A stretch of DNA of 63,200 nt, counting the filler, from Hyphochytrium catenoides (taxonomy: Eukaryota; Protista; Hyphochytriomycota): NCBI GenBank assembly GCA_900088475.1. It is 16 parts of 16 records of this genome, joined end to end, with 100 filler letters (N's around TTAATTAATTAA, not from the genome) between each part and the next. Parts side by side here need not be neighbours in the genome. Positions count along the whole stretch, not along the records: positions 9,840 to 28,412 come from FLMG01002504.1; 15 more parts are not named here. The stretch is one strand, 5' to 3'. Shown piece after piece: positions 1 through 63,200 of the stretch (position 1 is the stretch's first letter; each line of letters begins with the position of its first letter). Both the position numbers and the translations under genes were made by a program. The notes beneath the pieces are model-generated. The model had not been told where the DNA came from. It did no database searches and was given only the letters and a program-made list of their open reading frames with translations.

Positions 1-510
1 GGAGAAGAAAAGAAGGAGAAGAAGAAGAAAAACGAAAAGGAGAAGGAGAAGAAGGAGAAAGAACAAGAAGAAGGATGAAGAAGAAGAAGGAGAGGAAGGA
101 GAGGAAGAAGAAGAGGAGACAAGAGCTCCAAAGCCCTGGACTCTTTAACACGTCCTCCTGCCTCAATATCATTATCGGAAGAGGAAGAAGTAATCGTCGT
201 TGAACTTCTTACCAATAACGACAGGAGACCGAGGAGGAGAAAGAAGAAAAAAGGCTTGGCGCGGAGACCATCATCCTCATCAGGCTCAACCATGCAAACA
301 AGCTAGGGCGGGGTCCAACTGCTGAACAGGAATACTCTTCAAAATTTGAAGGTCCATCTCTTCATGAATAGCCAGACATTCTGATGAGTTGAAGGCGTAA
401 TAAAGCCATTGATTGATGGCCAAGCGAGACCACTAACAACTGATCAAGATGCCGAGGAGCACCAAGAGCGGAGCGGTCACACGGAAGCTTCACCAGATGT
501 CCCCACACAA

Positions 511-621
511 TCAGCGACGCCCTATCATATCTCCCCCAAAAGGCTCCCACACCAGCGGGACAAACTGCAGCCCTACAGCCTTACAAAGAACCTCATTTTT
601 CTTCAACTTCCCGTCGCTTTC
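511..621 (-). mobile_element. Remnant of a restriction-like endonuclease (RLE) C-terminus from a CRE/R2-type non-LTR retrotransposon
   Basis: The minus frame reads ESDGKLKKNEVLCKAVGLQFVPLVWEPFGG, resembling the E..K..KY...C...G..F.P...E..G end of RLE domains. Flanks are degenerate. Confidence 0.4.
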
Positions 622-1759
622 TAGACGGACAAACGGCCTTGAGAGCCTCCATGGACGGCTGCAAGAAGAGAAGAAAAGATAGCAAATGCGACGAAGCCTG
701 TGCCTCTTTCCCTCGGCTCTATCTCCTCTTCTCTCATTATCAGCAAAGGAAGAGTCATAGAGGATCTCCTCGCTAATAATTGAGAAGAGAAAGAGGAGCT
801 CAATCCTCAGAGCTCCTCATCTTCCCAATTATCCGATAGAATGCATTTCATAGAGATTTCTGCAGATGGCTAGATATAGGCACCAGGCAAAAACTGTGAG
901 AAGAAGGCAATGGAAAAGAAAGATCTTCTTCAATGAAGAAAAAAGGAAAGGAAAGGAAAGCCAAGAAAAGGATTGACTACTAGTCGATTGCCTAGCTTTT
1001 CCTATAGAAGAAAGAGAAGGAAAAGAAAATGACGAAGGAAGATGGAGAAGGGGACAATTGTCCTCTTCCCAGGGAGAAAGAGTCAGTTATCCGCCGCAAT
1101 AATCTTAGGAAAAGGCGAACTCTGTTTCTTGATGAACTACTATGCTGGTAGACGGGATGGAAAAGAAGAAGGCCGTCTATTATTAGCGCTTCTCCTGCTG
1201 CTGGTCGCTTGTCACCGCTCCTTCTTCGGCTCCCGATGTCATCCTTCGATGTTCTTCAATGAAAGGGACAGACTCTTCTCTTTCTTTCCCCTTTTTAATA
1301 TGCGGGAGCGGCTTCTCTTTCTCTTTCATTAATAGGTCTTTTCCCTCCTGCTATCTCATCTCTCTATGGAGACATAGGCTGGTAGGAGCGCACTCCTAAT
1401 ACACTCTCTGTTTTCTCTCTTCTCTCTCTGTTTTTTCTCTCTCTCTCTCATTGTTTCTCTCTCTCTCTGTTTTTTCTCTCTCTCTCTCTCTCTGTGTGTG
1501 TTTTCTCTCTCTCTCTATTCTCTCTGCTATCTCTCTCTCTGCTATCTCTCTCTGTTTTCTCCTCTCTGTAGTTCCTCTCTCTCTCTCTCACACACACACA
1601 CACTCACTCTTTCTCTCTCTTTTCCCCCACGTATTTGTCCGCTCTGTCAGTGTGGAATATAAGCTATGCGTTGCTATTAGTTATCAGAACTTTACTATCT
1701 GGAGATACGACCCAAATGTGGGGCAAAAGAGTGGCAAAAGGTTGAAAGAGGCAAGCGGC

Positions 1760-1822
<63 letters not shown>

Positions 1823-1882
1823 ATAAAGAGAAGAAGAGGGAATAAAGAGAAGAAGAAGAGACAGAGAGAGAGAGAGAGGCAG

Positions 1883-2548
1883 CTAAGGCTCACAGGCCTC
1901 AAGGGCCACGGAGGCGAAGTATTTCACATCCTCATCCGTATCCTTAGACAGCTCGGTCAGGCACGGCCTGCAGCGGAGAAGAGAAAAAAGAAACAGAAAG
2001 GAAAAGGAAAGGAAGGTTACGTCAGTCTGGAAATATGTTACGAAAGAGAGAAAATGAACGCGGCAGATGAGCGGAAGACATCCCTTGAATGAACAAGGTT
2101 AATGCACAGCTTCTTCCCGAATCTTTCCCTCTCTCTTTGCTCTTTCTGTCTCTATCTCCGTCTCTTTCCGTTTCCTTCTCTCTGCGACTCTCGGGTGTAT
2201 GCCTTACTATTTGTCTCTCTTATAGTTCATCTCCGGTCTCCTCGTCTTCTCTGCCTCCATTTGGGTCTCGTCTCTCTCTCTCTGTCTCTCTCTCTCTCCT
2301 TCCTTCCCCTCAGGCATGCTCTCGCCTTTCCCCTTTCCTCACCTGACTGCTACAGGCACCCCTCCTGCTCCATGAGAGGCAGAGATGATTGCCGTCATAA
2401 CTCTCGCGGCCACGAGCCGAACATTTGGAATCTTGTCTCTCCCGCCGCGCAGCGCCAGATCCAGTAGCTCAGAAAAAAGCGGTTCCGAAGGAGGGGTCAC
2501 TTCCGCCATGTGCTAAGACAGACAGAAGGGAAGAAAACAAAGAGAGAG

Positions 2549-2579
<31 letters not shown>

Positions 2580-3029
2580 AAGCACAAGAGCGCCGGTAAG
2601 GCACAATAGAAAGCTCCCGTTATATCGTCGCTTTCACCCATCCGCACAACTCTACGTCGCTAGTCCTTGGGCTTAACCTGTCCCTCTGGCACTCTCATGG
2701 TCTCTTCCATGTGTTCTCTCTTCTCTCTTTCCTCTCTCTCTCTTTCCTCTCTCTCTCTCTCTTCTTTCCCCCTTCTTTTTCTACCTGGACGGTGTAGAGC
2801 ATGGTGATGCGCTCTTGGTAGTACTTCGTGGTGGCAAAGGTCTGCTTCACATGAGGGAGAATGGTGGTGCGCATCCACTCCGAACCCACAATGCCAATCT
2901 AACCAAAGAGAGAGAGAGGGAGAGAGAGAGNNNNNNNNNNNNNNNNNNNNNNNNNNNNNNNNNNNNNNNNNNNNNNNNNNNNNNNNNNNNNNNNNNNNNN
3001 NNNNNNNNNNNNNNNNNNNNNNNAAGAAG

Positions 3030-3070
<41 letters not shown>

Positions 3071-3578
3071 ATATGGAGAGAGGGAAAGAAAGACAAGAGA
3101 GAGAGAACTGGCATGAGATAGAGGTAACATATTGCAGAGAGAGAGGGAGAGAGAGAGAGAGAGAGAGTCATGATGGGGAAAACTAGGAAGAGAAACGACA
3201 TTGAGATCGCGGAAAGAGAGAGAGCAGCGTACCAAGTCTTTGGTGGCTCCGGAGGCGGCGACTCTGACATCACTGACGTTGTCGGTCAGTCCTGCCTTGT
3301 ACAGCTCCAGCAGATTCTCCTTGAAATAGTCAGAGCCCTGAAGAGAAACAGGAACATCATCAACAACGATGGTATTTCTTTCTCTCACTCTTCGCTCTCT
3401 GTGTTTTTCTCTCTCTGCTGTCCCCTCACTTTTCCCCTCTACCCGTCTACTCTCTCTCTCTTTTCTCTCTCTCTTCTTGTTTTTCCTCTCTCTTGCGGGT
3501 GCGCCTAAAGCAACAATCTCTTTCTTCTATGGCCCTTTTCATCCTCTGCGTCTTCCTTTTCTTTCTCGAGATATCCTC

Positions 3579-3642
<64 letters not shown>

Positions 3643-3885
3643 CCCTCTCCCTCCCTCTCCCGGTCCCCGTCCTCTCTCTCATTCCGTTCCAAAGCAGATC
3701 TTGTCTCCTCACGCACCAGAGTCTGTACCAAGGAAGGCAAGTTCCTGATGATGCTCTCTCTGACTCTCCACTGCGCGTCTCTCCCCAGCTCCTTGATCAC
3801 TTTGATGATCTTGTCGCTCAGAGGCGCCTTCCAAGCCGCCAGCAAATTCAGATTGCGAAGGACATTGAGTCGAACCTGGAAACAG

Positions 3886-3916
<31 letters not shown>

Positions 3917-4274
3917 GGAGAGAATAGTGTTAGAGAAAGATAGAGAGAAACGCGAGACAAGCCCACCAATATGAGAAAGAGGTTGAGCCATTAGAAGAAG
4001 GCGGACTGGACCAACTGACAGGCAGTACAGAGCCTAGAGTGAAGGTCTATAGAGTGAGAGAGACAAGAGGAGTGAACTAAAGAGTGATAGAGAGAGAGAG
4101 AGAGAGAGAAAGTAAGAGAAGAAAGAATGTGTCCAACCTCCGTGTGTTCGTCCTTCAAGAACCCAAGAGTGACGGGGAGAAGATGCTGAACAAACTGCGT
4201 CTCTCCTAGCTTTGGAGCCAAGTCCATCACGCACTGAGACAAAGCCACTGCCAGACACCAACAAAGGACAACAT

Positions 4275-4322
<48 letters not shown>

Positions 4323-4559
4323 AGGAAAGAGAGGTTGCACAGGTGAGGAGGGGGAACGTGGAGACAGAGAGAGAGAGGAGGAGAGAGAGACAGAAAGAAA
4401 GCGTGAGCACATCTCTTGCGGATTCGCCTAGAACTCTTCAGCATAGTATGAGATACTAGATCGGACACAGAGAAACGAAGAGAGAGAGGGGAGAGAGATA
4501 CCCACACACCGAGAGAAAGAGAGACACACCGAGACGAGCCACATGCACAAGGAGGGCGG

Positions 4560-4594
<35 letters not shown>

Positions 4595-4758
4595 CAAGAC
4601 AGAGAGAGACAGGGTACCTCTGACGTTGTTTGCGTTGTCATTGGCCAGCTTCTGGATGACAGGGACGAGATCGTGCACAAAGGCGTCAGCGCCAATGAGC
4701 TCACAAAATCCAGTGATGTTCTTGACAGCAGCGGACCGGACCTCAGCCTCAGTGTCCT

Positions 4759-4808
<50 letters not shown>

Positions 4809-5402
4809 TGAGAGAGAGAGAAAGAAAGAGAGAAGAGAAATGGGATGGATGTAAACAAGTAAGGAAGGCTAGTCGTGGAGAATTAATAAGTTCTGGAAGA
4901 GAACCCGTAACAGAAAGACAAGAGGAGAGAAGAGGCAAGACGACGCTAAAAACGTTTGGAATATTTTCTTACGTACAAAGGCAAGAGAGGTATTTAGAAG
5001 AGGAAGAAAGAGAGAGAGAGAGAGGATAGAGAGGGACCAGGTAGGGAACTTCTTCTCTCACCTCCAAAAGAGTGACGAATCGGGAGAGAAGCTCCAGAGA
5101 GGTAATCTTCTTTCCCATTGCCTCCGATAGCTAAAGAGAAAAAGAAGAAGGAGAGAAAGAGGCGAGAGAGACAGAGATGAGAGCTCCGCCTCTGTCCAAC
5201 GGAGAAGAGAGAGAGCAGCACGAGAGAGCGGCAAGAGAGAAAAAGAAAGAAAGGGAGAGAGAGAAAGAGAACACACACAGAGAGAGAGAGAGAGGAAAAG
5301 AGTGCGAGTGACAGGAGGGGAGAGAGAGAAGCAAAGATCCTACAGCGAAAAACTCTTTGGCGACATTGAAGCGCACTCTCCAGCTCCTGTCCTCCACAGA
5401 GC
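1883..5402 (-). CDS. PP2AA: Protein phosphatase 2A scaffold (A/65 kDa) subunit, HEAT repeats; 5'-truncated by scaffold end
   Basis: Nine phase-consistent GT-AG exons: 5402-5344, 5130-5062, 4756-4618, 4247-4138, 3875-3717, 3337-3233, 2898-2785, 2512-2343, 1967-1883. Diagnostic peptides: EDRSWRVR, DTEAEVRSAA, EVRLN, DAQWRVRESII, DKIPNVRLVAAR, RPCLTELSKDTDEDVKYFA; stop TAG at 1883-1885. Confidence 0.96.
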
Positions 5403-5502
5403 NNNNNNNNNNNNNNNNNNNNNNNNNNNNNNNNNNNNNNNNNNNNTTAATTAATTAANNNNNNNNNNNNNNNNNNNNNNNNNNNNNNNNNNNNNNNNNN
5501 NN
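5403..5502. other. Artificial scaffold spacer (44 N + TTAATTAATTAA + 44 N), first of 15
   Basis: Identical 100-bp cassette with stops in all six frames. Other copies start at 6799, 9740, 28413, 32654, 33871, 37168, 40098, 42435, 44298, 45982, 47660, 52387, 53619 and 61953. Confidence 0.99.
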
Positions 5503-5603
5503 GAGAATGAGAGAGAAGTGGGGAGAAGAGACAGAGAGAGAGAGAGACAGTATTAGACAAAGAGAGACGAATAGCGAGAGGAGAGTCATCTCTCCCCACC
5601 TAC

Positions 5604-5919
5604 CTCCCTGCACATCCGTTTCCTTAGGCAGCGGCGGGACAGCCTCCCATCGAGTCAGCGCCATGTAAAGCAGAGGCAAGGCTACTGCTCCTCCCAGCCC
5701 CGCTGCTATCCTCCGCCGCCACGATGGAGCTCTGGCCCCAGGAGCAGCGGCCGCAACTGCAGGAGGAGGTACAGAGCGTGGCTCTGGACGAGAAGACGCC
5801 GTTGAAGAGCTTCCTCTCCTCCTCTGAAGCCATAGTTCAGCGCTTCTCTCTCCTGGCGGAAAGCCGCGCCTGCGGGGTAAACGCCTTGTGCCCAGGAGAG
5901 AGGCTCTTAAGCCCTTCAT
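5604..5919 (-). CDS. First exon of a probable mitochondrion-targeted, membrane-anchored protein (3'-truncated)
   Basis: ATG at 5919. Arg/Ser-rich, acid-poor N-terminus (MKGLRASLLGTRRLPRRRGF), hydrophobic segment IAAGLGGAVALPLLYMAL, then a GTAGGT donor and a CT-rich intron on this strand. Confidence 0.55.
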
Positions 5920-6379
5920 GGGCGCTGTGAAGTTCTCTCAAACATCCTTCCCAGGTCTTTTCGCTCCCTTTCAGTTCTTGGACTTCTCTCTCTCTCTTGC
6001 CCAGCCAAGTCCGTCTCTCTGCTGGTTGCCCCTCCGTGCAGAGCTGTCCGTCCTTCACAGTGCTCCACCGCATCCAAGCTCGCAAAGACACTTCTGTTTC
6101 TCCCCTTTCTCTCTCTCTCTCTCTCTGTCTCTGTCTCTCTCTCTCTGTCTCTCTCTCTCTCTCTCTCGCCCCTCTCTCTCTCTCGCCTCCTTTTCTCTCA
6201 AAGGGTGTGACAAGAGCTCATTGCATTGATTTCGTTTATAGGCACCTATATCCCTAATAAATCGCTCTAATTGGCACCCTCTTAGAAATAGAAGGGCTTC
6301 TGATTGTTCTGATTGCGTATCTTTCGATCTTGTCATGGCTTCTGATCGACATGCCTTCTGCTTCTTCCTTGAATGCTTT

Positions 6380-6427
<48 letters not shown>

Positions 6428-6709
6428 GTCTCTCTCTCGTGCTTGCTCTCTTTCGCTGCGCTCTCTCTCTCTCTCTCTTGTCCTCCATCTCTCCTGCGGC
6501 CCTTTAGACAGCTAATAAACGGGAGAGAGACAGACAGAGACGGACAGACACAGAGAGAGAGAGAGAGCGCAGAAGCAGAACTAGTCATCATGCCTTGGAG
6601 ATAAGAAGAGCTTGTGCGCTGGAGGAAGAGGAGAGCAGAGGAGATTATCCTCTTAGTGACTGCAGCCGTGACAGCCGAACCATAAACAGAGGCTCAAGAC
6701 GAGGAAGAG

Positions 6710-6754
6710 ATGAAGACGATCGTTGTGGGAGGAACCTCCACAGGCGTGGGGAAG
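6710..6754 (+). CDS. First exon of a SIMIBI P-loop enzyme (CbiA/CobB- or BioD-type N-terminus), 3'-truncated
   Basis: MKTIVVGGTSTGVGK is a beta strand plus Walker A, followed by a GT donor at 6755 and a (CT)n tract. Only 15 codons are visible. Confidence 0.55.
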
Positions 6755-7752
6755 GTAGCGCAGCGGCCCAACTCCTTCTCTCTCTCTCTCTCTCTCTCNN
6801 NNNNNNNNNNNNNNNNNNNNNNNNNNNNNNNNNNNNNNNNNNTTAATTAATTAANNNNNNNNNNNNNNNNNNNNNNNNNNNNNNNNNNNNNNNNNNNNCA
6901 GGACTGCCATACCATCTAGCCTTGTGTGGCTCAGCATTTGGGGCCCGGAAAAAGAAGGGATAAATCGCTGCTGCTCAAGGTCAATCACTGCACGACGACG
7001 ACTTGGGACCCAGTCACATCCTAGCCATATATGTGCAATTCCGCTACGAGGACATGCAGCAAAGCCCTGAGGTAGGAGGCCAAAGGGAAGGAGGGTGACA
7101 CACTGCCACTAATCAAGGAAAGCTGCGAGTTAGACACTGCTCTCTGCTGGTTAGCTATTTATGATGAACATGACTGATGCCTCTCCTCGCTGCTCTTATC
7201 ATTTATCTAAACAGGAAGGACATATCCTCTCCGCTTCCAAGAGTACCCGACCGTTTGCCTGCTTTCATAATTACCACTTCACTCATCAGTAGCAGGGCAC
7301 TAATATAATGTTCACAAGAATTCTTATAATAGGACCATGATGGAGGCGTTAATAGAAGAACTGACAGCAAGGTCTGCTTTTCTGCAGGCGCGATCAGCCT
7401 ATGGCCTGTATGTGCTGTAGGTGCTTGGTGGCATCACACTTTTATAAGGCATGATGAATGCATGCCGCAAATGTGCATTGCAAGGGTTCGAAACGCCCTG
7501 CAGGAGCAGCACTGTAGCTTTCCGGTGCGGCGAGCGAGCGGAATTGGCGCTCATAAAATTAAATGAATATGATAGTAAATAATAAAGTGTAGATGCAGCA
7601 GCAAGAGTCTAGCTATCTTTTATAGAAATAGAGATAGAGTATAATATACTGGCATACTCTTCGTAATGCTGATCATCACGCATCAGCGTCGGACGTAGAC
7701 CTTCAAGTACCTGACAAACCTCCGCATCGTCATCCCTGCGGCGATATCTGTA

Positions 7753-8021
7753 CCGAAGAAGATTCAGTTTATTGCTACTACCTGGAGGCAAAACATGCTG
7801 AGGAGGGCAAGCAGATCCTACAGACGCTTTCCAATCGTGTCCCATGTTCCGGTGTAGAAGAACAAATGCTCACGATCCGTGCGGCCATGTCTGTTCTGAA
7901 AGAACCAGTTCATTGCAACTTGGAGGCGAACCTTGCTGAAGGCAAGATCCTACTACACAGACGCTGCTTGCCAATCTTGTCCTCCTATACTCCGGTGTGG
8001 TAGAAGAACGAATGCTCGGTC
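7753..8021. repeat. Degenerate tandem duplication of a ~130-bp unit
   Basis: 7753-7877 and 7892-8021 align on the minus strand (gagcattYgttcttctac..caccgg..gattgg..aagc..ggatct..gcctcca..gcaatRaactg), with small indels. Confidence 0.75.
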
Positions 8022-9111
8022 CCCCTGCGGCCCCCTCAATTAGCAGAGCCAAAGGTTACAGCTTCTTAGTACAATCCGGGAGATCTTTCTGGAGATGTCG
8101 AACGAGGAGGGCATGCTGCTACTAGGAACCTTACATCACACCTCGAGAGAACCTCCAAAGCATTCATTATCCCCAGATCAGGTGCTTCACACAATATTCT
8201 CGCCCTATCCCATTCCAAAGAATATCCGTATCCAAAAGTAGTCAAAAGTAAAGAGGCTCTCCTCCCAACAAGATAATAGTGTACAGTGTGAGCAACTGAT
8301 AAATGAGCTTACCTTTCGCATGAGTCCACCCTTTGATGTTGAAGGTAAACCCTTTCTATTGGAATAATAAGGGTCCTTCGATCCTGCCCGAACCATCGTA
8401 GTAGTTGTACCACCACCACTCCTCGCTGTTTTGAACCCTTATCAACACTACACCAGCCATAGTTGTCATGCTCCCTCCTCCTCCACTTTCGACGGTTCAT
8501 CGACCTGTCAAGCAGAGAATGAATGCGGAGCGAGCATCTCAGCACCATGATGGATGGAGCTCTTCTTCACAGAGAACAATGCCCCGCAACTGTGACAATG
8601 ATTACCGAGCAACCCTCTATTATTATGGTTGTATATTTCTTCCTGTACACTCACAAGCTGAGGATCTCCGCCTTCTCGTCCTGTTCTTTTTGCTGGCAAC
8701 TTCTTCTTATAATATGGACGTCTTGCCATCTTGTCATACACGTCCTTGTGGTGCTTTCTCTTTCTCGTCATGAGAAGGATGGTTGACCACTACTGAAATT
8801 GCCCCTAATAATAAGATCCACGAAGAATCCGGCGGAAACCAAACAGCTCTTGGAACCATGACAAGATCTCTTGGTGGAGCGAGCGCCAAGAGGAAGCTAG
8901 AAGCTCTTGTACCGTCAAAAGGAGCGAAGGGATCGCCCCTGAAGCGCCTTTACAAAACTGCGCCAGTGCCGCACACGCTTGTCCAGTCCGTGGGGCAGCA
9001 TAATGCCAAGAGTGAAGGCTCTGAGGAGGTGCCATATTCTACTATTCCTACAGATGTCAATGGCGATCTACCGCTTAGCACTTTTGAAAACGCAGTCATC
9101 ACTGAATCTGA

Positions 9112-9561
9112 ACTGCAGAAGGGACGCGAAGTGCCACAAACTCTCTTTTTGAAGGCAAGCAACACGAACTAGCGGATGACCCCACATCTTCGGCCTATAC
9201 TTCCGATCCTGCCAACAGTTCAGGTAATCAACAGGAAAAGCAGCAGTACAAGCCGGGAGATCTTTCTGAAGATGTCAAGCTAATGATGTTTGGCTTTGGA
9301 GATGCATGGGAACCCCTGGACGACTCTGTACAGCTGATGGAGGAATTGGTGGCCCATTACATACGGCAAACGACCGTAGAGTTACTTGAGGTAGCTAGGA
9401 TTAGAGGACGATTGGACAATGACTGCTTTACTTTTCTCATGAGAAGGGATCAGGAGAGGAGTCAGCGCATACTGGAGCTCAATGAGGCAATGGCGACCGG
9501 AAGCAAGGCAACTGGGAACACTTTTGATGCAGAGGATGAGTCCAGTTTAGGGGTCGGTTAA
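9112..9561 (+). CDS. TAF13: TFIID subunit TAF13 (TFIID-18 kDa histone fold); 5' structure uncertain
   Basis: DLSEDVKLMMFGFGDAWEPLDDSVQLMEELVAHYI...RGRLDNDCFTFLMRRDQERSQRILEL...NTFD. The frame is open from 9112. ORF 8783-9172 overlaps in another frame and may be the N-terminal part. Confidence 0.85.
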   Translation, partial: TAEGTRSATNSLFEGKQHELADDPTSSAYTSDPANSSGNQQEKQQYKPGDLSEDVKLMMFGFGDAWEPLDDSVQLMEELVAHYIRQTTVELLEVARIRGRLDNDCFTFLMRRDQERSQRILELNEAMATGSKATGNTFDAEDESSLGVG

Positions 9562-11731
9562 GGGCGCTTATGAGCGGTTTCAACTGGGATGAGACTCCGT
9601 TACTAGGGGATCTCAGTACTTCGTTAGTTTTGAGAAAGAACATTGTCTTCTGTCCCTCTGACTTCCAGAACAGGGGAGCTGGGTAAGGCAACGACGCCTG
9701 TCACCTCCGCGGCCACATGGAGTCCTCTTGAGACTTACANNNNNNNNNNNNNNNNNNNNNNNNNNNNNNNNNNNNNNNNNNNNTTAATTAATTAANNNNN
9801 NNNNNNNNNNNNNNNNNNNNNNNNNNNNNNNNNNNNNNNGGGGGGGGGCCCACACTTTCTACTAGGGTTGTGCGGGTAGACAGACAATCGCTAATAAACA
9901 GGGCGAACATTGCAAAGTTCGAATTGTCCATAGGTTTCCGCTAACGGCGATATAATCAAGGACGATTTTACTCTCACTACTTCCTGCACAATCTTCAAGA
10001 AGAAACAACAACACCGAACACACTCAACCTGAAAGCAGTGTTTCTTTCTCTTTTTTTTGCCTCTTCAAGATATCAACAAATAAAGTTGTTGGCTACTGCC
10101 CTGCTGGTCGTGACTTTCTGCTGCTTGTCGAGACCATCCTACTAAACTTGATCACCTCTGCTGGTAGTTCTACGAGTACAGCTGTGCGTGCTGCTGCTGC
10201 CTGCTGATTTCAACAACATGACATCTTTCTTCGATTTCAACGAAAGGACCAGAGGTCCATCCTCGGCGAACTTGTCACAAGGGACGAGTTTACGGAGGAG
10301 GTTCCCTTCTTATTAGACATCAACTGCCCTGTTGACGACCGCTATCATCCAGAAGAGGCAGTTAGCTATGTTAGAAACCTCTGGCGCTCACGAAGGAGGA
10401 ACGCAGCATCAAGGCGGTACCTTCAGAGGAGTTCTGAGCTCCTTGAGAAGCTGTGGCTCAATCTACCAGAATCAGCCTCAGATGACATTGAGTTTGTTGT
10501 TGGAGCTACAGTATGCGTACACTGCCGTCCAACTCCTCCTCAATCGCTCTCGTCGCCCTGGGTATATAAAGCTTGCGTTGCGCTCATCTCTCTTCTACTC
10601 TGTCTTATGTTTCCTCATTATTACGAATACATCTGACAAACTCTGTCTCTCCCTCTGCCTCTCTCTCTTTCGTCTCTCTCTCTCTCCCCCCTTCTCTGGC
10701 TCTCTCGCTCTGTCTCTCTCTCTGTCTCTCTCTCTGTGTCTCGCTCTCTCTTTTTGTCTCTCTCTCCCTCTGTCTCTCTCTCCCCTTCTCTGTCTCTCTC
10801 TGCCTCTCTCTCTGTCTCTCTCTCTATGTGCGTGTCTCTCTCTGTGTCTCTCTCTCTCTCTCTGTCACTCTCTCTCACTCTCACTCATGTGTCTCTCTCG
10901 CCCTCCTCTCTCCCTCTTCGTCCCTCTCGTCGTCGTTTCCTGAAAGCATCGCCGTGCACTCCTCACCGCCCATCAACATAAATAGAGGTGGGCAATCTCT
11001 CTTCTTTCCTCTTCTTCTTCTGCTGTCGTCTAGGAAGAATGGACTCAGAAGAGATGATAGACGAAGAGCTCGCGGTGGAGAGGCAGTTCCTTTTGCCTTA
11101 CACATCTTTTGACGGTCGAGGAGAGAATCCTATCGTCTTTTCTTCCTCTCGGTCAGCTTATCTCTTCAGAGGCCAGGAGAGGTAGGAGAGGAAAATAGGA
11201 GCCCTTTAGAGGCAGCCTCCTTCCTTCTTTGATCATTCTCTTCTCTTTCCTTCCCTTGTCTCTCCCCATTCTTCAAGAAGTAATTAATAAGCCCACTTCT
11301 TTGAGTTGATGATTGGGAGATCGCTTGTGCGCGGACAGAAGAACGAAGGCAGAGAAAGGAAGAGAGAAATGTAGATGAAGGGGAGAGAGAGAGAGAGTTG
11401 AGAAGGAGACACAAGGAGAAGTGGTGGATTGAACGGCAGCGCCGCGGGTGAGGATGCAAAAGACAGAGAGAGAGAGAGAAAAGACACCAGAAGGCACGAG
11501 AGAGAGAGAAGATTGCAAGGCCAGAGGTGGTCGTGAGGACAAGAAGAGAAGGAGAGTCATCATCTCTCCCGCCACAGGTTGCCTATCTTTCCTTGCTGAT
11601 AGATAATAACAATTAGAGACTTCAGGGCTCTGTCTCGTTGTCTGGATCTTTGTCTTTATATTATATAGGACGGGGAAACAAGTGAACACTGCGGAGAGAG
11701 AAGATGGACATGATAAGGTCGAGCCCTTCTT

Positions 11732-11769
<38 letters not shown>

Positions 11770-12068
11770 CCTGACAAACATGTTTCCATTGGCTGCGCTA
11801 GGCCCTAAGGCTCCGGTGGTATCGACCTGAACTGAGCGCTGAGAGAGAGGTTTCTCGAGAAGAGAAAAGAAGAAGTGAAGGGAAGCAGACGGACAGAGAG
11901 AGAGAGAGAGAGAGAGAGAAGGAACTACGGAAAGGGCTTCTCGAAGGGAGACGAGGATGATGAGTATGGAGCCGAGCCCTGGAAAGAAGAAAAAACGCAG
12001 TTCTGTCCTCCTCCAGTTCTTTCAGAAACAGGAGAAAGATTGCTGTTAGATTCTCTCTCTTCCTGCTT

Positions 12069-14246
12069 TCAGACAGAGAATCGGCGTTGTGCTCTGTCTC
12101 TCAACTTCCTGCGCCGGCGCTTCCTAAGGTTGTTGCCGCTGGCTATTGAGCTCGTTGCAGCATTATCCGTGGAAGATGATGGCTGCGAAGCAGCAGCAGA
12201 GGAGGACGACGAAGATGAGGGAGAAGACAGGTCAGCCGCAGCTTGTGGAGAAGGAGCAGGAGATGAGTCAGACGCTTGTCCTGCTACGATTCCTTCTTCT
12301 CCATCTCCTCCATCTTCTGCTTTCTCTCCTTCCACTGCCGTCTCTTGCGCTGCCTGTACCAAGCCTCCTTGAACCACAGCAACGGCTATCGCGGTCGCTA
12401 CTCCAGCAAGAACGCTAGGGACGAGCACGTACGCAAGCCATTTCTTCTGCTTAGCTGTCAACTTAAGGCCCTTCTTCTCCACGAGTCGTTGGACGAAGGC
12501 CAAAGACCTGCTATACTCTTGTGGAGACGGCTCTTTGATCTTGCGCTTCCAGACGCGTCCTAACATCTGCTGAAGCTTCGCCACAGCGGGAGAAGGTGGA
12601 GACGCCGGAGAAGCAGAAGAAAAGGGAGAGGAGCTGGTGGTGTCAACAGCTGGAGCCTCCTGGATCGCTCCGTCGAGAGCCGCCGTGTTCTGCTGCTGCT
12701 GGCTTTCGGGATCTGTGAAGCCGATGCGGAAAGTGTGCGTCGCCGAAGGATCAGCACTAGAAGCTTGTGCTGCTGCTCTTGCTGCGTAAATAGCGTGTAT
12801 GTCTTTGAGATTCTTCTTAAAGTCCCCAGTTAGAGCCCTAATGAGTGCGCCATTGAAGGTCTGAACAATCTGCGACAGCCAATCTCCACCTCCTTCTAAT
12901 ATAGGCCATGGAGCTTCTGACCCAGCGCTTGACAGTGGCGAGTCTCCTGGCAGCTCAATGAGCCGCATAATCTGCGCACCGATTGTGAACCCAGTGAGAT
13001 CTCCCAGACGTGTCCCGACGGCTTTCGTGTTCGTCAACCACGCTGCCGGTGGCAGAGGCTTATCGAGCAGAGTGTCCACCAGTGCATGCGGCATCCTGCC
13101 CAGAGCCCCCGAGACCACGTCGCTGAGCTGCCGATCGAGGAGCCGGAGAAGAGCTCTATTCCAGAATGGCAGTTGGGCATAATAGTCCGGAGAAAAGTCG
13201 AGGGCATAGCCCTCTGGCAGGTCTTCTACTAACTTGAGAAGCAGTCTGGCGGCATCTTTGGAGTACTCTTTGCCCAGCCGTGCGCCCCAGTACCTTGAGA
13301 GTCTGAGCAGCAAAGGATGCAGAGCCAAACTATAGAAATAGCCTCCCACATAGTGCAAGGGAGAGACGACCAATGGAGAGACCACCTTCCCGTATATCAG
13401 CTTTCCTCCTTGCCACGCTGCCTGCCCTGCAGCCGTGCGTATGCGGCTTGTCAGAGTGTTGGCTCCTCCCGCTTGGCCGTCCAGACTCTGGGCCTTGGTT
13501 TCCACGAGCTGTGTTGAGGACGATGCTCCTCCGTCATTAGTGTTAGCGGAGGACGTGGTCCCGTCAGCTATCACCGCTTTGGGAAGCCTCGGGTTCGCTG
13601 GCTTGAAGGCAGGGTATCGTGCAGATACAGAGCGGGGTTTCCGCATCCACGCACGATAGAGGGACAGGATATCCGGAGGTCCTCGGCCAAGAGTAGAGTG
13701 CGGAAGGCCATACCAAGCAGCAATTCCACTGGACTTCTTGGCTCCACTTGTGCCACTTGCCCTCAGCCCTGGTGCCCCACCGAGACGTCGCCACCTCTTC
13801 GCATCATGGGATGCTGGACGCTTCTCTTCTTCCTCTGTCTTCGTAGGGTCTCGAGGAAGAGACGTGTGTCCGTGGCCCTCTCTTCCATCGTTTGATAGGA
13901 GAGAGAGACCATGATGACTCTCTTCCTCTTCGTCTATTCCGAGGCTCTGCCAACAAGAGGAGACAGGGATGGTCTCTTCTTCTTCCTTTGTTTCTTCGGT
14001 AGACAGTAGAAGACAGAGCTCCTGGACTGCTATCTCTCTAGCTCTCTCTTCAGAGAGAAGAGAAGGGATAGCTTCTCCATCTTGCGCAGTAGCCTGAATC
14101 CACTCTCTTCCCTCCTCAGTTCTAGAACAAGAGATGGAGGGGGCATTTGACACGAGAAGAAGAAGAAAGAGACTGCAGAGAGCAACACAACGATAACCCG
14201 AGAGACAGTAGGACCTCATGGCCCGCGCTTGTGCCAGATGATTCAC
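12069..14246 (-). CDS. Uncharacterised 725-aa protein with signal peptide, C-proximal TM helix and basic tail
   Basis: Uninterrupted 2.2-kb ORF free of microsatellites. N-terminal ALCSLFLLLLVSNAPSIS, TM WLAYVLVPSVLAGVATAIAVAVV, tail LRKRRRRKLR. No family recognised. Confidence 0.75.
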   Translation of the reverse strand: MNHLAQARAMRSYCLSGYRCVALCSLFLLLLVSNAPSISCSRTEEGREWIQATAQDGEAIPSLLSEERAREIAVQELCLLLSTEETKEEEETIPVSSCWQSLGIDEEEESHHGLSLLSNDGREGHGHTSLPRDPTKTEEEEKRPASHDAKRWRRLGGAPGLRASGTSGAKKSSGIAAWYGLPHSTLGRGPPDILSLYRAWMRKPRSVSARYPAFKPANPRLPKAVIADGTTSSANTNDGGASSSTQLVETKAQSLDGQAGGANTLTSRIRTAAGQAAWQGGKLIYGKVVSPLVVSPLHYVGGYFYSLALHPLLLRLSRYWGARLGKEYSKDAARLLLKLVEDLPEGYALDFSPDYYAQLPFWNRALLRLLDRQLSDVVSGALGRMPHALVDTLLDKPLPPAAWLTNTKAVGTRLGDLTGFTIGAQIMRLIELPGDSPLSSAGSEAPWPILEGGGDWLSQIVQTFNGALIRALTGDFKKNLKDIHAIYAARAAAQASSADPSATHTFRIGFTDPESQQQQNTAALDGAIQEAPAVDTTSSSPFSSASPASPPSPAVAKLQQMLGRVWKRKIKEPSPQEYSRSLAFVQRLVEKKGLKLTAKQKKWLAYVLVPSVLAGVATAIAVAVVQGGLVQAAQETAVEGEKAEDGGDGEEGIVAGQASDSSPAPSPQAAADLSSPSSSSSSSAAASQPSSSTDNAATSSIASGNNLRKRRRRKLRDRAQRRFSV

Positions 14247-15186
14247 TTCGTCCGAACGAAGCTAAGACTCCGCTTAGAACTACGGGCTCGCCCTCTTCCT
14301 CCAGCGCGGGAACTGAGCGCCATGAAGATCACCAAAGATAAAGTGAACCCCGGACAACAGGAAGAGAGACATCGCCAATATGGGAAAGAGCGTAATCCTC
14401 AGTGGTCGCGCCACTTCACTACCTGTCAAACCCTTCCATCGGCGCTCACGCGCAAGGAGAGAACCTCCGTAAAGGGTAGAAAGCGATCGAGAAACCGAAT
14501 AAACGCAGACTTGCAAGGGAAAAAAAGATAAGAGAGGAGTCAGGCTACACTGGGAGATAGAGAGAGGAGATAGACGAAAGGCGAGAGTAAGAGGACTTGA
14601 AGAAAGAAAGAGAGAGAGAGANNNNNNNNNNNNNNNNNNNNNNNNNNNNNGAGAGAGAGAGAGAGAGCGAGAGAGAGCAAGAGCAGAGAAGGGGTGCTAT
14701 AGGGAGTAGGGGACAACCGTTGTTAAGTCAGATATCGTGATGCCCAGGTCAAATCCCGGAGAGAGGAGGAGATTTCATGGGAAGCTTGCCTATCATCAAA
14801 ACCTCCAGCGACTCGATCAAGGAGACGCGGTGGCCGTCAATGGAAGGAGACAGAGGGAAGGGAAGTGACGGCGGGCGGATAAAAGGACCGGTGAATAGGA
14901 ACTGATAACATGAATAAAAGGCACGGTAGGAGATGCGTTTGAAGTTTGATGGAGAAACACGAGAGATTGATGAGAGAAGGAACTGGATGGTCTATTATTG
15001 TCGATACCAGCGGCAGAAAGAACAGCATCCGGCGCAGAAAGAAGAGACAGAGAGAGAGAAAGAGAGAGAGAGAGAAAGAGAGAGAGAGGAAGCAACGAGA
15101 AGATAGAATTCAGAAAGATAGGAAGGATAGACATACCGAGAGTGATCAAGAAAGGAGAGAGAGCTAGTAAAAATGACAAACGAGGA

Positions 15187-15228
<42 letters not shown>

Positions 15229-15857
15229 AAGAAAGAAAGAAAGAGCGAGAAGAGAGCTAGCTCTGCACAGGCTGCTGAAAGTGAGATGAATCATGCCCAG
15301 GAGTTCCTCTAATTGCCTTGTCTATGCTAACAACTAACAACAAGGCACGAAGGATTCTCTTGGACACCAGGGACGAGCATACAATTGAAGATACAGACCT
15401 ACAGGAAAGAGGGAAGGATAGAAAAGGGTTTCACTCTTTCCCCGTCACCTCCTGCGCTTCTATCACTTTGACTCTCTCTTTCCTGGGCTTATGCGCTCTC
15501 TTATTATCACTCTCCTCTCTCCTCGCTCTATTCCATGCTCTTCGGTAGCCTCTTTCCTCTTTTCTCTCTCTCTCTCTCTCTCTCTCTGCCTAACTCTTTC
15601 CTCTCTCTCTCTCTCGAAGAGCTACTGAATCTCTCTCCGCTGTCGACTGAAGTTTTCCTTATCTCTCCCCATTTCTTTAGCCTGTCTCTCTCCTCCTATC
15701 TATTGCTCTTATTATGACACTATCGGAGAGTTGCTTGGACTTCGTATCCTTTCGCGGTTTGGGTTCCGAATCTTTAGAACAGAGGATTTCCGACCTCCGC
15801 CAGCATAAGAAAGCCGGAGATAATAAAAGGAGGAAAAACCTGCTGGTAACACAATTA

Positions 15858-15892
<35 letters not shown>

Positions 15893-18800
15893 AAAAGAGG
15901 AAGAGAGGCAAAGAAAGGAATAGAAAAACTTAGGAGGCACTAGTTAAGGAATGGAGAAAGAGAGAGTGAGAAAGAGAGAGAGACACAGGGAGAAAGAGAG
16001 ACAAAGAAAGGAGTAGATAAAGAGGGAGAGAGAGACAAAGAAAGGAGTAGAAAAAGAGGGAGAGAGAGACAGAGAGAGAAAGAGAGACAAGAAAAGGAAT
16101 AGAAAGAGAGAGAGAGAGAAGGAAGGAAAGAAGGAAAAGAGGGAAAGAAGAGGAAGGAAAATTATCACAGGGATTAGGTAGTTCTACCCGATGACGTTAC
16201 CGTTTTACCTTCGGATGATACCGTATTATCTTGATATGGCACCGTCGTTCTATTTTCGGTAGGATCTACAAGAGAGGGGAGAACCAATGATTTGCTGCAT
16301 CTCTTTCTTCTCTCTTCTTCCTCTTTCCTGCTCTCTCCTTGCCCTCCAGCTTTATCCTTCTCGCCCCTCTCTCTCTCTCTCTCTCTTCTTGCTCTTATTC
16401 CTTAGAAGCATACATTTCTTGAGGCTGTGTCTTGCGCTGAGAGCTGAAGACGTAGGTAGGCCGAAGAGTAACAAACAATAGGGCGTGGTTCCCGGCTTCA
16501 TGAGGAGGTTCAATCGTCTCCTCCTCATCCTTGCCACGTTGAAGAATGCTGGTGTCTGATCAAAGGGTTAGGACCAGAAGAACAACAAACTCTCGCTGGC
16601 AGGAGAACAATCCCTTCTTTGGGTACGGGCTTCCTCCTTGCGGCTCCGTTCATCTGCTGCTTCTGGTGCAGCCACACTCAGCGTGTCTCTAGATCTGAAG
16701 GACAAATAGTGACCGTAGAAGAAGACTGCTCACAAGGGATAACCCGGTTCTCTCTTGCTCCCTTTGATCTCCTTCTCCCTGTTGCTAGATTCATCTTAGC
16801 TACCTTGAAGTCTATTTGCTGCTCTGTAGAAGTCGAGATGCTGCTGCGGTTGCGGCTAGATAGCTTTGATTGTTCCTCCTTACTACCACGCAAGATAGAT
16901 GGATCCTGCCATGTAAAGATGATATGAGTGAGACAGACAACAGGAGGCAGCTACCAAGAATAGTACTATGCGCAGGACAGCCAGTGATGATATCACAGAG
17001 GGACAGCAGGGAGATAAATAAGCATCGAGAGACAGCGCTGAGAACAAAGAATAGCGCGCGGCGGCAGATAATCAAGTCGAGAAACGAGATGCTGTTCGAC
17101 ACGCCGAGGACCATAGGGGATGATTTCCCTTTCCGGTGGTCGACTATTTCAAGAAGAGAAGCATGTTACCTTTTATCTTTGATCCCTCCTCCGAGCAGAC
17201 GGTGATGAGGAAGGAGAGAGCCCTTCCAGAAAGCCGCAGGCTCACTACCTGATATTGATAGTGATATCACTCATCCCAGTCGTCTGGCAAGTCTTCTGAC
17301 TGACGATGATGAGCCTTGAGGAGTTGTCTACTAGTAGGAAAGCAACCACAAGCTCCCACGACCGGTAGCTTACTAAGGCCACAGGTGACAGTATACCGTC
17401 GAGTACTGCAGCAGTAGTGACCGTGACGAAGGGATGGGAAAGGCGCTCACCACCCTTGTCTCGCTTTGTTCCCTATCTTCTTGTCACTCATGGCCACATG
17501 CTCATAGCAGTTGTGTCTTCTACTACATCAGGTGGTTCTATATCCTCTTACTCCCTCTCCTTCTGCCCTCTTGTCTCCTTCGTCTGCAGCTAACCTAGTA
17601 CGAGATAACGATGCCAATAGCCTTCTATTGACAATAATGTCTTCTTTATTTCTCTACGCTGCATTGTCCCTCCACAATCCCCGCTCATAGAGCTTCTCCT
17701 AAAGAAAGCTTTTTCCCTTACATTCCGGTTGCTTGCATCCTCCTACTCTTCGCTTCCATACTTCGTTGTCCATTGGAAAGTCAGGTAAGCAGGAAGAACG
17801 GCCGCGTTGATATCTCCGTTTGCCTATAGCGAGACCTATAGTATCCACCAGCTCTTGGTCCAGAAAACGAAGCGGTGGCATCTCTATGATTCGGTTGCTT
17901 ATCTATGGGTTCCACACTTCGAGCAGCCAACCTCCTCGGCTATTGCAAGACTTTCTAAGTTAAGACAATAAGTATTTGCTGTATGCAGCCACTTTCCTTA
18001 CAGCTACCAATGGCGTCTCCTCTTTCAGTCAGTTCTTCAAAGGAGGTCATCATCACCGGAATGGCACTTCCAGTTATCTCTTCTTCTCTTTCCTCCTTCT
18101 TCTTCTTCGGTAATGCTGACGGTCTTCATATCATCGTATTCAGTAGCTTCTCATAGTTAATGCCGCCATCATACGAACCTTCCCTTCTTCTGCTGCAAGC
18201 GACACACCATGTCAACTCTGCGTTGTTTCCTTCCTCTTTCTCTTCTTGTTTGACTATTATCATTGTCAGTGTAACCACCTGACGCGATAGAACCAGTAGC
18301 TCTGCTGACTGTTAAATTCCCTGGAGTAGTTAGGAATGTACCTCGCCGTACCAAAACTGTCGTCCTTCATTCTCCATCTCCTTTTCTCATTATCTTCTCT
18401 TTTTTTTCATGCTGCTTTTATCATCTCATCATCAATCATCTGGAACAACTGGCTTGTTGTCTCCTCTCCCTTCTGGTATCATTAATTATCTTCTGGTTCT
18501 TTCTGCTGATTCTCCCTATTGCGTCGCGTCTTGATGAGTCACTCTCGTTAGATCAGAACTACGTTACGTAGCTCGCTTCCCTTGCAACAGTCACCACTAC
18601 TGCCAGTCCTATTTGCGGCATCCTCCCCGCTAGCTCACGCCAGTCTTCCTTCATCATCATTTGCCCACTAGCGGCTGGCTCTCCCTGCTGATGATGTTGC
18701 TTTGCTGTTGTTGGAGAAATCTCTTGGTAGTAATAAGTAAAAGATCTCTTTATTTTTGAGCAGGTCTCTGTTTACTTCTTTCGACTCTTAGCATATCCTT

Positions 18801-20184
18801 TGACAACCTTCGCTCACCAGCATTCAGTGCATTCTCATCCTCGCTCATCTTCTCTCCTTGGAGATTTGAGTGGCTTCTTTTCTTCCATCACTCTCTTCTT
18901 CTTGTGTGCTCTGCTTTTACCTATAAGATTATCGTGATCATAAATGATCATGAAGAAGAAGAAGAAGAAGAGAGAGAAGAATCGATTCTTAGTACTACTA
19001 CTGTTTCTTCTTCTCTCTCTTCTGTTGTTGTTGGCCACACTAACTTGCTTCTCCTTCATTCATCATCATCGCTAGCTATATTTCCCGTCTTTGCTGGTGG
19101 TGGTGCTGCGGTTGCTGGTACCGTCGTGACGCCTGACCTCCTCCTCCTCCGTCCTCTGCGGGCGGCTCCTCCTCCTCTTGTCTGTTGTTCATCATCAACA
19201 TAGTGGGTGGTGCGTGGGTCCTTCCTCATCGGTCTCCCTAGTACTATTATATAATATAGGAGGAGGATAGAGAAGGAGGAGGAGAAGAAGAATGCACTTG
19301 GTGACTCACTACTTTGGGGGAAAAAAGCAGCGACATCGATCATCGTTAAGAACGGAGAGAGAGAGAAGAAGAAGAGGAGAGAGGAGGAGAAGAAGCGCAA
19401 CAATCAACAAGAAAGGGAAGGGGAAGAAGAAAAGCTTGATGACCTTGTGCGTCGTCCGTGTAAGGCTTGTACACACCGAAGAGGTGTATTGCGAGAATAT
19501 ATGGTTGTATCAGTGATTGGGTAGAAATTAAACTGAGGCTTTAGCTTCTCTTTCCTTCGACTCCTGTCTCAATCGCTTGACTGGATAGCGCTGTGATTAG
19601 TATGGGTAGACCGTTAATACGACAATATAGAGAGCTCTAGGGCCTTGGGTAGATTGGGGGATGTCAACGGCTGATGCATTCAAATTCAAATGGGAATGCA
19701 GAAGGGAATGATCATTCCAAATAGGGATGCCTAGGGAATATTGAGTGAAGGATTAAAGAGTTAAACGACAAAGGATAAATAGGAGGGATGCAGTTGAAAG
19801 CTTTCGTGAAAGACTCTGTAGACATTATTAGGAATAGTATCAGCCTTATTCTATGTAGCCTTAGAGCTTGTTTGTCAGTTCACTGTCTCTCGAACTTAGG
19901 TCTCTCTCTCTTGTATTCTTATCTCAGTGGACTCTTCCTCTCACCAGCATGTTATCTTTTAGAATTTTATACAGTAGAGTATCATCTCTCTTTCCTCTCC
20001 CTTTGCTCTTCTTTCTCTGTCTTTCTCCTTGCTTTCTCTCTCTTCTCTCTCTTGCTTCCTCTCTCTCCCTCTATCATCCGCCCATGCCCTTGGTCTTCAG
20101 GTTACTGTAGTTCTTCTCATTGTTCTTCCTCTTTTCTCTCTCCTCTCTCTCTCTCTCTCGCTCTCTCTCGCTCTCTCTCTCTCG

Positions 20185-20225
<41 letters not shown>

Positions 20226-20614
20226 CCTCTCTCGCTCTCTCTCTCTCTCTCTCTTTTTCCCTCTCTTCCTCTCTCTCCCTCTCTCTCTTAAACTCTTTCC
20301 TCTCAGTCTTTTTCTCTCTTGCTGTCTTGCTCTCGTGCGCCCTCTTGAGATGGCATGGGCGGCGGCATTGCGCTGCGTGGTAGGAGTAGACTCTTCTCGC
20401 TATCTCTTCCCTTCCTTTCTCATACTTCATGTCGCTGCACTGACTTTTACAAAGCGGACACGTCCCTATTAATTTGACCGGAGAGAGGGAAAGAGAGAGA
20501 GAGAGAGAGTTAGGCAAAGGGAAAGCCACAGAGAACAGCGTCTTTCTTGTTGGCTGTCAGAGCTCCACAGCGCTGAAAACTCTCCTTTAAAAGAGCTTCA
20601 CTCTTCGTGTTAGC

Positions 20615-23600
20615 ATGGCGTCTTATAACATTGAGAAGATCCTGGATAAGCGAACCCGAAAGGTCAGAAGCTTTCATCTCCCTCTCCAACTCTCTCTCTC
20701 TCCCTTTCTAATGGTGCTTCCACGTAGAGCGTGGACGAAGCTTTAGATGTCTTCTCTCTCCCCAAGTCTTCCCTCTTTTTCCCCCACTCGGTGTTGCTTG
20801 GTGTGCAGGGGAAAATAAGGGGAACTTCTCTTTCTCCTTCTTTCTCTGTTCTCTCCTTCTCCCTGACTCAACCCTGCACTTTATCTCTTTAGGGTCTCAT
20901 AGAGTACTTGATTCAATGGGAAGGCTATGATTCGAGTGAGAACACGTGGTAGGTCCTGCCTCTAGCTCTTTCTTCCGCCTAGGCTTGGCAAAGATAAGAA
21001 AGCCTCTCTCTCTCATATTGTTATCCCTTTCTGTCCTTCTCTCACTACCTTTCTCTCTCTCTTGTCTCTCTCATCCGCTTGGATTGCCTGTTTCTCTGCT
21101 GTTCGTGTCATTTTTCTCTAGGCCTGTTTGCGGTGTTGGCTATCACTTTCCTTTCTTCCTCTCCTTCTTTCTTTCACTCCGTGTATCTCACGCGCATTAC
21201 CTGGCACAGGGAGCTGCGCAAGGACCTTATCCGCGATGGGTGCGGTGTGGCCATCAAAGAGTATGAGAAGAGACTCAACAACAAAGGAGGTCAGATCAGC
21301 CGTCTCCTCTCTTCCTTTCTCCAAAGCTCTTCTTGCATAGTCACACCTTCTTCGTTGAAGCGCTCTGTCAGTCCCCGGTCACTAGCCCATCAGTTGATCC
21401 TTCCTTTGCACGGTTGCCTCTCTCTCTCGCTCTCTCTCTTAGTCTTCCTTTGTTCCTCTCCCTTTGTCTTCCCTTGCTGTGGGGCCCGGTAACACTCTAT
21501 TCTAACTGTCTCGTCCTTAGATGTGGTGGAGACTTCCGTTGTAAGCGTCACTATGGCTGCGCCAAGTCAAGAGAAGACTCCGAAAGGTTTGCCTTGAAGA
21601 GCTCTCATCTCTCTATGTCTTCCTCTCTCTAGAGTCCACAATGGCATGAGGAACGGAAAGAGACTTAGCTCTCTTACTGCCTTGTTTGCACCGATCACCT
21701 TTCTCTTCTCCTCCGTTGCAGATAGGCAGCAATGCGTTCTTCCCTTCACCTTTCTCTTCGTCTCAGTCGACAGACTTCGGCCACCACCTATTTTACTGGC
21801 TTAACTTTGTTAACAGATGCATCTCGTCTCTTTGATCTTTTCATCAGTAGTCCCTCCTCCTAAGCTGCGAACCTCTTTTCCGTATAGCTGCGCGCGGGCG
21901 GACTCCCAGAAGATCCAAGGTAGAGAAGTCTCCGGGTCGGACTCCTCGTTCTCCCTCGCCAAAGGCTGCCACCCCCGCCAAAGCGCGGCGTTCTGTCTCT
22001 AGAGGAAGACAGTCCGCAATCGCCGCAGAGCCTATGGTCACTCCCAAGGCAGCCAAGAGAGCGCCTACTCCTAAGAAGAGAAGAAGCACCTCTCGTCCTC
22101 CGCCGCCGCCGCCAGCCGTTGAGGAGGAGAAGCCTCCATCTCCACGTACATCTCCTCGTGTGAGCGCGAAGGTCGATGCAGAGGTAGGAAGTGAAACAGT
22201 CAGAGAAGATAGTGCCTGTGCACCTCAAAGAGACTAAGATAACAGACACACAGAGAGAGAGAGCACATCTAACTAGTCCCGCAAAAGGGTAAGAGCTTTA
22301 TCGATTGAGAGAAGAGGAAAGAGCTCGAAGGATAGAACTTCGAAAACCTGCGACATAGGAGGAGGCAAAACTCTAAACTGTATCAGGGAAGATCGGGAGA
22401 GATCTGGACATCTATGGCTGGCTGCTTCTCATTGTAACTTCATCTCCCAGAGTGCTCTCACGCTCAAACCGGTCACACGGCGGCGCAGTGAGAAGGAGGA
22501 AGAGGAAGCTGACGAAAAGTCACCTGCGGAAGAGATGGAGAGTGAAGAGAAGCAGCCTCAGGAGGAGGAACAAGAGGGAGAAGTCGGAAAGGAGGGCCAT
22601 CCCGTCTGGGAGTGGGATGTTCTGGCTGATCGCTTCGGTGCCTTCTTGCAGGCAAGTATTACACTCTTCCACTGTTCTTGCTTAGAAAAGGTGGTGGCCA
22701 TAGTCGAGCGTGCACTTGGTCATTTTCTCTTTCTTTACCTCTTTCTATCAATCTCTCTCTGCATATTCTTCCTTGGCTTAACTTTTTGTTGTCCAGAGCA
22801 AGAAGAGAATGGAGGTTTGGCTTCTTTTCGGGGTCACGGTGAGCTCCATGATCGCCTACTTCATCTCCCACAACCTTGCCTTCTTTATCGGAGAGGACGG
22901 TGAGTTGTGCCTCTCTTTTTCGTTCAGTCCCTGTCCATTTTGCTCCTATGTATCTCGCCTTTTTACTCTGCGTAAAGTTCTTGATAAGAAATTGTTTGCC
23001 TTTATCGATAGCTCTGTTTATGCCCTTGCCAGCAGGATATCAGGGCAGGAAAGTCGCTTCTTTGCCATAATTGGTGTTTCCTTTGTTAGACATAAAGAAC
23101 TCCTCGTCCCGTTAAGCTCCCCTCTTATCTCGTTCCCTTGCCCCTGCGTGTATCTGTCTATCATCTGTCATTCTTTAGGACGGAGAATGGACACCCACTT
23201 GGCCGTCGCCATCCTCACGCGCACCACCTCCATTCCTCCGCTGGCCCTGCTGGTTTTACTCTTAACCACACGAAACGGGAGGTAGCCACCAGCCGTTTCT
23301 CTCTCTCTCTTCTTGGTTCTCTCTCTCTCTCTCTAGGTCCTGGTTATATGTCTCGCCAATTCCTATCGGCCTTCGTGGCCCAGGTTATCTTGGATGCAAA
23401 AGACGGACTCTTATTAGGCTTGGATGTCTGCGTCACAGTGGCTCTACTCTCATTCTCCCTGCTTTATCCTTTCCTGACTGTGTTAATGTGTTCTGCTTAG
23501 GTATTTCTTTTGCAAGTGGCTGTCGGTAGTGTTCGTTTGGAGGACCGCTGGAGAGGTTATTCTCCTTCTTCCCGAGTACCGCTCTTCCCCTGGGCTCTTC

Positions 23601-24564
23601 CACAACGCTGCAGTGCTTGCGTTTGGTCTCTCCTACATTGGTGTCGTAGTCTCTATCGCTTGGGTAGGGTTTCTTTGTCCTAGTAGTCTTCCTCTGCCTC
23701 CGCAGACCCTTGTCCTCTGTCTCTCTTCACCTCTTCCTTTCCTCGACTTCGCTGTCAATGTCTTCTGTCATCCTCCGCAGACCCTTCCTTTCCTCCATCT
23801 CTGCTCTCTCTTTCGTCTCTTCTTTTTCTTGACTTCGCGATCTACGCCTTCTATTACAAAGTAGCCTCGGGTCTAATCCTTAGTCTCCTCTGTGACGTAA
23901 GCAAACTATTAACTGCCTGCCCTTGTCTCTCTCCTTGGGTCCTTGCTGTGCCTTGCAGCTCGTTGCCGCAGAGAAGAATCGTGCTGATGCCTTGATGCGC
24001 GTGTTTGCTGCTTTTGGAGCCACGTTACTAGTCATCTCCGATATGTGCGTACCTTTGTCCCTCACACTGAGCTTGCTTGGCTCCCTGCAGGGCGTGCTAA
24101 CGACACCTCTTGCTCTGTTATTCCTCTTTGTCTCCCTATAGCACTCTTTTCCTGGTAAAGCAGTCCAGCAGTCAGCAACAGGCTCGCTTTTTACTGATGA
24201 GTCTCTCTCTGGTGAGGATCACGCCAGCAGAACAGCTCCCTTGCTTTCTCACTCCCTTGCTCACTAAATACCTGCACGTCTATTCTCCTCTTCATCCTCG
24301 CTTCTCCAATCTCTACCGTTTGTCTATCTGATGAACCTTCTCTTCTTTCATGATCCCTACATTTTCACTATAACCATGAGACCCCGTCCTCCAATATCAC
24401 TTGAGAGAGAGAGAGAGCCATTGACTCATTGTGACTGATACCCTCTCTCTCTCTCTTTTCTCTCTCGCGCGCTTGCCCTGATTCCTTCCGGCTCTTTCTC
24501 GGTGCAGATGGTGTTGACGATCGCCGGACTGCAGGAAAGGGCACCCAAGAAGAAAAAGGCGTAG
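20615..24564 (+). CDS. Chromodomain + basic S/T-P linker + six-TM (YhhN/TMEM86-like) membrane protein, 442 aa, C-terminal KKxx
   Basis: Twelve phase-consistent exons: 20615-20662, 20893-20948, 21210-21289, 21521-21586, 21888-22183, 22451-22651, 22797-22899, 23179-23281, 23501-23663, 23959-24044, 24142-24211, 24508-24564 (1329 nt). Starts MASYNIEKILDKRTRKGLIEYLIQWEGYDSSENTWELRKDL and ends ERAPKKKKA*. One GC-AG intron is required. Confidence 0.85.
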
Positions 24565-26093
24565 ATGTTTTGAGGAGAAAGGTTGACGGGAGGACGGGCT
24601 AGATAGGACGGCCTAGTACTTGCTTCTGTTTCCTAGGATCGTTGTCCCGCTGATGTCTAGGAAGTCTCTCTCTTCTCCACCGCTCCTGCATAGGCGTAGG
24701 TTGTCGAACGAAAGAGAGTGAGCGAGAGGGAGAAAGAAGCAGTGCTTCCTCCATGTCGCATCTTACAATGATTGCATTGTACTAGTAAAGTAAGGAAGGA
24801 GAAAGATAACGGACAATCCTCTTTCCTGATGGTCGGGTGAAGAACCTTAGACGCCTGCCTTCAACAGAAGGGATCACATGCTCTTATTCTCTCTCTCTCT
24901 CTCTCTCTTGATGCTTTACCTGACATACGTCAACTACTCCCTGAAGCGGGAAGCGACGGAGATACTCCTATAGTTGTTAGCTCCATCTTTCTTCTACATT
25001 CTCTCCGCTAGAACGGTCTGACGTCTGTCTCCTAAATGCGTGGGACTGCTGCCTCCACTGCTTGGTCCCATCTGCGCTTTCCTCTCTCTCCATGTGCTTG
25101 TCTAGAGCTTGCACGGCCCCAGTCTCTGCTCATGACCTTTTCCCAAAAACATCCTGCCAATTGGCAACCTGAACGCTCTATCCTTTTCTCTTTTCCTGTG
25201 CGGTGCTCTCTCTTCTTCAATGCAACGTGATCGTGGCTCCACACCTCACAAACTGGCCAGGATACGGGGAAGAACTCTCCACTGCTGAGGAAGTATCGCA
25301 CCGTATAAAGCGAAGAGAGCACGAGACGTAGGAGTCCGACAAAGGCAGTGAGCAATGGGAACTCTGAAGCTGACGCGGGTAGAGAAAGCTCCGCCAAAGG
25401 CTGCAGATAAGGTCTTCTGCGCCATTGGAGGCCATCGCCCCTTACTTCTTTGACAACATAAGGCGGACATGGCCTCTGTCGCCTGCACTTTAGACGGAGC
25501 GTCACCCTTCAAGCGCTAGTCAAGAAGGGAAGGCACAATGGTGGAACCCACTCAAGCGTCTAGGTCCAGATGGTGGCTCAAGTGTCGGCAACTGATGCTT
25601 CGCTACGTCTCCCCACTTCCTCTTCTCCGCCTGCATCGGCGCTGGTCCCCGCCTCTTGCAGCTCCTAGCTCCTAGGATCATTTCGCCCCTGTATTGACCC
25701 TTCCCCCTGACTGAAGAGCCTGCCCACGATGAGGTGGCGTGTCTTTTGCACGCTCTGAGACGCTTGTCCGGTCCAAAGGAGGCCGCTGCTTGCTGGCAGG
25801 CGGAGGATCGTGTTGACCGCATCCGGAACTCTCTCCCAGCCCACAACTTCTATTCGCTGGGACTAGGAGTTCGCTGTCTCTGGCTCGCGGTCTGCTCAGT
25901 GCACACTCTGTCTCTCATAGCTCTGTACCAAGCTTCAGCCTCATTCAGAGGATTCTCTGGTCTTTGGGATCTCTCTGTCGAGGCTCATCAGCGGCTCAGG
26001 TGTCTCAGGCCGTCGGCGCTCAGGCTTCTAAAAGCGGCCTGGACAGCCAGAGTTCGAGGATTGTTGTATTGTTGATTGAAAGTTTTAAAGTAC

Positions 26094-26138
<45 letters not shown>

Positions 26139-26234
26139 TCTCTCTCTCTGTCTTTCCATGTGTCTCGCTCTCTCTTGCACGCACTATCTTCATCTCTGTG
26201 CTTCATCTCTCTGTGTCTGTAAAACTTCTTTCTC

Positions 26235-26266
<32 letters not shown>

Positions 26267-26615
26267 CCTCGTCCTCTCTCTCTGTCTCTCTGTCTCTCTG
26301 TCTCTCTCTGTCTCTCTCTGTCTCTCTCTCTCTCTCTGTCTCTCCTACCTCTAACCTTGAAAGCACATCATTCAGGGGAATGTAAGTCGCATCTCTCTCT
26401 CACTTCAACTCCATGCTCCTCCGCCCATTGCTGTCGCCACGTTACTCTGGCCACCGCCCAGATAGCCCAAAGAGCTCGGCCAAGACGCCACTCGAGACGT
26501 CTCTACTCTCAATCAGAAAGGNNNNNNNNNNNNNNNNNNNNNNNNNNNNNNNNNNNNNNNNNNNNNNNNNNNNNNNNNNNNNNNNNNNNNNNNNNNNNNN
26601 NNNNNNNNNTCAGCC

Positions 26616-27840
26616 ATGGAGTCCTTGCGCCAGCTAATAAAGGTGCCATAGTTGTTACCTCCTCTCTCTTCTATCCCCTGCTTTCTCTGGCCTGCCCTCT
26701 CTCTCTGCCTTTCCCCCTCTCTCCCTCTCTCTCTTTCTGTCTCTCTCCCTTTTTCGCTGTCTGCCTGTCTCTCTCTTCTCTCTTCTCCAGCATTATGATC
26801 TCTCTCACACTCTCTCTTGTTCTCTCTTTCTCTTCTCTCTTCCGTCGCTAATCTCTAGCGTTATGCTCTCTCTCTCTCTCTCTCTTCCCCTCCCACGCTC
26901 TCCTTTCCTTCCTTCTTCTCTCCTTACCCATTGTCTTTGCCTTATGATTTCTCTTTGTATAAGAGAGTCTCTCTCCCTTCTTGAGTCTTCCTCTTCTCTT
27001 CTCTCTTCCTCTAACTCAGAGACGATACTCTTCTCGCTCGTAGGAAGATCTTCCCGCCTATCTGAAGTCTCTCCCCGTCCCTTGTTGCCTGGGGGAGCTG
27101 CAGCAGCTAAAGAGAGAAGAATGGATGCAGCTTCTCCCTTTCATTGTCACTCTCTCTCTCTTACTCTTCTTCCAGCTGTACGCGCTTAACAAGCTTCTCT
27201 CTCCTTCTCCCAAGCTCGAGTGTCCTCTCCCTCCTCCGCCTCGCGTCAATCGCCGGATTCAGCTAGAGAAAGAGAAGATTGTGGACACCTGCAGGGTGAA
27301 AGACATCGAGGACATGGGGAAGAGAGTCTACTGCAGGTGCTGGAAGTCCAAATCGGTAGGAATACACTCTCTCAGCGATGGTTCATCTTCTTCTCTCTCT
27401 CTTCTGTCTCTTTCTCTTTCGCTCTCTGCCTTTCCTCGCCTGACCATCCCTAGCATTCTGATTATGTTCTTGCTCTTCTCGGTTGCTTGCTTGTCCACCT
27501 GTCGAGTATCTCTCTCTTCTCTTCACTTACACCTCTTTCACTTGTTGCTTCATTATGTTCTATGTCCTCTCTGTCCACTTTTTCTCTCTCTCCTTCTCTC
27601 CTTCACTGCGTCTCTCTCTCGCTGTTCCTCGTCTCATTCGTTTTCTCTCCACTCTCCTTTGAAACAATCCTCTGTCTCGTCTTTCCCTGGCACTTAGATT
27701 CTGCAATGCGCGCTATCATTTCCCCTCGTCGCTGACTTTCCTTCTCCCTTCCGCAGTTCCCGCTGTGCGACCAGAGCCATGTCAAGCATAACAAGAGCGT
27801 GGGAGATAACGTTGGTCCTCTCCTCGTCAGCAAGGAATAA
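26616..27840 (+). CDS. CISD2: CDGSH iron-sulfur (NEET) protein, CISD2/NAF-1 type, 140 aa
   Basis: Exons 26616-26642, 27044-27355, 27757-27840. [22 protein letters not shown]...EEWMQLLPF, a TM helix, then [31 protein letters not shown] (3Cys-1His ligand set). Confidence 0.93.
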
Positions 27841-27923
27841 TAACTATGCTGTTAGGGAAGTAAAAGGGACAAGTGTTATAGGAGAAAGAAGATAAGGACA
27901 GGAAGGGAATCGGGAAACCGGGC

Positions 27924-27972
<49 letters not shown>

Positions 27973-28512
27973 AAGAGAGAGGTGTAACGACTTGCGAGAG
28001 AGAAGGATCAAGAAACTTCCGTCTTCGGGGTCCGTTTAGATGCGCAGACAGAGCGAAAGAGCGCCTAACGCCCTCTATTACTTCCACATAAAGTGCTCGG
28101 CACAGCGGAGCCACTTATAAAGTGGCAGAAGGGCGAAGAGAGATGAGACACAGAGTCCAAGACGCAAGACAAGGAGCGAGTGAGAGAGAGACTCTTCTGT
28201 CTCCCTTTCCTTTTCTTCATAATATAGGGTAAACTATAACTAGCTCTCTCTCTTTCTTTGTGAGCTCAAGAATCGGACGAGGAAGGAGAGAGAGAACAGT
28301 CCAGCTGTGACTCTGGTGCTGCGTTGGAGGGAGAAGCAGGAGCATTATTAGGAGAAGTCTCTTCCTCGCGTCTTTCCTCATCCTCCTCTCGCACCGTGAG
28401 GTGAGTCAAGGANNNNNNNNNNNNNNNNNNNNNNNNNNNNNNNNNNNNNNNNNNNNTTAATTAATTAANNNNNNNNNNNNNNNNNNNNNNNNNNNNNNNN
28501 NNNNNNNNNNNN

Positions 28513-28919
28513 CTGACATGGAGGCCTAAGGTACATGGACAAGAAGTAAAAGAAAGAAAGAAAGAGAGAGAGAGAGGTGCAGCTCAATTTCTCAAGCTTA
28601 AGATCGCCTACTCTGTCCCTATCCTGGATCTCCTAATAACTTTCCAAAGAGTCTCAGGCTGGACGTTCCTAGTGTCTCGTCTTCTCTCCCTCGCTCTTTC
28701 TATCTCTCTCTTCTCTTCCTTTCACTCTCTCTCCCGTTTCTCTCTGTATGTTTGTGTGTGTCTCCCTCTGCTATTTCTCTCTCCCTCATTCTGGCTCTTC
28801 TTCTCCGTCATCCTTCCCCCATTGGTGCTCTCTCAGACCTTCTTTCAAGAGAAAAATCTTTCTCTTTACAAGGGTCAACATTACTCTTGCTTGCTGTCTA
28901 CCTTGGACTACCTTTCTTT

Positions 28920-28966
<47 letters not shown>

Positions 28967-29485
28967 TGCTTCTGTTTATCTCTTTTGTCTCTCTCTTATC
29001 TATCTCTTTCTCTCTCTCTCTCTCTTCCTGCTTCTGTTTATCTCCTTTGTCTCTCTCTTCTTATCTATCTCTTTCTCTCTCTCTCTCTGCCTGCTTCTTT
29101 TTATCTCTTTTGTCTCTCTTTTCTTCTAGCTCTCACTTCTCTCAAGCACGCTCTCACTTCGATATCTCTCCTCAGGTCCTGAGGCCTGGCATTGAGCAGT
29201 CCTGCACTCTCCTCTTCACGTGCAAGAACAAGATAGAAAGAGAGAGCCGGCTTCTCCTCCAATCAGCATCAAACGGAGAAGAAGTAGCGGAGGAAGATGG
29301 AGGCGGAAGAGAGAGAATAGGGAAAGAGAGAGAGAAGAGAGAAGGACGAGAAGGAGGATGGAAGATGCCCGAGCGACCGAGTGTGGACATTCTTCTTCCT
29401 GAAGGATTGGCTCTGGGCTCGGCAGTGGGACGATGGGATGAAGACAAACAGGAGCTGGAGATCACGCTAATGGAAGAGGTAAACC

Positions 29486-29545
<60 letters not shown>

Positions 29546-32024
29546 GAAAGGGGGACAGTGACAAGGAGGACAGAGATGGCTAGGCAACAGGCAGGACATC
29601 CCCACGAAGAGAGAGAGGTAGTGGGACAGGAAAGAGCTGATAGCCAACCCAAAGAGAAGAATACGACAAATATTTTACCCAGGAGTGGCAGTTTCTGGAA
29701 ATGGGAACCAAACTTCTCTCTCTCTTCTCTCTCTCTCTGTCCAGGTGGAAGGCAATGTACCGGTAAAGCTCCAGATAGCAGGTGTTCGGACTCCAGAGTC
29801 TGTCCGTGAAGCCTCTCATTGCACACTGACCATCACAGAGAAGCTCACACAAAGGCCTACAGTCCCTCCCTCAACGAGGGGCGGACAGGCTATCGCAGGG
29901 CCTTCTTCCCTCTTCATTCCTGAGATAACTGCAGGTTAGTCAGCAACACTTTGCCCTGCAGGACAAGAGGAAGAGTTTCTGTATCTTGTGAGCATCAGCT
30001 CTTGCAGCTTTTTCTTTGTTTCGAATTTTGAAGCTTTTTCTGCAGATTCCCCTTCCTAAATTTTGCATATTTGAAGCTTTCTGCAGATCGCAAGATCATA
30101 TACTTTTGAAGGTTTTATTCATTTGTAGCCTTGCAGCAGTGATAACTCGTCTTCCCTTGGCTCTATAGGAAACCTCACTGGAGCTTTAAGCTTCACGCCG
30201 CTGAACTCAAGTCCAGGGGTCAACACCACGGTGGTTGTGAGCTTCACCAGCCAGGGAGGCGTGCCCGTGAGCGGAGAAATCAGAGTTCTTCTCCCTTCCA
30301 CAGGATGGAAAGTCTCTCAAGAGATCACGGCAGCAATAACGTTAGGGGCAGAAGGAGCATCGTTCTCCTCTTCTTCTTCCTCTTCTCCTGCCGTTGTGCG
30401 CTATGATAGCGGCTCTCGCTTTATATCGGTGCGGCTACCTTTTTCTCTCTCAGTCAGAAGTGGAGAGCGGGTCTATCTCTCTCTCTTTCCCTTGACCACT
30501 CCTACAGAAGAGACAGAGCCTGCACTTACTCTCATTCGCTCTTTTGACGCGGAAGGGCGGCTGATAGACGAGAGCAAAGAGCTGAAAGTTGGGAGAATAA
30601 GCAAAGTCAGCGCCAAGGATCTCTCTCTCGCCTCCTCTATCTTTGACCGCTATGACAGGGAAGAGAAAGGTTCTCTCCCTCTCTCTCTCTTGCCGAGTCT
30701 CCTAGAAGGAGTAGGTATCTTCTTGACGGAGAGAATGTATGAGGAACTGGTTGCGCAGTCTCCCCAAGTGTCTCTCTTGCCTCCACAGAAAGAGAGAGAG
30801 GAGCAGGTGCAGGGAGGAGAGACGGGCATTCAAAAGAAATCTTCAAAAGGAGAGAAAGGGGAAGAGAAGGAAGCACTTCCTGTCTCTCCTCTTCTTCCGA
30901 AGCCCGTTTTTCTCTCTCTCTTTGCCTCTCTCTACGCCTCAACGAACAAGTTTGGTTCTCTCTTGCGGAAAGCGGCAGGACGAGGAGAGGAAGAGAGAGT
31001 GGAAGAACTGGTTCGGAGAGGATGTAGCCCCGAGGGAAGAGACGGGCACGGTCTCTCTCCTCTCCATTATGCGGCAGAGTTTGGCCATGTGAAGGTCATA
31101 GAAGCATTGATGCAGCTCTCTAAGCTAGGGAAATCACAAGAAAGGAAGACTTTGGAGGTGCACAATTGTCTCTCTCTCTCTCCCTCTCTTTCTCGCATTC
31201 AACTTTNNNNNNNNNNNNNNNTCTCTCTCCCCGTCTCTTTAGCGGTCTGGCTTCCTTACTCTGTCTCTATTACACTCGCTCAATCTCACTACGTTGCCTT
31301 TGTCCGTCTTCGATTTTCTGCTCTCTTCGAGCCTCATTTCCTCCCTAAACTCTCTCTTTCTGTCGCGCGCGATATCTCTTTCTTCTCTCTTCATTTAGAT
31401 CTTTCCTTCAGTCTTCCTGCTTGATTCTCTTTACTGGCCAAGAGTTTCTCTTTTTATCGAGATTGTTCCGACTTGAACGCGTCTCTTCCTTCTGTTCCCT
31501 TTGTCTCTCTCTCACTCTCTCTCCCTCTTTCTCTCTCTCTCTCTCAGGTTGATGCCCGTGATAACTTTTCCTGGACGCCTCTCCACTGCGCAGCTGCTAA
31601 CAATCAGAGAGAAGCTGCTCGCTCTCTCCTTTCTCTCGGCGCCAATCCTCTCTCTCTCTCCAAAAATGGAAGGACACCTCTTCACTGTGCAGCCTCTAAA
31701 GGCTTCACGGAGATGTGTGCCCTTCTTCTCTCCCTCTCTCCTGGTAAGGAGAGAGAGGGCATGGGAAAGGCACGAGGGGGTGAAAGAGAAGAAGAAGAGA
31801 GAAAGAGAAGAGAGCAATTGGATCAGAGAGACGAGATGGGTTGGACGCCTCTCCATTGCGCAGTAATGTATGGAAAGAGAGAGACAGCGGGATTTTTAAG
31901 AAAGCAAGGCGCGTCCATCTCTCTTCCCGATCTCTGCGGCTATACGGTGCGACACTATCTCAAGTATGAAGATGAGGGAATGAAGGGAGAAGAGTTTCTC
32001 TCCCTTTTCTCTCTCGCTAAATAG
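28513..32024 (+). CDS. Protein with two tandem beta-rich domains, an EF-hand-like motif and ankyrin repeats; 5'-truncated
   Basis: Exons 28513-28530, 29176-29478, 29745-29934, 30169-31157, 31548-32024, all in phase. EF-hand-like IFDRYDREEKGSLPLSLL. Ankyrin repeats GLSPLHYAAEFGH, WTPLHCAAANN, GRTPLHCAASKG, GWTPLHCAVMYG. Confidence 0.88.
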
Positions 32025-33986
32025 CAGTCAAACGAGGGACACGAGAAGAGAGAGAGAGAGAGACTTGTCCTTCTGTTTCTCTCTCTTCCGTCAGGGAGAT
32101 TGCACTGGTTATGCCTCTAACTTTATATAGAAAAGAACGAGAGAGAGGACACCGAGAGGGTCATACCAGGAAGGGAAGCAGGACAACTTCAGAGAGAGAA
32201 TGGGCCCGGAGAGAGAGAGAGAGAGAGAAGAGAAAGACAGGTCATAAGGTGACTGTCAAGCAGGCATCAGAAGCGTGTTACCAAGTAGAACAGTTAGCAA
32301 AAGAAGAGAAGAGACAAAACTGAAGAGACGTGGAGCGGGGAGACGAGAGTGAGGGAGAGAGAGAGAAGAGAGAGAGAGAGAGGAGAGAGAGAAGGTAACA
32401 GCTCCTCCCACATCAGAATCAAAAGAAAGATACTCCGGAGTACTCACCTTACCCTATGAATGAGCCAGTACCGGCTACTAGCCAATCTCTATCCTCAATC
32501 AAGAAGCTTTCTATCTCATATAAATACATCATTGGCCTCCTTTATCAGGAATTGAGCATCGAATGAAGAGAAATGATTGGTTCTCTTCTTCAATAGCCCA
32601 ACGAGAGAGAGAGAGGAGAGAGTGAGACAGAAGAGAGAGAGAGAGAGAGAGAGNNNNNNNNNNNNNNNNNNNNNNNNNNNNNNNNNNNNNNNNNNNNTTA
32701 ATTAATTAANNNNNNNNNNNNNNNNNNNNNNNNNNNNNNNNNNNNNNNNNNNNGTTTGATTGCTAGGGGGTCACAGGGGTTGCAGCCAATCTTAGCAAAC
32801 GTATGGGTCACCAAGTTCATATGATCCTAGCATAGATATAGGAACAACACGATATTCAGAAGAAGAACATGACTACATTTGCAAAACAAGGACAGAGACT
32901 TGGACCAATTAAGAAAGTGAAAGGGACTGAGAAATCCTAGAACGTAGCACTTATACCCTTCACATTGGAGAGGAGACAGAAAGAGTGCTGTAGAGAATGT
33001 TGCTGCAAAGAGAACAATAAGGTGAGAGATAAAGGTTATGGTTAGGTAACATTTTGGTAGTTGGAGGCGATAGAAATGGGGGTTAGAGTGTCAAGACAAG
33101 AAGGCTACTACGTGAGATCGGGCTAACAGACACGCAATCGCAGAAACGCAGGAGAGTACGTAAGCTGAAGATTCCCCGACCAAAAATATAAAGACAAGAT
33201 GGAGAGATTGTCTACGAGGACAAAGGACAGGAAAAGCAACATTGCCAATTAAGCCGCTCTTCTCTCTTCTTCCGCGCAGCGTCGCTCTTTGGTAGTACTT
33301 TGTAGACTTGAGTGCTCCCTTTGCAACATCAGTCTATGAAACTCTGAAGCAGAGCATTCTGTGCTTTCTGGCATCTCCTCAGTAGAGATAGTTAGCCTCG
33401 TGCCTCCTAATCGGTCCATGGCACAGACCCAGTCTAACGGCTCGTTACTGCTTCATTCTTTGTTTCAAGGTCAGGAAAGAGCAGTTTAGATGGTGTTGAA
33501 GGGCACTTTTCTATTTCCTCCTTCTGTTTCCCTGCTGAACCTTAAAATAGATTTGTTACAGAAGGGCTGAACGGAGACGAGCGAGCATCAAGAGCACAGG
33601 AAAGAGGAGAAGGAGAGAGAGAGAAAGAGAAGAGAAAGGGTCATTCTTCCTTCTCTCGCTCCCTTCACCAGAATTAAAGGGGACTAATCTGGGGAAGTAA
33701 GATATCAGAGCGTTGGCCTCTTCTCTCCCTGTCTCTCTCATTATCTCTTCTGAATTCACTTAAAAACACGATTGATCATTATCATCTTTTCTTCTCCTAG
33801 TTGACGACGGGGAGAGGGGAAGTGTTGAGAGCAGTCCGGTCACGACGTACCAACCGGCGCGCTAACAGAGNNNNNNNNNNNNNNNNNNNNNNNNNNNNNN
33901 NNNNNNNNNNNNNNTTAATTAATTAANNNNNNNNNNNNNNNNNNNNNNNNNNNNNNNNNNNNNNNNNNNNTCCTCTGCACTGTGCC

Positions 33987-36233
33987 ATGGTCGGGAGAAA
34001 ATATCCCAATCAATTGGTGGCCCTCAGCGCTCAGACTCCTTCTGAGGCTCGCTTACCTGAGGCGGAGCTTGCAACAGAAGTCAAATGCGCCATCATATCA
34101 GCTCAGAATGCCTCTCCTACGTATTCCCCAATGAAGCTAATCGCTGCCAGGCCTCAGGGAACTAACGAAGTCACCACCGAGTTTAACAGTCTCATGGTCT
34201 CGACAATCAAGGCCCATCCTAGAATGGTATTGTTGTCAGTAGCATTTGACGGAGTGTCGTCTGAGGCAGACTTTATAAGGACTATGCAGCTTGACTTCCT
34301 CCATGGCAAGTCCAACGTTGTGGCACTTGTGGACCCGAAGCATGTGGCAAAGGCCTTGAGAAATCAACTCACGTTAGGATCCTCCCTGGTCTTCGCTGGC
34401 AACTACCTGGTGGATCCTGGCCTACTTATGGAAGCTGGAGTCTCTTCAGAGCTCTATCAGATCACTGACTTTGCCTCCGATCTCTTGGTTACGCGGCTCT
34501 GTTCGCCTAAGACACTAAAGCTCCTCTCAGAGTTGGAGAAAGGAGGTGCTCCCCCGCCACTGTCCTCACCTGCTGCTCTCGGTGCCTGTCTCTTCTTCCT
34601 GCGTCTCTTTCTACTAGCTGTGGACTCCGACGACATGCCCAAGTACTCGCAAATCGCATACATTTGGTGCTCTTTCATCTGGTTTACCTCTCTGAGTGGA
34701 GTTCATATGACGACAAAACGCAATCTCGCTTCGTCAGTTATTGGCATGATCTGTCTAATGGTGCAAGCAGACGTCAAGAGAATTAGACTTGTCACAAGCG
34801 AGCCTGCAGAGCACTTCTTCGGTATTTTGCGGCAGTGGCGAAGAGAGTTTACGGTTGCAGAGCTCTTGATACATGCAGCGAAGCTGGAGGTCTCCTTGGC
34901 ATGCACTTTCAGGTCCAAGCTGGCAACGTCAAGGCATCCAGGAAAGGGGTATCAAGCCACCTTGGCGGGATTTATGGAGTCTGTGCAGAGAATGTTGCAT
35001 ACCCGTAATAAGAAGAAGTCCAGCCGTCCAGAAATTTCTCCTGATGCTGATGTTGATGACGAGACTGTGGCGGGAGTTCATGTGAGGAGAGCTGGGGGTT
35101 TGCCTGTAGCGCAGCAAATCGAGAGTGCCCTTCTTGATATAATCAACATGACAAGCCATCAAATGGAGACACTTCTGACCACAACGAGCGGTTTAGCTTT
35201 CGAGAAGGCCCAACTCTCTCCTTTCTGCCGCAAATTCAAGTCCATGAAAGACTTGGCGGGCCAATACCAGAGATACCTTCCTGAGGGCTATACTTACCCT
35301 CCTTTGGGTGAGCAGGAGGGACGTAAGAGTGCCAATCCACGTGGAGCCCCAAGTTCTTTTTCCAGGAAGTATGCGGATGATTATGAAGGTGATTGCTCGG
35401 TTGAGGAACAAAGCACTTCTATGGACAAGCAGCCGCGAAGTAAAGAAGATGAGGGCCCTAGAAAGAGCGACAATCAACAACTCTCTGTCCTTTCATCCCT
35501 GGCCTCGCAGCTCCTTTCTCTTCCTGGGGATGACCCTTCTGCTTCTGCTTCCTCTAGCCGCCACAGAAAAGGTGATGAGGAGAAGCCTGTTCAGCAGGTC
35601 ACCTTTGACGATATTATTTTGAAGGCTTTAGCTCCTTCCACCGAAGCAGCGTCGGAGGAGCGGGATGGACTGGTCTTTGCGCTGAATAGCAAGCGCTTTG
35701 GGGCAGTTCTGGATGTAAAGAAGCAGCAGGAGGGCCTCAGGACTCCAAGTCAGTTCTTTGAGCAGCTGCGCCTCTCCCTCGAGGAAATGGCGAAGAAGGA
35801 GGACGCCGGAGCTACCGACGGGCTTACGAAGTTTAAGAGTCTAGCATCACGGTGGTTGAGCAGCAAGAAAAGCAGCGGTATACGGGTGGAGTCGATTGCA
35901 AGAGGCGATGTCTTCATATATGACGGCGTTCATTATGCAGTCTGTTCTATATTCCAGAAGTCCTACAACAAGTGGAGGCTAGAGCCTTTTGGGACCAGGG
36001 ACACGAATACGATTGTATTCGTTGTTCAGGTAAAGGCAGTAAGCACCTTGGAGATGGTGGATGGCCTTCACACCCGTAGGACTAGCTTTGAGCCTGTTAC
36101 GGTCTCCGAAGATGGAGCAACCGCTGACGAAGTCTACCTCAAGCTGTATGGCTTCACAATCCAAGCAATTGCTGGTAGGATGCCAACTATGTACAGCAAT
36201 AGTGCTAGAGATCTTGTCCAGATTTTCTTCTGA
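33987..36233 (+). mobile_element. DDE transposase, P-element/THAP9-like; intact 748-codon ORF, probably 5'-truncated
   Basis: SVAFDG, DPKHVAKALRNQL (DxxH-x-K-xx-RN) and SEPAEHFFGILRQ (E-x-FFG-xx-R) occur in P-element order. Intronless, and the frame is open to the scaffold edge. Confidence 0.7.
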
Positions 36234-38023
36234 GGAAACTGCTATTGTCCTTCCTCGATCAAGTCCCAATAAATAGTGACATCTTCTCCACAGAGAGCAG
36301 CGTCTACTCCTACAGAAGGTTATCTTTCTTAAGCTTCTTTAGTTAAACCCCTTTTCTACTTCATTGTCTTTCTAATGTGACACCTTACGTTGTAGTACTG
36401 CAGTTGGTGATAGCCCTTTGTTCTGGCCAGTAATCCTTACTAGAGCCATCATCCGCTGTTGCCTTCGATTCTTCCTTCTTACAGAATGCTTCTTCTCCTG
36501 CCAAAACATACTTCGTAGCTTGATTAGTTCTTATGTACTAAATTTCTATGGTAAAACTGGGCATAGACTAATCAATTGTGTCAAGAAAGAAGAGGCTATT
36601 GTCCTTATANNNNNNNNNNNNNNNNNNNNNNNNNNNNNNNNNNNNNNNNNNNNNNNNNNNNNNNNNNNNNNNNNNNNNNNNNNNNNNNNNNNNNNNNNNN
36701 NNNAACGGCACGATGGCATCTTCATCAATATCATGCGGGAGGTACAACGTAGTAAGAAGAAGAGTTATTTAGCCTGCCATTTATTATCATCAAATTGGAT
36801 TCGAAGCTTCGTACTATAATGATCATCAGAAGCTCGCACTCATCATCATTCAGGTGGTCTTCATCATAAAGGATCTGGGATATGACCATAATTCTTACAT
36901 GTTATTCCAGAATAACAGCTATAATATTTAGAATAGAGTTAGCTCTGCCCTTCCCCGCCAGCCTTCCAGCAACCCAATCGCGTACGGCCTTTAATACTGA
37001 GATGTATGAGAGCCCGCCAGCCGTCGCCTCCAATCCGGTAGTACGCGTTTAAGTTGCGGCGGGCGTAGGGATGTACCCCCTCCTGCACGTAGTAGCGGTA
37101 GCAAGTAGAGTAGTAGTGGCAGTAGTGATTAGTAGTGTGTAGTAGTAACCGTAGTAGTGGTAGGCAGNNNNNNNNNNNNNNNNNNNNNNNNNNNNNNNNN
37201 NNNNNNNNNNNTTAATTAATTAANNNNNNNNNNNNNNNNNNNNNNNNNNNNNNNNNNNNNNNNNNNNGAGAGAGAGAGAGAGAGAGAAAGAAGAGAGGAA
37301 GGGAGATACAATGTAACTCTAAAGAAGAGAGTGGAGATAGGAAGGGAGTCGTAGTGGGAGGAGGATGCGAAAGGAAAGATATAATGAGAGGCTACGGTCG
37401 CTGCCACTGAACGGAGGAATGGCGCGGTCTAATGAAGCTGCAGCGCCTGCCGGGTAATGACAATAGACAGTGGGCGGCTTGGCGGTGTGACGGAGAGAAA
37501 CGGCGAACAAAGGAGAACAAAGAGGAGAGAGAGAAACACACAGAAAGAGAGAAGAGAAAAGGTGATGGCATCAAGAAGCTGTGTCGGTTTATTATTCCCG
37601 AGGCATGGAGACCGCTGCCTCACTGGTGCTTTCCTAGATCTTCTGACTTTCCTTTCCCTCTATTATTATATTATTGACCTCTCTTGGCTCCTATGTGTCT
37701 TTCTCAAATCTATGGGTTCTCCTCTGAAGAGGGTAAGCAAGCTTACGTACTTGCCTTATCAGGAGAGAGAGAGAGAGAGAGAGAGAATAGAAGAGAGTGA
37801 TGACGCCTGAGTCGTATGCAGGCTCGTTCTGGAATGAGGTTGCCCTCATTTCCCCGCAGATTGGAAGGACTTTGTACTCACCTCTCTTCCATGCAGGGAA
37901 GTATGTAACCTTACCTCTTACCTCCCTCTCTCTCCCTCTCTCTCTTTCTCACTCCTTCTCTTCCTCTCTCACTCCCTCTCTCTCTCCCCCTCTCTCTCTC
38001 CCTCTCTCTCTTTTTCTCTCTCC

Positions 38024-38054
<31 letters not shown>

Positions 38055-38179
38055 GCTCTCTCTCTCTCTNNNNNNNNNNNNNNNNNNNNATGTCCTATGA
38101 ACAAGAAGCTGGAGCGTCAAGGGACACGATGAAGATCAGTATTTGGAGGCAAAGAAGCGTGCCGGTGGTGGGCTGTTGG

Positions 38180-39090
38180 AGAAGATGTCACGCCGCATGA
38201 TGGACGGGCCCGGAGCATGCGGAGTATGCTAGTATCTTTTTTCTGGAGAATGTAGGGACAGTTCACCACCATTCAGGTCTCCAGAGTCGTCCGATGGTCT
38301 CCTCATTGTTATGTCTAAGCAATTTCAGAATGAGAGGAAGGGCACAGATGGGGCAAATTATGTCTCTCCGTCCTCCTCCTCCCAACACAACTGCGGTGCA
38401 AAATGAGGTCTGCATCCAGAGCGTTGTCGTAGCATCGCATGGTACTTCTTCTTCTAGAGTCGCTCGGCAGAGCATCTAGAAAACATTGTGCGGCAAGCGC
38501 AATGGGGGCAGGAAGACTGTTGTTCTTCGGCCCCAGTCATGATGAGTCTTAAATTTTGTGGAAGGCCATAGCACCTTCTTCGTGATAGTGGTACACGACA
38601 TACTGAAGTCATGACGAAAGACATTGAGAGCTGAAGAGAGGTCTGATTGGTAAGCAATAATGACGAAAGGACTCTCAGCAGGCACTGCAGGGGTAAGCCT
38701 CCGATGGGGCATATATGGCTTCTATTGCGAGACTGCGGTGGTCGCAACTGGTGTCTGCCTCCAGAGCCTTATTACCCAGCAGTTGGCTGGAACTCCTTTC
38801 GATCGTGCTCGCCAGACCTCCCCGACCCAACATCCATCGGCTCTTCTCATGATCTCAGTAAGTAGTTCAATGTCACCTACTCCAAGCTTTCACGAAGGTA
38901 CCATGGTGGTCGTTCATCATGGCAGCCTCAGTTCAGGGAGACGGAGCCAAACAGTCTGGGATCTTCCTGACCCCAGTGCAGAGTAACTGTGGAAGCTTCT
39001 TTGTCATACAATAACTTTGGAGGAGACGGGCGGTCTGCTCATCTGGGACGTGAGCCAGACAGTTTGGTACTACCTACAGGTACCCTGTAC
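38180..39090 (-). mobile_element. Highly degenerate non-LTR (CRE-like) retrotransposon remnant
   Basis: Frameshifted peptides in the expected order: AHVPDEQTARLLQSYC / KKLPQLL, LGRGGLA, then CPxC motifs (ICPICALP). Many stops. Confidence 0.35.
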
Positions 39091-39366
39091 TNNNNNNNNN
39101 NNNNNNNNNNNNNNNNNNNNNNNNNNNNNNNNNNNNNNNNNNNNNNNNNNNNNNNNNTTGGTGACTGAGTGACAGAGTTCGTAACCTTTGACCCACACGA
39201 ATGCCTATTGGGAGCACACAAGCTTGAACTTAGACGGGGTCTGCTGTTGCACTCAACCATCCAGATAGAAAGAACTTAATCTCTATGAAGAAAGTGTAAG
39301 GTGTGGTATGGAATCGACAGCGTTTGCATGATCAGTGTTATCGTCATTTCCGTGTCCGTGAGTCAG

Positions 39367-40097
39367 CTATTCTGATAGCGTAGGATAGACCAAGTAAAGG
39401 TTCATAGCGATAATAACAAGTGCGAAACGGGTTGATATAGCTACCGTGGTGACAGTATGGTTTTGCCACTCCGATCCAACAACCTTCTTGTTGCTAGTGA
39501 ACAGCACAAGCGGAACAAGGGCGAACGGGATGCAAAAGCTGAGCACAACCTGGCTTATAACAAGTGCTCTTGTGGGATCGACTCCTGAGAGAATAACCGC
39601 TTGAGAGGGCACCAAGGTGATGAGTCCGCGAAGCCACACTCTCATCCTGAACTGGAGAAATCCCTCCATGCTTATTTGACCCGCTAGAGTGCCAATTGCA
39701 GAGGAAGAAATGCCGGACGCCACAAGTCCGATCGCAAAAATGTAACTCGCAGCCTGACCCAGAATTGGGCTTAGAGTCTCATAGCCGTCCTCTAAAGTTG
39801 CGACGTCAGTCTTGCCCGTATAGTAAAAAGTAGAAGCAGCCATCACAAGCACAGCAATATTCACAAATCCTGCCGCACCGAGCGCTATAACGATAGCCAT
39901 AAGCTCAAACCGAAAGGTGCGCGACAGACTCACAGTTGTGAAGGACTTTCTATCGAGAACCAACGCAGAGTGAAGGTAGATGGCATGGGGCATTACTGTC
40001 GCTCCATTTTGCCGACTGCAAGCAGAGCCGACTCTGCTCCTCCTTGAAAGTTCACTGTAAAACGTTTCTCGGGTTTACCCAAAGTTTCTCCCAAGGT
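39367..40097 (-). pseudogene. mntH: Bacterial-type Nramp Mn2+/Fe2+ transporter (MntH), C-terminal half, with a frameshift
   Basis: GATVMPHAIYLHSAL, AGFVN, ASGISSSAIGTLAGQISMEGF, DPTRALVISQVVLSF, ALVPLVLFTS. Intronless. Only 5 nt (40006-40010) separate LLAVG from GATVMPH, so this is a 1-nt deletion or a sequencing error. Confidence 0.8.
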
Positions 40098-40678
40098 NNN
40101 NNNNNNNNNNNNNNNNNNNNNNNNNNNNNNNNNNNNNNNNNTTAATTAATTAANNNNNNNNNNNNNNNNNNNNNNNNNNNNNNNNNNNNNNNNNNNNGAT
40201 TTCCGATCCCTAAAGCAATCAGCTCCGCCAGGCGATGAGTGAAGAGGGATATTCCGCCGCCTCCATGCTGTCTCTCTTCTTCTCGGTCTCCATCTATCCT
40301 TAGCTCCTTCCCTTCCTCTATTACTTCATACAAGGGAGAGGGATGCTTCAGCAACTGACAATAAGGCCAAGAACAAGGAATAAAGGTTATTGCTTACTCA
40401 AAAGCAACACATTTATAGAATCCTTGCCGCGTTCCTGTCGACTTTGCCAAAGAGCCATTGAACATGATTAACATCCTTCTCTCGAAAGCAAAGTAAGGCC
40501 TGCCTTTTGCAAATAAGAAGGAGATGGATAGAAGAGTAGGGGCGCCGGCAGACAGCAGAGGAACCACTGAGAACAGTTGGGAAGGGATGACGACGAATAA
40601 TGGGCCATTAGGAGCTTGCAAGAGCGTTGGCGCGGTATGAAGAGACACATCACCTATAAAGTATAAAATAGATTAGGT

Positions 40679-42434
40679 TTAATCTAGAAGCCGCGCCAAT
40701 GGTGTCGCAGTCACGATCCTTTGGAACACTTCCTCCGGCGTGCCGGCCGTGTCAATACAATGAATAGGAATTCCTTTGCTCTCAAAGTACTCCAGCGCCG
40801 GTAGAACTTGCTTATAGTAATTCGCAAGACGCCGCTCCTGGCTATCCACAGCAGGGTCATCAGCTGGGCTAAGAGCACCTGTTGCCGCAGCATCCTTAAC
40901 ATGGAGGCGAACGGCGCGATCGGCTAGAAGATAAGGACGAACATATCTGAGTCAGCCTTTAGAATTATAACCTCGCCAGCGGCGTGGGGCAAGAGACCTC
41001 TAAGGTGGAGGCTAAGTTAGGAAGTGTAGCAGCAGTAAGCGGAGACCACAACGTTCCAGGAGCCAAAGACCGACACTAAGATAGAACTTTTCTTTGCGCG
41101 CCAATCTGCCCTAACGGTTCGACGTCTGCCGCTGACAAGCCCTATATTCCTCCTTCTGTCCCCCACTCACCTGGATTCTCAAAGAGTAGGACCATCTCTG
41201 CATGGCCGCAAGTGTTCTCGAACTCTGTGATATTCTCCTTAGACTTCAGAAAGCCATCCAAAAGGATGTACCTAGAGGGCACGCATTCTCATTATCAACA
41301 TGATGATGGTCAACAGATGAGGAGCAAGCCCAGTTAAAAGAAGAGAAGCCAAAGCACCCACAAGAAGGAGAGGCAGCGAGAAGGGAGACAACAAGACTCA
41401 ACCCACTACCATCATCTGACACCCACCTCCCAGGATTCTCAGCCAAAAACTTCTTCAGCAGCGCCATCACCACGGAGCCTTTCACTACGCCTCCAGTTGA
41501 AATTATCTTCTGAATATCCTTCCCAAGCTCCGTAGCCGCTGTCACCTAAGCCAGTCGTCGCAGAAGGATGCGATGGGTAAAGAAAGAAAAAGAGATGAGT
41601 CAAAGTGGAAAGGAAAGACGCCATAGGCAGAAGCCAGTAGTAAAGTTTGCAGCCTTAGATAATTGGTGAGGACGCTAATGTTGCAAGCCACCATGTTCAA
41701 AGCGGCCTAATGGAGGAGAGATAATACCTCGCGTTTTAGCAGGTCCGCCGCAGAGACATGAATCGAGCCTGTTTTGTCCACAAGCTTCAGGCACTGAGTT
41801 GTCTTACCTGAAAAAGAGACTCTAGGTCAGTATGTCGTCTAACTAATGTCGAAAGACAACCCTTTGAGGCGGAGAAGGTACAAAACGGCGTCCCTAGCTG
41901 CAAAAAAGCCCTCTGGCAGGTAACCTATCTTTCTCCTGATGCTTCCAGACCTGACTGAGGTGAGCCTGTTACGAAAATGACTCTGAAAGCGGATCGGAGT
42001 CTCCATGATCTAGACCCAGAGGTAAGAAGGCTGCAGAACTCTTCGAAGTCTATCCGGCCGTCATCGTTACCATCCGCAGCAGCGATAAGCTGGCGAGCTT
42101 CCTCTGCCGAGATCTAGAACGGATAGAAGGAAAAGAAAATCGGGAAAGGAGGCAAGTAGTCAATCCTTAGTAGAACATTGAGCGAGCGCACATGCCCCTC
42201 ATATGCACAGCTATTGCTTTACCGATGTCCAACAGAACGACGTCCTAGTCCTTTAGGAAAGTTCCTACAAGCTATACGCCCCATCATTCATATCCTCCAC
42301 CAACGTCAAAAGCACCCTCTGCTAGCATCTCCTTCACCAGGTCTGCCTAACATTCTACGTTCATTACCCTGTCTCCCATCGTGCTGAGAAGACCCTGTAA
42401 ATCTGACACTGACAAAAAGCCATCATGGTCAGCG
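40679..42434 (-). CDS. EF-hand pair fused to an adenylate/UMP-CMP kinase-like domain; 5'-truncated
   Basis: Exons 42434-42368, 42113-41951, 41807-41728, 41545-41427, 41271-41171, 40923-40679, all in phase. EF loops xADHDGFLSVSD and DGNDDGRIDFEE. Kinase motifs VIFVTGSPQSGKTTQC, HVSAADLLKRE, ILLDGFLK. Confidence 0.9.
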
Positions 42435-42534
42435 NNNNNNNNNNNNNNNNNNNNNNNNNNNNNNNNNNNNNNNNNNNNTTAATTAATTAANNNNNNNNNN
42501 NNNNNNNNNNNNNNNNNNNNNNNNNNNNNNNNNN

Positions 42535-43127
42535 CTCTTCCCTTCTCTTTCTCCGTCTCTCTCTCTTCCTCCCTCGTCCTCTGAGCTTCAGGCAGAGAGA
42601 CAGAAGCTCGCTGCTCTGTATAGCAACAGGGCATTCGCTCTTCTGCGAAAGAGTGAGAGCGAGCGAGAGAGAGAAAGAGAGAGAGCTTTATCCTCTGCTA
42701 TCGAGGATGCCAAGAGAGCTTCTTCTCTCTCTCCGGCATGGTCTAAGGCTTATGTTAGGCAGGCTCAAGTCTTTTTTGCTCTAGAGCAGCCCTCCTCAGC
42801 TGTCAATGTGCTGAAGAAAGGTAAGACGATGGCAAGGAACTAGGGAGAGGGAGACGTCATATGACGGTAGCTGTGGAGAAGAGAGGCAAGAGCGCGCGCG
42901 CGAGAGAGAGAGAGAGAGAGATGGGGCAAGGTAGAGGAAAGAGAAAGAGATGAGAGACAGAGCCATGAACTGCGTAACTAGTTTCCTTTCTTATTTGGTC
43001 AAGTTCCCGCCATTTGCTCTCTGTATCCTTTCTGCGTCTGTCTCTCTTCTAATGCTTTGTCTTTTTGCCATAATTTCTCTCTTTGTACTTCCATCCAGAT
43101 TCTTAAATCCCTCCCACTTACCACTCT

Positions 43128-43177
<50 letters not shown>

Positions 43178-44297
43178 TCTCTACAGCCTTGGAGCTAGAC
43201 CCAGAGAGTGCTGAGATCAATCAGCTGATGCAGAAAGCTCGTGTCGAGGTCCTGAAGCAGTTGGAGGGAGAGGATAGTGGAGAAGACGAGACTGAAGAAG
43301 AACACAGAGTAGGGCAGAGAGAGAGAGACCGTCATAAAGTGACCCTAGACGCTCTCTCTTCCTCTCAGCGAAACGACAAGGCTGTCATAATCTCCTCAGC
43401 TACAAAGGCACAGGAAGAGGAGACAGTAGACAGGGTTGAGCTCATCAGCACTGCCTCAAGAGAGAGAGAAACGTGGGGAGAAGAAGCAGAAAACACGGGG
43501 CAAGTGTCTGAAGTGACAGCCTACACTGTCTCCAGACTGCAACAAATAGCGGAGAAACTGACCGTCGACGTTCTTCTCTCCAAACTCTTCAGTCATCTGC
43601 TCCGCTCTCTTCAGACAAACCGCTACTTCTTACCGTCTCTCTCTCTCCTCTTCCTCGGCATCTTTCTGCAGATCGCGAACAACTGGACGAAGATCTTCTT
43701 TTCTCTCTTCTCTTTGGGCACTGTCATGCATATCCTTTGGTCTCATGGGAGACTGGAGAGTGTGAGTAGAAGACTCTCAGCAATGTGTCGAGGCGGCTTG
43801 AGGAGGATAATCCTTCCCTCGCTACTCCTGATCCCTACAGCCGCTGACATCTTCGGGCAGGTCCGTCTCTTCCTCTTCTGCAAGGAAGATCCCTATCTCT
43901 CTCTTCTCCTCTTCCTCACCACCTCCATCATTGCCCTGGTGATTTCCTTCGGAGGCGAAGATCTGAAGAAGCTCAATCATCGCCGATTTTTGAAGATTAC
44001 CGCGTACTTTGTTGTCATTGGCTACTGGGTCATCTATTTGGGACACAGGGAGAAGTTCCGTCAGCTACTTGCTCCGTTGTGCGTGAACCTGGGAGGAGCT
44101 CTCTTAGGGTTGGTGCCTTTCTCTCCTCTCCTGAGGGAGGGAGGCCGAGAGGCAGTGAGAGAGACAGTGGAAGACCTTCATTATGAGCTGACAGACGATA
44201 TTCTTCTTATCATTGGAATGGTGAAGCTCTCGATGGACTGGTGGGAGCAGCCTGTCACCTTCACTATTCAGGATATTATCCCCTTCCTCTCCGATTG
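42535..44297 (+). CDS. TPR-domain protein with a polytopic membrane region; both ends truncated
   Basis: Exons ~42535-42820 and 43187-44297. LYSNRAFALL...AIEDAKRASSLSPAWSKAYVRQAQ...LKKALELDPES, an acidic linker, then several hydrophobic segments. Confidence 0.82.
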
Positions 44298-44583
44298 NNN
44301 NNNNNNNNNNNNNNNNNNNNNNNNNNNNNNNNNNNNNNNNNTTAATTAATTAANNNNNNNNNNNNNNNNNNNNNNNNNNNNNNNNNNNNNNNNNNNNTCT
44401 CTCTCTCTCTGTCTCTCTCTCTCTCCTGTTACACACTGTCGACTTTTCACTTTTTGCCTCCTCACATCTCTCCTCTGGGTCTCTCTTATCTTCTCTTTCG
44501 ATCATCCTCCTCGCTCCTGCAGATTGTTAGCTTGTTGGACGTGTTATTTCCTTCCTCTCATTCTTTCTCCCTCTTCCTTCTTA

Positions 44584-44622
<39 letters not shown>

Positions 44623-45429
44623 ATTTTCTCTCTCTGCTCGAGCTCCTCTCTTCCTCCACTCTCTCCGTCATTAGTCCTTGTCCACATACTTCGTAGCTTC
44701 TAGTGCGAAACCATTTATGTGATGGAGAGAGCGAACATAGAGAGAAGAAGAGGAAGAAGAGAGAAAGTGCAAAAGAGAGAGAGAGAGAGAGAGCACGACA
44801 GCGATGGTCAAGGTTCTGCACGTGACGCCGCGAGAAATGAAAGGATACGCGCCATCATCCTTGTCATTCCTCTCTCTTGTCTACTACCTACGTCTCCCTC
44901 TCTCTTTCTCTCTTCTTTCATCTGACTCTTCCCAAGTGCCCCGCTCTCTCTTCCATGTCTGTTCATCTCTCTCTCTCTCTCCTCTGGATCTCTCTCTCCA
45001 TGGTCCGTATCACATTGCTCTTCTGTTCACCACGTGCACCGCACTTCTTTCTCTTCCTTTTCCTTTCTCTCTCATAGTTCAAAGTGCGCCCTACCAGACA
45101 AGAAGAAGCTATCGAAGACTCGATTTCTATCTCCTCTCCAATATATTTGGCTGTCTTTCTCTCTCTCTCTCTTGCTCACTCTGTTCTCGTTCACACTTAG
45201 TGTTACCTCTTTCTTCTTTCTTTCTCTCTGAGGAACTCACCGGATCTCTCTTTCTCTTCGTAGCCTGCTTCCATTTGACTCTGTCCTGTCATCTTCTCCC
45301 ATTCTCTCTCTCTCTCTCTTTCTCTCTCTCCTACTCTTTTCCTGCCTCTCCCTCAAGGCCGAGGAAGGGGTCCATGCCCTTTCTCTCTCTTCTCTCTCCC
45401 TCTTCATTACTTTGGGAGTAGCAACGGAG

Positions 45430-45704
45430 ATGTGGTCATCTCCCTCTCCAAAAAAGATTGAGACACACAATGTCTCTTCCCTCTCCTCCTATTCTCTCGC
45501 TTTCTCTCCTTCCTCCTCGTCTCTCCTTCAATGGCTCATCATCTTCTCCTCTTCTCTCTCTCTTCTGAGCACTTCCGCCGTGCTCTTACTCTTTTGCCTG
45601 CGACGCAGGAAGAGAGAGAGAGAAAGAGAAAGACGAGGAAACAAGGTTCTCCTCCTCTCCATGACAATTGTTGACTTTATAGCTGCTCTCGCGCATGTCG
45701 CCGG
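45430..45704 (+). CDS. Probable first exon (TM1-TM2) of a GPCR-like protein (cAMP-receptor/GCR1 class)
   Basis: ATG; N-glycosylation sequon NVS; TM1 [23 protein letters not shown]; basic loop; TM2 VLLLSMTIVDFIAAL with Asp; GTAAG donor and CT-rich intron. Confidence 0.45.
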
Positions 45705-47235
45705 GTAAGGCTATATCTTCTCTGTTCTCTCTTTCCTTTTCTATCTCTCTCTCCGTTGACTACCTGACCTTGCCTTCCAAGTTGTCTCACTCCTCTCTCT
45801 CTTTCCCTCTTTCTCTCTCTTTTCTCTCTCTCTGTCTCTCTCTCTTTGTGCCCCCTCGCTTGCTTTATCTCCTCTCTCTCTCTCTCTCGATTAGAAGGTT
45901 ATTTCTCTGACCTTGCCCGTGGTCTCTTCTTTCGTTTTCTTTGGCTAACCATCCTCTCTCTTTTCTCTTTCTTTCTCTCTTNNNNNNNNNNNNNNNNNNN
46001 NNNNNNNNNNNNNNNNNNNNNNNNNTTAATTAATTAANNNNNNNNNNNNNNNNNNNNNNNNNNNNNNNNNNNNNNNNNNNNAAGGCTGGATTACCCATAT
46101 CTAAAAGGGCGAGCCCTCAGGCTTGCCTGCTGTATTGATAACAATATTCTCCACACTTTCTACCTACCGCTGAAGCAATCAGACATTGTGGAATCTTCTG
46201 GAGATCTCGACGCGTTTATCAAAGAGGCCAAGGAAACAAAATCTCGCCAACCTCGCTGTTCATCGTACATCGAAAAATGTGTGCACCCAAGAACCAAGTA
46301 ATCTCTTTCTAGCGGGTCTACAGCATGCGGGGAGGTGTTGAATGTTCAGCTCGACCCTTCATAATAGGGAGTTTGAGCTGCGGGGAGGTGGTGGAGTCTG
46401 AGGGCACAGCTATGTGGCCTACAAGCTGGCAAGCTTAACTACCCAAATTTCAGCTCCAAACTTCCAGTAGAAGCCGAGATATGAAGCAAAAGAAATGTCC
46501 CTGTTTATATCTATGGCTTATGGTCAGTAGCACGGAATACCTTCAAGACTGACAGTTCTAGACAGGGATTTCTCTATGACTGACTATCTTAGACTATATT
46601 AGGAATAGTTGGCATAGTCAGAATAGCTCTAGATTATGGGACCCCAGTTGGGCTTATAAGTCGAGCACTCTCATCTAATGACATTGTCCAATCATCCCAT
46701 ACAATCCAACAGTATATTTGTTTTATAACAATAGCCGGTAGGTCTAATAACAGCTATATAAATACAACTACAACAGGGAGGAGTTGGAGTGGATTTGGGT
46801 CCTCAGTATAGCATGGGGAATAGGGAAATGGGGACAACGACTACAGAGTACAGCGTCAAAAAGAAGAACTAGAGTACGATTGGACTATACAAGACCGAAA
46901 CCTGCCCCCTTTTATCGTGCAACAGATACACCCTTTGGCTTGTTTTTGGAATGAACTAATGAACCCAAAGACAAACAATATGCTTCCGATGAATTGATTA
47001 TTTGGTGATTACAAAAACTGACCAATCACAGAATTAACGACGTTTGCATTTGTTTTCAAAGTTTTCAAAGTCCTTTTGGCTTCTTTTCACCCCCCTTTCA
47101 TGTCCCTATTTACTTTTAGGCACTTACATGTATTTCGAACCAAGGAAGCTTATCTGAATGGTGATTGAAACATATCGTGAATTAACGTCAACCTCAAAAT
47201 TGTGCTGGTCCGGGGGTACGATTTACTACCTATGA

Positions 47236-47347
47236 ACAGACAGACAGACAGCTACACAGACAGACTGACAGGCAGACAGACGCGGATGAACAAATCGGGA
47301 ACAAATTCTGCACCTAAACAAAAAAGCTTCGCCCTTCGAGCTCGCCA
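47236..47347 (+). mobile_element. End of a non-autonomous Helitron/Helentron-like element
   Basis: (CAGA)n microsatellite at 47236-47281, then the GC-rich palindrome-like GCTTCGCCCTTCGAGCTCGCC, directly abutting the Copia coding sequence. Confidence 0.45.
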
Positions 47348-47659
47348 ATTAGGGATCGAAAGAATCGGAAGATTTACCTTCGCCAACGAAGATTTATTCA
47401 AGACCTCCTGAAGCGTTATGGCATGGAAGATTGTAACCCAATCAGCAAGCCTGTTACTCCTGGTGAAAAGCTACCCAAGGCAGACGCTCTCTCTACATTG
47501 ACTTCTGAAGAGGAGCAGTATTTATTCAAGATACCGTACAAGAATGCTGTTGGCAGTCTTATGCATCTGATGGTAGCCTCCAGGCCGGATATAGCCTTCG
47601 CGGTACAATCGGTGAGCCAGCATATGACTAACTATAGACAGACTCACTGGACCGCTGTG
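47348..47659 (+). mobile_element. Ty1/Copia LTR-retrotransposon reverse transcriptase fragment
   Basis: IRDRKNRKIYLRQRRFIQDLLKRYGMEDCNPISKP...PYKNAVGSLMHLMVASRPDIAFAVQSVSQHMTNYRQTHWTAV. Confidence 0.93.
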
Positions 47660-49071
47660 NNNNNNNNNNNNNNNNNNNNNNNNNNNNNNNNNNNNNNNNN
47701 NNNTTAATTAATTAANNNNNNNNNNNNNNNNNNNNNNNNNNNNNNNNNNNNNNNNNNNNTCGTCCTTTCATACGTTTACCCAATGTTGCCTCAGAGTTGA
47801 CCCAAACTTTACTGATGTCGTTTTACAGTGCCAGCAGATAAACACTCTTTTGTTGTTGAGCCTTCTTGCGTCTGGGATCTACCTCTCTTTTTTTATTCTG
47901 GGCCGGCTTCTCTTGTGGCTGCCCCATCGTCCTTCTTGAAGGAGGTGACGGGTATGATGAAGGGACGACGACTTGTTTGCGTGGCGGCTTTCTCCTCGTC
48001 ATGATGTTATTGCGGGTTTTCTGCTGCTGCAATGGTTCTGCCTCTTCTTCAGATCGATTGGTCATCCAGCAGGAGGAAGTGTTTGCCAGGCGGTGTCCAG
48101 CAGATTGGGGCGACCGATCAGTCCATCCAGAGCTGCTGCGACTCTTCTGCAGACGACGCGGCGGGACGAGCACCATCATCATTATCCTTATCATCATCGT
48201 CAGAGCAGATTGGGGCGGTATGCTTTGCCGCAAAATCTATTCTGGCCGTCAAGTATTGTCAAAACTCATGGATGACAAGAGTATCGAGGATCCAGGTTAT
48301 TTGACAAAAGAGAGTCTCTGTAAATGTATACAACCCCAGTTGACCAACTGGGTATTTGTCAGACCCTAGTTGTTGTTGGTGATTTAACTGTAAATTTTAC
48401 AATTCGGGGCGATTTGTGATCAGCATTTATAACGTTTCGACAACCAGCACGGATTTCATCCTGATAAGGGATAAATNNNNNNNNNNNNNNNNNNNNNNNN
48501 NNNNNNNNNNNNTGCCAACGCCTATCTGCTGGAGACTCTAGGTCAGCGTCCAAGAGCCAAATCATTGCGAAACCATCCCAATAGGAACCCTACATCATAA
48601 GGAAGAGATAGCCGCAAGGAGCACCCTTTTCTGACCAGTAGTTGCTGAGAAATTTTTCAAAGACCCCATCTGGCTTTGATCTCCGTTGTATTGTATGTAT
48701 GGTTCTGGTAATCCTATCTTCTCTTTCAAAATATTATGTACTCCGTATAGCTTTTTTATAAAAAAGGCAGACCCTCAGTCTCCCACCCACAAGGTGCTCC
48801 AAACTGATATGGCGACGTGCTGCCTCTTCTTTCATATCTCCCATCCAGCCTGTGAAGGAAGATCAGTCATATCTCTTCTGGTTGCTGAGATAGGTTGGTC
48901 ACGGTGTGGTAGATGTTCACGAGTGGTTCCACTGTAACTCTACTGTACCTTCTTCCCATTGCTGGGCTCCGTGTCTCCTGTCCCTCAGGCGACAGCTGCG
49001 GTCCCTCCCCCAACAACTGCTGCACGGTCGGTAACTGCAATTGTCCCTCCCCCAACACCAGCAGTGTCGGT

Positions 49072-49146
49072 GTCTCCTGCGGCAACTGCATCAGCGGCAG
49101 TGGCGATGTCTCATGCGGCAACTGCATCAGCGGCAGTAGCGTCTCC
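49072..49146. repeat. ~36-bp GC-rich minisatellite running into an assembly gap
   Basis: GTCTCMTGCGGCAACTGCATCAGCGGCAGT occurs twice and a third unit begins at the gap. Confidence 0.75.
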
Positions 49147-49622
49147 NNNNNNNNNNNNNNNNNNNNNNNNNNNNNNNNNNNNNNNNNNNNNNNNNNNNNN
49201 NNNNNNNNNNNNNNNNNNNNNNNNNNNNNNNNNNNNNNNNNNNNNNNNNNNNNNNNNNNNNNNNNNNNNNNNNNNNNNNNNNNNNNNNNNNNNNNNNNNN
49301 NNNNNNNNNNNNNNNNNNNNNNNNNNNNNNNNNNNNNNNNNNNNNNNNNNNNNNNNNNNNNNNNNNNNNNNNNNNNNNNNNNNNNNNNNNNNNNNNNNNN
49401 NNNNNNNNNNNNNNNNNNNNNNNNNNNNNNNNNNNNNNNNNNNNNNNNNNNNNNNNNNNNNNNNNNNNNNNNNNNNNNNNNNNNNNNNNNNNNNNNNNNN
49501 NNNNNTGTTTTTTCTGATCACTTCCAACGAAAGACAATTGTTTGAGATCGCTCTTTATTGTTGCGGCACCTTTTCTCTGAAGCATGATCTCATTTAAGGT
49601 CAATTAGACGGAGCTAGACGAA

Positions 49623-50342
49623 GTGTATGAGGCGGCGATTGATAATCGTGACATCACGGTGGAACAGTTCCTACACGATGGACGATTCCGCATATGGAGA
49701 GAGGAGAAATTCTCAAGTCATGGAGTGAATGTCAATACGTTGCAGAGGTTCACTCTCGCTCCCAAAGTCGACCCCAGCAAGACCAAGATATCATCATGGT
49801 GTAAAATGGCGGGAGCCACAGTCATCTACGCGCCATTATTGCATGGTGGAGACGAGACAAATATTTCTTTCAGAGCTGCCAAGATGGATGAATATCGTGC
49901 CCAGTTATTGGCTCTTGACGAGAAAAATCAGAGTCCTTTGTTGGACAGCGGACGCGTTGGAAGGCATAACGATGTCGACGCTGCTAAGCCACCTTCTGCT
50001 GCAGCTGGAACTGTGTCTCATGAGATACAGAGACTGACAGAGGCAGATGAGAGGAAATCTGTGGAGATAGTATTACTGAAGCAAGAGAATAGGTCACTCA
50101 AGCACGAGATAGTTTTACTGAAGCAAAGTGTTTTGGAGCTGAGATCTTTGGTCGAAAATCTTGTCTTGAAAATGAAGCCATCGCAGAATCTACTGCTAAG
50201 GATTCTGCTTGAGAAGCACCTGTTACGCCTACAGCGTCAGTATGACTCTGAGTGGAATACTTCCAAGACGTTCGGTCCTTCTATGAAGGAATGTCGAAGA
50301 ATCAAGTTGTCGATCGTGAGATCGCAAGGTTCTGTACGGTGA
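49623..50342 (+). CDS. Hypothetical or degenerate ORF with a coiled coil
   Basis: 239-codon frame lacking an N-terminal ATG, with an in-frame stop just upstream. EIVLLKQ is duplicated at 14-residue spacing. Possibly TE-derived. Confidence 0.35.
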   Translation: MYEAAIDNRDITVEQFLHDGRFRIWREEKFSSHGVNVNTLQRFTLAPKVDPSKTKISSWCKMAGATVIYAPLLHGGDETNISFRAAKMDEYRAQLLALDEKNQSPLLDSGRVGRHNDVDAAKPPSAAAGTVSHEIQRLTEADERKSVEIVLLKQENRSLKHEIVLLKQSVLELRSLVENLVLKMKPSQNLLLRILLEKHLLRLQRQYDSEWNTSKTFGPSMKECRRIKLSIVRSQGSVR

Positions 50343-51793
50343 AGTACCGACAGCTATCGATTCCGGCGCATGAAGCGTAAGTTATCTCTGTCTTCATCGA
50401 GTGTCCTGTGTTCTGAGATACTTGTCACATCTGGTCATTCATGGTTGTGTTGGTACATGATCAATGCTGCTCCTTTGCCTCCAGTCCCTCCGATCTCTTT
50501 CGCTCTATTATTTTTATTAAAGTAGTATCTGATGAGTAGTGGCGTGACAAAGTTATCAGTGTCTCTAACGTCGCTGTTGCTTCGCTTCTATCGGATGTAT
50601 AGGTCCAAAGAAGACATCGAGGAGGCAGTCGACGCGACGACAGAGCCTGACCGTGCCAAGTGGCGTCGCCTGTTCGACTTCGTTTTTCAAGAGGATGCGT
50701 GAGATGCTGTACCATCAGTACCTTCCGGCAGTTAGAAGCTTCTCTCCGTCTACTATGTCACACCTTCCCTGTCATTTTTCTTATAACTTATAACTAAGCC
50801 ATCACTTCCATCATGATAAGTAAAGCCATGACCCATTGCCAACTCCCGTTGTCTCTTTCCCACATCAAACGTCTCCTGTTGTCCACCACAACTCAACTCC
50901 GGGATTCCTTTATAATTACATCTTGTCCATCAAGTGAGAATCTAGTCCCACAAGCCTCTCAGTTCAAAAAAGTTACTTCCTCCGTCAACAAGGTCCGTTC
51001 CAGAGGAATGGGACAGAGCGGAGCCCGAAGAAGAAGACTGGCTCCTGATGATGATGATAAGCGATGCAGTGCAGTTAGAACTCCATGGAAAAGGGCAGCA
51101 ATACTTGGTAGTAGTGAGGCGAGGTATCCAGGGCTAGTTAAGTACCGATAACAGGCGAAGTCCTCGCTCCCTCAGACAAAGTTCAAGCCGACCGTAGATT
51201 TCAATACTCTACTAACTGGTGCGTTCTTACGATTCAGGGTGAATTTACGGCTAGTACTGACTGGGTTATAAGTAGTAACAGCGCCGCGAAGGGACAAAAG
51301 GAAAAGGAAGCAGAACAAGTATGGGAAGAGAAACAGCAAGAAGATGCTGCTTTGTTGGCCCCCGCCAATCCTTGATAGCGCTCAGCGCTTCTTCTAGCTG
51401 CTCTATAAATGCCCAACCCAAGGTGGTCATCAGACCTAACCTAGTGAGCAAGGCAAACCTACTACCTATAGTCTCAGAGTCCCCACTTTAAGTTCCTGCA
51501 TTTCAGCAAGGCCCGTGCTCCTGCTCGTTAACTCGGAAGATGCTGCTGTGGAAGTTATGCACTTCGACTCGAAGCTGTGACTGGAACCAGTGTCTGATGA
51601 TCGAAAGGGGATTGTATTTTGTAGTACCGTATGTGGTTATTGGGTGCTGTAGGCACTTGCAGCGTTGTGATAGAGAAGAAGCACCAGGATCGTCGTCTTG
51701 CTGTGGCATCGCGCCAAGGAACTAGACGATCATCTTAGGCGTTGTGCCAACCTCTGCGGTTTGTGAGGGTGGAGACGAGCGCTAGGCCAGATC

Positions 51794-52386
51794 ATGGATG
51801 AAACACTCCTACTACGGGCTGACGATGGCAGCCTGGAGGTTTCGCGTTTAGGCAGCAACTGGCTCTCGAGACGGTTTCAGCGGGGATCTGGTCAGTCCCT
51901 AGCACCTGATTATGCGATCATTGATCTCTCAATCTGCTCTGTCTCTCACTCTCTCTCTCTTTCCCCCCTCTTCCTCTCTGGTTAGCCTCGTTCAATCGGT
52001 CTCCTCCCTCCTCCTCCACTCACTTCTATGCTTGTCGTTGTCTTCTCAGCTCCTTCTCTCCCTCCCATCCGTCCTTCTGCTTTCCCTCTCGACGCCTCGC
52101 CTTTCTATCTCTCCTCACCTACCTTGAGCTTCTACCTCGTCTCGGCCGCGGTTGCAGGCTTTCCATAAGGCTTTCTACCTAACAAACAACCACTCTCCTG
52201 CTGTCTCCTCCACAGAGAAAGGGTCGATGTTTAAACTTACGACCACCATTGTAGGGATCGGAGTCGTGTCCTTGCCTTATGCTATCATCCATGTAACGTC
52301 CGTGTGTAGGTCTCCTCCATGCACGCTACACGGACTCACGGCTTCCTGCTGCCTCGTAGGCAGGTCTTCTGCTGGGCCTCTTCTTG
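51794..52386 (+). CDS. Amino-acid permease (AAAP/SLC38-type Aa_trans), 5' part
   Basis: Exons 51794-51838, 52158-52292, 52360-52386: ...SSTEKGSMFKLTTTIVGIGVVSLPYAIIHAGLLLGLFL. Confidence 0.85.
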
Positions 52387-55300
52387 NNNNNNNNNNNNNN
52401 NNNNNNNNNNNNNNNNNNNNNNNNNNNNNNTTAATTAATTAANNNNNNNNNNNNNNNNNNNNNNNNNNNNNNNNNNNNNNNNNNNNCATAACAGCTTGAT
52501 GCGTCTGAGGACTGGCTTCGACAGATGCTTTGCTTCTGCTGTCCACTGGACCTTCTTCATGACGGGAACGAGGGACCGAGGAAACGCCTTCCTCAGTACT
52601 TCCAATAGAGTGCTCCGACCGCAATGACATATATAGGAGCCTTTCTGCCCCATCGCCTGTATGAAAGAATAAGCATTCCCTCCCAACCTTGCTTTCCCAA
52701 AGCTCATTACAAAGAGTTACCTTCGACTGGCTCTATGTCTCTAGATCCGGCGATATCTCCTGAAGTCGCTCTCATGTCGCCGACCTCATGTCACCTCCGG
52801 CGCTAGATAGCAAGCCTTGAGTCACAATCTTCTGTTATGGAAAACTAAGACGGGAAGCTCTCACTCTCTAATCAAAAAACTCCTTCACAGAGGGCGAGAA
52901 GCGCCGACCTGCGTCGGCCTTGCCTCTTCTGGCCTCCTACTATTGGGCTGCTTTCATTGGCCGGACATCCAAGAAGCATGTAGCTCTCTCGGTCCACCTT
53001 CCTTGCGCAGCAGGTTCTCGAGTCCCTGATGACACTCGAAGCTGCAAAGCAGTTGAAGCTCCACAACCAAAAGAAAGCAAGAAATTGAGAAAAGTGAAAG
53101 AAGGAGAGTCAATGCCAGGTCCATGTGAAGCATCTCTCTAAATGGGCCGGTAATCAGAACAAGGCAGCTGACTCGTTTCGTGGTCCTTGTGATAGGGTTT
53201 CAGATTCTCTTTGAGAAAGAAAAGTTATTGAGAGCTTTTTATTGAGAGCTTGCGGTCTCTCTCTCTCTCTCTCTCTCTCTTTCTGCCCGCTTCTGAAGAC
53301 GGACGATGCTGAACCTATGGCAAGGTTCCTGGCCTGGTGCTCTCTCTCGAGCGTCCAGCAGTGTCTGACAGGAGGAGCTATTTGTCAGCTATCGCTTCTC
53401 GCTTGTTGCCAATGCGAAGGATGAGAAGTCTCTCCTTTTGCCGGTTACCTGAGTGCAAGCGGCGGGCTATGTTATATGCCATCTGTCTTGATAGGCTGGC
53501 GCTAGTTCCAGGAAGGATCTTCTGCGGCGGAATGCAGAAGGTTCAGCGCCGGCAGGTGAAGGCAAGGACAGCGTAGGAGAATTATAGGAGAAGTATGAGG
53601 AAGACAATGCCAGCACGGNNNNNNNNNNNNNNNNNNNNNNNNNNNNNNNNNNNNNNNNNNNNTTAATTAATTAANNNNNNNNNNNNNNNNNNNNNNNNNN
53701 NNNNNNNNNNNNNNNNNNTACAATGCGTCGCGACTACGTCTGTCAAAGTCTCATGGAGCAAGGGGGAGAGAGAGGCGGAGGTGGGGCAGCTGGAGGAGCA
53801 GGAGGAAGAGTTGAAGTGAAGGAGCTCCTTAGAGAAGTCCTTCCTGTCCCCCGTCTTTCTGTCTCCGGCCGCCCGGTTTCTCCTCCACACCAAATCGAAC
53901 ATGTCCGCCCGCTCCTGACGCTGCGCTACTCTCTCCCGTCCGTTACACCGAGCACGGCTCAGCCGTTATTTCCTTTCCCCACACAAAAAGACAGATTTCG
54001 ACTCCTGGAGGTGCTCTGAAGATTCAGTAACAAGCAAATAAGATGGTTTCTTTTATGGGAGGACGGGCCTGAGTACGAGTAGTACTTCGTAACACGACAG
54101 CCTCCTTTCATGCTTCTCATGTCCTTCTTCTCTCTCTTCTTCTGTTGCCTGCTGCTTCTGCTTGAGAGGAGTGAACACTCTCAAATTGCTAATAGATGAT
54201 GGCGGTATGGGCTAGCACGTAGACCCAGCAGCAGTATTAGGAGTAAGGACCATAGAGAGCAACTGGAGCAGGCAGTAGTGTTGTCGTCGCGATCATGCAT
54301 CCCTGTCAGCTGCAAGTGTGGAATGTTCTCAAACTGTAGGATAAAGAAGGCAGCAGGGCTGCTGACGCCTTTCTTTCTACAGCTGATGCAAGAAGGTATT
54401 ATAGGAGGGACAAAGTTAGATAAATAGCGGAGGAAGAAGTGACGCTGACAACAACGAGAGTTCGGAGGAGAAGAGTGAGCAACGAAGTCAGAGCTCATGA
54501 GTAGAAATTGCGCACGTTGAATAACGCTCCATACCAGGACTGATGTGTGGCGGAGGGACGGCCGCTTACCGGCAGCGGCAGCGGCGGACAAGGGAAATGC
54601 TTGTATTTACTCTGTGCTTACCATCCAGAAGAGCGTGAAGCATTTTCCGACAGTGCTGGTTCCAACTCTGACGGCGTTCTCATCATTTTGAATCCACTTG
54701 TTGCACCGGTTGGAGGAGGAAGTTATTATAAAGAAGACCGATCAATCATCTTACAAGAAAGGACGTAGTAAGCTTCCGGGTAGTGGGTTGCGACAATAGC
54801 GCAAAACGTGTAATGATAACTGACTTTTTTATTATAGCTGAAGTATCAGCTACTAGGTGAATGATAGGCTGATAGTTAGCACACCCGTTCAATGATCCTT
54901 TCGATGATGACCGGAAGCATCCGGTAACTTCGCTAGGCTCTGTTTACTTGCGTTAATTGCTGTACTACCACCAAGATTGACGATAAAATGAAGTCATTCA
55001 CTGTCTCTTGGCCGCCCTTTGCCAATTGGGGCCACCATCTGCCAGGCCTCAAAATACTGGATGAGCAAATGCTCCCTCACTCCAAAGTTTTATGCATATG
55101 ATGATTAGGTGTGTCTTCCTTCTATTCCTGGCTTCAAAGGATGATGGCACTCCAAACGCCCCCACCAGCCCACGTCGCCGCAACCGCAGTTGATAATGTT
55201 CTATGACTATCTGTAAGGAAAGTATTCTGAGACGAGGTGACCTGGGAAGAATGTTGTATAAATGGAATCAGCAAAAACCAAGTGTAAGGACCACTTGCTC

Positions 55301-55859
55301 ATCAGCTAGCTCCTTACGAGAGAGAGAGAGGCTTTCAGCAACGACCCACTTGCAATCGGTAAGAACAAGCTTGTACTACACAGACTTCGAAATCAGCGCC
55401 TGGAAAGCAGAGGCCTCTTTTACCATTCAGCAGATCCTGCTCCTCCACCATACCCGACGGACAGGACTGACGACTGATCAATAAAATAGCTTTCTATTGA
55501 GGAAAATGGCCTTTTCCTGTCGTGCTAGGGGGTCAGAGACGAAGCATTCAAACATTTCAACCCACCACCTCGAGAACTGTCAGCAGAAGAAGACGACATC
55601 AGCAGCGGCCGCCGCCAAGGAGGAGAAGGTAGAACGAAGAAGAAGGCCTGTTCAGCAGCAGAGCCTCACTGCCTGCCTCATCAGCACATCATTCCCTGAT
55701 TCTGCTATCGAGTGCGTCCAAAGTCCTTTCGAGACGAGGGACGGATGACTGAGAAGAGAGTGTGGTCGGAGGTCGGAGGAGCTGTCGGAGGCGGCGGGCT
55801 GGGAGAGGACAGAAGATGCGAATCCCGCCTTTTGGTCAAGGGAAAAGATGGCCGACAGT

Positions 55860-55990
55860 CCTTTCTTCGGTTAGGAAGGACATCAGCGCCGTAGTAATGC
55901 CCTGTAGTCACGGCATATCCCTTACCAGAGACCTACACTCTATAATAATAGTCCTGTGCACAAGGGCCAAAGCTTGTCCTGTCTGTTCTC
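55860..55990 (+). pseudogene. Degenerate RING-HC finger remnant
   Basis: RKDISAVVMPCSH....KACPVC retains PCxH and CPxC, but the other Cys pairs are missing. Confidence 0.35.
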
Positions 55991-56690
55991 CTCTTTCTGC
56001 CCTGGTCAGCCTCCCACCCTCCTCACCCCTCACCTTCTCCTCCTGGACATGCTCATTCAAGCCCACCCAGCCCATTCTTGTTGTACACAGTCCGGCCCGC
56101 TCTCCGCCCACCCGACCCCCGTATAACGCTTATGCTAGGACTACAAATGGCCCTACCCGTCTATCCTGACCTCGTCGCAAAGCTCATTTACCCTTATCTT
56201 CATAGTGTACAAACCTCAGGTCGCTTTATCTGAATATATCCCCAACATTAACATCAAAGTGAACCCACGCCGGGTGTCCTAAAATCGTCGTCCCGGCAGT
56301 CAGAAGCTTGGTGTTGGCTGTATGCACCACAAAGGAAATGGAGGAAGAGGGAGGGAGGAGGGAAGGGAGGATACCAGCACCAGGCAGAGCTTTCCTTCCA
56401 GAAGAGAGAGGAGTGAGAGGGATCACTGCTCCCATCAGTGAGCCGCTTTGGTGTTCTGTAGCACTGAGCGCAGAGGAGGAGACAGGACGGGGGAAGATGC
56501 GACGCTGGAAGAGAAGAAAAAAATTGTCTGAAGCTCTACCATCATCACCGCAGCCCCATGACGCCGTCCAGTTGATTTTCTACTGCGTCCTGATAAGCCG
56601 CAGACTTGACCTGAACTTTCACTTCCTCCTGGCCTATTAAATATTCCAATCCCTCACCACGCGCCTGCTTGTCAGAGCAACGGCAGCATC

Positions 56691-59597
56691 ATGATGAACT
56701 ACTTCTTCGGACGCAGGCGTCGGACCACTTTCGTAGAGGGGCTAGTGGCCGACAACGTCCGGAACAACCAGCTGAATCTGGACGAAACGGGTCTTACAGA
56801 TGACGGTGCAATCGAGTTAGCTCTACTCTTGGAGCGGGAGGTGGAGACCCTGGAGCAGCTGAGCCTCATGCAGAACAAAATTGGGGATAGAGGAGCAGCA
56901 CGGCTGGCTCAGGCTCTTAAAAAGATGAAGAAGCTCCACACAGTACATCTGGATGGAAACCTCATTGGCAAGGATGGGATACACGCCGTGCAGGCACTGG
57001 CAGACGCCTTTTGCTCTATGAAGCAGCTAAGGAACGTCGGGCTGAGCTTCAATCGAATCAACAAGGACGGCATTAAAGCCCTAGCCCCCGTGCTCTGGGT
57101 CAGTAAAACTTTGGAGAGAATCGAACTCGGGAAAAATCTCGACGCGCCACTTGGTGCTCACATTCTGGCTTCGGAGGCCTTGAGAAAGTGTGAATCTCTG
57201 CGTGAGATCTTATATACAGATCACGAGTTTGAGAATCTTCCAGAATATTCTAAAGTGTCGCTGGAGGTGAGCCTGCGGAAGTCTTTGAACAGCAATTGCA
57301 AAGTGAAGACCCACTTCATTGATTTGCGGCGGGGTGAGATCAGGATTATATACAAGACGAACGCGGACTTGGAAAATGAGAAGCTGCTGGCTGACATCCA
57401 AGTGAAGAAAGTTGAGACCACAATCTGGAACAACGAGATGGAGCGAGGTGATGTTCGGTACCGTCTGGACAATCTTATTAAACAGCTACACACGCGGCTC
57501 AGTGTGGAGGAGGAGCCAGAAGAAGAGGATCAAGACAACTACGTTTACTACACAGACCGTCCAATAAAGAAGGCCCAGAATGGAATGGAGAACAGCATCG
57601 CTGCTGGCTATGGCTCTCAATACAGCCACGTGGTCTCCAAATACTGTCCCAGAGAATCTGAAGAGAGTCGCAGGCACTCCATTTTATCTACGGATAGTAC
57701 GGCCACCAACACAACGGCTGCCTCAGAAGGACTTCGCGACAGTGGAGATAGCGCGCAATGTCGCGAGGAGGAGATAGATGAAGAGCTTTACGATGAAAAT
57801 GATAACTCTCCACTTCCGGGGGACAATTTTGACGCTGTCTTTGAGGCTGAACAGCAGGCTTTAAGGCGTGCAATAGATGGTAAGGGAGTCAGCGTCGAAC
57901 TATACAGTGGACCGCTCATAACTGCTGACTAACCGGTATTTCATCAATCTGCAGGGACAGAACGCATCAAAATTGATAACGAGGAGTACGCTGTCCTTGG
58001 AGACTGCGGGCCTTACAGCTGTGTTTTCCGTATTTCGAAGATCAATGGTACGGCGGCCTCAACATGCGCTATCAAGCTCTTTCCTCGAGACTATAAGGGT
58101 CTCGCGAACTATGAGTGCACTTGCCTGCGAGTTTTAAAGAATGACTACGTGGTAAAACTCGTCCGCCGGACTGTGCAGAGGGTGGAGATCAACCAGAATG
58201 TCTGGTGCTGGGGTATCTTGTTGCAGGAAGGGAACCAGAACCTCCTCACTTTAACTGAGCAGGTTCAACAACGGCCGGGTACCAATCCTGATCTCCGCGA
58301 TGAGGCGTTCAGAAAGTTCTTTAGTGATGCTATGAGGCCCGTGCTTCTCGCCCTCCAGCACATCGTCTCCAAGAACTACATCTATGCCAACCTCAAACTT
58401 GAGCACGTGGTGGCCATTGACCAGGGTATTCTTTCATATTTCGCCATGGTTGATATGGGTATGTGCACCAAATATGAAGAGCAGCTTGTCAAGCCTCCGC
58501 ACCCTGAGTACTGCCCCCCAGAGATGGCGAGGTATCTTTGTAACCCTGAAGCTCATGATCCACCGAAGGCAGTTCCGAGCTTTGACGTCTGGACAGTTGG
58601 CGTTTTCATGCTTAAGCTGGTGGCGGGGGAGCGCTGTCTTTTGGAGTTTCAGGGTAGAACTCCCCGTCAGATCATTCGCAAAATAGCCTGCGCAAATTTC
58701 AGCTTCGAGGATAGCATTGAGGCGTATGTGAAGTATGAAGCAATGAAGCGACTGATAAAGATGTGTCTCCGACGCCAAACAGCCGACCGACCAAGCGTTG
58801 CAGATCTGCTCTCTGATCCGCTCATTGGCCATGCCCTGCCCACTGCACTCATCGACCGCTTGGATCTTGAACGGGTCATAGTTGAGAAGCACTATGAGAC
58901 GCAGACAGTGGTCATGCAGCAGAAAGTTGCCCAACTCCCGAGTCTCTTTTTAATCCTTCCAGTAGTGAAGGCCAACGAAGGGAAGGTGGCTCGGAAGATG
59001 CGAGAGCTCTTGAAGGACGAATGTGAGCTGAAGTTCGTCTGCGAAGCCTTCAATCGGAACCACATTGCGTGTTCCAGCCCTGATCCGTCCTCCGCCCTGA
59101 TCCTGAAGAAGCCAGGGGAGGTCTTTGCTAGACTAGCTCCCGTTATAATGGGAACCTGCACGTTGCTGAAGATTGTCGGCCTTATTGCGCTCGTTCCCGG
59201 GGCTCCTTTAGGAGGGCTGCTATTTCTCAGGACAATCAGTGACTTAGATCTGTACGTGGAAGCAGTTCTGGCCAACAGACTTGATGTCAGGACCAAAGAA
59301 CAGATGAAAGAGCTCATCCAACGAGCCCAGGAATTCCAGTCAGCTTCTGGCGGGGAGTCTGTAAGGGAGGCCATGGCGAAGCTCCGAACTGCTTGCATGA
59401 CCCCTGAAGCACGTCAGACTCTGCTTCAGGCTCTCAAGTCCGCGAACGATAACCTCGATTGGGAAAGTCAGTATATCATAGGTGGCCTGAGGAAGGTACA
59501 GCTTCGCCAGAACCGCAGAGAAGAAGCTGGTGGTCTGTTCGAGCACTGGGTCTGCGCGCAGCACGCCCGGGACCCTACCTGGTACATCCAGCCCTAA
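56691..59597 (+). CDS. RNI-like LRR + protein pseudokinase + Roco/TORNADO1-type C-terminal domain, 943 aa
   Basis: Exons 56691-57879 and 57955-59597, joined by a 75-nt intron (GTAAG...CTGACTAAC...CAG). LRRs such as LEQLSLMQNKIGDRGAARLAQAL. Kinase fold CAIK, YANLKLEH, DMG, YCPPE, DVWTVG. Tail LPSLFLILP..FVCE..H..LAP..GGLRKV..HWVCAQH. Confidence 0.9.
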
Positions 59598-61459
59598 GCT
59601 ATTGCGGCGCGAAGCACACTTCCTCTAATATTTCAATTTTTTATAAAGTATGTTTCGTCCTTGGTTACTCTCTTGATAATAGACAAATGCAAACTACATT
59701 ATTACTGGCTTCCTACCTCTACCTCTCTACCAGACTTCCACATAAAGCTTAGCACTTCGGGCGATAATCATGCAATCATCCCCACGCTGAGGAGATATTC
59801 CTCCATCGGCACTACTGATGAGCCTTTATGATGGCCATGCCTCCTTCAAGACTGTCTTTACCGGCAAGGCTTGAACTGCTGCCTGCGTTGGCACTAACAA
59901 AGTCTCCTGCCACCTTCTCGGGCAATCGAGCAAGAAGAATTATCGTCTCCTGGGCTTCTCTAACCAACATCTTTCTGGATAGGCACCATCAATGAGTTGA
60001 AGATGTAGCTGAGTTCCTTACCCAAGATGGCACCACTCATGGATACCCATAGTGGGAGACAAAGATCAGCCTCGTTAGGTCTAGACGACATTCGTTTTGT
60101 GGGAATTCAGAGTGAATAGAGACTCCTTCTATTATCAAGCAGAAGTTCTTATGTAAGGCTCTTCCAACGATCAAGAGGCCGATAGGATGAAAGTAAAAAA
60201 GTGATGATGATGATTGGACCTCCCGTCACGAATGAACCCTCCCTGCTATTCTCACTGCGCCGCCACACGAATCAAGGGGTTAGCTGTTCCTTCTACTCTA
60301 GTATCCCTTACAAGCGCGCCCGAGTATCCGTTACAAACGCGCCCCTCCTTCAGCTCAAAAATGTGCAGTGGGTTTGAGGGCGATTAGGGTTCTGAGGGTA
60401 GTGTTGCTTGGGGGGCATTGGAGGTAGAAGGAAATCACTTTTCGTTAGTTGTTGTGTGATCATGATAGAAGAGCCGCAGCGGCGAGGAAAACTCCTTGGG
60501 GTGAGATGGGCTTTACTTTACACTTCAGCAAGGTGAAAGAACCAGACCAGATGCTCCTGTCGCAGGATTTTACTTGGCTTGGAAAGCTCTTGGATGACGA
60601 CTAGTTGTCCTCGTATTCGTTATCCCATCCTTGTTCTGGCGCGCCCGTCTATTATTATTCTTTCATTATGCGATGACTGGGTTACTTGCGGCTTTTATCA
60701 GGCTTTCTTGTGTGCCTAATTTATATGTTAAGGACTTGTCGGCCTTCTATCCACAGTTTTCCCCTTTCGACAGCAGAACGGGGGCCAGCCTTTGTTTGGG
60801 CTTCCTCTGTTGGCTCTATTCCTGGTGATGATGGTATTATGCTGTCTTCTATGTTTTTATGTGATACCGTTCACTGTTTTCTGTGTTGCGCCACCACATC
60901 CCGAAGTTTCCTTGAAGTGCTTCATATTCATGAAGGTAGATGCTCTTCAAAGAAACTTCCAGGTGTGCTACTGCGCGGATAGTCGGTGATCGGATTATTT
61001 GTGAATATTCTCATTATAGCATTGAAATGAATGGCCTCGTCTATTATATGGGCTTTGTATACAAGTTGACAGTGTGCGCGGTGAGTAACGGAGTGACTTT
61101 AGGGAAGGGAAATGCATCCCTACTCTCATATAAACTGTTACTTAGCACAGTTGATAGTACAAGGCTTCAGCTCTCAACAATGCGTTCATTTGTCATCTCA
61201 ATCACTTTGCTTGTTGCCAGAATCAGTTTGGATAGCATATTTTGTTGACGTTTCTTATCTTTCAAGCTCGCTCACTTAGTGTGCTACTTGTCTTTGTGTC
61301 ATAGACTACTCCTGCTTGAGGGGTCGGCCGACAAGGACGGTTTCTAGTGTTGAGTAAATTTGACGGCACACTGGGTCAGCAGTTCCGTGCGCCAGTTTCC
61401 CTAAAATTAATCTACTCTCGCTAGTGGCGGTTGCTTTTAGTTGGTATCAATAGCTTTAG

Positions 61460-61521
61460 GCTTCGTTCGCCTAGGGCTCGCCCGACGTTACTAGTGCGTA
61501 ATCCAGCCTTCGGCTGCATTA
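61460..61521 (+). mobile_element. Helitron-like terminus: GC hairpin, CTAG and a second hairpin
   Basis: GGGCTCGCCC, then CTAG|T, then AATCCAGCCTTCGGCTGCATT. Homologous to the reverse complement of 46082-46125. Confidence 0.45.
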
Positions 61522-63200
61522 TTAGTGGAAGATGCTTGGATCACTGATTTAGTTGTACAAGTAACACCAGGAGCTCTCCATTCCTTCTACATTGTTTTAT
61601 TAGAACTCGAGAACTAGCTCTATCAGTAGTATTTCCTAAAGGAGGTAGGCACACTTTTAAGGGATCTCTCTACTCCTTCACCCACGCATCCTACAGCAGA
61701 GTAGTGAGTGAGGAGTGAGTGTGAGTGAGTGAGTGAGTGGCGAAACATTCAGCGAAGCTTTCCCAACTCTCGAATGCTGCAAGAGTCGCGTGACATGTCA
61801 CCTTCACCTTCAGCTCCTACAGCTAAAAAACAGGATTGTAGGTGATGCGTCTCAGGTAGGTTCCAACACAAATTCGCGTAGAAGCACGCGATGGGTCTCG
61901 GTTTATAGTGATACGTCTCGCGTTACAAATTCGATTTATGTTCATAGAAACCNNNNNNNNNNNNNNNNNNNNNNNNNNNNNNNNNNNNNNNNNNNNTTAA
62001 TTAATTAANNNNNNNNNNNNNNNNNNNNNNNNNNNNNNNNNNNNNNNNNNNNGCCAGAGACAAGGACGAGAAGGCAAGGAAAAGCAGCCATCAACAACCT
62101 TGAACCTTCGCCTTCCTTTCCTCTTCGTTTCTTGGCAGTCGAAGAAGAGAAACAAGAGGCAAAAGAGCAAGAAAGAAGAAAGTGAGATGCCCATCACCCT
62201 CCTTCCTTCCGTGTCTCAGTGACAGATGAAGAAGGGTAATCGAAGAAGAGAAGACATAGTAGTACTAGTAGAAAGCACTTACGTCAGACCAAGAGAAAGA
62301 AGGAGATTGGTAGCAGGAGCGTCAGTTGGCGGTTTGAACACGACATCGTCAGCCGCCTGATGACTCTTCTAGATGAGAAGAAAGGACGATCGGCCATCAC
62401 CGACCACATCGAGACCAAGGAGCCGGAATGACGAGGAAAGGGAGCCATTGCTGCTATATTTAAATGTAACTGGGCACAACTCTCAAGCAAACATGTCAGA
62501 GCAAATGGGAAAAAGTGGGAGAGGCGTAGAGGAGGATAGAAGAAGGATAATACCAGCGAGAGGTGCCAGTGGGGAGTGAAGAGGAGAAGAGATTGATACC
62601 TCTACCACTTCAAGGCCGACCACCACCTCCTTTTCTAATAGAAATCTCTATTGGGCAGCAGCCACCACCGCATCTTTGGCGGCGCCTCGTCCACACCCGT
62701 GCCAGCTTTGGGGACAGCCATCGTGGTAGTACGCGTCAAGAGCGTTACGTTCATCGCAGCAGCAGGAGAAACAGGAAGGGCAGTCAACAGGAGCTGCTGC
62801 TATTATGAAACAAAGAAGCAAGGAGAGGCGGGACGAAGAAGGACATAGGATTGGCGATTAGCTAACATCGAGGAGGCAGTCATGGCATTCAGCGTCACCC
62901 GCCAGACGCGCTATGGCAGGGCTTCAAAATGGCGTCTGAAGAATCAAAACAATCTGCAAACAATGACAGTGTCATGGCTTTTCTTATCTGCTATCCGGAA
63001 CTCTATTTATTAGCTGGTTGTCACGCTCTGCTAGGAGGTTGTTGTCCGAACCGCGTGCATGTAGACCTAATATCTTCCGGAGATCTAATGCTTAGATGAA
63101 GCTATTTTGGCTCTCCGCTGAGCGGGGTCTGCTGTTATGATATGATGGCCTTCTTCTTGATCAATGAGAATAGATCTGAAGTGAATGAGAGGAGTATGGT

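Follow-up and report, generated by a model that had tools for sequence, protein, structure and literature searches.

We found that twelve exons on the + strand, between positions 20615 and 24564 of the window (the whole stretch of Hyphochytrium catenoides DNA that was analysed, 63,200 nucleotides in length), splice into a single frame of 442 amino acids with a chromodomain at its N-terminus and about six membrane helices in its C-terminal half. We regard the candidate as one gene for an integral membrane protein, its two halves presumably carried on one transcript, and propose that the product is a membrane-anchored chromatin reader that would hold methylated heterochromatin at the nuclear rim, a reading to which we give a probability of roughly 0.35. 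The N-terminal ~250 residues, comprising an HP1-type chromodomain, a basic linker and an acidic patch, would face the cytosol or nucleoplasm; the C-terminal ~190 residues would form the membrane helices, and the dilysine end would keep the protein in the membranes of the ER and nuclear envelope. Once inserted into the ER, the protein would reach the inner nuclear membrane by virtue of its extraluminal 28-kDa domain with an NLS, and there the chromodomain, aided by the basic linker on DNA, would hold methylated heterochromatin. We infer this topology, location, ligand and tethering role from the features described below.

An independent rebuild of the gene model reproduced the continuous frame that a preliminary description of this DNA had obtained by hand splicing. 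The spliced model has 1329 nt (442 codons plus TAG) and is free of internal stops; its ATG carries A at -3 and G at +4, and an in-frame stop lies upstream at 20588, nine codons away. All introns are of the GT-AG type (10/11) except intron 6, which is GC-AG and corresponds to the 22651/22797 junction singled out in the preliminary description. The candidate is interesting but unproven, with a gene model that holds in silico.

The first three exons encode a full-length chromodomain (residues 1-61). Exon 1 (20615..20662, donor AAG/gtcaga) contains the ATG and residues 1-16, including the cage residue Y4; exon 2 (20893..20948, acceptor ctctttag and donor GTG/gtaggt) contains residues 17-35, with W25 and Y28 of the cage and E32; and exon 3 (21210..21289) provides the C-terminal helix of the domain, to about residue 61. 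Since the full chromodomain emerges only once exons 1 to 3 are joined, their junctions are validated. The Pfam model PF00385 (Chromo) matches at 55.4 bits (E 5.8e-15, with a cut-off of 25.1 bits), and all of its positions (1-53 of 53) are aligned to residues 4-56. Among solved structures, the best match is 1kna, the chromodomain of Drosophila HP1 (E 5.8e-12), in whose alignment Y4, W25 and Y28 fall on the HP1 cage residues Y24, W45 and Y48, and E32 on HP1 E52, as expected from the aromatic residues already described at these three positions. The top PDB matches are HP1, CBX5 and CDYL (E 6e-12 to 1e-10 for HP1 and CBX5). The chromodomain is probably able to bind methyl-lysine. The domain is thus nearest to the HP1 and chromobox proteins, with the full aromatic cage conserved, but the candidate differs from HP1 in having neither a chromoshadow domain (no second chromo-like match was found by Pfam in any exon piece, searched piecewise) nor a dimerisation module, and in having a membrane-embedded C-terminal half.

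Downstream of the chromodomain is a linker (aa 62-182) that begins in exon 4 (21521..21586, aa 62-83, with canonical AG and GT sites) and continues through exon 5 (21888..22183), which codes for a basic, Pro-rich segment without a Pfam family. The linker has 28 K/R against 10 D/E, 18% Pro and 11 S/T-P sites in its 121 residues. These include the four motifs that had been listed for it (TPRR89, SPGR98, TPAK112 and TPKK144), and an NLS-like KKRR146 is also present. It may be disordered and phosphorylated at S/T-P, and its S/T-P-K/R sites could equally be DNA-binding motifs of the SPKK type; a mitotic phospho-switch in the linker is speculation. Coccidian-type mitosis is described as proceeding with the nuclear envelope present (PMC7343853). 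If mitosis in this organism is of that kind, the LBR-style rationale for a mitotic release switch becomes weaker. Exon 6 (22451..22651) then encodes the acidic stretch (aa 183-249, 21 D/E against 9 K/R), up to the GC donor, in agreement with the preliminary description and without a convincing Pfam family.

The membrane half is encoded by the last six exons. Exon 7 (22797..22899) codes for SKKR followed by membrane helix 1, and contains an ATG at 22809 (M254); exon 8 (23179..23281) codes for helix 2; exon 9 (23501..23663) for helices 3 (marginal) and 4; exon 10 (23959..24044) for a loop and the first part of helix 5; exon 11 (24142..24211) for the end of helix 5, a Gln/Ser-rich loop and the start of helix 6; and exon 12 (24508..24564) for the end of helix 6 and the tail QERAPKKKKA, followed by TAG. 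Translated pyrimidine-rich DNA is an alternative source for such a region, with splice sites chosen so as to keep the frame open: the CT-rich introns of this gene also yield many hydrophobic windows when translated (154 among 2599 residues), and stop codons are scarce in CT-rich DNA. However, the membrane-half exons joined in the model frame have a marked three-base periodicity (chi2 43.6, p 9e-8), similar to that of the chromodomain half (chi2 45.4; p ~1e-7 for both), and exon 7 is periodic on its own (p 2e-4), whereas periodicity is absent from all 11 introns (p 0.09-0.94) and matched 582-nt intron chunks, used as control, gave chi2 values of 15.0 at most. The exons are also less pyrimidine-rich than the introns (CT fraction 0.52-0.62 versus 0.65-0.73), the share of A/G/V/I/M/W in the hydrophobic windows is 48% in the membrane exons versus 20% in translated introns, and the splice sites of introns 7-11 are canonical GT-AG without exception (10/10). 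Synonymous-codon log-odds, trained on the neighbouring 724-aa ORF, separated exons (0.015) from introns (-0.115 +/- 0.039) but failed to tell the three reading frames apart, a point on the side of non-coding DNA, and were superseded by the periodicity test. The membrane half is therefore real coding sequence and not CT-rich intron read as Leu/Ser/Phe; the non-coding reading is largely rejected, and we consider it very improbable. Retention of intron 7 as coding sequence was likewise discarded: its 279 nt have no in-frame stop, but their composition is flat over the codon positions (p 0.62).

Kyte-Doolittle analysis gave six peaks in the C-terminal half (1.68, 1.75, 1.46, 2.27, 2.12 and 1.63), compared with a maximum of 0.47 over the N-terminal 245 residues. 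The six hydrophobic segments of the preliminary description were thus recovered, but the even number of helices that it had assumed is insecure, since the third peak (1.46) is marginal and has R332 and E336 inside. The domain ahead of the first helix (28.4 kDa, pI 9.6) lacks a signal peptide, and the combination of these features would place the N-terminus on the cytosolic or nucleoplasmic side, as had been proposed for both termini. For the C-terminus the proposal is less secure, because the marginal helix 3 makes its side uncertain, and a count of five would leave the KKxx tail on the luminal side. The tail itself ends in PKKKKA, with K at -2 to -5 and hence at both -3 and -4, as in the dilysine signal that had been claimed. 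The helices carry several polar or charged residues (R298, K323, R332, E336, H352, N353 and D400), and their burial suggests that the membrane domain has a function beyond anchoring.

The two halves are linked solely by intron 6 (22652..22796, CAG/GCAAGT ... ttgttgtccag), the one non-canonical site of the model, and the locus might instead give two products, a soluble chromodomain protein from exons 1-6, terminated by read-through or at a different 3' end, and a six-helix protein of ~189 aa starting at ATG 22809, with the fusion as an artefact or a minor isoform. This would fit the position of M254, encoded 12 nt into exon 7, just ahead of helix 1 and preceded there only by SKKR; it would also fit the fact that no functional theme is detectably common to both halves and that the fusion was seen in no relative. 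Against it, no stop codon closes exon 6, which joins exon 7 in frame, and reading through from it would add 84 intron-like residues before reaching a stop, at 22901-22903 and in another frame, by which point it has overrun the start of the first coding exon of the membrane protein. The halves are separated by just 145 nt of T-rich, aperiodic sequence, too little to accommodate both a 3' UTR and a promoter, and this gap ends in a strong acceptor behind a polypyrimidine tract. The GC donor matches the consensus at all its other positions (CAG/GCAAGT), and when every in-frame donor/acceptor pair was enumerated, an alternative canonical donor (AAG/GTGGTG) was found at 22691, 39 nt past the GC donor, that keeps the frame and adds 13 residues. 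The fusion is thus independent of the GC donor, because the canonical GT donor holds the same frame, and we consider two separate products unlikely.

A second alternative accepts the fusion but not the tether: the protein could reside in the general ER or in another organelle as an enzyme or transporter, its chromodomain and linker serving in regulation or targeting by binding nucleic acid or a non-histone partner that is methylated or basic. As an ER-retrieval signal, KKxx is general and not specific for the inner nuclear membrane, the buried polar and charged residues would suit a functional domain, and chromodomains can also take non-histone partners, as in the chloroplast SRP43 (cpSRP43). 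The cage and E32, however, are closest to the histone-binding class represented by the top structural matches, the linker resembles a nuclear DNA-binding sequence (NLS-like KKRR and S/TPKK-type motifs), and the extraluminal domain is small enough for passage to the inner nuclear membrane. A fused protein of this kind without a tethering role seems to us rather unlikely.

No family could be assigned to the membrane half. All exon pieces were compared with Pfam and PDB, and apart from the chromodomain only chance-level matches appeared (RHH_5, RPN2_C and DUF6144); for the membrane domain the search was run exon by exon and is weak for being piecewise. With the same weakness, there was no Pfam match to sterol reductases (ERG4-ERG24). 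Exon 9 (54 aa) had no phmmer match among 1.84 billion representative proteins, not even to itself, none in PDB or Pfam, and 600 pattern matches but no confirmed one in metagenomes. The motif LLVISD pointed to the YhhN/TMEM86 lysoplasmalogenases (PF07947), a candidate that was rejected: an HMM made from those E. coli yhhN relatives, out of 120 fetched, that were 200-212 aa long gave the membrane half 3.0 bits, a score equalled or bettered by 116 of 1978 scored shuffles, and PF07947 itself did not match the exon pieces. This rejection is weak, the profile being narrow and limited to enterobacteria. For the 61-aa chromodomain no relatives were found among proteins with lengths between 0.55 and 1.75 times its own. 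Neither protein collections nor metagenomes, Pfam or PDB yielded an orthologue or relative, a result of limited meaning given that the collections and metagenomes searched apparently did not include the host's own proteins.

For the proposed membrane-anchored reader, CEC-4 and LBR are the nearest functional analogues. The candidate has the same order of parts as LBR, whose reader domain precedes a basic linker that is phosphorylated and then a polytopic membrane domain (PMC5617974): a nucleoplasmic methyl-lysine reader, a basic, Ser-rich phosphorylatable linker, a polytopic domain and a short nucleoplasmic tail. The parts themselves are different. The reader is a Tudor domain in LBR and a chromodomain here, the LBR linker is RS-rich whereas this one is S/T-P-rich, and the eight hydrophobic segments of LBR form a sterol reductase, compared with about six in 190 residues without a family match. 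LBR also binds lamin B, while for apicomplexans no lamina component had been identified as of a 2017 review (PMC5333908). In C. elegans, the chromodomain protein CEC-4 at the inner nuclear membrane anchors H3K9-methylated chromatin independently of lamin (PMC4783997). CEC-4 is thereby proof that direct recognition of a histone mark by a protein of the nuclear envelope is possible. CEC-4 uses, and the candidate would use, an N-terminal chromodomain as the methyl-lysine reader and the remainder of the protein for placement at the inner nuclear membrane, but CEC-4 is described as a protein that associates with this membrane and not as a polytopic one (PMC4783997), unlike the ~six helices proposed here (the two were compared by description). 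Chromatin anchoring by a chromodomain at the nuclear envelope is thus already known, and only the direct fusion to the membrane is new.

Among apicomplexan proteins, P. falciparum PHD2, of the GCN5 complex, combines a reader-type domain with 12 predicted membrane helices, and its association with the nuclear membrane has been proposed (PMC7145593). This pairing of a chromatin-reader type of domain with many predicted helices recalls the candidate, but the PHD fingers of PHD2 lack the H3K4me3-binding residues, the protein is part of an acetyltransferase complex, and its sequence is unrelated as far as tested. The apicomplexan chromodomain proteins TgChromo1 (TGME49_268280) and PfCDP (PF3D7_1140700) bind H3K9me3, and TgChromo1 labels the heterochromatin of centromeres and telomeres, located at the nuclear periphery (PMC3302879; bioRxiv 10.1101/2021.09.13.460021). 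Unlike the candidate, neither is mentioned as having membrane helices in its description, and TgChromo1 is a far larger protein with the chromodomain close to its C-terminus (PMC8638923). Literature searches agreed with the earlier statement that no characterised protein has such an architecture.

Silent chromatin occupies the nuclear rim in most eukaryotes, but to our knowledge few lineages have yielded the anchoring molecules: vertebrates (LBR and lamins), worms (CEC-4) and yeasts (Lem2 among others). Perinuclear heterochromatin in apicomplexans governs antigenic variation and the clustering of centromeres and telomeres, and our literature searches found no anchor for apicomplexan heterochromatin. 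If the proposed role is true, no more direct tether between chromatin and membrane would be known, and the protein would provide a concrete candidate anchor and a minimal one-protein model for chromatin-membrane tethering. A further, tentative suggestion, on balance doubtful, is that a methyl-lysine reader and a polytopic inner-nuclear-membrane protein were united in one polypeptide independently of LBR and CEC-4, and that it could represent the heterochromatin anchor so far missing from a lamin-less lineage of the apicomplexan-like kind. Even without a tethering role, the joining of a chromodomain and a polytopic membrane protein is unusual and deserves study. As for the surroundings of the gene, the neighbouring 724-aa ORF had no relatives in the protein collections, and an Rfam scan detected no RNA genes. 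The tandem-repeat scan identified a single array, (TC)n, located upstream.

Rebuilding the gene model from the sequence gave twelve exons on the plus strand (20615-24564) that join into 1329 nt, i.e., 442 codons followed by TAG, with no internal stop codons, in agreement with the single continuous spliced frame claimed in the preliminary description. Ten introns are GT-AG; the exception, intron 6 (22652-22796), pairs a GC donor with an AG acceptor. The ATG is flanked by A at -3 and G at +4, and an in-frame stop lies nine codons upstream. The DNA is eukaryotic, with short exons, CT-rich introns of ~100-300 nt and assembly gaps, and the N runs at 14622-14650 and 26522-26609 mark the assembly as a draft. 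Intron 5 (22184-22450) is purine-rich (A 0.36, C+T 0.38) and contains a GA run, in contrast to the other ten, which are 65-73% C+T. About 330 nt 5' of the start codon there is a (TC)n microsatellite of ~77 units (20006-20288), inside a CT-rich array of 24-nt period.

Residues 1-61, encoded by exons 1-3 once joined, match the whole of the Pfam Chromo model (PF00385; cut-off 25.1 bits) with 55.4 bits and an E value of 5.8e-15. Among solved structures, the Drosophila HP1 chromodomain (1kna) matches best, at E 5.8e-12, ahead of CBX5, CDYL, MPP8, and Polycomb-class chromodomains. In the structure-search alignment, Y4, W25, and Y28 fall on HP1 Y24, W45, and Y48, and E32 on E52. Judged by these alignments, the predicted N-terminal chromodomain is real and has the aromatic cage proposed for it; since it appears only once spliced, the first two exon junctions are validated too. 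The linker that follows (residues 62-182) is as basic as had been described, with 28 K/R versus 10 D/E, 18% proline, and 11 S/T-P sites, including TPRR89, SPGR98, TPAK112, and TPKK144, and its KKRR146 resembles a classical nuclear localization signal (NLS). The acidic stretch (residues 183-249; 21 D/E versus 9 K/R) and the KKxx-type end, PKKKKA, were likewise recovered, the C-terminal tail, QERAPKKKKA, having lysine in both the -3 and the -4 position.

The membrane half (residues 250-442, exons 7-12) has six Kyte-Doolittle peaks (1.68, 1.75, 1.46, 2.27, 2.12, and 1.63), corresponding to the six hydrophobic segments first noted, while the maximum across the N-terminal 245 residues is 0.47. Because CT-rich DNA translates to Leu/Ser/Phe/Pro runs that mimic hydrophobic segments, a coding test was required; the introns of this gene, when translated, yielded 154 hydrophobic windows. 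The six membrane exons joined in the model frame (582 nt) are as strongly periodic over three bases (chi2 43.6, p 9e-8) as the N-terminal half (chi2 45.4, p 4e-8), versus chi2 values of 15.0 or less for size-matched 582-nt intron chunks, and no periodicity was found in any of the 11 introns tested singly (p 0.09-0.94). Its persistence after joining means that the chosen frames are mutually consistent. The predicted helices consist of 48% A/G/V/I/M/W and 36% L/S/P/F/C, compared with 20% and 69% in the hydrophobic windows from introns, and base composition is unlike between exons and introns. By periodicity, helix residue make-up, and composition, the membrane exons are coding. Intron 7 (22900-23178; 279 nt) spans exactly 93 codons and lacks in-frame stops, so that retaining it would keep the frame and separate helices 1 and 2 by a further 93 residues; a composition that is flat over codon positions (p 0.62) argues against its retention as coding sequence, and it was treated as an intron.

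Queried exon by exon, the membrane domain had no match in Pfam or among solved structures. Exon 9 (23501-23663), which codes for helices 3 (marginal) and 4, gave no matches among 1.84 billion representative proteins, where its self-match was also missing, and no relatives in a metagenome scan. Together with the empty search for the neighboring 724-aa ORF, these results suggest that proteins of this organism are missing from the collections searched. Buried polar residues in the helices (R298, K323, R332/E336 at i, i+4, H352, N353, and D400) hint at a functional membrane domain over a plain anchor. The YhhN/TMEM86 lysoplasmalogenases, suggested by the likeness of GATLLVISDITLF in this protein to their motif, were tested with an HMM built from the 200-212 aa members among E. 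coli yhhN and 120 fetched relatives, and with 2000 shuffles of the membrane half; the score was 3.0 bits, equaled or bettered by 116 of 1978 scored shuffles, and the family was rejected on this narrow profile.

Whether there is one gene or two is the weak point of the case. A separate membrane protein could in principle start at the ATG at 22809, directly preceding helix 1, and the sole join between the halves is intron 6 with its GC donor. However, this donor (CAG/GCAAGT) is a perfect consensus apart from the C, as expected for genuine GC-AG introns, and a good pyrimidine tract precedes the acceptor. Moreover, enumeration of all in-frame pairings found a canonical donor (AAG/GTGGTG) at 22691 that, with the same acceptor, keeps the frame and adds 13 residues, so the fusion is independent of the GC donor. 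Exon 6 itself contains no stop codon; if left unspliced, its frame runs on for 84 further codons to a stop (22901-22903) placed inside exon 7 in another frame, and the gap between the halves is just 145 nt of T-rich, aperiodic DNA. We consider it quite probable that both halves form a single fused gene. The competing donors of intron 6 (GC at 22652, GT at 22691) could produce isoforms differing by those residues (ASITLFHCSCLEK).

The predicted fused protein has no signal peptide and carries a 28.4-kDa domain (pI 9.6) ahead of the first helix; hence, by established membrane-insertion rules, its N-terminus should lie on the cytosolic/nucleoplasmic side. The even helix count by which both termini had been placed there is insecure, making exposure of the KKxx tail uncertain. 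The size of this extraluminal domain and the NLS carried by its long disordered linker fit what has reportedly been found for traffic of yeast Heh1/Heh2 to the inner nuclear membrane. The protein might likewise reach that membrane, and at the rim the chromodomain could hold methylated nucleosomes while the basic S/T-P-K/R linker could add DNA contacts. LBR follows the same tether logic (PMC5617974), and that of C. elegans CEC-4 is closer to the proposal (PMC4783997); P. falciparum PHD2, with 12 predicted helices, is an earlier example of a multi-helix protein that bears reader domains (PMC7145593).

That a reader can act at the nuclear membrane is a known principle, of which direct fusion would be a new form. 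As the preliminary description held, no protein combining a chromodomain and membrane helices has been described in the literature searched, in Apicomplexa or elsewhere. The chromodomain proteins cataloged for T. gondii are CHD1, TgChromo1, TGME49_269760, and MYST-A (PMC8638923, table S1), the chromodomain being C-terminal in TgChromo1 and TGME49_269760 (PMC8638923); papers on TgChromo1 and PfCDP do not mention membrane helices, and reviews know of no lamina component in apicomplexans (PMC5333908). The putative mitotic switch, an idea taken over from open-mitosis biology, goes beyond the evidence. In style the genome may resemble those of tissue-cyst-forming coccidia, and if the organism is an apicomplexan, its nuclear envelope would be present at mitosis (PMC7343853). 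Overall, it is possible that the protein tethers heterochromatin at the inner nuclear membrane, with a probability of roughly one in three (0.3-0.35); the original observation is confirmed and its interpretation partly supported.

Elsewhere in the window, a single-exon ORF of ~724-725 aa on the minus strand (12069-14246) starts with a hydrophobic segment and has stretches rich in Ser, Ala, and Glu. It matched no Pfam family, and a search of 5.8 billion proteins found no relative; the product appears to be lineage-specific and may be secreted. Two plus-strand exons (27227-27355 and 27757-27837) belong to a mitoNEET-like gene of the CDGSH iron-sulfur type; exon 27227-27355, reading ...YCRCWKSKS before the intron, by itself matches Pfam zf-CDGSH with E 0.015. 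The gene's signature is CDQSH instead of CDGSH.
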